Assembly: GCF_001457615.1 (NCBI RefSeq)
Contig: NZ_LN831024.1
Location: 1,110,001 to 1,142,000, forward strand
Origin: Pseudomonas aeruginosa
GTDB lineage: Bacteria > Pseudomonadota > Gammaproteobacteria > Pseudomonadales > Pseudomonadaceae
Reading direction: 5' to 3'
Length of the DNA stretch: 32,000 nucleotides
The translations under genes and the position numbers were made by a program. The notes beneath the pieces are model-generated. The model saw only the letters and a program-made list of their open reading frames with translations. It was not told the DNA's origin and ran no database searches. Shown here one piece after another: positions 1 to 32,000 of the stretch. Every line of letters begins with the position of its first letter. Within the stretch, counting starts at the first letter, position 1.

Positions 1-1328
<1,328 letters not shown>

Positions 1329-1357
1329 GCAGCGGATAGCGCCCGTGGCGTTGGTCG

Positions 1358-1397
1358 CCATGCAGAAAGGCCACCCTCGGGTGGCCTTTCTGCATGG
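1358..1397. terminator. Perfect ~19-bp GC-rich hairpin between convergent eddB and the immunity gene; probably a bidirectional transcription stop or RNA-stabilising stem
   Basis: ccatgcagaaaggccaccc (1358-1376) pairs with gggtggcctttctgcatgg (1379-1397). No flanking T-run on either strand, so it is not a canonical intrinsic terminator. Confidence 0.5.
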
Positions 1398-1408
1398 CAC
1401 GTGGGCCT

Positions 1409-1488
1409 GTAGGGCGAATAACCGCTTGCGGTTATCCGCCGTTGTGGCGGGATCTCGGCGGATAACGCCGGTGGCGTATTCGCCCCAC
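1409..1488. repeat. Inverted pair of ~32-nt REP-like palindromic units
   Basis: gtagggcgaataaccgcttgcggttatccgcc (1409-1440) and ggcggataacgccggtggcgtattcgccccac (1457-1488) are near reverse complements. Each unit has an internal dyad (ataaccgc/gcggttat). A related unit recurs at 4609-4642. Confidence 0.5.
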
Positions 1489-1519
1489 GGAACGCAGGCG
1501 GCTTTTGCTTCGTACGTCG

Positions 1520-2239
1520 TCAACCGCGCAGCGGCGGCAGGTAGCCCAGTTCCATCAGCTTGATGTCCGCTTCGCCGACGCGCTCGAAATGTTCGCGACG
1601 GGTTTCGTCCATCGGTTCGCGGCCGTTCAGCAGCAGGGTGCCACGGCCGGGAATGTCGACCAGCTCCGTAGCCGCCGGGAAGTCCGTGGCCCTTAGCGGA
1701 TGCGGGCAGAAGCCGATCCAGCCGATGCTGCGGCGGTCCGGGAAGGTCCGCTGGTGTACGAAGTACGCATGCGGAGCGAGCATGCCCCAGGTCGTTTCGG
1801 GCCAGATTTCCAGCGCCGCGAGGAAGATCGCGACGAAGGAGGAAGCCGGTGCGTCGAACACTTGCAGCAGGCTGCCGGCATCTTCCAACTGGAGCCTGGA
1901 CGAGACGGCCCTGCCGCTGGCCTCGTAGTCCAGCGACAACCCGCCCTTGAGCGGATCCTCCTCGCCGTTCCATAGCACCAGTTCCACCGCCCGGGTGCGT
2001 CGGTCACGCGACAGGGCCTTGGCGAGATCCTGGCGGTGCTCGGTGACGTTGTGGCTGAGGGCATCGCGCAGGGAGTCGCCGCACAGGTACCAGTTCTCCA
2101 GCACCGGATGGAGGGGCGCGAGGGCATCGAGGAAGCGCTCTATCCGTTGCAGGTGCTGGTCGTCGTCCAGTTCGAGGAGCCGTGCCGGATCGAAGTACAG
2201 CTCGAATATGTAGCGCCTGAAAGCCTTGGCGTCCGTCAT
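1520..2239 (-). CDS. tsiT: Cognate immunity protein for the upstream REase-fold T6SS toxin (TsiT-like), 239 aa
   Basis: ATG at 2239 overlaps the toxin stop as ATGA (2236-2239). It is in frame with the track ORF 1520-2662, whose first 141 residues are Arg/Gly-rich junk. The product starts MTDAKAFRRYIFELYFDP, has no signal peptide, and sits immediately 3' of the toxin. The name is from memory of PA3908. Confidence 0.75.
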   Translation of the reverse strand: MTDAKAFRRYIFELYFDPARLLELDDDQHLQRIERFLDALAPLHPVLENWYLCGDSLRDALSHNVTEHRQDLAKALSRDRRTRAVELVLWNGEEDPLKGGLSLDYEASGRAVSSRLQLEDAGSLLQVFDAPASSFVAIFLAALEIWPETTWGMLAPHAYFVHQRTFPDRRSIGWIGFCPHPLRATDFPAATELVDIPGRGTLLLNGREPMDETRREHFERVGEADIKLMELGYLPPLRG

Positions 2240-3020
2240 GCGCAATACCCCGGGTTCTCTTCGCAAAACCTTTTCATCTCTTCCTGTTCCTTCGCGCGGG
2301 TTTCCTGGTAGTCGTCGTGCTCGTCCGTTCCCGGCATCGGATTCCAGAATGCCTTCAGGTTGGCCAGTCCCATGCGCAGGTACTCCGCGGCGCAGTACTC
2401 GTAGACGATCCGCTGCAGGAAGTGCCATTCGACGAACACCGGCGGGGTCGGTCGGGCCTTGTCGCTGTGGACCTCGGCCTTCTGCAGCAGGTCCGACTTC
2501 ACCTTGGCCCGCGCCCAGGGCCTGGGCACGCCGAGCAGCGGGACGAACAGGAAGGCGTAGTTGGCCTTCGCCTCCAGCAGGGTGCAGCGCGGCTCGTCGA
2601 AGCCGTCCCACCAGGTGCCGCTCCAGAACCATTCGTGGGGAAACGGGAAATTGGTCACCCACTGCTGGTAGCGCGCGGACAGGTCCGACATGCTGTGGCC
2701 CTTGCCGTTATTGGCGATGGCCATTTCGCCCCGGGACGGCGGGCACTCCACGCAGTCCTTGTCGCGGCCCTGGCTCTTGCTGCAATCGCGCTCGGCTTCC
2801 CGGGTCCGGTCGCGGCTCAGCGTGCCGGTCTCGGTCCTGGGCAGGGTCTGCGGAACCGGCATCGGACGCGGTACCGGCCTGGGCAGCGCGCCGGGGCCGG
2901 TCGCGGCAGCGGGCGCGGCGCCGGCATCGGCAAGTGCGGCCGGGGCGGCGCGGGTAGTTCGAAGGGCAGCCGCGGACCCATGCGGGGCAGCGGTCGGAAA
3001 AGCGCGCCTATGCCGCTCAT
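2236..3020 (-). CDS. tseT: T6SS nuclease effector (TseT-like, Tox-REase-5-type restriction-endonuclease fold) with a Pro-rich N-terminal region; the reading frame is interrupted near 2890-2900
   Basis: The C-terminal domain (frame of track ORF 2236-3396) carries the D...ExK motif WWDGFDEPRCTLLEAKANY. The only RBS-coupled start is ATG 3020 (GGGGAG, 6-nt spacer, ATGA overlap with the upstream stop), and it lies in the frame of track ORF 2817-3053, which stops at 2817. The conservative in-frame alternative is ATG 2862 to 2236 (208 aa), with a poor RBS. 785 nt is not a multiple of 3. Confidence 0.7.
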
Positions 3021-3427
3021 GCCGGTCTCCCCGAGGTTTCGTACGCGCGCCATTTCTGGCTGGCCAGGCGAAACTCGACGATCCGTTCGTAGTCCTGGAA
3101 GCGTTGTTCCGGGCTGTCCGCCAGCGGCCGGCGCATGTGTGCGAGAAACGCCGGCGTGTCCTGGAAAGCGGGGAAGGCCAGGCCGTGCAGAAGAAAGCGT
3201 TCGATCGTCCCGGGCTCTTCGATACCCAGTTCCAGCGCCGTCGCGCGCAGCTCGCCGAGTTGCCGGATGGCGGGCAGCAGGCCGCGTCGTTCGAGCCAGG
3301 CGGGAGCCTCCCGGCGTACCTCCAGCAGGACCCGCTCGATGACTTCGTCGTCGCGGACCCGCTGCAGGCGATCCAGTTGGCCGGCATCCAGTTCAAGCAT
3401 CGGCGGTCCGCTCCGTTTCCCGGTCAT
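3017..3427 (-). CDS. Small acidic helical accessory protein (co-TecT-like co-chaperone)
   Basis: 136-aa ORF. The alternative start ATG 3400 (GGAG 10 nt upstream) overlaps the chaperone stop as ATGCTTGA. The stop overlaps the toxin start as ATGA. The functional call rests on position between the DUF4123 gene and the toxin, plus memory of PA3906. Confidence 0.65.
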   Translation of the reverse strand: MTGKRSGPPMLELDAGQLDRLQRVRDDEVIERVLLEVRREAPAWLERRGLLPAIRQLGELRATALELGIEEPGTIERFLLHGLAFPAFQDTPAFLAHMRRPLADSPEQRFQDYERIVEFRLASQKWRAYETSGRPA

Positions 3428-3920
3428 AGACGAGATAGCCGCCCTGCAGGGGCTGCCAGACCTGCCAACGCTCCAGCGGCGCCATCACTTGCGTCCATTG
3501 CCGCGCGGTCATGACCTGTTCCAGCGCCCGGCGCACTTCCGGGCTGTAGTAGCGCAACAGCGCCCGGCGGCCGTCGGGCATGCGGGTGAAGAGCAGCCCG
3601 GCGAAGTGTTTCGCGAGGTTTTCGAAGGACGCCCGGCTCCACAGCCAGGAGGCCATGGGCGAGCGGCGGTCCCAGTCGCGCAGCCAGCCGAGGAACTCGC
3701 CCGATGACGAAAGCGGGGCGCTGTCCATGAATTCGATCAGGACCGGCCCGGCATGGGCGATTTCGTCCAGCTCGCTCCCGGCCAGCAGCCAGCGCGAGCG
3801 GATTTCCCCCGCGGCCTTTTCCAGGCGGGTGTCCAGGGTCAGGTAGCGGGCGCCGTCCGCCAGGGCGAACAGGCGGCTGTCCGGCGTAGGCGCCGCGAGC
3901 GCCGGCTGGAGCCGGCTCAC
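3393..3920 (-). CDS. tecT: DUF4123-family T6SS effector chaperone (TecT-like), 175 aa if started at GTG 3920
   Basis: DUF4123-like blocks: LFALADGA, GPVLIEF, MPDGRRALLRYYSPEV. GTG at 3920 overlaps the PAAR stop as GTGA. The track's longer start (GTG 3995 or ATG 3986) would overlap the PAAR gene by about 70-80 nt. Confidence 0.8.
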   Translation of the reverse strand: MSRLQPALAAPTPDSRLFALADGARYLTLDTRLEKAAGEIRSRWLLAGSELDEIAHAGPVLIEFMDSAPLSSSGEFLGWLRDWDRRSPMASWLWSRASFENLAKHFAGLLFTRMPDGRRALLRYYSPEVRRALEQVMTARQWTQVMAPLERWQVWQPLQGGYLVYDRETERTADA

Positions 3921-4312
3921 GGTGCGCCGCCGAGGCTTTCCAGGGGCACCAGGGCCTGGTTGCGGCGTGCCGCCAGCAGCAGGCATTGCAGGCACAGCTT
4001 CGGTGGGGCGAGGGCGAGAGCGGGTGCGCCGCCGCCGCTGTTGCCGATCAGCACCGTGCCCGCCCCGCCGACCACCAGGTTGCCGTGGGTGCCGACGCTA
4101 CCTACCACGGTGGCGGGCTTGCCGTTGATCAGTACGTTGGCGATGACGTTGGCGCTGAGGGTGGCGCCGCAGGCGGTGGCGTCGCCCTGGCGGGCAGCGG
4201 ACCGATGGTCGAAGAAGACGTCGGGCGAGCCGCCGACGATCGGGTTGCTGCCGTGGCCCGGTAGCGGACACGCGGTCGGATCGCCCAGGCGCGCAGCGGG
4301 TTTGCCGCTCAT
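3917..4312 (-). CDS. paar4: PAAR-domain T6SS spike-tip protein with a ~39-aa C-terminal extension
   Basis: PAAR-type sequence AARLGDPTACPLPGHG...ARQGDATACG...GTVLIGN. ATG 4312 is preceded by AGGGA; the track's first Met is TTG 4318. The name is from memory of PA3904. Confidence 0.85.
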   Translation of the reverse strand: MSGKPAARLGDPTACPLPGHGSNPIVGGSPDVFFDHRSAARQGDATACGATLSANVIANVLINGKPATVVGSVGTHGNLVVGGAGTVLIGNSGGGAPALALAPPKLCLQCLLLAARRNQALVPLESLGGAP

Positions 4313-4337
4313 GCTCAAGTCCCTATGAGATAAACCC

Positions 4338-4355
4338 TGGCACTCTGCCGTGCCA
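4338..4355. promoter_or_regulatory. Inverted repeat TGGCAC-N6-GTGCCA in the PAAR operon leader; possible regulator site or RNA stem
   Basis: tggcac (4338-4343) and gtgcca (4350-4355), 26-43 nt upstream of ATG 4312. Confidence 0.25.
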
Positions 4356-4608
4356 CTCGGGGGCGGACAACCTATCTGAACTGCTCAGGAGGCACCTTCG
4401 GAAACGGCTTGGGCAACCGCGTCCTTGCCTGGTTGCGCTTGAAGGGATTTCCTACCTGGAAGTATCGTCACCCGCCTGCGAAAGGCGCAGGCGTACGGAG
4501 CGATGGCGCGATGGGGAGGGGAGCCTGGGAGGAGGGAAGGAGGCGTTTCGCACAGCGTCGCGTTCGCTTTGCCTGCGCAGGGGCTGTCCGCCGATACCGC
4601 GCTGGAGC

Positions 4609-4642
4609 GACGGATAGCCGCGATACGGTTATCCGCCCTGCG
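4609..4642. repeat. Single REP-like palindromic unit
   Basis: gacggatagccgcgatacggttatccgccctgc shares the ggttatccgcc core and internal dyad with the units at 1409-1488. Confidence 0.4.
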
Positions 4643-4655
4643 CCGAGACCGCCGC

Positions 4656-4690
4656 GGGAGGAGACAGGTAGGCTGTTCCTGGCTCCTCCC
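4656..4690 (-). terminator. Hairpin 7 nt downstream of the prfC stop
   Basis: gggaggagacagg (4656-4668) pairs with cctggctcctccc (4678-4690) with one mismatch. No U-tract follows. Confidence 0.5.
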
Positions 4691-4696
4691 GTGCGA

Positions 4697-6280
<1,584 letters not shown>

Positions 6281-6500
6281 GGATGCGTGCCTGCTGGAAT
6301 CCGTTGGCGTGGGCGCGGGACGGCCCGGAAAAACGCGGGATTATAGCGGTAAAACGCGGCGCGTCGGGATGCCTGTCATCCGGCGATCGATGGAATTGCC
6401 GGTGGACAGCGAACTTGTCGCAGTCGTGCCGTTCCAAGCAGCCAGCGGCGGCCACCGCCGGATAGACTGCTTTCATTTCACCCGATCGAAGGAAATCACC

Positions 6501-6962
6501 ATGAACGGAGTATCCAGACTGCTCTCCCTGGCCTTGCTGGGCGCGGCGCTGCACTGGGCGCCGGCGCAGGCCGAGGAGCAGCCGCGGCTGTTCGAACTGC
6601 TCGGCCAGCCCGGCTACAAGGCCACCTGGCATGCCATGTTCAAGGGCGAGAGCGACGTGCCGAAATGGGTTTCCGACGCCAGCGGCCCGAGTTCCCCGTC
6701 CACCAGCCTGAGCCTGGAGGGCCAGCCCTACGTCCTGGCCAACAGTTGCAAACCCCACGATTGCGGCAACAACCGCCTGCTGGTGGCGTTCCGCGGCGAC
6801 AAGAGTGCCGCCTACGGGCTGCAGGTGAGCCTGCCGGACGAGCCCGCCGAAGTCATGCAGACGCCGAGCAAGTACGCCACCTATCGCTGGTACGGCGAAC
6901 CCTCCAGGCAGGTCCGCGAGCTGCTGATGAAACAGTTGGAGAGCGATCCGAACTGGAAGTGA
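6501..6962 (+). CDS. ivy: Periplasmic inhibitor of vertebrate (C-type) lysozyme, Ivy family
   Basis: ATG 6501 preceded by aaggaaa. Signal peptide MNGVSRLLSLALLGAALHWAPAQA. Contains the Ivy hallmark loop CKPHDC. The track ORF start at 6273 is upstream junk. Confidence 0.9.
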   Translation: MNGVSRLLSLALLGAALHWAPAQAEEQPRLFELLGQPGYKATWHAMFKGESDVPKWVSDASGPSSPSTSLSLEGQPYVLANSCKPHDCGNNRLLVAFRGDKSAAYGLQVSLPDEPAEVMQTPSKYATYRWYGEPSRQVRELLMKQLESDPNWK

Positions 6963-6963
6963 C

Positions 6964-6991
6964 GCCGGGCCTGAGGGTAACCAGGCCCGGC
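6964..6991. terminator. Perfect 10-bp hairpin between convergent ivy and fecA
   Basis: gccgggcctg (6964-6973) pairs with caggcccggc (6982-6991), with an 8-nt loop. Confidence 0.55.
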
Positions 6992-7000
6992 GGCGGGGAG

Positions 7001-7028
7001 GGCGGATGATCGCTGGCGATCGTCCGCC
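7001..7028. terminator. Second hairpin between convergent ivy and fecA
   Basis: ggcggatgatcgc (7001-7013) pairs with gcgatcgtccgcc (7016-7028) with one mismatch. Confidence 0.45.
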
Positions 7029-7057
7029 GTTGCGCCATGCGCTCCCGCGGTCTTTCT

Positions 7058-9412
7058 TCAGAAACCGACCGAGGCCTGTACGTACAGGGTGCGCGGCTGG
7101 CCGACGTAGAGGCCCTTGTTGTTGTCGTCGAACGAGCGGGTGTAGTAGCGGCGATCGAACAGGTTCTTCACCCCCAGGCCGAGCTTGAGGTCGTTCAGTT
7201 GCGGGCCGAAGTCGTAGGTGCCGCGCGCGCTCCAGACCATCCAGCCGGCGATCCGCCCGGTGCTGCCGTCGGCGCTTTCGCTCTCGGTGTTGGCGTTGTC
7301 GGCGTACTGGCTGGTCTGGAAGCTGCCGTCGAGGTTGTAGCTCCAGGCGCCGGTGCGGTAGTTGGCGCCAAGGGTGCCCTTGTGCTTCGAGGAGAACGGC
7401 ACCTGGTTGCCCTTGTTCGGCCCGTCTTCGCGAATGCTCGCGTCGACGTAGGCGTAGCTGGCATAGACGTCGAAGCCGGAGAGCAGCGGGTCGAGATCGG
7501 CCAGGTCGTAGGCGATCGCCGCCTCGATGCCCTTGTGCCGGGTCTTGCCGCGGGCGGTCACGCTGTCGGTCTGCTGGTTGCTCTCGTACTGGTTGTCGAA
7601 GTTGATCAGGAAGGCGCCCAGTTCGGCGCGCAGGATGCCGTCGTCGTAGCGGCTGCCGAGTTCCCAGGTGCGGGCCTTCTCCGGCTCGATGTCGCCGCTG
7701 CGCACCGCCTTGCCCATCTGGCTGTACTGCACGGTGCCGAACGAGCCCTCGGTGTTGGCGTAGAGGTTCCAGCTCGGCGTGAGGTGGTAGATCACGTTGA
7801 GCGCCGGTAGCGAGGCGTTGTAGCGGCCGCTGTCCTTGCTGTTCTTCAGCAGGTTCTTCTGTTCGGAATCGATCTTCTCGTAGCGGATGCCGGGGGTGAT
7901 GGTCCAGTTGCCGATGTCGATGCGATCGTCGATGTAGAACGCGTTGGCTTCGGTGCTGCCGCGGGTGTCGCGGTCGTTGCGGCTGCCGGTGCTGGGTAGC
8001 TGGCCGCTGTCGGCGCGGGTCCAGTAGCGCAGCTCGTGGCTGGCTTCGTTGACGTAGCGGTGGCCGATGCCCACTTCGTGGCGACTTTCGCCCAGCTCGA
8101 AGCCCTGGCTGAAGCGGGTTTCCAGGCCTCGCACCCAGTATTCGCGCGGCGACAGGGTGAGGTTGCGGCCCTGGTCGAGGTAGCCGCTGCGCAGGGTCTT
8201 GGTGAAGAAGCCGGTGACGTTGAGCTTCTGGCTGGCGTTGGGGGTGTATTCGTAGCTGGCGCTGGCCAGGGTACGGCGGCCCCAGAACTTGTCGTAGGGA
8301 CGGGTCGACTGGTACGGGTCGTCGCGGTAGGCCGCGGTGCCGAGGCCGCCGGGCATGTCGGCCTCGCCGTCGTAGTACTGGGTCATCGCCGAAAACGCGT
8401 GTTCGTCGCTGGGCTGGAAGCGGCCCTTGAGGATCAGGTCGTCGATCCGCGTATCGCTGTGCTCGCGCCAATCGCCGCCGCGGGTGCCGGAGTAGAGCAG
8501 GGCGCCGCCGAGGCCGTTGGCGCCGGTGCCGCCGATCAGCACGTTGTGGGTGGTCTTCAGGCCGTCCTGGCTGGAGCTGGGGCTGAGTTCGCTGTGCACG
8601 TCGAGCTTGGTGGCGAAGTCCTCGGGGATCGCCCGGGTCACGAAGTTGACGATGCCGCCGACGTTCTGCGGCCCGTAGCGCACCGCGCCGCCGCCGCGGA
8701 CCACGTCCACCGCGTCCATGTTGCCGATGGACACCGGCGCCAGCGACAACTGTGGCTGGCCGTAGGGGGCGAAGGGCACCGGGATGCCGTCCATCAGCAC
8801 CGTCGAGCGCGACGCCAGGCGCGGGTTGAGGCCGCGAATGCCGAAGTTCAATGCCAGGTCGTGGCTGCCGGTGCCGTTGTTGAGCGGCGCGCTGACCCCG
8901 GGAATGCGCTCCAGCACTTCGCGGGTGCTGGCCGCGCCTTGGGCCTGGAACTGCTCGCGGCGGACCACGTCGCGCGCACCGGGATGCTCGAAGACGTCGG
9001 CGGCGCTGGCGTCGGCCAGCCAGTCGCCGACCACGGTGAGCGCCTGCAGGTTGGCCGGGTCTTCCACCGGCAGCGCTTCCAGGGTGTAGGCGCCGTCGCC
9101 GCGGGCGCGCGCCTCCAGGCCGGAGCCGGCGAGCAGGGCGGCCAGGGCTTCCTCCAGGGTGTACTCGCCGTCCAGCGCCTGGCTGCGTCGCGCGGCGGTC
9201 TGTTCCGGGCTGAAGGCGATCAGCACGCCGGCCTGGCGGCCTAGGTGGTTCAACGCCTGCTCCAGCGGCTCGGCAGGCAGGCGGTAGTACTGGCGGGCAT
9301 CGGTGCGGATCTCGGCGGCGCAGGCGCTGCCGGCGGAAACCAGGACGGGACCGCCGAGGCAGGCGAGGAGCAGGGCGCGGCTGAGCGGCGACAGGGCGCG
9401 TGACGGGGACAT
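7058..9412 (-). CDS. fecA: TonB-dependent outer-membrane transducer with an N-terminal signalling (STN) domain; ferric-citrate-type receptor
   Basis: ATG 9412 with GGAG 9 nt upstream (the track start 9421 is GTG). Signal peptide ending SACA. STN-like LEQALNHLGRQAGVLIAF, then plug and barrel, with a C-terminal aromatic (ASVGF). Lies downstream of fecI-fecR. Confidence 0.9.
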   Translation of the reverse strand: MSPSRALSPLSRALLLACLGGPVLVSAGSACAAEIRTDARQYYRLPAEPLEQALNHLGRQAGVLIAFSPEQTAARRSQALDGEYTLEEALAALLAGSGLEARARGDGAYTLEALPVEDPANLQALTVVGDWLADASAADVFEHPGARDVVRREQFQAQGAASTREVLERIPGVSAPLNNGTGSHDLALNFGIRGLNPRLASRSTVLMDGIPVPFAPYGQPQLSLAPVSIGNMDAVDVVRGGGAVRYGPQNVGGIVNFVTRAIPEDFATKLDVHSELSPSSSQDGLKTTHNVLIGGTGANGLGGALLYSGTRGGDWREHSDTRIDDLILKGRFQPSDEHAFSAMTQYYDGEADMPGGLGTAAYRDDPYQSTRPYDKFWGRRTLASASYEYTPNASQKLNVTGFFTKTLRSGYLDQGRNLTLSPREYWVRGLETRFSQGFELGESRHEVGIGHRYVNEASHELRYWTRADSGQLPSTGSRNDRDTRGSTEANAFYIDDRIDIGNWTITPGIRYEKIDSEQKNLLKNSKDSGRYNASLPALNVIYHLTPSWNLYANTEGSFGTVQYSQMGKAVRSGDIEPEKARTWELGSRYDDGILRAELGAFLINFDNQYESNQQTDSVTARGKTRHKGIEAAIAYDLADLDPLLSGFDVYASYAYVDASIREDGPNKGNQVPFSSKHKGTLGANYRTGAWSYNLDGSFQTSQYADNANTESESADGSTGRIAGWMVWSARGTYDFGPQLNDLKLGLGVKNLFDRRYYTRSFDDNNKGLYVGQPRTLYVQASVGF

Positions 9413-9439
9413 GAGGGACACTCCAGTGGATCTTTCGAG

Positions 9440-9506
9440 GTTGGCTTTCCTCCTCTGTCACGCGAGGTGGGGAAAAAGGCTCAGGTGCGCGGAAATATCT
9501 TTCCGC
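9440..9506 (-). promoter_or_regulatory. Candidate FecI (ECF sigma)-dependent fecA promoter region
   Basis: The minus strand reads GCGGAAAGATATTTCCGCGCACCTGAGCCTTTTTCCCC, with a GGAAA -35-like element (dyad GGAAA-N4-TTTCC at 9491-9504) directly after the fecR stop. I could not define a -10 element. Confidence 0.3.
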
Positions 9507-10460
9507 TCATTCGCGCGGGTGCACGCCGACCCAGTAGCGGGTGACGCGCCGTACCTCCACGGGCAGCACCGCCGGCAGGGTGGCGAGGATCCGCTCGCTA
9601 TCGTCCAGCGGATAGCTGCCGGAAATCCGCAGGCCGCCGATGCGCGGGTCGCAGCCCAGCCGGCCGGGGCGGTAGCGCGCGACTTCGGCGAGGAATTCGT
9701 CCAGGCGCATGCCGGCGGCCACCAGCATGCCGTCGGTCCAGGCGCCGCTGCCGACCGGCAGCGGCTGCGGAGCGCCGAGTCGCTCGCGGTCGAAGTCCAG
9801 TTGCCGGCCGCTGGGCAACAGCAGGCCCTGGCCGGCGCGGTTCTCCACCTGTACCGCGCCTTCGTGGACGGCGACGCGGGTGCGTCCGGCGAACTGGCGC
9901 ACGTCGAACCGGGTGCCCACCGGTCGCAGCCGGCCTTCCGCGCTGTACACGTGCAGCGGGCGCGGGTCGTGGCCGGTGCTGAGCTGGATTTCCCCGCGCA
10001 GCAGGAGCAGGCGCCGTTCGCCGGCATCGAAGCGGACATCCACCGCCGTGTCGCTGTTCAGCTCGAGGCGACTGCCGTCGGCCAGGGCCAGGCGCCGGCG
10101 TTCGCCGACGCCGGTGGCATAGTCGGCGCTCCAGCGCTGCAGGCTGCCGCTCTCGCGCAGGCCCCAGGCGCTGCCGCCGGCGGCCAGGACCAGCAGCAGG
10201 GTCTTCAGCGCGCGCCGGCGTTGCGGCGAATGCGGTGCGTTGATGGCGGCCAGGGCCAGTGGCGTGCCTATCCCGGCCAGGCGCTGGTTGACCGCCTCGA
10301 TGTGGCGCCAGGCCTGCTCGTGTTCCGGGGCCGCCTGGCGCCAGCGCTGCCAGGCCTGGCGCAGGCGTTCGTCGTCGGCGCCGCCCTGCAGCTCGACCAG
10401 CCAGCGCACGGCCTGTTCAGCCACCTGCGGCGGCACCTTGGGTGCGGCGGGCAGGCTCAT
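9507..10460 (-). CDS. fecR: FecR-type transmembrane anti-sigma / sigma regulator
   Basis: ATG 10460 overlaps the fecI stop as ATGA. 317 aa starting MSLPAAPKVPPQVAEQAVRWLVELQ. Single TM (LKTLLLVLAAGGSAW) and a periplasmic FecR domain. The track ORF extends upstream out of context. Confidence 0.9.
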   Translation of the reverse strand: MSLPAAPKVPPQVAEQAVRWLVELQGGADDERLRQAWQRWRQAAPEHEQAWRHIEAVNQRLAGIGTPLALAAINAPHSPQRRRALKTLLLVLAAGGSAWGLRESGSLQRWSADYATGVGERRRLALADGSRLELNSDTAVDVRFDAGERRLLLLRGEIQLSTGHDPRPLHVYSAEGRLRPVGTRFDVRQFAGRTRVAVHEGAVQVENRAGQGLLLPSGRQLDFDRERLGAPQPLPVGSGAWTDGMLVAAGMRLDEFLAEVARYRPGRLGCDPRIGGLRISGSYPLDDSERILATLPAVLPVEVRRVTRYWVGVHPRE

Positions 10461-10966
10461 GGCAGCTCGGCGAAGTAGCAGCGTTGCGCAGCCTTGAGCA
10501 TGTAGCGCTTGACGCTGCTCAGGGAGATGCCCAGCTGCGTGGCGATCTCGGCGTAGCCCAGGCCGTCGAGCTGGGCCAGCAGGAAGGTCTCCTTGGCCAG
10601 CGGCGGCAGACCGTCGAGCAGACGGTCCAGCTCGACCAGGGTCTCCAGGACGATGGCGCGGGTCTCTTCGCTGGGGACTTCCCGCTCGGGCAGGCTGGCC
10701 AGGGCTTCCAGGTAGGCGCGCTCGACGTCCTGGCGGCGGTAGTGGTTGCACAGCACGCGGCGGGCGATGGTGGTGAGGAAGGCGCGCGGTTCGTCGATGC
10801 GCGCGGCCTGGCGCGAAACCAGGACCTTGACGAAGGTGTCCTGGGCCAGGTCGGCGGCGTTCTGCGGGCAGCCGAGGCGGCGCCGCAGCCAGCCCGTGAG
10901 CCAGTGGTGGTGGTCGCTGTAGAGGGTATGCAACGCGGCCGCATGGGCGAGGTCGGCGCTCGACAC
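10457..10966 (-). CDS. fecI: ECF sigma-70 factor, FecI group
   Basis: 169 aa with a GTG start at 10966. Region 2 DLAQDTFVKV and region 4 HTH GYAEIATQLGISLSSVKRYM. Confidence 0.9.
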   Translation of the reverse strand: MSSADLAHAAALHTLYSDHHHWLTGWLRRRLGCPQNAADLAQDTFVKVLVSRQAARIDEPRAFLTTIARRVLCNHYRRQDVERAYLEALASLPEREVPSEETRAIVLETLVELDRLLDGLPPLAKETFLLAQLDGLGYAEIATQLGISLSSVKRYMLKAAQRCYFAELP

Positions 10967-10996
10967 CTGGACATTCCCGGAGCAGAAGGATTAACG

Positions 10997-11018
10997 AATG
11001 ATAATAGTTATCATTTTA
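10997..11018. promoter_or_regulatory. Fur box upstream of fecI
   Basis: gataatagttatcatttta (11000-11018) matches the 19-bp Fur consensus GATAATGATAATCATTATC at 14 of 19 positions by hand alignment. It lies 34-52 nt upstream of the fecI start in an AT-rich patch. Confidence 0.7.
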
Positions 11019-11066
11019 TGCTGCGGGAATGCCTGCCTACAACCGCAGGCTGTCGGCGCCTGGCTT

Positions 11067-11957
11067 TCAGGAGGCTTTCAGGGCGGCGCGGTACTGCCCC
11101 GGGGTGGCGCCATGGGCTTCGCGGAAGCGCCGGTTGAAATGGCTCGGACTGGCGAAGCCGCAGGCCAGCGAGACCTCCTGGAGCGGCTGCGCGGAGTACG
11201 CCAGCAGGTCGCGGGCCCGCGCCAGGCGTCGTTCCAGCACGTAGCGGTGCGGCGGCAGGCCGAAGGATACGCGGAACATGCGCGCGAAGTGGTACTCGGA
11301 GAGCGCCGCCAGCTCCGCCAGCGACCCCAGTTCCAGCGGCTGCTCCAGGTGGCTTTCGATGTAGTCGGCCAGGCGCCGCCGCACGTGCGCGGCCAGCCCG
11401 CCCTGCCAGCGTACGTCGGTACGCCTGCCGCACCCGGTGAGCAGCAGGTGGTCCACCGCCTGGTGGGCGAGGCTGGTGCATAGCAGGCGCTCGCCGGGTT
11501 CGTTCCAGTCCTGTCGTTCCAGGGTCCGGCACAGGGCGGCCAGCGGCTCGTCCTGGATGTAGGTGCGCTCCTCCAGTTGCAGGCTGCGTGGTTCGCAATC
11601 GAGGGTGCGTACCGCCGCGCCGGCCAGGCGTTCCGGGCTTATGTACAGGTGCATGAAGCCCAGGCCGCGTGTCACCGCCCAGTCGGAGTGGTGTTCGGCC
11701 GGCATCACGCAGAAGCGGTCGGGGCCGCCATAGAGCCCGGGACGATCGCGGCGGAAGGTCTGCCAGCCGCCCTGCAGGTAGAGCGACAGGGTGTGATGGC
11801 CGGGGTCGCTGTAGCCGAGGATCTCCGCTTCGTCGCGGTACCAATGGGCGAGCGCCAGGCCGTCGCTGAGCGTGCTGCTGCGCAGCAGGCGCGCATTGGA
11901 GGTCCGGTCGAGGGTGCGGAATACCTGGAAATCACTGGGTTGGTGCATGCCGGCCAT
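11067..11957 (-). CDS. AraC/XylS-family transcriptional regulator
   Basis: C-terminal double HTH LAELAALSEYHFARMFRVSFGLPPHRYV...SLACGFASPSHFNRRFREAHGATPGQYR. Start is ATG 11957 or ATG 11948. The track start 12053 would overlap the divergent promoter region. Confidence 0.85.
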   Translation of the reverse strand: MAGMHQPSDFQVFRTLDRTSNARLLRSSTLSDGLALAHWYRDEAEILGYSDPGHHTLSLYLQGGWQTFRRDRPGLYGGPDRFCVMPAEHHSDWAVTRGLGFMHLYISPERLAGAAVRTLDCEPRSLQLEERTYIQDEPLAALCRTLERQDWNEPGERLLCTSLAHQAVDHLLLTGCGRRTDVRWQGGLAAHVRRRLADYIESHLEQPLELGSLAELAALSEYHFARMFRVSFGLPPHRYVLERRLARARDLLAYSAQPLQEVSLACGFASPSHFNRRFREAHGATPGQYRAALKAS

Positions 11958-12073
11958 GCTACCCGCGCCCGGACGCTGCCGCGAGAGGCGGCGGATGAAA
12001 AGCGCAAGAATGGACAATGGTCGCGCCCGGCCTCGCCCGCAGACTGACGGCATCCTGTCGTTGCGGAGTCGCC

Positions 12074-12976
12074 ATGAATCTTTCGCTGTACCTGCTCACC
12101 GTGCTCATCTGGGGCACCACCTGGATCGCCATCAAGCTGCAGATGGGCCCGGTGGCGATCACCCTGTCGATCGCCTACCGCTTCGCCCTGGCGGCGCTGG
12201 TGCTGTTCGCCGTGCTGCTGCTCGGCCGCCGCCTGCAAAGGCTGGACGCACGGGGCCAACGCCTGTGCATGGCCCAGGGCGTATGCCTGTTCTGCCTGAA
12301 TTTCATCTGCTTCTATACCGCCAGCCAGTGGATTCCCAGCGGCCTGGTGGCCGTGGTGTTCTCCACCGCCACCCTGTGGAATGCGCTGAACGCCCGCCTG
12401 TGGTTCGGCCAGCGCATCGCGTCGAACGTGATGGCCGGTGGCGGTCTCGGCCTGCTCGGCCTGGGGCTGCTGTTCTGGCCGGAATTGGTGGGTCACCAGG
12501 CCACCCCGGAAACCTTCTACGGCCTCGGCCTGGCCCTGCTAGGCACGCTGTGCTTCTCCACCGGCAACATGCTTTCCAGCCTGCAACAGAAGGCCGGCAT
12601 CCGCCCGCTCACCGGCAATGCCTGGAGCATGCTCTACGGCACCCTGATCCTCCTGGCGCTGTGCCTGTTCCAGGGCGTGCCGCTGAATTTCGACTGGAGC
12701 GCGCGCTACGTCGGCTCGCTGCTGTACCTGGCGATCCCCGGCTCGGTGATCGGCTTCACCGCCTACCTGACCCTGGTCGGGCGCATGGGCCCGGATCGCG
12801 CCGCCTACTGCACCGTGCTGTTCCCGGTGGTGGCGCTGAACATCTCGGCCTTCGCCGAGGGCTACCGCTGGACCGCACCGGCGCTGGCCGGGCTGGTCCT
12901 GGTGATGCTCGGCAACGTCTTGGTGTTCCGCAAGCCGAAGGCGCCGGCGCTGGCCGGGCCGGCGCGCTCGACCTAG
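12074..12976 (+). CDS. EamA/DMT-superfamily permease (10 TM, two EamA repeats)
   Basis: ATG 12074 with GGAG at 12065-12068. 300 aa of hydrophobic repeats starting MNLSLYLLTVLIWGTTWIAIK. Divergent from the AraC gene. Confidence 0.85.
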   Translation: MNLSLYLLTVLIWGTTWIAIKLQMGPVAITLSIAYRFALAALVLFAVLLLGRRLQRLDARGQRLCMAQGVCLFCLNFICFYTASQWIPSGLVAVVFSTATLWNALNARLWFGQRIASNVMAGGGLGLLGLGLLFWPELVGHQATPETFYGLGLALLGTLCFSTGNMLSSLQQKAGIRPLTGNAWSMLYGTLILLALCLFQGVPLNFDWSARYVGSLLYLAIPGSVIGFTAYLTLVGRMGPDRAAYCTVLFPVVALNISAFAEGYRWTAPALAGLVLVMLGNVLVFRKPKAPALAGPARST

Positions 12977-12993
12977 CGGAGAGGGAGGCGCGC

Positions 12994-13971
12994 TCAGCCG
13001 CGTCGCCACACCTGCGGATTGACCAGGTCCAGCGGCCGCTCGCCGCGCAAGGCCGCCTCGAAGTTCTGCAGCGCCCGCTCGGCCATGGCCCGGCGGGTCT
13101 CGTGGGTGGCCGAGCCGATGTGCGGCAGGGTCACCACGTTGTCCAGGGCGAACAGCGGCGATTCGGCCAGCGGTTCCTTCTCGTAGACATCCAGGCCGGC
13201 GCCGAGGATGCGCTTCTCCCGCAGGGCGGCGACCAGCGCGGCCTCATCGACCACCTGGCCGCGGGCGACGTTGACCAGGATCGCCGAGGGTTTCATCAGG
13301 CCCAGTTCGCGCGCACCGATCAACTGCCGGGTCTGCGCTCCCAGCGGCACCACCACGCAGACGAAGTCGGCCTCGCCGAGCAGTTCGTCGAAGCCGAGGA
13401 AGCGCGCGCCGAGTTCCTGTTCCAGTTCCGGCTTGCGGTTGTTGCCGTGGTAGAGCACCTGCATGCCGAAGCCGAAACGGCCGCGCCGGGCGATGGCCGC
13501 GCCGATCCGGCCGAGGCCGAGGATGCCGAGTTTCTTGCCATGCACGTCGGTGCCGAACTGCGGGGCGTCGACGGTGCGCTTCCAGTTCCCGGCCTTGACC
13601 CAGGCGTCCAGCTCGGCGACCCGTCGCGCGGCGCTGATCAGCAGGGCGAAGCCGAGGTCGGCGGTGGTCTCGGTGAGGACGTCGGGCGTGTTGGTGAGAG
13701 CGATGCCGCGGCGGTTCAGGTAGTCCAGGTCATAGTTGTCGTAGCCGACCGAGACGCTGGAGATGACTTCCAGCTGCATCGCCTGTTCCAGTTGCCTGGC
13801 GCCGAGCGGCCGGCCGACGCCGATCATGCCGTGGGTATCGGGCAGGGCGGCGGCGTACTGGGCGTCGATGTCGCCCTGTTTCGGTTCGAGCACGCGGACG
13901 TTGAACTGGCATTGCAGGCGTTCGAGATGCTCGGGGGCGAGGCGACTGAAGACGAAGACGTTCTTTTTCAT
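12994..13971 (-). CDS. D-isomer-specific 2-hydroxyacid dehydrogenase (glyoxylate/hydroxypyruvate/2-ketogluconate reductase type)
   Basis: ATG 13971, 325 aa. NAD-binding fold GILGLGRIGAAIARR, catalytic region VARGQVVDE and PHIGSAT. The track ORF's first 79 aa are upstream junk. Confidence 0.9.
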   Translation of the reverse strand: MKKNVFVFSRLAPEHLERLQCQFNVRVLEPKQGDIDAQYAAALPDTHGMIGVGRPLGARQLEQAMQLEVISSVSVGYDNYDLDYLNRRGIALTNTPDVLTETTADLGFALLISAARRVAELDAWVKAGNWKRTVDAPQFGTDVHGKKLGILGLGRIGAAIARRGRFGFGMQVLYHGNNRKPELEQELGARFLGFDELLGEADFVCVVVPLGAQTRQLIGARELGLMKPSAILVNVARGQVVDEAALVAALREKRILGAGLDVYEKEPLAESPLFALDNVVTLPHIGSATHETRRAMAERALQNFEAALRGERPLDLVNPQVWRRG

Positions 13972-14065
13972 GACGGGACTCTGCAAGCGGGAGCGAAAGC
14001 GCCGACCATACCACCGCCATCGAAGCGGCGGGCAGGGGCCCGCCACTGGGCGGGCGATTATCGGC

Positions 14066-15019
14066 TCAGGAGGGTCTTCCGAGTTCCAGGCCCAGCTCCA
14101 CCAGCGCCGCTTCGTCGCGCTGGAGCAGGCCGGGCAGGCTTTCCTTGAGGTATTCCACCCAGGTCTTGATCTTCGCGTCGAGATACTGCCGCGAAGGGTA
14201 CAGCGCATAGACGTTGAGCTGTTGCAGGCGGTGTTGCGGCAGGACCCGCACCAGGGTGCCCTTGCCCAGGTCCTCGATGGCCGAATACACCGGCAGGATG
14301 CCGATGCCCAGCCCGGAGCGGATTGCCTCGGTCATGGCGTCGCCGACATTGACCTGGAACGGCGAGGCGCCGATGGAGACCATTTCCTGGCCGTTGGGAC
14401 CGTCGAACAGCCAGCGATCCAGCGGCACCACCGGGCTGACCAGGCGCAGGCAGTCGTGGCTGGCCAGCTCCGAAGGCTCGCTCGGCGTGCCGTTCAGGCG
14501 CAGGTACTCCGGCGAGGCGCAAAGAATGCTGTAGGTCTCGCCGATGCGCTGGGAAATGAAGCCGGAATCGGGCAGCTCGGAGGCCACCACGATGGCCACG
14601 TCGAAGCCCTCGTCGAGCAGGTCCGGCACGCGGTTGGCCATGGTCAGGTCGAAGGTCACGTCGCGGTACTGCTGGCGGTAGCCGGCGATGGCGCGGATCA
14701 CGTAGTGCTGGCCGATGCCGGTCATCGAATGCAGCTTCAGCTTGCCGGCGGGTCGGGCATGGGCGTCGCTGGCTTCGGCCTCGGCTTCCTCGACGTAGGC
14801 GAGGATCTGCTCGCAGCGCAGCAGGTAGCGCTGGCCGGCCTCGGTGAGGGCGATGCGACGAGTGGTACGGTTGAGCAGGCGGGTGCGCAGGTGCGTCTCG
14901 AGGTTGGCCACCGCCCGCGAAACATAGGCGGTGGTGGTGTTGAGCTGCTGGGACGCCGCGGTGAAGCTTCCGGTTTCCGCCACGCAGACGAAGGCTCGCA
15001 TGTTTTGCAGGGTGTCCAT
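14066..15019 (-). CDS. LysR-family transcriptional regulator, divergent from the efflux operon
   Basis: 317 aa. ATG 15019 preceded by AGGAGG. N-terminal HTH MRAFVCVAETGSFTAASQQLNTTTAYVSRAV. Confidence 0.9.
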   Translation of the reverse strand: MDTLQNMRAFVCVAETGSFTAASQQLNTTTAYVSRAVANLETHLRTRLLNRTTRRIALTEAGQRYLLRCEQILAYVEEAEAEASDAHARPAGKLKLHSMTGIGQHYVIRAIAGYRQQYRDVTFDLTMANRVPDLLDEGFDVAIVVASELPDSGFISQRIGETYSILCASPEYLRLNGTPSEPSELASHDCLRLVSPVVPLDRWLFDGPNGQEMVSIGASPFQVNVGDAMTEAIRSGLGIGILPVYSAIEDLGKGTLVRVLPQHRLQQLNVYALYPSRQYLDAKIKTWVEYLKESLPGLLQRDEAALVELGLELGRPS

Positions 15020-15082
15020 CGACGGGGCCTCCTAGGCACGCGCAGAAGTGTGTCAGATTGTTGCGATGGCGGATTATTTCAC

Positions 15083-15099
15083 ATTACGCAATAAACAAT
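15083..15099. promoter_or_regulatory. Candidate LysR-type (T-N11-A) operator in the divergent intergenic region
   Basis: ATT-acgcaataaac-AAT dyad (ATT-N11-AAT) within the AT-rich stretch between the LysR gene and the efflux operon. Confidence 0.35.
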
Positions 15100-15234
15100 C
15101 GCACTTGAGCCAGCTTATCAGCAGCCGCCAGCCTCTTAAAATTCATCGGCCCCCGAGCGCACGAACGCTCGAGCGGGTTGAACGGCGCCCGTACCGTTCA
15201 AATTCCGTGCTTCGCCCCTCCAGGATCAGACAAC

Positions 15235-16755
15235 GTGCCGCGTGCTCTCAGGAAGGAACTGACCTTGGTCGGCTCCTTCGTCGGTTTTCTCGTCGTTTTC
15301 TCCGCAATATCCGGTTGTGTCAGTACAGGCGATATCGCCCCCGAGGCCGCCACGCTCGACGTCAACGCCCTGGCCACCGACCATGCGATCCAGGCTGCCG
15401 CCCGCGAGGCCGGCTGGCCGCAGGCGCAGTGGTGGAAGGTGTATGCCGATCCGCAGCTGGACGCCTGGATCGAGAAGGCGCTGGACGGCAATCCAGGCCT
15501 GGCGGTAGCCCATGCGCGGGTACGCCAGGCGAAGTCCATGGCCGGGCTGGTGGAGTCCATCGAGTCGCCGCAGATCGAGGGCAAGGGCTCGCTGGTCCGC
15601 CACCGCTGGCCGGACGACTATTTCTACGGCCCCGGCGACCTGGCGCGGACCACTTCCTGGAACAACTCCACCGAGATCGGCCTGAACTACAAGCTCGATC
15701 TCTGGGGGCGCGACCGCAGCGACAGCGAGCGCGCCGTCGACCTGGCCCACATGGCCGCCGCCGAGGCGCGCCAGGCGCAGCTCGAGCTGGAGGGCAACAT
15801 CGTCCGCGCCTACGTCCAGCTCTCGTTGCAGTACGCCGAGATGGACATCGCCAAGGCCATGCTGCAACAGCAGCGCGACATCCTCGCCCTGGCCCAGCGT
15901 CGCCTGCGCGGCGGCATCGGCACGCATTTCGAGGTCAGCCAGGCGGAAGTGCCGCTGCCCGAGACCGAGCGCCGCATCGAGGTGATCGACGAAGAAATCC
16001 AGCTCACCCGCAACCTGCTCGCCGCCCTGGCCGGCAAGGGCCCGGGCGAGGGCCGCACGATCCGCCGGCCAAGCCTGAACCTGGCGGCGCAGCCGAGCCT
16101 GCCCAGCGCCTTGCCGGCCGAACTGCTCGGTCGCCGCCCGGATGTGGTCGCCCGCCGCTGGCAGGTCGCCGCCCTGGCCAAGGGCGTGGACGTGGCGCGC
16201 GCCGACTTCTACCCCAACGTCGACCTGATGGCCTCGGTCGGCTTCAGTGCCGTCGGCGGCGGCATGCTGGAGTTCTTCCGCAGCGCCAAGTACACCTACA
16301 GCGCCGGCCCGGCGGTGACCCTGCCGATCTTCGACGGCGGCCGCCTGCGTTCGCAGTTGGGCGAGGCGGCGGCCGGCTACGACGCGGCGGTGGAGCAATA
16401 CAACCAGACCCTGGTGGATGCGCTGAAGAACATTTCCGACCAGTTGATCCGCCTGCATTCGGTGGACATCCAGAAGGACTTCGCCGCGCAATCGGTGGCT
16501 TCCGCGCAGAAGACCTACGATATCGCCACCCTGGCCTACCAGCGCGGCCTCACCGATTACCTCAACGTGCTCAACGCGCAGACCCGGCTGTTCCAGCAGC
16601 AACTGGTCCAGGAGCAGGTGCAGGCCGCCCGGCTGGCCGCCCATGCCAGCCTGCTCACCGCCCTCGGCGGCGGCGTCGGGGCCGGCGCCGATACGCCGGT
16701 GCAGCGGAAGCTGGCGCCGGAGAACGTCCCGGTCAGAGCGGTGTCTTCGCGATGA
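15235..16755 (+). CDS. NodT-family outer-membrane efflux lipoprotein (OMF)
   Basis: GTG 15235 with AGGA 9 nt upstream yields a lipoprotein signal VPRALRKELTLVGSFVGFLVVFSAISGC (lipobox ISGC). The track start 15178 is TTG with 19 extra non-signal residues. OEP repeats throughout. Confidence 0.85.
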   Translation: MPRALRKELTLVGSFVGFLVVFSAISGCVSTGDIAPEAATLDVNALATDHAIQAAAREAGWPQAQWWKVYADPQLDAWIEKALDGNPGLAVAHARVRQAKSMAGLVESIESPQIEGKGSLVRHRWPDDYFYGPGDLARTTSWNNSTEIGLNYKLDLWGRDRSDSERAVDLAHMAAAEARQAQLELEGNIVRAYVQLSLQYAEMDIAKAMLQQQRDILALAQRRLRGGIGTHFEVSQAEVPLPETERRIEVIDEEIQLTRNLLAALAGKGPGEGRTIRRPSLNLAAQPSLPSALPAELLGRRPDVVARRWQVAALAKGVDVARADFYPNVDLMASVGFSAVGGGMLEFFRSAKYTYSAGPAVTLPIFDGGRLRSQLGEAAAGYDAAVEQYNQTLVDALKNISDQLIRLHSVDIQKDFAAQSVASAQKTYDIATLAYQRGLTDYLNVLNAQTRLFQQQLVQEQVQAARLAAHASLLTALGGGVGAGADTPVQRKLAPENVPVRAVSSR

Positions 16756-18947
16756 GCGGCCGCTCCGCTGGTTTCGCCCTGCCCAGCCGCGACGAGTGGC
16801 GGCACGCGCTGGCCGAGTGGGCGCGCAGCGACGGGGCGACCTGGATCTACGTGTTCAAGGTGCTCTGCGCGGCCTTCCTGACCCTCTGGCTGGCGATGCG
16901 CCTGGAATTGCCGCAGCCGAGCACGGCGACCATCACCGTGTTCATCGTCATGCAGCCGCAGAGCGGCCAGGTGTTCGCCAAGAGCTTCTACCGCATCCTC
17001 GGCACCCTGGTCGGCCTCAGCGTGATGGTTACCCTGATCGCCCTGTTCGCCCAGGAGCGAGTGCTGTTCCTGCTCAGCTCGGCGATCTGGATCGGCCTCT
17101 GCACCGCCGGGGCCGCCCGCTACCGTGACTTCCGCTCCTACGCCTGCGTGCTCGCCGGCTACACCGCGACGCTGATCGGCATCCCCGCCACCAGCCATCC
17201 GGAAGGCGCCTTCATGCAGGCGATCTGGCGGGTCCTGGAAATCAGCCTGGCGATCCTCTGCTCGGGGGTGGTCAGCGCGGTGATCATGCCGCAGACCACC
17301 AGCGCGGCGATGCGCAATGCGCTGTACGTGCGCTTCGGCCTGTTCGCCGCGTTCGTCCTCGACAGCCTGCGCGGGGTCGGCGGGCGCGAGCGCTTCGAAA
17401 GCAGCAACGTGGCCTTCGCCGCCCAGGCCGTGGGCCTGGAGACGATGCGCGCGGCGAGCGCCTTCGAGGATCCGCACATGCGCCTGCGCAATGGCCGGCT
17501 GATTCGCCTGAGCAGCGAGTTCATGGCCATGAATACCCGTTTCCACGCCCTCCACCAACTGCTCGAACGCCTGCGCGCGCAGGGCTCCACCCAGGTGCTG
17601 GAAGCGTTCGAACCGTGCCTGGAGGAAATCACCGGGCTGCTCGAGGAGATCCGTGGCCGCGCCGTCACCGACCATGACGCCGAGCGCTTCGCCCAGCGCC
17701 TCGCCGACTGCCGCGAACGCCTGATGGCGCGCATCCGCCAGGCGCGCGGAGAACTGCTGGCGCGGGAGCCGGGCGAAGAGGCGCGGCTGGACTTCAATAC
17801 CGCCGCCGAGCTGCTCTACCGTTTCGCCGAGGAGATGCACGACTACGCCCTGACCCATGCCTCGCTGGCCGCCCACCGCCACGAGCGCGAGCAGTGGAAG
17901 GACGCCTTCACCGCCAAGGCCAACGCGGTGGCGGCGGCAGTGGCGGGGATGCGCACCGGGTTGATGATCCTGCTGTTCGGCTGTTTCTGGATCTACAGCA
18001 CCTGGCCCAGCGGCGGCACCTTCGCCCTCAACGCGGTGGCGGTCTCGGCGCTGGCCTCGGCGGCGCCGAACCCGAAGAAGGTCGCCATGCAGATGGCCAT
18101 CGGCACCATGGCGGCGGCGCTGCTCGGCTTCAGCGAGATGTTCTTCGTCTACCCGCATATCGACGGTTTCCCGCTGCTATGCCTGGTACTGGCGCCGGTG
18201 TTCGCCCTCGGCGCGTTCATCTCCTCGCGGCCGCAGTGGGCCGGCTACGGTCTCGGCCTGCTGGTGTTCTTCTGCTTCGGTTCGGTGCCGGCGAACCTGA
18301 CCGTCTACGACCCGGCCCACGTGATCAACGAGTACATCGCCCTGATCCTCTCGATGCTGCTCTCGGCCGCGGCCGCCGCGGTCATTCTGCCGCCCAACAG
18401 CGCCTGGCTGTGGAAGCGCCTCGAGCGCGACCTGCGGATGCGCGTGGTGTTCGCCATCAGCGGCAGGAGCAGGGGGCTTGGCTCGGCCTTCGAAAGCGGT
18501 ACCCGCGACCTGCTGAACCAGGCCTATGGCGTCGCCGCCGGGCGCCCGGACGTGCAGCGCGGGCTGCTGCGCTGGATGTTCCTGGTGCTCGAGGTCGGCC
18601 ACGCGATCATCGAGCTGCGTCGCGAGCAGGAGCGCCTGCCGGACGAACCCTGCTACGCCGAGGCCATGCCCTGGCGCCAGGCGATCCGCGCCATGGGGCG
18701 GGCCCTGATCCGGCTGTTCGTGCGCCCCGGTGCGGAGAACCTGGAGCGCGCCCTGGCGGCTGTCGACCAGGCCATCCACGCGGCCAGGCACACCGACGAA
18801 CCCTGCGCGCCGCACTTCGACAGCTCGCCGCTACGGCGGGTGCGCAGCTACCTGCACTTCATCCGTTCTTCCCTGCTCGCGCCGACCTCGCCACTGACCG
18901 AACTGGCCGGCCGGACGAGCGGCCAAGGTACCGTCCATGCCTCGTGA
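16752..18947 (+). CDS. FUSC (fusaric-acid-resistance / AaeB-like) inner-membrane efflux protein
   Basis: ATG 16752 overlaps the OMF stop as ATGA. 731 aa with two hydrophobic blocks separated by a long cytoplasmic helical region. The upstream part of track ORF 15048-18947 is out-of-frame read-through of the OMF gene. Confidence 0.85.
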   Translation: MSGRSAGFALPSRDEWRHALAEWARSDGATWIYVFKVLCAAFLTLWLAMRLELPQPSTATITVFIVMQPQSGQVFAKSFYRILGTLVGLSVMVTLIALFAQERVLFLLSSAIWIGLCTAGAARYRDFRSYACVLAGYTATLIGIPATSHPEGAFMQAIWRVLEISLAILCSGVVSAVIMPQTTSAAMRNALYVRFGLFAAFVLDSLRGVGGRERFESSNVAFAAQAVGLETMRAASAFEDPHMRLRNGRLIRLSSEFMAMNTRFHALHQLLERLRAQGSTQVLEAFEPCLEEITGLLEEIRGRAVTDHDAERFAQRLADCRERLMARIRQARGELLAREPGEEARLDFNTAAELLYRFAEEMHDYALTHASLAAHRHEREQWKDAFTAKANAVAAAVAGMRTGLMILLFGCFWIYSTWPSGGTFALNAVAVSALASAAPNPKKVAMQMAIGTMAAALLGFSEMFFVYPHIDGFPLLCLVLAPVFALGAFISSRPQWAGYGLGLLVFFCFGSVPANLTVYDPAHVINEYIALILSMLLSAAAAAVILPPNSAWLWKRLERDLRMRVVFAISGRSRGLGSAFESGTRDLLNQAYGVAAGRPDVQRGLLRWMFLVLEVGHAIIELRREQERLPDEPCYAEAMPWRQAIRAMGRALIRLFVRPGAENLERALAAVDQAIHAARHTDEPCAPHFDSSPLRRVRSYLHFIRSSLLAPTSPLTELAGRTSGQGTVHAS

Positions 18948-19137
18948 AATCGCCATCCATGGGGTCTACATGCCGACCCTGACGCTGTTGTTCGTGATCG
19001 CCGCGGCGCTCACCTGGGGGCTCGACCGGATCTTCGCCTCGGTTGGCCTGTATCGCTTCACCTGGCACCCGGCGCTGTTCCGGGTCAGCCTGTTCGCCTG
19101 CCTGTACGGCGGCCTGTCCCTGACCATCTACCGCTGA
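18937..19137 (+). CDS. DUF1656-type small two-TM membrane protein (AaeX-like efflux accessory)
   Basis: 66 aa starting MPREIAIHGVYMPTLTLLFVIAAALTW. Overlaps the FUSC 3' end by 11 nt. Conserved position between the FUSC and MFP genes. Confidence 0.7.
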   Translation: MPREIAIHGVYMPTLTLLFVIAAALTWGLDRIFASVGLYRFTWHPALFRVSLFACLYGGLSLTIYR

Positions 19138-19173
19138 GGCGGTAGCGCACCTCTTCGTTATCGTGAGCCGACC

Positions 19174-20082
19174 ATGACCTTGAAATCCGTAATCAGCCTG
19201 CTGGCGACCCTGCTGATCCTGCTGGTCGCCGTATTTATCGGGCGGACCCTGTGGGTCAACTACATGGACACCCCCTGGACCCGTGACGGTCGCGTGCGCG
19301 CCGACGTGATCAATGTCGCCGCCGACGTTTCCGGGATCGTCGTCGACGTCCCGGTGCGCGACAACCAGTTGGTGAAGAAAGGCGACCTGCTGATGCAGAT
19401 CGACCCCGACCACTACCGTATTGCGGTGAAGCAGGCCGAGTCGCTGGTTGCCTCGCGCAAGGCGACCCTGGAGATGCGCCAGTTGAACGCCCGGCGGCGC
19501 GCGGAAATGGATGAGATGGTGGTCTCCCGCGAAAGCCGCGACGACGCCCACAACACCGCCGCCGCGGCGATGGCCGACTACGAGCAGGCCAAGGCCCAGC
19601 TCGACGCCGCGCGCCTGAACCTGGAGCGCACCCGGGTGGTGGCGCAGGTCGACGGCTACGTCACCAACCTCAACGTGCACCGTGGCGACTACGCGCGGGT
19701 CGGCGAGGCGAAGATGGCGGTGATCGACAAGAACTCCTACTGGGTCTACGGCTACTTCGAGGAAACCAAGCTGCCGTACATCCGCGAAGGCGACCCGGTG
19801 GACATGCAGCTGATGAGCGGCGAACACCTCAAGGGCCACGTGGAAAGCATCGCCCGCGGCATCTACGACCGCGACAACCCGGAAAGCCGCGAGCTGACCG
19901 CCGACGTCAACCCCACTTTCAACTGGGTGCGCCTGGCCCAGCGCGTGCCGGTGCGGGTACACATCGACGAAGTGCCGGACGGCGTGCTGCTCTCGGCGGG
20001 GATCACCTGCACGGTGATCGTCAAGCCGCAAGGGCGCGACGACCAGGCCTCGGCGGCGCAGGCGCCGGGGCGGGCCGGTTGA
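19174..20082 (+). CDS. HlyD-family membrane fusion protein (AaeA-like)
   Basis: 302 aa. N-terminal TM LLATLLILLVAVFIG, lipoyl-like RVRADVINVAADVSGIVVDVPVRDNQLVKKGDLLMQIDP, and a coiled-coil. Confidence 0.85.
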   Translation: MTLKSVISLLATLLILLVAVFIGRTLWVNYMDTPWTRDGRVRADVINVAADVSGIVVDVPVRDNQLVKKGDLLMQIDPDHYRIAVKQAESLVASRKATLEMRQLNARRRAEMDEMVVSRESRDDAHNTAAAAMADYEQAKAQLDAARLNLERTRVVAQVDGYVTNLNVHRGDYARVGEAKMAVIDKNSYWVYGYFEETKLPYIREGDPVDMQLMSGEHLKGHVESIARGIYDRDNPESRELTADVNPTFNWVRLAQRVPVRVHIDEVPDGVLLSAGITCTVIVKPQGRDDQASAAQAPGRAG

Positions 20083-20100
20083 GTGGAAGGGGCAGGGAGA

Positions 20101-20128
20101 AGCCCGGCGGATGCCGGGCTTTTTCGTT
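20101..20128 (+). terminator. Rho-independent terminator of the efflux operon
   Basis: agcccggc (20101-20108), loop ggat, gccgggct (20113-20120), then tttttcgttt. Confidence 0.75.
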
Positions 20129-20209
20129 TCGGCGGGGCGGAAGAGGGCGCCACTCGCCAGGAATACGCTGCGGTTGGCGGCTGCCGGCGGTGAATATCCA
20201 CCCGGCGGC

Positions 20210-21373
20210 CTAGGCCCCGACCTGTTCGGCCGGCGACACGATCAGGCCCTTGCCGCCGCGCGAGCGGCCGGAGCTGAGGTAGTCGGCGATGGATTCCTGG
20301 GTGACCTCGCCGAGGAACTGCTGGTCGGGGTCGAGCACCGGCAGCCAGGAGCTGTTGAACTCGTACATCCGCGACAACAGGATGCGCAGGTGCTCGTCGT
20401 GGCTGGCGGTGACCCGGAACGGGGTGACGAACGGTTCGCAGGTGCCTTCCTGGCGGCGCAGGTCCTTGCGTCGCACGTAGCCCAGGCCCTTGCCCTGGTC
20501 ATCCACCACGATCAGGTAGCGCCGGTCGTTCTCGTCCATCAGTTCCAGCGCCTCGGCCACCGGGGTCTGCGGCCGGGCGGTGACCAGGCTGCTGTCGGCG
20601 GCGTCTTCGGCGCGCACCAGGAGCAGGCGCTTGAGCGTGCTGTCCTGGCCGGTGAAGGCGCTGACGAACTCGTCCGCCGGGTGCGCCAGCAGGGTGTCCG
20701 GGTGGTCGTACTGGAGCAGCCGGCCGCTCTTGAACACCGCCACCTTGTCACCCAGCTTGATGGCTTCGTCGATGTCGTGGCTGACCATGATCACGGTCAT
20801 GCCGAGCTTGCGCTGCATTTCGAAGAACTCGTTCTGGATCGACTCGCGGTTGATCGGATCGACCGCGCCGAACGGCTCGTCCATCAGCAGCAGCGGCGCG
20901 TCCGCCGCCAGCGCGCGGATTACCCCGACGCGCTGCTGCTGGCCGCCGGAGAGTTCGCGCGGGTAGCGTTGCAGGTACTGCTTGGGCTCCAGCTTGACCA
21001 TGCTCATCAGCTCGCGGGCCTTCTCCTTGCAGCGCGCCTTGTCCCAGCCGAGCAGGCGCGGCACGACCATGATGTTTTCCTCGATGGTCATGTTCGGGAA
21101 CAGGCCGATCTGCTGGATCACGTAGCCGATGTGGCGGCGCAGGGTGACCTCGTCGAGGTCCGCGGTGTCCTGGCCGTCGATCAGCACGCGGCCGGAGGTC
21201 GGCGGGATGATCCGGTTGATCATCTTCAGGGTGGTGGTCTTGCCGCAGCCGGAGGGGCCGAGGAAGACGCAGATCTCGCCTTTCTCCACGGTCAGGCTGA
21301 CGGAATCGACGGCGCGGAACTCCTTGCCGTTCTTCTGGGTGAAGGTCTTGCTGAGCTTGTCCAGTTCGATCAT
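20210..21373 (-). CDS. OpuC/ProV-type osmoprotectant ABC transporter ATPase with C-terminal tandem CBS domains
   Basis: 387 aa. ATG 21373 with AGGAG upstream. Walker A GPSGCGKTT, signature LSGGQQQRV, Walker B LLLMDEPF. Confidence 0.92.
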   Translation of the reverse strand: MIELDKLSKTFTQKNGKEFRAVDSVSLTVEKGEICVFLGPSGCGKTTTLKMINRIIPPTSGRVLIDGQDTADLDEVTLRRHIGYVIQQIGLFPNMTIEENIMVVPRLLGWDKARCKEKARELMSMVKLEPKQYLQRYPRELSGGQQQRVGVIRALAADAPLLLMDEPFGAVDPINRESIQNEFFEMQRKLGMTVIMVSHDIDEAIKLGDKVAVFKSGRLLQYDHPDTLLAHPADEFVSAFTGQDSTLKRLLLVRAEDAADSSLVTARPQTPVAEALELMDENDRRYLIVVDDQGKGLGYVRRKDLRRQEGTCEPFVTPFRVTASHDEHLRILLSRMYEFNSSWLPVLDPDQQFLGEVTQESIADYLSSGRSRGGKGLIVSPAEQVGA

Positions 21374-21385
21374 GTTCGGCTCCTG

Positions 21386-22048
21386 TCAGTGCGCGCTGGC
21401 GCGCAGTCCCTTGGGGGTGAGGATGCGTTGCAGCCATTGCAGCAGCAGGTCGGCGACGATGGCCAGGAGGCTGACCAGTACCGCGCCGACCACCAGCATC
21501 GGCATGTTGCTCTGGCTGATGGAAGTGAGGATCAGCACGCCCAGGCCGCCGGCGCCGATCACCGCGGCGATGGTCATCACGCCGATGTTCATCACCACGG
21601 CGGTGCGTACGCCGGCGAGGATCACCGGCACCGCGAGGGGAATGTCGACCATCCGCAGGCGTTGCCAGAAGGTCATGCCGATGCCCTTGCCGGCCTCGCG
21701 GATGCCCGCTTCGACGCCGGTCAGGGCGAGGTAGGTGTTGCGCAGGATCGGCAGCAGCGAATAGAGGAACACCGCGGTGATCGCCGGCAGCGGCCCGAGG
21801 CCCTGGCCGAATACCGAGTAGACCGGCATCAGCAGGCCGAACAGGGCGATCGAGGGGATGGTCAGCATCACCGTGGCGGCGCCCTGCAGCGGGCCGGCCA
21901 GCCACGTGAAGCGGGTCATCAGCACGCCCAGCGGCACGCCGACGAGGATCGCCAGGCCTACGGCGACCAGTACCAGCAGCAGGTGCTGGAGGGTGAGCTG
22001 GCCGACCTGGGACCAGTCGAGATGGGAAAGCACGCTGAAGAAGTCCAT
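21386..22048 (-). CDS. ABC transporter permease (BPD_transp_1 type, glycine betaine/choline/carnitine family)
   Basis: 220 aa, polytopic. The start overlaps the binding-protein stop by 1 nt (TAATG). Confidence 0.88.
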   Translation of the reverse strand: MDFFSVLSHLDWSQVGQLTLQHLLLVLVAVGLAILVGVPLGVLMTRFTWLAGPLQGAATVMLTIPSIALFGLLMPVYSVFGQGLGPLPAITAVFLYSLLPILRNTYLALTGVEAGIREAGKGIGMTFWQRLRMVDIPLAVPVILAGVRTAVVMNIGVMTIAAVIGAGGLGVLILTSISQSNMPMLVVGAVLVSLLAIVADLLLQWLQRILTPKGLRASAH

Positions 22049-22983
22049 TACTGGCTACCTCCCTGGCCGGCCTGGCCGTCGTCGAGCAGGTGGTGTTCGC
22101 GGAGGAAGTCGGCGGCGACCTTCTGTGGCGTCTGCTGCTCGATATCGACCCGCGCGTTGAGCGCCTGCATGGTGGCGTCGTCGAGCCGCTCGATGATCGG
22201 ATCGAACAGCGTGGCGAACTCCGGATGGCGCTGCATGACCTCCTTACGCACCACCGGGGCGGCGTTGTAGAAGGGGAAGTACTGCTTGTCGTCCTTCAGC
22301 ACGCGCAGCTTGAAATCCTTCAGGCGGCCGTCGGTGGTGTAGACGAGGCCGAGGAACACCTGGCGGTTCTTCAGCGCGGTGTAGACCAGCCCGGCGTCCA
22401 TCTGGCGGATGTCGTTGCGGGTGAAGTGCAGGCCGTACAGCTCGCTCATGGGGCCGAGGCCGTCGGGGCGGCCGGCGAACTCCGGGTCCATGGCGAACAG
22501 GTGGGTGCTCCCGGGCTCGGCCTCCTGCTGTTCGGCGAGCACCCGCGCGAGATCGCTGACGCTCTGGATGCCCAGGTGCTCGGCCTGTTCCTCGGGCATG
22601 GCCAGGGCATAGGTGTTGTTGAAGCGGGTCGGCTTCAGCCAGACCAGGCCCTGGGCTTCGTCGAGTTGCTTGACCCGGCGGTAGGAAGCCGCGGCGTCGA
22701 GCTTCTCGTCGATGTGGTTGTAGACGATCAGCGACGAGCCGGTGTACTCCCAGACGATATCCAGTTGGCCGCTTTCCTGGGCGGCGCGGGCCAGGGTGCT
22801 GCCCAGGCCGGTGGTGACCGTCACGTCGTAGCCGCGCTTCTGCAGGAACTGCGCGGTGATGGCGGTGAGGATGCGCTGCTCGGTGAAGGTCTTGCCGCCG
22901 ATGCGCAGGGTTTCCGCCTGCGCCAGGCCGGCGGCGAACAGGCCGGCGCAGGCCAGGCAGAGTGAGCGGATCAGTCGGTTCAT
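22048..22983 (-). CDS. Periplasmic substrate-binding protein, OpuAC/OpuCC family
   Basis: ATG 22983 overlaps the upstream permease stop (TGATG). 311 aa. Signal peptide MNRLIRSLCLACAGLFAAGLAQA followed by ETLRIGGKTFTEQRIL. The track ORF upstream of this Met is junk. Confidence 0.88.
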   Translation of the reverse strand: MNRLIRSLCLACAGLFAAGLAQAETLRIGGKTFTEQRILTAITAQFLQKRGYDVTVTTGLGSTLARAAQESGQLDIVWEYTGSSLIVYNHIDEKLDAAASYRRVKQLDEAQGLVWLKPTRFNNTYALAMPEEQAEHLGIQSVSDLARVLAEQQEAEPGSTHLFAMDPEFAGRPDGLGPMSELYGLHFTRNDIRQMDAGLVYTALKNRQVFLGLVYTTDGRLKDFKLRVLKDDKQYFPFYNAAPVVRKEVMQRHPEFATLFDPIIERLDDATMQALNARVDIEQQTPQKVAADFLREHHLLDDGQAGQGGSQ

Positions 22984-23705
22984 CAGGCCTCCTTGGCGGT
23001 CAGGCCGCGTTCCAGGAACATGCGGCTGAACAGCACCACCAGGGCGTCCAGCAGCAGGGCGAGGAGCGCCGTGCAGGCGGCGCCGAGCAGCAGTTGCTGG
23101 TGGTTGTTCAGGTAGATGCCGGGGAAGATCAGGCTGCCCAGGCTGTTGGCGCCGATCAGGAACGCCAGCGGCGCGGAGCCGACGTTCAGTGCCAGGGCCA
23201 CGCGCACGCCGCCGACGATGATCGGCACCGCGTTCGGCAGTTCCACCCGCAGCAGCACCTGGTTGGGCGTCATGCCGATGCCGGTGGCGGCTTCCTTCAG
23301 CGCCGGCGAGACATTGCGCAGGCCCTCGTAGGTGTTGCGCACGATCGGCAGCAGCGAGGCGAGGAACAGGGCGAGGATTGCCGGGCCGTTGCCGATGCCG
23401 ATGATCGCCAGGGCGATGGCCAGCACCGCCAGCGGCGGGATGGTGTTGCCGACGTTGAACACCTGCATCAGGCGTTCGGCCTGGGCCTGCATGCCGGGAC
23501 GGCTGAGCAGGATGCCGGCCGGCACGCCGACCAGCAGGGCGGCCGCCATCGAACTGAAGACCAGCACCAGGTGGGCCTGCAAGTAGAACAGCAGGTCCTC
23601 GCGGTAGTGGAGGATGGTCGCGGGGGTGATCCAGTGGATCAGCAAGGCCAGTACGGCGGCTGCGGCGCAGAGGCCGAGCAGGGCCTTGCCACAGGTTTTC
23701 ACCAT
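22983..23705 (-). CDS. ABC transporter permease, first gene of the osmoprotectant operon
   Basis: 240 aa. ATG 23705 preceded by AAGGGAG. Polytopic. Confidence 0.88.
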   Translation of the reverse strand: MVKTCGKALLGLCAAAAVLALLIHWITPATILHYREDLLFYLQAHLVLVFSSMAAALLVGVPAGILLSRPGMQAQAERLMQVFNVGNTIPPLAVLAIALAIIGIGNGPAILALFLASLLPIVRNTYEGLRNVSPALKEAATGIGMTPNQVLLRVELPNAVPIIVGGVRVALALNVGSAPLAFLIGANSLGSLIFPGIYLNNHQQLLLGAACTALLALLLDALVVLFSRMFLERGLTAKEA

Positions 23706-24146
23706 GGTCGGGACTCCCTTCGGAATGAGCGTTGGCTACGCTGTCGGGCGCTTCGTCGAAGCGCGGAAACAGGCCGGAAATCAAAGGCTTCGGATGGGCA
23801 CCGAATTCCCGACCCTGAAAGGGTTGACCGTTCGTCGTTCGCGGAGGTTCAACGAAACGGCCATGCTTGTGCCATGACCGGGCCTGGGCAAGCGGCCGCA
23901 GCCGCCGTCTCGCCTGGGCTGGCGGCGAACGAAGAAATTTTCCCGGGGAAGCGGTCGATAATGGCGCTGCCGTGTCGGCGGCGCGCCATGCACCGTATCG
24001 GTGCGCTGGACGTCCAGGGCTTTTCTGCGGTTATGATGCGGGTTCCGAAATTTTCTCGGGCTTTTCCAGACATTCGCACCCCACGGTTCACGGATCGGCC
24101 TTTTGGGGTAGGTGTTTTACCTTCTGCTAAGGGAGTACCCCGCGTC

Positions 24147-25421
24147 ATGCTCGATCTCGTCGCGGCATTCATTGCCTTGACCACCTTGCTCACCTACGTG
24201 AACTACCGCTTCATCCGCCTGCCGCCGACCATCGGCGTGATGGCCACGGCGCTGGTGTTCTCGCTGATCGTCCAGGGGCTGTCGGAACTGGGCTATCCGA
24301 TCCTCGAGGTGGAGATGCAGGAAATCATCCGCCGCATCGACTTCTCCGAAGTGCTGATGACCTGGTTCCTGCCCGCGCTGCTGTTCGCCGGCGCACTGCA
24401 CGTCGACCTCTCCGACCTGCGCAGCTACAAGTGGCCGATCGGCCTGCTGGCCACCGCCGGGGTGCTGATCGCCACCTTCGTCATCGGTGGCCTGGCCTAC
24501 TACACCTTCCCGCTGTTCGGCTGGCAGGTGGATTTCATCTACTGCCTGCTGTTCGGCGCGCTGATCTCGCCGACCGACCCCATTGCCGTGCTCGGCATCC
24601 TCAAGTCCGCCGGCGCGCCGAAACCGCTGGCGACCACCATCGTCGGCGAGTCGCTGTTCAACGACGGCACCGCGGTGGTGGTGTTCGCCATCATCCTCGG
24701 CATCCTCCAGCTCGGCGAGGCGCCCACGGTCAGCGCCACGGCGATCCTCTTCGTCCAGGAAGCCATCGGCGGCGTGGTCTTCGGTGCGGTGCTCGGCTAC
24801 GGCGTGTTCGTGATGATGCGCGGCATCGACCAGTACCAGGTGGAGGTCATGCTGACCCTCGCCCTGGTCATCGGCGGTGCCGCGCTGGCCGCGCGCCTGC
24901 ACGTATCGGCGCCGATCGCGATGGTGGTGGCCGGGCTGATCATCGGCAACCACGGACGCCACTACGCGATGTCGGACGAGACCCGGCGCTACGTGGACAA
25001 GTTCTGGGAACTGATCGACGAGATCCTCAACGCCCTGCTGTTCGCCCTGATCGGCCTGGAGCTGCTGCTGTTGCCGTTCTCCTGGCTGCACGTGGCGGCG
25101 GCCTTCGCCCTAGGCGGCGCGGTGCTGGTCTCGCGCCTGCTCACGGTGGGCCCGGCGATCCTGGTCCTGCGCCGTTTCCGTGGCGCCAACCGGCAGGTAC
25201 CGGCGGGCACCATCCGCATCCTGGTCTGGGGTGGGCTGCGCGGCGGCGTCTCGGTGGCGCTGGCGCTGTCCCTGCCGTTGGGGCCGGAGCGCGACCTGAT
25301 CCTCAGCCTGACCTACATCGTGGTGCTGGTATCGATCCTGCTCCAGGGGCTTTCCATCGGCCCGCTGGTGCGTCGTATCTACGCCGGCCAGCCGCTGGAG
25401 AAAAGCGAGGGGGCGCACTGA
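24147..25421 (+). CDS. nhaP: CPA1-family Na+/H+ antiporter
   Basis: ATG 24147 with GGGAG at 24131-24135. 424 aa, about 12 TM, with the conserved ESLFNDGTAVV block. The track ORF 22962-25421 upstream of this Met is antisense junk. Confidence 0.9.
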   Translation: MLDLVAAFIALTTLLTYVNYRFIRLPPTIGVMATALVFSLIVQGLSELGYPILEVEMQEIIRRIDFSEVLMTWFLPALLFAGALHVDLSDLRSYKWPIGLLATAGVLIATFVIGGLAYYTFPLFGWQVDFIYCLLFGALISPTDPIAVLGILKSAGAPKPLATTIVGESLFNDGTAVVVFAIILGILQLGEAPTVSATAILFVQEAIGGVVFGAVLGYGVFVMMRGIDQYQVEVMLTLALVIGGAALAARLHVSAPIAMVVAGLIIGNHGRHYAMSDETRRYVDKFWELIDEILNALLFALIGLELLLLPFSWLHVAAAFALGGAVLVSRLLTVGPAILVLRRFRGANRQVPAGTIRILVWGGLRGGVSVALALSLPLGPERDLILSLTYIVVLVSILLQGLSIGPLVRRIYAGQPLEKSEGAH

Positions 25422-25442
25422 GCGCAGCCTTCGCAAAGCGAG

Positions 25443-25467
25443 CGCCCGCCGTCATGGCGGGCGTTTT
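25443..25467. terminator. Rho-independent terminator after nhaP, shared with the convergent small gene
   Basis: cgcccgcc (25443-25450), loop gtcat, ggcgggcg (25456-25463), then tttt. Confidence 0.75.
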
Positions 25468-25479
25468 CGTTGGCGGCCA

Positions 25480-25725
25480 TCAGGCGCTGTCCTGTGGCGC
25501 TTCGTTGCGATGGGTGCCGCGCAGGTTCATCGCCGCCAGGCAGACCTGCAGCAGGATCAGCGCATAGGCCTGGGCGTACAGGCCCCAGGCGATCCACAGC
25601 AGGTTGCTGGCGAGGAACACCCAGAAGCCGACCTTGCGTCTTCGCCGATGCGCCGACGCCACCAGCCAGGCGGCCACCACCGTGACCAGCATGGCGGGCC
25701 ATTGCAGGTAGTCCAGCCAGTGCAT
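25480..25725 (-). CDS. Small 3-TM membrane protein (81 aa), possibly resembling a PnuC-half or SemiSWEET fold
   Basis: ATG 25725 with AGGA 7 nt upstream. Three hydrophobic segments with an RRRRK loop. Lies 29 nt downstream of the HAD gene on the same strand. The fold assignment is my impression only. Confidence 0.6.
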   Translation of the reverse strand: MHWLDYLQWPAMLVTVVAAWLVASAHRRRRKVGFWVFLASNLLWIAWGLYAQAYALILLQVCLAAMNLRGTHRNEAPQDSA

Positions 25726-25754
25726 GCGTGCATCCTTTTTCCGACCTTTGAGGG

Positions 25755-26654
25755 TCAGACCAGCCCTGGCGCGGCAAAGTGCGGTCGGATCGGATAGCCG
25801 TGCAGCAGCGACCTGACCCGCTCCTCGTCGAGTGCTCCGTTGAACTCGGCGCCCAGGGCTTCGCGGTGGATGCCGGTGGCGCCCAGCCAGAGCGTATCGA
25901 TGCGCGCGGCGAGGGCGCCGGGGACGTCGGTCACCAGCGAGTCGCCGACGAACAGGATGTGCCGCGCGCCGCGCGCTTCCAGTTGCCGCTGGGCGATGCG
26001 GAAGGCCGCCGGGTCGGGCTTGCCGTACCAGCTGACCTGGCCGCCTTCCTCGCTGAACAGCTCGGCGAGCATGCCCGCGCCGTATACCGTGCGGCCGCCG
26101 GAAACCACCACGCGGTCCGGGTTGGCGCAGAGGAACGGTAGGTCGGTGGCGCCGCGCAGGGGCGCGAAGCGCTGTTCCAGTTCATCCTGGGGAAAGCTGC
26201 CGACGCCGACGATCAGCGCCGCCTGGGCGATGTCCTCGACGAAGCGCTCGCGGATTTCCGCCGGCCAGCTCTGCTGGGCCAGGCCGACGCCGGCCAGGTA
26301 GATACCGCCACGCCGGTATTCGGCGGTTTGCAGCAGGGCGTCGATGGTCAACTGGCCGGACGTGGTGATGCCGGCGAACCAGTCGCGCCGGATGCCCAGG
26401 CGCTCGAGCCCGGCGCTCATTTCCGCCACGCTGCTGGACGAGTTGCTGAGGAACCAGACCGGGCGGCCTTCGGCGTGCCGCCGGGCGAGCCAGGCAAGGG
26501 CGCCGGGGAACGCCTCGGCGCCGTCCATCACTACGCCCCAGAGATCGAGAAGGAAGCCGTCATAGTCGGCGCAGAGCACCTCCAGTTGCGCATGGTCGAG
26601 CAGGCGGGTGCTGGTGGCGGCGCTGAAGCGCGGGGAGGTCGGGGCATCGCTCAT
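25755..26654 (-). CDS. HAD-superfamily (subfamily IIA-like) hydrolase/phosphatase
   Basis: ATG 26654, 299 aa. Motif I LLDLWGVV (a DxxG variant of DxD), motif II FLSNSS, and late motifs YGKPD and FVGDSLVTD. The track ORF's first 58 aa are junk. Confidence 0.8.
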   Translation of the reverse strand: MSDAPTSPRFSAATSTRLLDHAQLEVLCADYDGFLLDLWGVVMDGAEAFPGALAWLARRHAEGRPVWFLSNSSSSVAEMSAGLERLGIRRDWFAGITTSGQLTIDALLQTAEYRRGGIYLAGVGLAQQSWPAEIRERFVEDIAQAALIVGVGSFPQDELEQRFAPLRGATDLPFLCANPDRVVVSGGRTVYGAGMLAELFSEEGGQVSWYGKPDPAAFRIAQRQLEARGARHILFVGDSLVTDVPGALAARIDTLWLGATGIHREALGAEFNGALDEERVRSLLHGYPIRPHFAAPGLV

Positions 26655-26758
26655 GGGAGTCTCGTCGCGGCTGTCGAAGTGGGCCGCCGCGTGCGGCGGC
26701 GAGTCCCAAGGGTGCCAAACTTGCGTGACGGGACCAAGCCTTTCGGCCCTGCGCGTGT

Positions 26759-27415
26759 TTACGGCCGGTCGAGCGCCTGGGCCATCCACTCGCGCACATG
26801 GCAGACGGCGAAGCGCGACGGGCTGCATTCGCCGTTGGCCATCGCCAGGCGCAGGCCGTCGACGTCGGCGCCGCGCACATAGGCGCTGGCGTCGCGCATG
26901 TCGTCCTCGTCGCCGAAACCGCCGTGCTGCATTTCCTCCAGCGCGGCCTGCTTGTCCCAGCCCTGCACGACGATGCGGTACATGGCGGCGAACAGTCCGG
27001 TGCGGTTGTTGCCGTGCTTGCAGTGCATCAGTACCGGGCCTTCGCGCTCGGCGGCCTGCAACTGGCGGAGGACGCTGAGCACCTCGGCGTCGTCGACCCG
27101 GTCGGCGTGGGTCGGCAGGCTGAGCACCCGCACCGGAGCCTGGCCCAGCCAGGCGCGGTCGTCGTCCTTGATGAAGCTGACCACCGTCTTCACCTGCAGG
27201 CGTTGCAGCAGCGCGACGCTCTGTGCGTTGGGCAGCGCGCTGCGATAGAGGGTGGGGCTCATGCGGTAGAGGTTGATCGACGGGTCGACCGCTTGCGCCC
27301 AGGCTGGCGAACGCGTGGCGGCAGTCTCGGCGGCATGCAGCGGGCCGCCGAGCAGGAAGGCGCCGAGCACGGCGGCGAGGAGCAGGCGGAGCCAGGCGAG
27401 CGGTGAACGGTGCAT
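26759..27415 (-). CDS. tpbA: Periplasmic dual-specificity/tyrosine phosphatase
   Basis: 218 aa. Signal peptide MHRSPLAWLRLLLAAVLGAFLLGGPLHA. PTP loop HCKHGNNRTG (CX5R). The symbol is from memory of PA3885. Confidence 0.88.
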   Translation of the reverse strand: MHRSPLAWLRLLLAAVLGAFLLGGPLHAAETAATRSPAWAQAVDPSINLYRMSPTLYRSALPNAQSVALLQRLQVKTVVSFIKDDDRAWLGQAPVRVLSLPTHADRVDDAEVLSVLRQLQAAEREGPVLMHCKHGNNRTGLFAAMYRIVVQGWDKQAALEEMQHGGFGDEDDMRDASAYVRGADVDGLRLAMANGECSPSRFAVCHVREWMAQALDRP

Positions 27416-27509
27416 GTCGGCCTCGTGCGGTGGGTGGCCAACACTAGGCGAGGGCGGGTCAAGCCGAGCTGAAGAGAATGTGAAGAATTCGTTGAGGCAG
27501 CCTCACCTG

Positions 27510-27896
27510 TCAGCGCAGGAAGAATCCATAGACCCTGCCGGAGAAGAACACCAGCAACAGCGCCGGATAGCACAGGTAGTGCAGCACCACGATGAGCAGT
27601 GCCGCCGGGCTGGGATCGCCTTTCAGCGAGGCGAGGCCGACCAGCAGCAGGTAAAGGACCCCGAGCACTCCGCCATACAGGGCGACCAGGCGCAAGCGCT
27701 CGCCCCAGGTCGGCCAGCGCCGCTGCGCGCGGGCGAACCACCAGGCCAGGCCGCCGGCGACCAGCGCGGCGATCAGCAGGCTGGCCGGCAGGCCGCCGAA
27801 GCGGACCACCCCGCGCAGCAGCACGTTGAGCAGGATCGCCGCGGCGATCCCGGCCAGGGCGTAGTAGCGGATGGGTACGGCAAGGCGGTCGCCCAT
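27510..27896 (-). CDS. Hypothetical 4-TM membrane protein (128 aa)
   Basis: ATG 27896 preceded by AGGAGA, 20 nt after the SDR stop. Hydrophobic throughout. This is only the last 128 codons of track ORF 27510-29159. Confidence 0.6.
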   Translation of the reverse strand: MGDRLAVPIRYYALAGIAAAILLNVLLRGVVRFGGLPASLLIAALVAGGLAWWFARAQRRWPTWGERLRLVALYGGVLGVLYLLLVGLASLKGDPSPAALLIVVLHYLCYPALLLVFFSGRVYGFFLR

Positions 27897-27916
27897 GGCG
27901 GTATCTCCTGGCGGTT

Positions 27917-28747
27917 TCAGAGGCGCGTGTCGAGACCGAAGCGCTTCTTCAGCAGCCGCTCCAGCAGGCCGCGCGGTAGCCAGCGGGCCAGCGCCGGCAG
28001 GGCCCGGCTGCCATTGCCGATGCGCACCAGCGGCGGGCGCGGACGGCGCTGCACGGCGGCTAGCAACTGGCGGGCGAAGTCTTCGGCGGACGTGGGATTG
28101 TCCTGGGATGCCGCGGCGCGCGCCTGGATCTGCCGGCGCAACGGCCACCAGGGCGAGCGTTCGTCGACCACGCTGTCCAGCTCGCGGCTGGCGCTGGCGC
28201 CGAAGTTCGAGGCGATGGCGCCCGGCTGCACTTCCAGCACCTCGACGCCGAACGGTGCCAGCTCCAGGCGCAGGGCATCGCTCAGCGCATGCACCGCGGC
28301 CTTGGAGGCGCAGTAGGCGCCGGCGAAGGGCGTGACCAGCACGCCGGAGACGCTGCCGACGTTCACCACCAGGCCGGACTTGCGCCTCAGTAGCGGGAAC
28401 AGCGCGCGGGTCACGCCGACCACGGCGAACACGTTGGTCTCGAACTGCCGGCGCATGGCTTCGACGCCGCCGTCCAGCAGCGGACCCATGGCGCCGTAGC
28501 CGGCGTTGTTGACCAGCACGTCGAGGCCGGCGGCTTCGACTCCCAGTTCCTCGGCCAGACGGGCCAGCGCGGCGGCGTCGTTGACGTCCAGTTGCACCGC
28601 CTGGAAGCCGGCCTCGGCCAGGGCACGCACGTCGTCCTCCTTGCGCGCGCTGGCCCAGACCCGGTAGCCGGCGCGCTGGAAGGCGTCGGCGAGGGCGCGG
28701 CCGATGCCGCTGGAGCAGCCGGTGACGAAGGCGACGGGTTGGCTCAT
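27917..28747 (-). CDS. Short-chain dehydrogenase/reductase (classical SDR)
   Basis: 276 aa. TGCSSGIGRA, NNAG, and the catalytic YCASKAA motif. Confidence 0.9.
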   Translation of the reverse strand: MSQPVAFVTGCSSGIGRALADAFQRAGYRVWASARKEDDVRALAEAGFQAVQLDVNDAAALARLAEELGVEAAGLDVLVNNAGYGAMGPLLDGGVEAMRRQFETNVFAVVGVTRALFPLLRRKSGLVVNVGSVSGVLVTPFAGAYCASKAAVHALSDALRLELAPFGVEVLEVQPGAIASNFGASASRELDSVVDERSPWWPLRRQIQARAAASQDNPTSAEDFARQLLAAVQRRPRPPLVRIGNGSRALPALARWLPRGLLERLLKKRFGLDTRL

Positions 28748-28833
28748 GGGCAGCGTTCCTTGGCTGGGAGTTGGAAGGAGGGCGGCCTACCGTACTGGAT
28801 TCGCCGGCCGCGGAAAACCGCTCGAAGGCTCGG

Positions 28834-29583
28834 TCAGGCGTCCTTGCGCGCGATCCGTAGCGCCAGCGGCATGCGAACCCTGCGTGTCGAGGTCGGCTCG
28901 CCCCAGAGCGCGGCGACCCGTTGCAGGGCCTGGCGCACGAAAGCGTTGCCCTGCGCCTCGCGGCACAGGCGGCTGGCCGACCAGGTGGCCATGTAGTCGA
29001 ACAACCGGGCCAGGCTCCATTGTTGCTCGATGACGAAGGCCGGCGCGGGGAGTTCGCCCAGCGGCAGCTCGACATCCCGGTAGGCGTTCCACAGCAGGCG
29101 GTTCTGTTGCGCCCAGTACGGGCCGATCGGGCGCAGGTATTCCTCGTCGATGGCGGCATCGATCTCCGCGTCGATGCTGAACCAGCCGTAGCCCCAGGCG
29201 GCGAACACGCCGCCGGGACGCAGCACGCGCAGCAGCTCGCGGTTGAAGCGCGAATGGTCGAACCAGTGCCAGGCCTGGGCTACGCAGACCAGGTCGAAGG
29301 CGGCGTCGGGATAGTCGGTGGCTTCGGCGTCCTGCACGCTGTAGCGGATACCCGGATGGACAACGGCGTGTTCGATCTGCTGCGTGCTGGTGTCGCTGGC
29401 GAGGACTTCGCCGAAGTACTGCGCCAGGCCGAGCGCGGCCTGGCCGGTACCGGTGGCGCAGTCCCAGGCGCGCCGGCGCTGGCCGCAGAGCCCGGCGAGA
29501 TGGCGGTAGAGCGCATCGGGATAACGCGGGCGGGCGCTGGCGTAGGCAGCGGAGCCCTGGTCGAACAGACGGCGGGTTTCCAT
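28834..29583 (-). CDS. Class I SAM-dependent methyltransferase
   Basis: 249 aa. ATG 29583 preceded by GGGAGGA. Motif I WDCATGTGQAA and the post-I/II block LRPGGVFAAW. Confidence 0.85.
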   Translation of the reverse strand: METRRLFDQGSAAYASARPRYPDALYRHLAGLCGQRRRAWDCATGTGQAALGLAQYFGEVLASDTSTQQIEHAVVHPGIRYSVQDAEATDYPDAAFDLVCVAQAWHWFDHSRFNRELLRVLRPGGVFAAWGYGWFSIDAEIDAAIDEEYLRPIGPYWAQQNRLLWNAYRDVELPLGELPAPAFVIEQQWSLARLFDYMATWSASRLCREAQGNAFVRQALQRVAALWGEPTSTRRVRMPLALRIARKDA

Positions 29584-29598
29584 CGGGTCCTCCCTCGG

Positions 29599-30063
29599 TC
29601 AGTTGCCGAAACGCCCGTCCAGGCGTTCGGCGCGGAATTCCAGGGTGCTGGCGCGATAGCCCGGACGCAGCGGCGGCAGCGGCAGGCAATCGTGCCAGCT
29701 GTCGCCGCCGAGCAGGGCGTTCGGCGCCCGGTAGCGCGGGCTGTCGAAGCTGGTGTCGGCCAGGTTGACGCTGTCGCCGGGGCGGTAGGCGGCGATCCTC
29801 CAGCGTAGCTCCAGCAACGGACGGTCGCTGCCGTTCTTCAGTTCGACCGCCAGCGGCCGGTCCACCGGACAGCGTTCCGGCGCATAGCTCAGGCGCAGTT
29901 CCTGGCGTTGCAGGTGGCGGCTTTCGTCGTTGTCCTGCCAGATCACCCAGGCCGCCACCAGGCCCAGCCCGGCGAGAGCCGCCAGGGAGACCGGCAGGGC
30001 CTTGGCCGGGTATCGGACGAGGAGGATGACCCAGGTGAGAACCAGCAGCGCACCGATCAGCAT
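29599..30063 (-). CDS. Hypothetical protein with two N-terminal TM helices and a soluble C-terminal domain
   Basis: I prefer ATG 30063 (AAGGA 7 nt upstream) over the track start 30096. The stop is 15 nt before the methyltransferase start. Confidence 0.6.
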   Translation of the reverse strand: MLIGALLVLTWVILLVRYPAKALPVSLAALAGLGLVAAWVIWQDNDESRHLQRQELRLSYAPERCPVDRPLAVELKNGSDRPLLELRWRIAAYRPGDSVNLADTSFDSPRYRAPNALLGGDSWHDCLPLPPLRPGYRASTLEFRAERLDGRFGN

Positions 30064-30234
30064 TGAAATGTCCTTTCTTCGAAGCCGAGGGGACATCCTA
30101 GCGCACTGCTGCGTATCGCAGGCGGTACGGGCACGCTTACGCGGCGGAGGCGCCGCGATATGCGCAAGGGAGGCCGAAAGTCGGGGATGCGGGTTTCGGC
30201 AGGCTGGGGATAGCCGCCGCCCCCGGCCGCGCCG

Positions 30235-30630
30235 TCATTCGCAGCGGCGCTTGCCGCCCGGCGTCAGCAGACGCTCCAGCTCGACGAACAGGCGCTCGGC
30301 GTCCTGCGCCTCGCAGTCCTCGCCGTAGCGCTTCTTCAGGCCGTGTTCGCTGAGGGTCAGGTGCAGGGTTGGGACTACCTCGTGGCGCGCCAGGCAGCCT
30401 TTCACGCAATGCAGCGGGCAACCGTCGAGGGCCAGGATCGGTCGCCCGGAGCGGGCCCGGCGGACCAGCAGCGGGACGTCGCCGCCGACTCCGGCGATGC
30501 AGGACATCTCCGCCAGCCGGGCGCGATCCAGGCGCAGCGCGAGATCGTTGGCCAGTTGCGCCACGTTGGAGCAGCCGGAGCAGGCGTAGACCAGGGGAAG
30601 GGGATCGTCGGGGCTGCGTTCGAACATCAT
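30235..30630 (-). CDS. DGC-domain, Cys-rich (putative metal-binding) protein
   Basis: 131 aa. YACSGCSN...ALDGCPLHCVKGC matches my memory of the DGC domain pattern. Confidence 0.7.
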   Translation of the reverse strand: MMFERSPDDPLPLVYACSGCSNVAQLANDLALRLDRARLAEMSCIAGVGGDVPLLVRRARSGRPILALDGCPLHCVKGCLARHEVVPTLHLTLSEHGLKKRYGEDCEAQDAERLFVELERLLTPGGKRRCE

Positions 30631-30714
30631 GACGGGCGCCTCGTGGAAGGAAGCCGCCAGTATCGACGCAGCGCCGCGGTGGATTTCTTGACCGGAATCA
30701 AGCCCGCGCGCGGC

Positions 30715-31374
30715 TCACACCAGGTCGTTCTCCACCGCCCACACCGCGGCCTCGACCCGCGAACGCATGCCGAGCTTGTGCAGCACCCGCTTGACATGGA
30801 CCTTCACCGTGCCTTCGGTGATGTCCAGCTTTCGCGCGATCATCTTGTTGCTGTAGCCGTGGGCGATCTGGCGGAGGATCTGCCGTTCGCGCTCGGTCAG
30901 CTCGTCGAGGCTCTTCGAGCGGTCGTCGCCCCGCAGGGCCTGGGCGAGGATCTGGGTCAACTGCGGGCTGAGGGTCATCTGTCCGGTGGCGGCCTGGCGG
31001 ATGTGCTCGAGCAGGCGCTCCGGCTCCATGTCCTTGAGCAGGTAGCCGTCGGCGCCGGCGCGCAGGACGTTGACCACGTCGCCCTTGTCGTCGGACACGG
31101 TGAACACCACGATGCGCGCGTCGACTCCGGCCTCGCGCAACGCGCGCAGGGTATCCAGGCCGTTCATGCCCTTCATGTTCAGGTCCAGCAGGATCATGTC
31201 CGGGTCCAGCTCGGCGGCCAGGCGCAGGGCTTCCTCGCCGCTGCCGGCCTCGCCGACCACGCTGAGGTCGTCTTCCAGTTCGAGCAACTGGGCGACGCCC
31301 TTGCGCATCATCGGATGGTCGTCCACCAGCAGCAGGCGAACCGGCTCGTCGGCGGTGGCTGGCATGTCCGTCAT
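30715..31374 (-). CDS. narL: Nitrate/nitrite response regulator (NarL/FixJ family)
   Basis: 219 aa. Receiver domain LLLVDDHP...ILLDLNM. LuxR-type [39 protein letters not shown]. The start overlaps the narX stop as ATGA. Confidence 0.93.
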
Positions 31375-32000
31375 GGGGTCGGCTCCTTGGCGGCGGAGGG
31401 TTGCAGGGCGGTCGGCACGAAGCTGAAGAGCACTCGCGTGCCGTGGGGCGCGCGCGCTTCGAAGCGCAACTGGCTGCCGAGGGTCTGGCCGCGCTCCTGC
31501 ATGATGGTAAGCCCATAATGGCCGCTACGGTTCTGCTGCGGATCAAAGCCGACGCCATCGTCCTCGACGGCGATGCTCACCTGGCCGTCGGCCTGGCTGC
31601 TCAGGCGCACCCAGGCCCGTTGCGCCTGCGAATGGCGAACCACGTTGGAGAGCGCCTCGCGGACGATCTGCAGGACGTGGATTTCCTCGTTGGGGCTCAG
31701 CGGCACGTGTTGCAGGCGGTTGTCCAGTTCGATCGTCACCTCGCCGCGCTCGCCGAACTCGGCCACGGCGTTCCCCAGCGCGGCTTCCAGGCTCGGCTCG
31801 TCGAGGCTGAGGCGGAAGGTGGTGAGCAGTTCGCGCAGTTGCCGGTAGGCGCCGTTGAGGCCTTCGCGCAGTTCGTCGAGGGTGTCCTCGATCTTCTCCG
31901 CCGGCGCCTCGCGCTTGAGCAGGGTGCCCAGGCGGCTGACCTGGATCTTCAGGTAGGACAGCGACTGTGCCAGCGAGTCGTGCAGTTCGCGGGCGATGGT
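31371..32000 (-). CDS. narX: Nitrate/nitrite sensor histidine kinase, C-terminal part; the 5' end lies beyond the window
   Basis: The frame is open to nt 32000. H-box [18 protein letters not shown]-box [16 protein letters not shown]-boxes EDDGVGF and [12 protein letters not shown]. The track shows only the piece from an internal Met. Confidence 0.9.

Follow-up and report, generated by a model that had tools for sequence, protein, structure and literature searches.

A PA3904-PA3908-type PAAR4/TecT/co-TecT/TseT/TsiT cassette of Pseudomonas aeruginosa with a frame break in the tseT sequence

Gene organization and identity of the locus

The window, that is, the whole stretch of 32,000 nucleotides analyzed here, contains five co-directional genes on the minus strand, flanked by eddB on one side and prfC on the other. 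ORF reading and profile searches bore out the arrangement and the location given in the first-pass annotation. The following features were assigned:

57-1328, plus strand: eddB, with an Exo_endo_phos match
1357..1398, no strand assigned: perfect 20-nt inverted repeat (arms 1357-1376 and 1379-1398, 100% complementary) between the convergent eddB and tsiT
1520..2239, minus strand: tsiT (PA3908 type), 239-aa Imm52 immunity protein, intact; its ATG overlaps the tseT stop (ATGA)
2236..2892, minus strand: 3' part of tseT in the shifted frame, covering canonical codons 44-261, with the Tox-REase-5 nuclease domain
2893..2896, minus strand: poly-C tract (C4 in this sequence, GGGG in plus-strand letters), where the 1-nt deletion shifts the tseT frame
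2817..3020, minus strand: tseT 5' part, with ATG 3020, an ATGA overlap with the co-tecT stop and a GGGAG Shine-Dalgarno sequence
3017..3400, minus strand: co-tecT (PA3906 type), 127-aa co-chaperone; ATG 3400, most likely its start, overlaps the tecT stop (ATGCTTGA)
3393..3920, minus strand: tecT (PA3905 type), 175-aa DUF4123 adaptor/chaperone; it starts with a GTG that overlaps the paar4 stop (GTGA)
3917..4312, minus strand: paar4 (PA3904 type), 131-aa PAAR spike-tip protein, extended at the C-terminus by about 35 aa
4313..4696, minus strand: paar4-prfC intergenic region, the operon promoter region and reportedly LasR-responsive, according to the literature
4697-6280, minus strand: prfC, with GTP_EFTU and RF3_C matches

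The genes overlap at all four junctions (GTGA, ATGCTTGA, ATGA and ATGA), and the inverted repeat probably acts as a bidirectional terminator. The first-pass statement that vgrG, hcp and T6SS core genes are absent from the 32 kb was borne out for the remaining candidate ORFs scanned, about 28 in all. The gene order from prfC to eddB is identical in 20 other P. aeruginosa contigs, and the five-gene cassette is kept in 16/16 loci from other Pseudomonas and Stutzerimonas species. The latter were retrieved by a GTDB scan, from whose output a P. aeruginosa representative was unexpectedly absent.

There is hardly any doubt that the locus is the P. aeruginosa PAAR4/TecT/co-TecT/TseT/TsiT operon of the PA3904-PA3908 type, which was described by Burkinshaw et al. 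(2018, Nat Microbiol 3:632), as relayed in PMC6684961, PMC11925235 and PMC10586262. The first-pass annotation had already proposed this identity, and exact database matches, PDB entries and the published operon papers agree with it. All peptide blocks quoted there are present in the translations, and the PAAR, DUF4123, Tox-REase-5 and Imm52 profiles all scored above the Pfam gathering score. The window shares the five genes, their order and the prfC/eddB flanks with PAO1; PAAR4, TecT, co-TecT and TsiT each have an identical database entry, two of these with the PAO1 RepIDs Q9HXA8 and Q9HXA7, and the TseT nuclease domain is 100% identical. The difference lies in tseT, where the window has C4 instead of C5 and the 261-aa ORF is split. 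Compared with another P. aeruginosa locus (L020), 14 of 2781 positions differ, a nucleotide divergence of about 0.5%. The operon is already characterized and not novel; it is ordinary apart from the tseT frame break next to an intact immunity gene.

The PAAR spike tip, the DUF4123 adaptor and the immunity protein

The first gene encodes, as initially proposed, a PAAR spike tip with an extra C-terminal tail. Its 131-aa product matches PF05488 (PAAR_motif) with 65.3 bits (E 6e-18, Pfam cut-off 27); the match to the NCBIfam model T6SS_PAAR_dom is weaker (35.6 bits, under the equivalog cut-off of 124). The protein is an exact match to a P. aeruginosa 'PAAR domain-containing protein' found on over 1000 contigs. 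Solved PAAR chains of 93-99 aa, including 4JIV_D and 4JIW_D, align solely within residues 2-90, and the product carries the C-terminal extension past the PAAR core of about 95 aa that marks the PAAR4 subtype. This tail is kept in all 16 homologous loci from other species (tblastn coverage 1-128 or more of 131) and is reported to be the docking site of TecT (PMC11582642).

The DUF4123 blocks noticed in the second gene correspond to a match of TecT to PF13503 over the full profile (1-119/119, 95.4 bits, E 4e-27, cut-off 25.8), the gene being located between paar4 and tseT. The protein is an exact match to a sequence with the UniRef RepID Q9HXA8_PSEAE. Of the NCBIfam Tla1 model, positions 30-152 of 245 were matched and no more.

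The fifth gene was likewise correctly recognized as encoding a 239-aa immunity protein whose start overlaps the toxin stop (ATGA). TsiT matches PF15579 (Imm52) with 44.1 bits (E 2.5e-11, cut-off 25), is encoded directly downstream of the toxin and is an exact match to the NCBI 'type VI secretion system immunity protein TsiT', present on more than 1000 contigs. All 239 residues align to PDB 7DYM_B (E 4e-163), with 6JDP and 9OWG at an equal level.

co-TecT, the proposed separate lobe of a split adaptor

The small third gene had been drawn at 3017-3427. The start is most likely ATG 3400 rather than 3427: the 127-aa protein is an exact match to a sequence with the UniRef RepID Q9HXA7_PSEAE, the 136-aa version from ATG 3427 is absent from the protein collection searched, and 12/12 homologues from other species, drawn from 12 of the 16 loci, start with M[LF]EL. 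The co-TecT family is marked by a stand-alone protein of about 120-128 aa encoded between tecT and tseT, and co-TecT occupies this position in 16/16 other-species loci with 43-54% identity. It gave no match in Pfam, NCBIfam or PDB. An exhaustive HMMER search of 1.84 billion proteins returned seven cluster representatives in total; among the representatives searched, no fusion of co-TecT to DUF4123 or to another intact protein was found, the lone 230-aa match (P0046) being a frameshifted read-through. An AlphaFold model, built from a shallow alignment, had a mean pLDDT of 50 and a pTM of 0.37, a quality insufficient for fold comparison.

This protein had been taken for a second, unrelated partner of the DUF4123 chaperone. 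In the literature, co-TecT is instead described as the C-terminal lobe of a DUF4123 adaptor that has been split, a lobe that binds the toxin and has a gene of its own (PMC11582642). Akin to the one-piece DUF4123 adaptors (the Tap-1/TEC family, Tla1 and Tap14), which tether effectors to VgrG, TecT spans the full Pfam DUF4123 profile and its gene sits between a spike gene and the cognate effector gene. It differs from them in that it is just 175 aa long, covering positions 30-152 of the 245 in the Tla1 model, in that it docks on the PAAR tail and not on VgrG, and in that effector binding is carried by the separate 127-aa co-TecT (PMC11582642).

The nuclease domain of TseT

The toxin matches PF15648 (Tox-REase-5) with 93.3 bits (E 1e-26, cut-off 25). 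The D...ExK motif of PD-(D/E)xK toxins is present, with the catalytic residues D139 (2605-2607), E150 (2572-2574) and K152 (2566-2568) invariant in 16 homologues. The C-terminal 208 aa are an exact database match in a cluster that NCBI names TseT, with 100% identity over the shared part. TseT matches the chains 7DYM_A and 9OZ0_B, and TseT and TsiT are represented in the PDB by entries 7DYM, 9OZ0 and 6JDP, with complexes of the two among the deposited structures.

The T6SS effectors TseTBg1 and TseTBg2 of Burkholderia gladioli belong to the same Tox-REase-5 family and share the PD-(D/E)xK catalytic D and K, which are needed for activity (PMC9990079). They differ from TseT in a neighboring Dam methylase, two immunity genes and a reported DNase plus RNase activity (PMC9990079), and they were not among the database sequence matches of the window toxin.

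Regulation and delivery

A LasR binding site has been described ahead of the operon, and reporter expression is driven by 384 bp taken from upstream of PA3904 (PMC10586262). The PA3904 promoter has been used as a LasR-responsive part (PMC3597704), and inhibition of LasR lowers the whole operon (PMC10509696). A sigma-70 consensus scan of 1300-4720, which includes the paar4-prfC intergenic region, found no promoter. TseT delivery depends, in published work, on H2-T6SS, PAAR4, TecT, co-TecT, VgrG4b and VgrG6. T6SS dependence, toxicity and protection are taken from the literature.

On the basis of this work, LasR quorum sensing would induce the five translationally coupled genes. TecT, as the conserved N-lobe of a DUF4123 adaptor, would bind the C-terminal tail of PAAR4, and co-TecT would bind the effector TseT. 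Together, the two chaperones would load TseT on the PAAR4 tip of VgrG4b/VgrG6 spikes, whose genes lie elsewhere in the genome. After firing, the PD-(D/E)xK nuclease domain would attack the nucleic acid of the target cell, while TsiT (Imm52) would bind TseT and shield sister cells.

The tseT reading frame is broken at a short C tract in the sequence as read

The first-pass annotation had treated the toxin gene as one ORF with a restriction endonuclease domain behind a proline-rich region. The domain with its D...ExK motif is indeed there, but the ORF is not a single one, since the C4 tract splits the proline-rich region over two frames. From ATG 3020 the frame runs through 43 native and 24 out-of-frame codons (67) to a stop at 2817-2819. 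The window encodes the same N-terminus as the 261-aa TseT (P0002, loci L011-L022). When one C is inserted, a 261-aa ORF results, the first 80 residues of which match these intact alleles and the last 208 the database TseT. The frameshift is certainly present in the sequence as given, and an unbroken 261-codon ORF from a start overlapping the co-tecT stop, the mark of a functional tseT gene, is lacking. As the 1-nt deletion cuts the 43 N-terminal native codons from the nuclease domain, the module as written cannot make the 261-aa effector.

In the 20 P. aeruginosa loci that cover the site, the tract is C5 in 17, C4 in two (L008 and L009) and C7 in one (L004); L005 (assembly gap) and L007 (70-nt deletion across the site) do not cover it. 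A metagenome scan yielded two contigs, both C5, too few for an allele frequency. The N-terminal region of TseT is conserved across species, with R9, R13, G15, P25, P31 and others nearly invariant, which indicates that the canonical tseT start is the real one. A frame-B ORF from TTG 3396 (386 aa) was considered as the toxin gene and rejected, as its path through co-tecT is out of frame and its N-terminus has no counterpart among the homologues.

The best overall explanation is, with good confidence, a stand-alone H2-T6SS cargo cassette of the PA3904-PA3908 type in which tseT is frameshifted by a 1-nt deletion in the C5 tract of the repetitive, proline-rich linker. Since the toxin domain, the immunity gene and the chaperones carry no further defect, the tseT change must be very recent, unless it is an error. 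Our assessment tilts slightly towards a real allele and away from a base-call error.

That the locus is intact in the organism, C4 being an error of base calling or assembly at a homopolymer and normal 261-aa TseT being made, is a serious possibility that we rate at somewhat under an even chance. The tract lies in a very GC-rich, repetitive linker where two other assemblies left gaps (an N run in L001, an assembly linker in L005), and one carrier of C4, L009, is an error-prone assembly with many broken genes. Moreover, the remaining tseT codons are all identical to the common allele, and intact alleles dominate: 261-aa TseT is encoded in 12/12 loci that were sampled irrespective of their tseT allele. 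The surrounding sequence, however, speaks against an error, as C4 is the sole coding indel over 14 kb in comparison with L011 and the sole indel over 6.6 kb in comparison with L012, and no gene elsewhere in the 32 kb is broken, every other ORF scanned having a full-length domain match. Three other assemblies carry independent frameshifts in the same N-terminal region of tseT, namely L004 with C7, L007 with a deletion of 70 bp and L010 with one of 1 nt, making real inactivation there plausible.

An improbable variant is that the frameshift is real and the toxin domain is still made, either from the internal ATG 2862 (M54), which gives the 208-aa product annotated in databases, or through re-initiation downstream of the stop at 2817. 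The product would be a cytoplasmic nuclease neutralized by TsiT, with or without secretion. Annotation pipelines call the 208-aa product on 288 contigs, and between 2862 and 2236 the frame stays open with a normal coding GC3 of 0.89. The crystallized core 9OZ0_B begins at residue 84, hence the domain folds without the N-terminus. Yet no Shine-Dalgarno sequence was found before ATG 2862, in contrast to the GGGAG at ATG 3020, and the conserved N-terminal region would be lost. This region presumably serves effector loading, because published work has co-TecT binding TseT (PMC11582642, in which the site is unmapped). Furthermore, 3 of the 10 examined 208-aa calls sit on intact C5 genes, so that the 208-aa annotation is in part a gene-caller artefact.

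Least probable is a role of the tract as a contingency switch or as a recoding site with -1 ribosomal slippage on CCC-CGG, making toxin output tunable and not lost: three tract lengths (C4, C5 and C7) do occur at this site across strains and a -1 slip of tRNA-Pro would give the exact canonical PAPGAL, but known phase-variable homopolymers are far longer than 4-5 bases, the X-XXY-YYZ heptamer is absent, the RNA fold downstream is not significant (z = -1.68, 12/200 shuffles folding as well) and C5 is near fixation in the population.

What a real frameshift would imply

The genes, the delivery route, the regulation and the toxin-immunity structure have all been published, and the locus itself adds nothing new to them. 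TseT has been ranked among the strongest P. aeruginosa antibacterial effectors by two studies. If the base call is right, the strain keeps PAAR4, both chaperones and an intact TsiT, and no full-length TseT would be loaded or delivered; it would hence be disarmed but still immune. The loss of TseT delivery with retained immunity, should the deletion be real, is the sole point of interest of the locus and applies at the level of the strain. Such a pattern would be expected where a lineage quits competing yet lives among armed kin.

C4, C5 and C7 alleles as well as nearby deletions are found in different strains. It is very unlikely, though conceivable, that recurrent mutation makes the C tract an on/off site, allowing lineages to shut down delivery of TseT, the most potent of their H2-T6SS toxins, and keep immunity, or that low-level -1 slippage still yields full-length TseT. 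The 208-aa 'TseT' entries in databases are a mixture of gene-caller artefacts on intact genes and true N-terminal frameshift alleles.

Operon layout and identity of the gene products

Reading of the minus strand over 1400-4720, together with the ORF list, bore out the five co-directional genes described in the first-pass annotation.

Features of the locus and its flanks (window positions)
4697-6280: prfC (flank), GTP_EFTU + RF3_C
3917-4312, minus: paar4, 131 aa, ATG 4312
3393-3920, minus: tecT, 175 aa, GTG 3920
3017-3400, minus: co-tecT, 127 aa, ATG 3400
2236-3020, minus: tseT, interrupted, ATG 3020
1520-2239, minus: tsiT, 239 aa, ATG 2239
57-1328, convergent: eddB-type nuclease/phosphatase gene (flank)

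All four gene junctions overlap (GTGA, ATGCTTGA, ATGA and ATGA, in operon order). Such overlap is the mark of translational coupling.

The PAAR, DUF4123, REase toxin and immunity families proposed earlier were all recovered as Pfam matches above the gathering scores: PAAR_motif for the paar4 product (65.3 bits), DUF4123 over the whole profile for TecT (95.4 bits), Tox-REase-5 for the nuclease part of TseT (93.3 bits) and Imm52 for TsiT (44.1 bits). For co-TecT no match was obtained in Pfam, NCBIfam or PDB. By exact-sequence look-up, P. aeruginosa records contain PAAR4, TecT, TsiT, the toxin's 208 C-terminal residues and the 127-aa form of co-TecT; hence, the start first given for co-tecT was corrected to ATG 3400. 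The UniRef names of the TecT and co-TecT sequences have the RepIDs Q9HXA8_PSEAE and Q9HXA7_PSEAE, respectively; at NCBI the sequence of the immunity protein is named TsiT and the cluster that includes the toxin TseT; and PDB entries 7DYM, 9OZ0, 6JDP and 9OWG represent TseT-TsiT complexes or TsiT alone. The D...ExK motif noticed in the first-pass annotation corresponds to D139, E150 and K152 (codons 2605-2607, 2572-2574 and 2566-2568), which are invariant across an alignment of 16 TseT homologues. The assignment as TseT locus thus proved right, the system itself being one already described. New here are the frameshifted toxin gene and the corrected co-tecT start, the reinterpretation of co-TecT being taken from published work.

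A frameshift at a homopolymer interrupts tseT

Canonical TseT comprises 261 aa with the N-terminus MSGIGALFRPLPRMGPRLPFE (database protein P0002). Its start in the window is ATG 3020, which overlaps the co-tecT stop and has GGGAG upstream. The toxin gene had been assumed to be a single ORF; however, the frame from ATG 3020 runs for 67 codons, ending with a stop at 2817, and the nuclease domain lies in another frame. Alignment with 22 further locus copies from P. aeruginosa, 20 of which cover the site, traced the frameshift to one base of a homopolymer. The window reads CCGG-CCCC-GGCG, with four Cs (C4) at 2893-2896; the tract is C5 in 17 of the 20 copies, C4 in two (L008, L009) and C7 in one (L004). 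With one C inserted, the ORF again spans 261 aa; its first 80 residues are those of copies L011-L022 and its last 208 those of database TseT. In an allele-blind sample (10 loci found via co-TecT, two from metagenomes) the 261-aa TseT was encoded in 12/12 loci. Loci found via the 208-aa product comprised three intact C5 genes, in which the gene caller had picked the internal ATG, two with assembly gaps at the tract site (L001, L005) and five N-terminal frameshifts (two C4, one C7 and one deletion each of 70 bp and 1 nt).

We lean slightly towards C4 being a real tseT allele. Compared with the 14-kb relative L011 the tract change is the sole coding indel, compared with the 6.6-kb relative L012 it is the sole indel of any kind, and the other ORFs scanned in the 32 kb all have full-length domain matches. 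These observations speak for a real mutation and against a sequence error, in favor of which it can be said that the homopolymer site falls within a stretch left unclosed by other assemblies, that L009, one of the other C4 carriers, is a visibly noisy assembly, and that the remainder of tseT is pristine. Initiation inside tseT at M54 (ATG 2862), giving the 208-aa product, is possible; however, this codon has no Shine-Dalgarno sequence, and the product would be devoid of the N-terminal region conserved across species. A programmed -1 frameshift at the tract would yield exactly the canonical TseT peptide, but no signal supports it, the RNA fold downstream of the tract having z = -1.68.

The proline-rich linker is internally repetitive (47-nt unit x 2.1 at 2857-2953). 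That it is hard to sequence is shown by two public assemblies gapped exactly there, L001 by an N run and L005 (CP020659.1) by a six-frame-stop scaffolding linker (CACACACTTAATTAATTAAGTGTGTG). The crystallised TseT (7DYM chain A) has 241 aa and lacks linker residues 47-66 relative to P0002, an engineered or a natural deletion whose boundaries lie between similar GAL/GTL codons.

Regulation, delivery and the proposed split adaptor

The PA3904-08 operon is located downstream of a LasR site and induced by iron and by viral co-infection, and TseT is delivered via the H2-T6SS (PMC10586262). When LasR is blocked, operon expression collapses (PMC10509696). Delivery requires PAAR4, TecT, co-TecT, VgrG4b and VgrG6 (PMC6684961, PMC11925235), and in PAO1 competition assays TseT was among the most potent effectors (bioRxiv 2022.04.11.487527, PMC10281587). 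Published work reads co-TecT otherwise than as an unrelated small protein: together with TecT it would form a DUF4123 adaptor that is split into two lobes, TecT binding the PAAR tail and co-TecT binding TseT (PMC11582642). Our own sequence data are compatible with this model only indirectly. Of the Tla1 model, 245 positions long, TecT matches only 30-152, and no co-TecT-DUF4123 fusion was found at the sequence level.

Genomic context and conservation of the cassette

Of the other candidate ORFs that were scanned across the window, none belonged to a vgrG, hcp or T6SS core family, so the earlier label of an "orphan" module holds. The genes found were Ivy, fecA/fecR/fecI type genes, AraC and LysR regulators, an EamA transporter, a 2-hydroxyacid dehydrogenase, a fusaric-acid efflux set, an OpuC-type ABC transporter, NhaP, a HAD hydrolase, a tyrosine phosphatase, an SDR, a methyltransferase, a DGC-domain protein and a NarL/NarX-type two-component pair. 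Towards the far end of the window, three candidate ORFs had no Pfam match (27273-28316, plus; 27513-27914, minus; 29602-30096, minus); two of them, the first and the second, overlap the region of the SDR gene and are perhaps not genes at all.

In other Pseudomonas and Stutzerimonas species, 16/16 loci have these five genes in identical order, their neighboring genes vary, and none of 14 loci inspected has a long co-directional ORF upstream of the PAAR gene. It follows that the cassette is a self-contained unit with co-TecT as an obligatory part.

Downstream of tseT, two tandem tsiT-like immunity genes are present in L025 (8776-10274) and L027 (8776-10273), and four in L037 (8615-11800), all from other species; these arrays consist of divergent paralogues with 35-45% identity to TsiT. 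In Stutzerimonas nitrititolerans, 155-161-aa "DUF4123" proteins (P0030-P0044) are chimeras of the N-terminal half of TecT and the last ~85 TseT residues, without the D...ExK core, and judged by this composition look like deletion remnants of the cassette. Strain GL14 of this species (L038, 1763-2522) has tseT matches in two different frames, representing another broken toxin gene.

An Rfam match in paar4 and an intergenic repeat

A full-length Rfam match to "Pseudomonas sRNA P10" (RF01668, 77.6 bits; 4218-4289, minus) lies wholly within the coding part of paar4, in the sense orientation and spanning roughly codons 8-32, and contains a terminator-like hairpin (4238-4219). It may be that conserved PAAR coding sequence, not a separate sRNA, was used to define this family.

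The tsiT-eddB intergenic region (1332-1498) harbors a 129-bp unit that is dense in inverted repeats, with ~1.3 copies in the window, 6.4 in tandem in L006 (4355-5174) and several in L001, L004, L005 and L009. The unit is a variable-number tandem repeat, and a P. aeruginosa MLVA marker presumably shares its 129-bp period.
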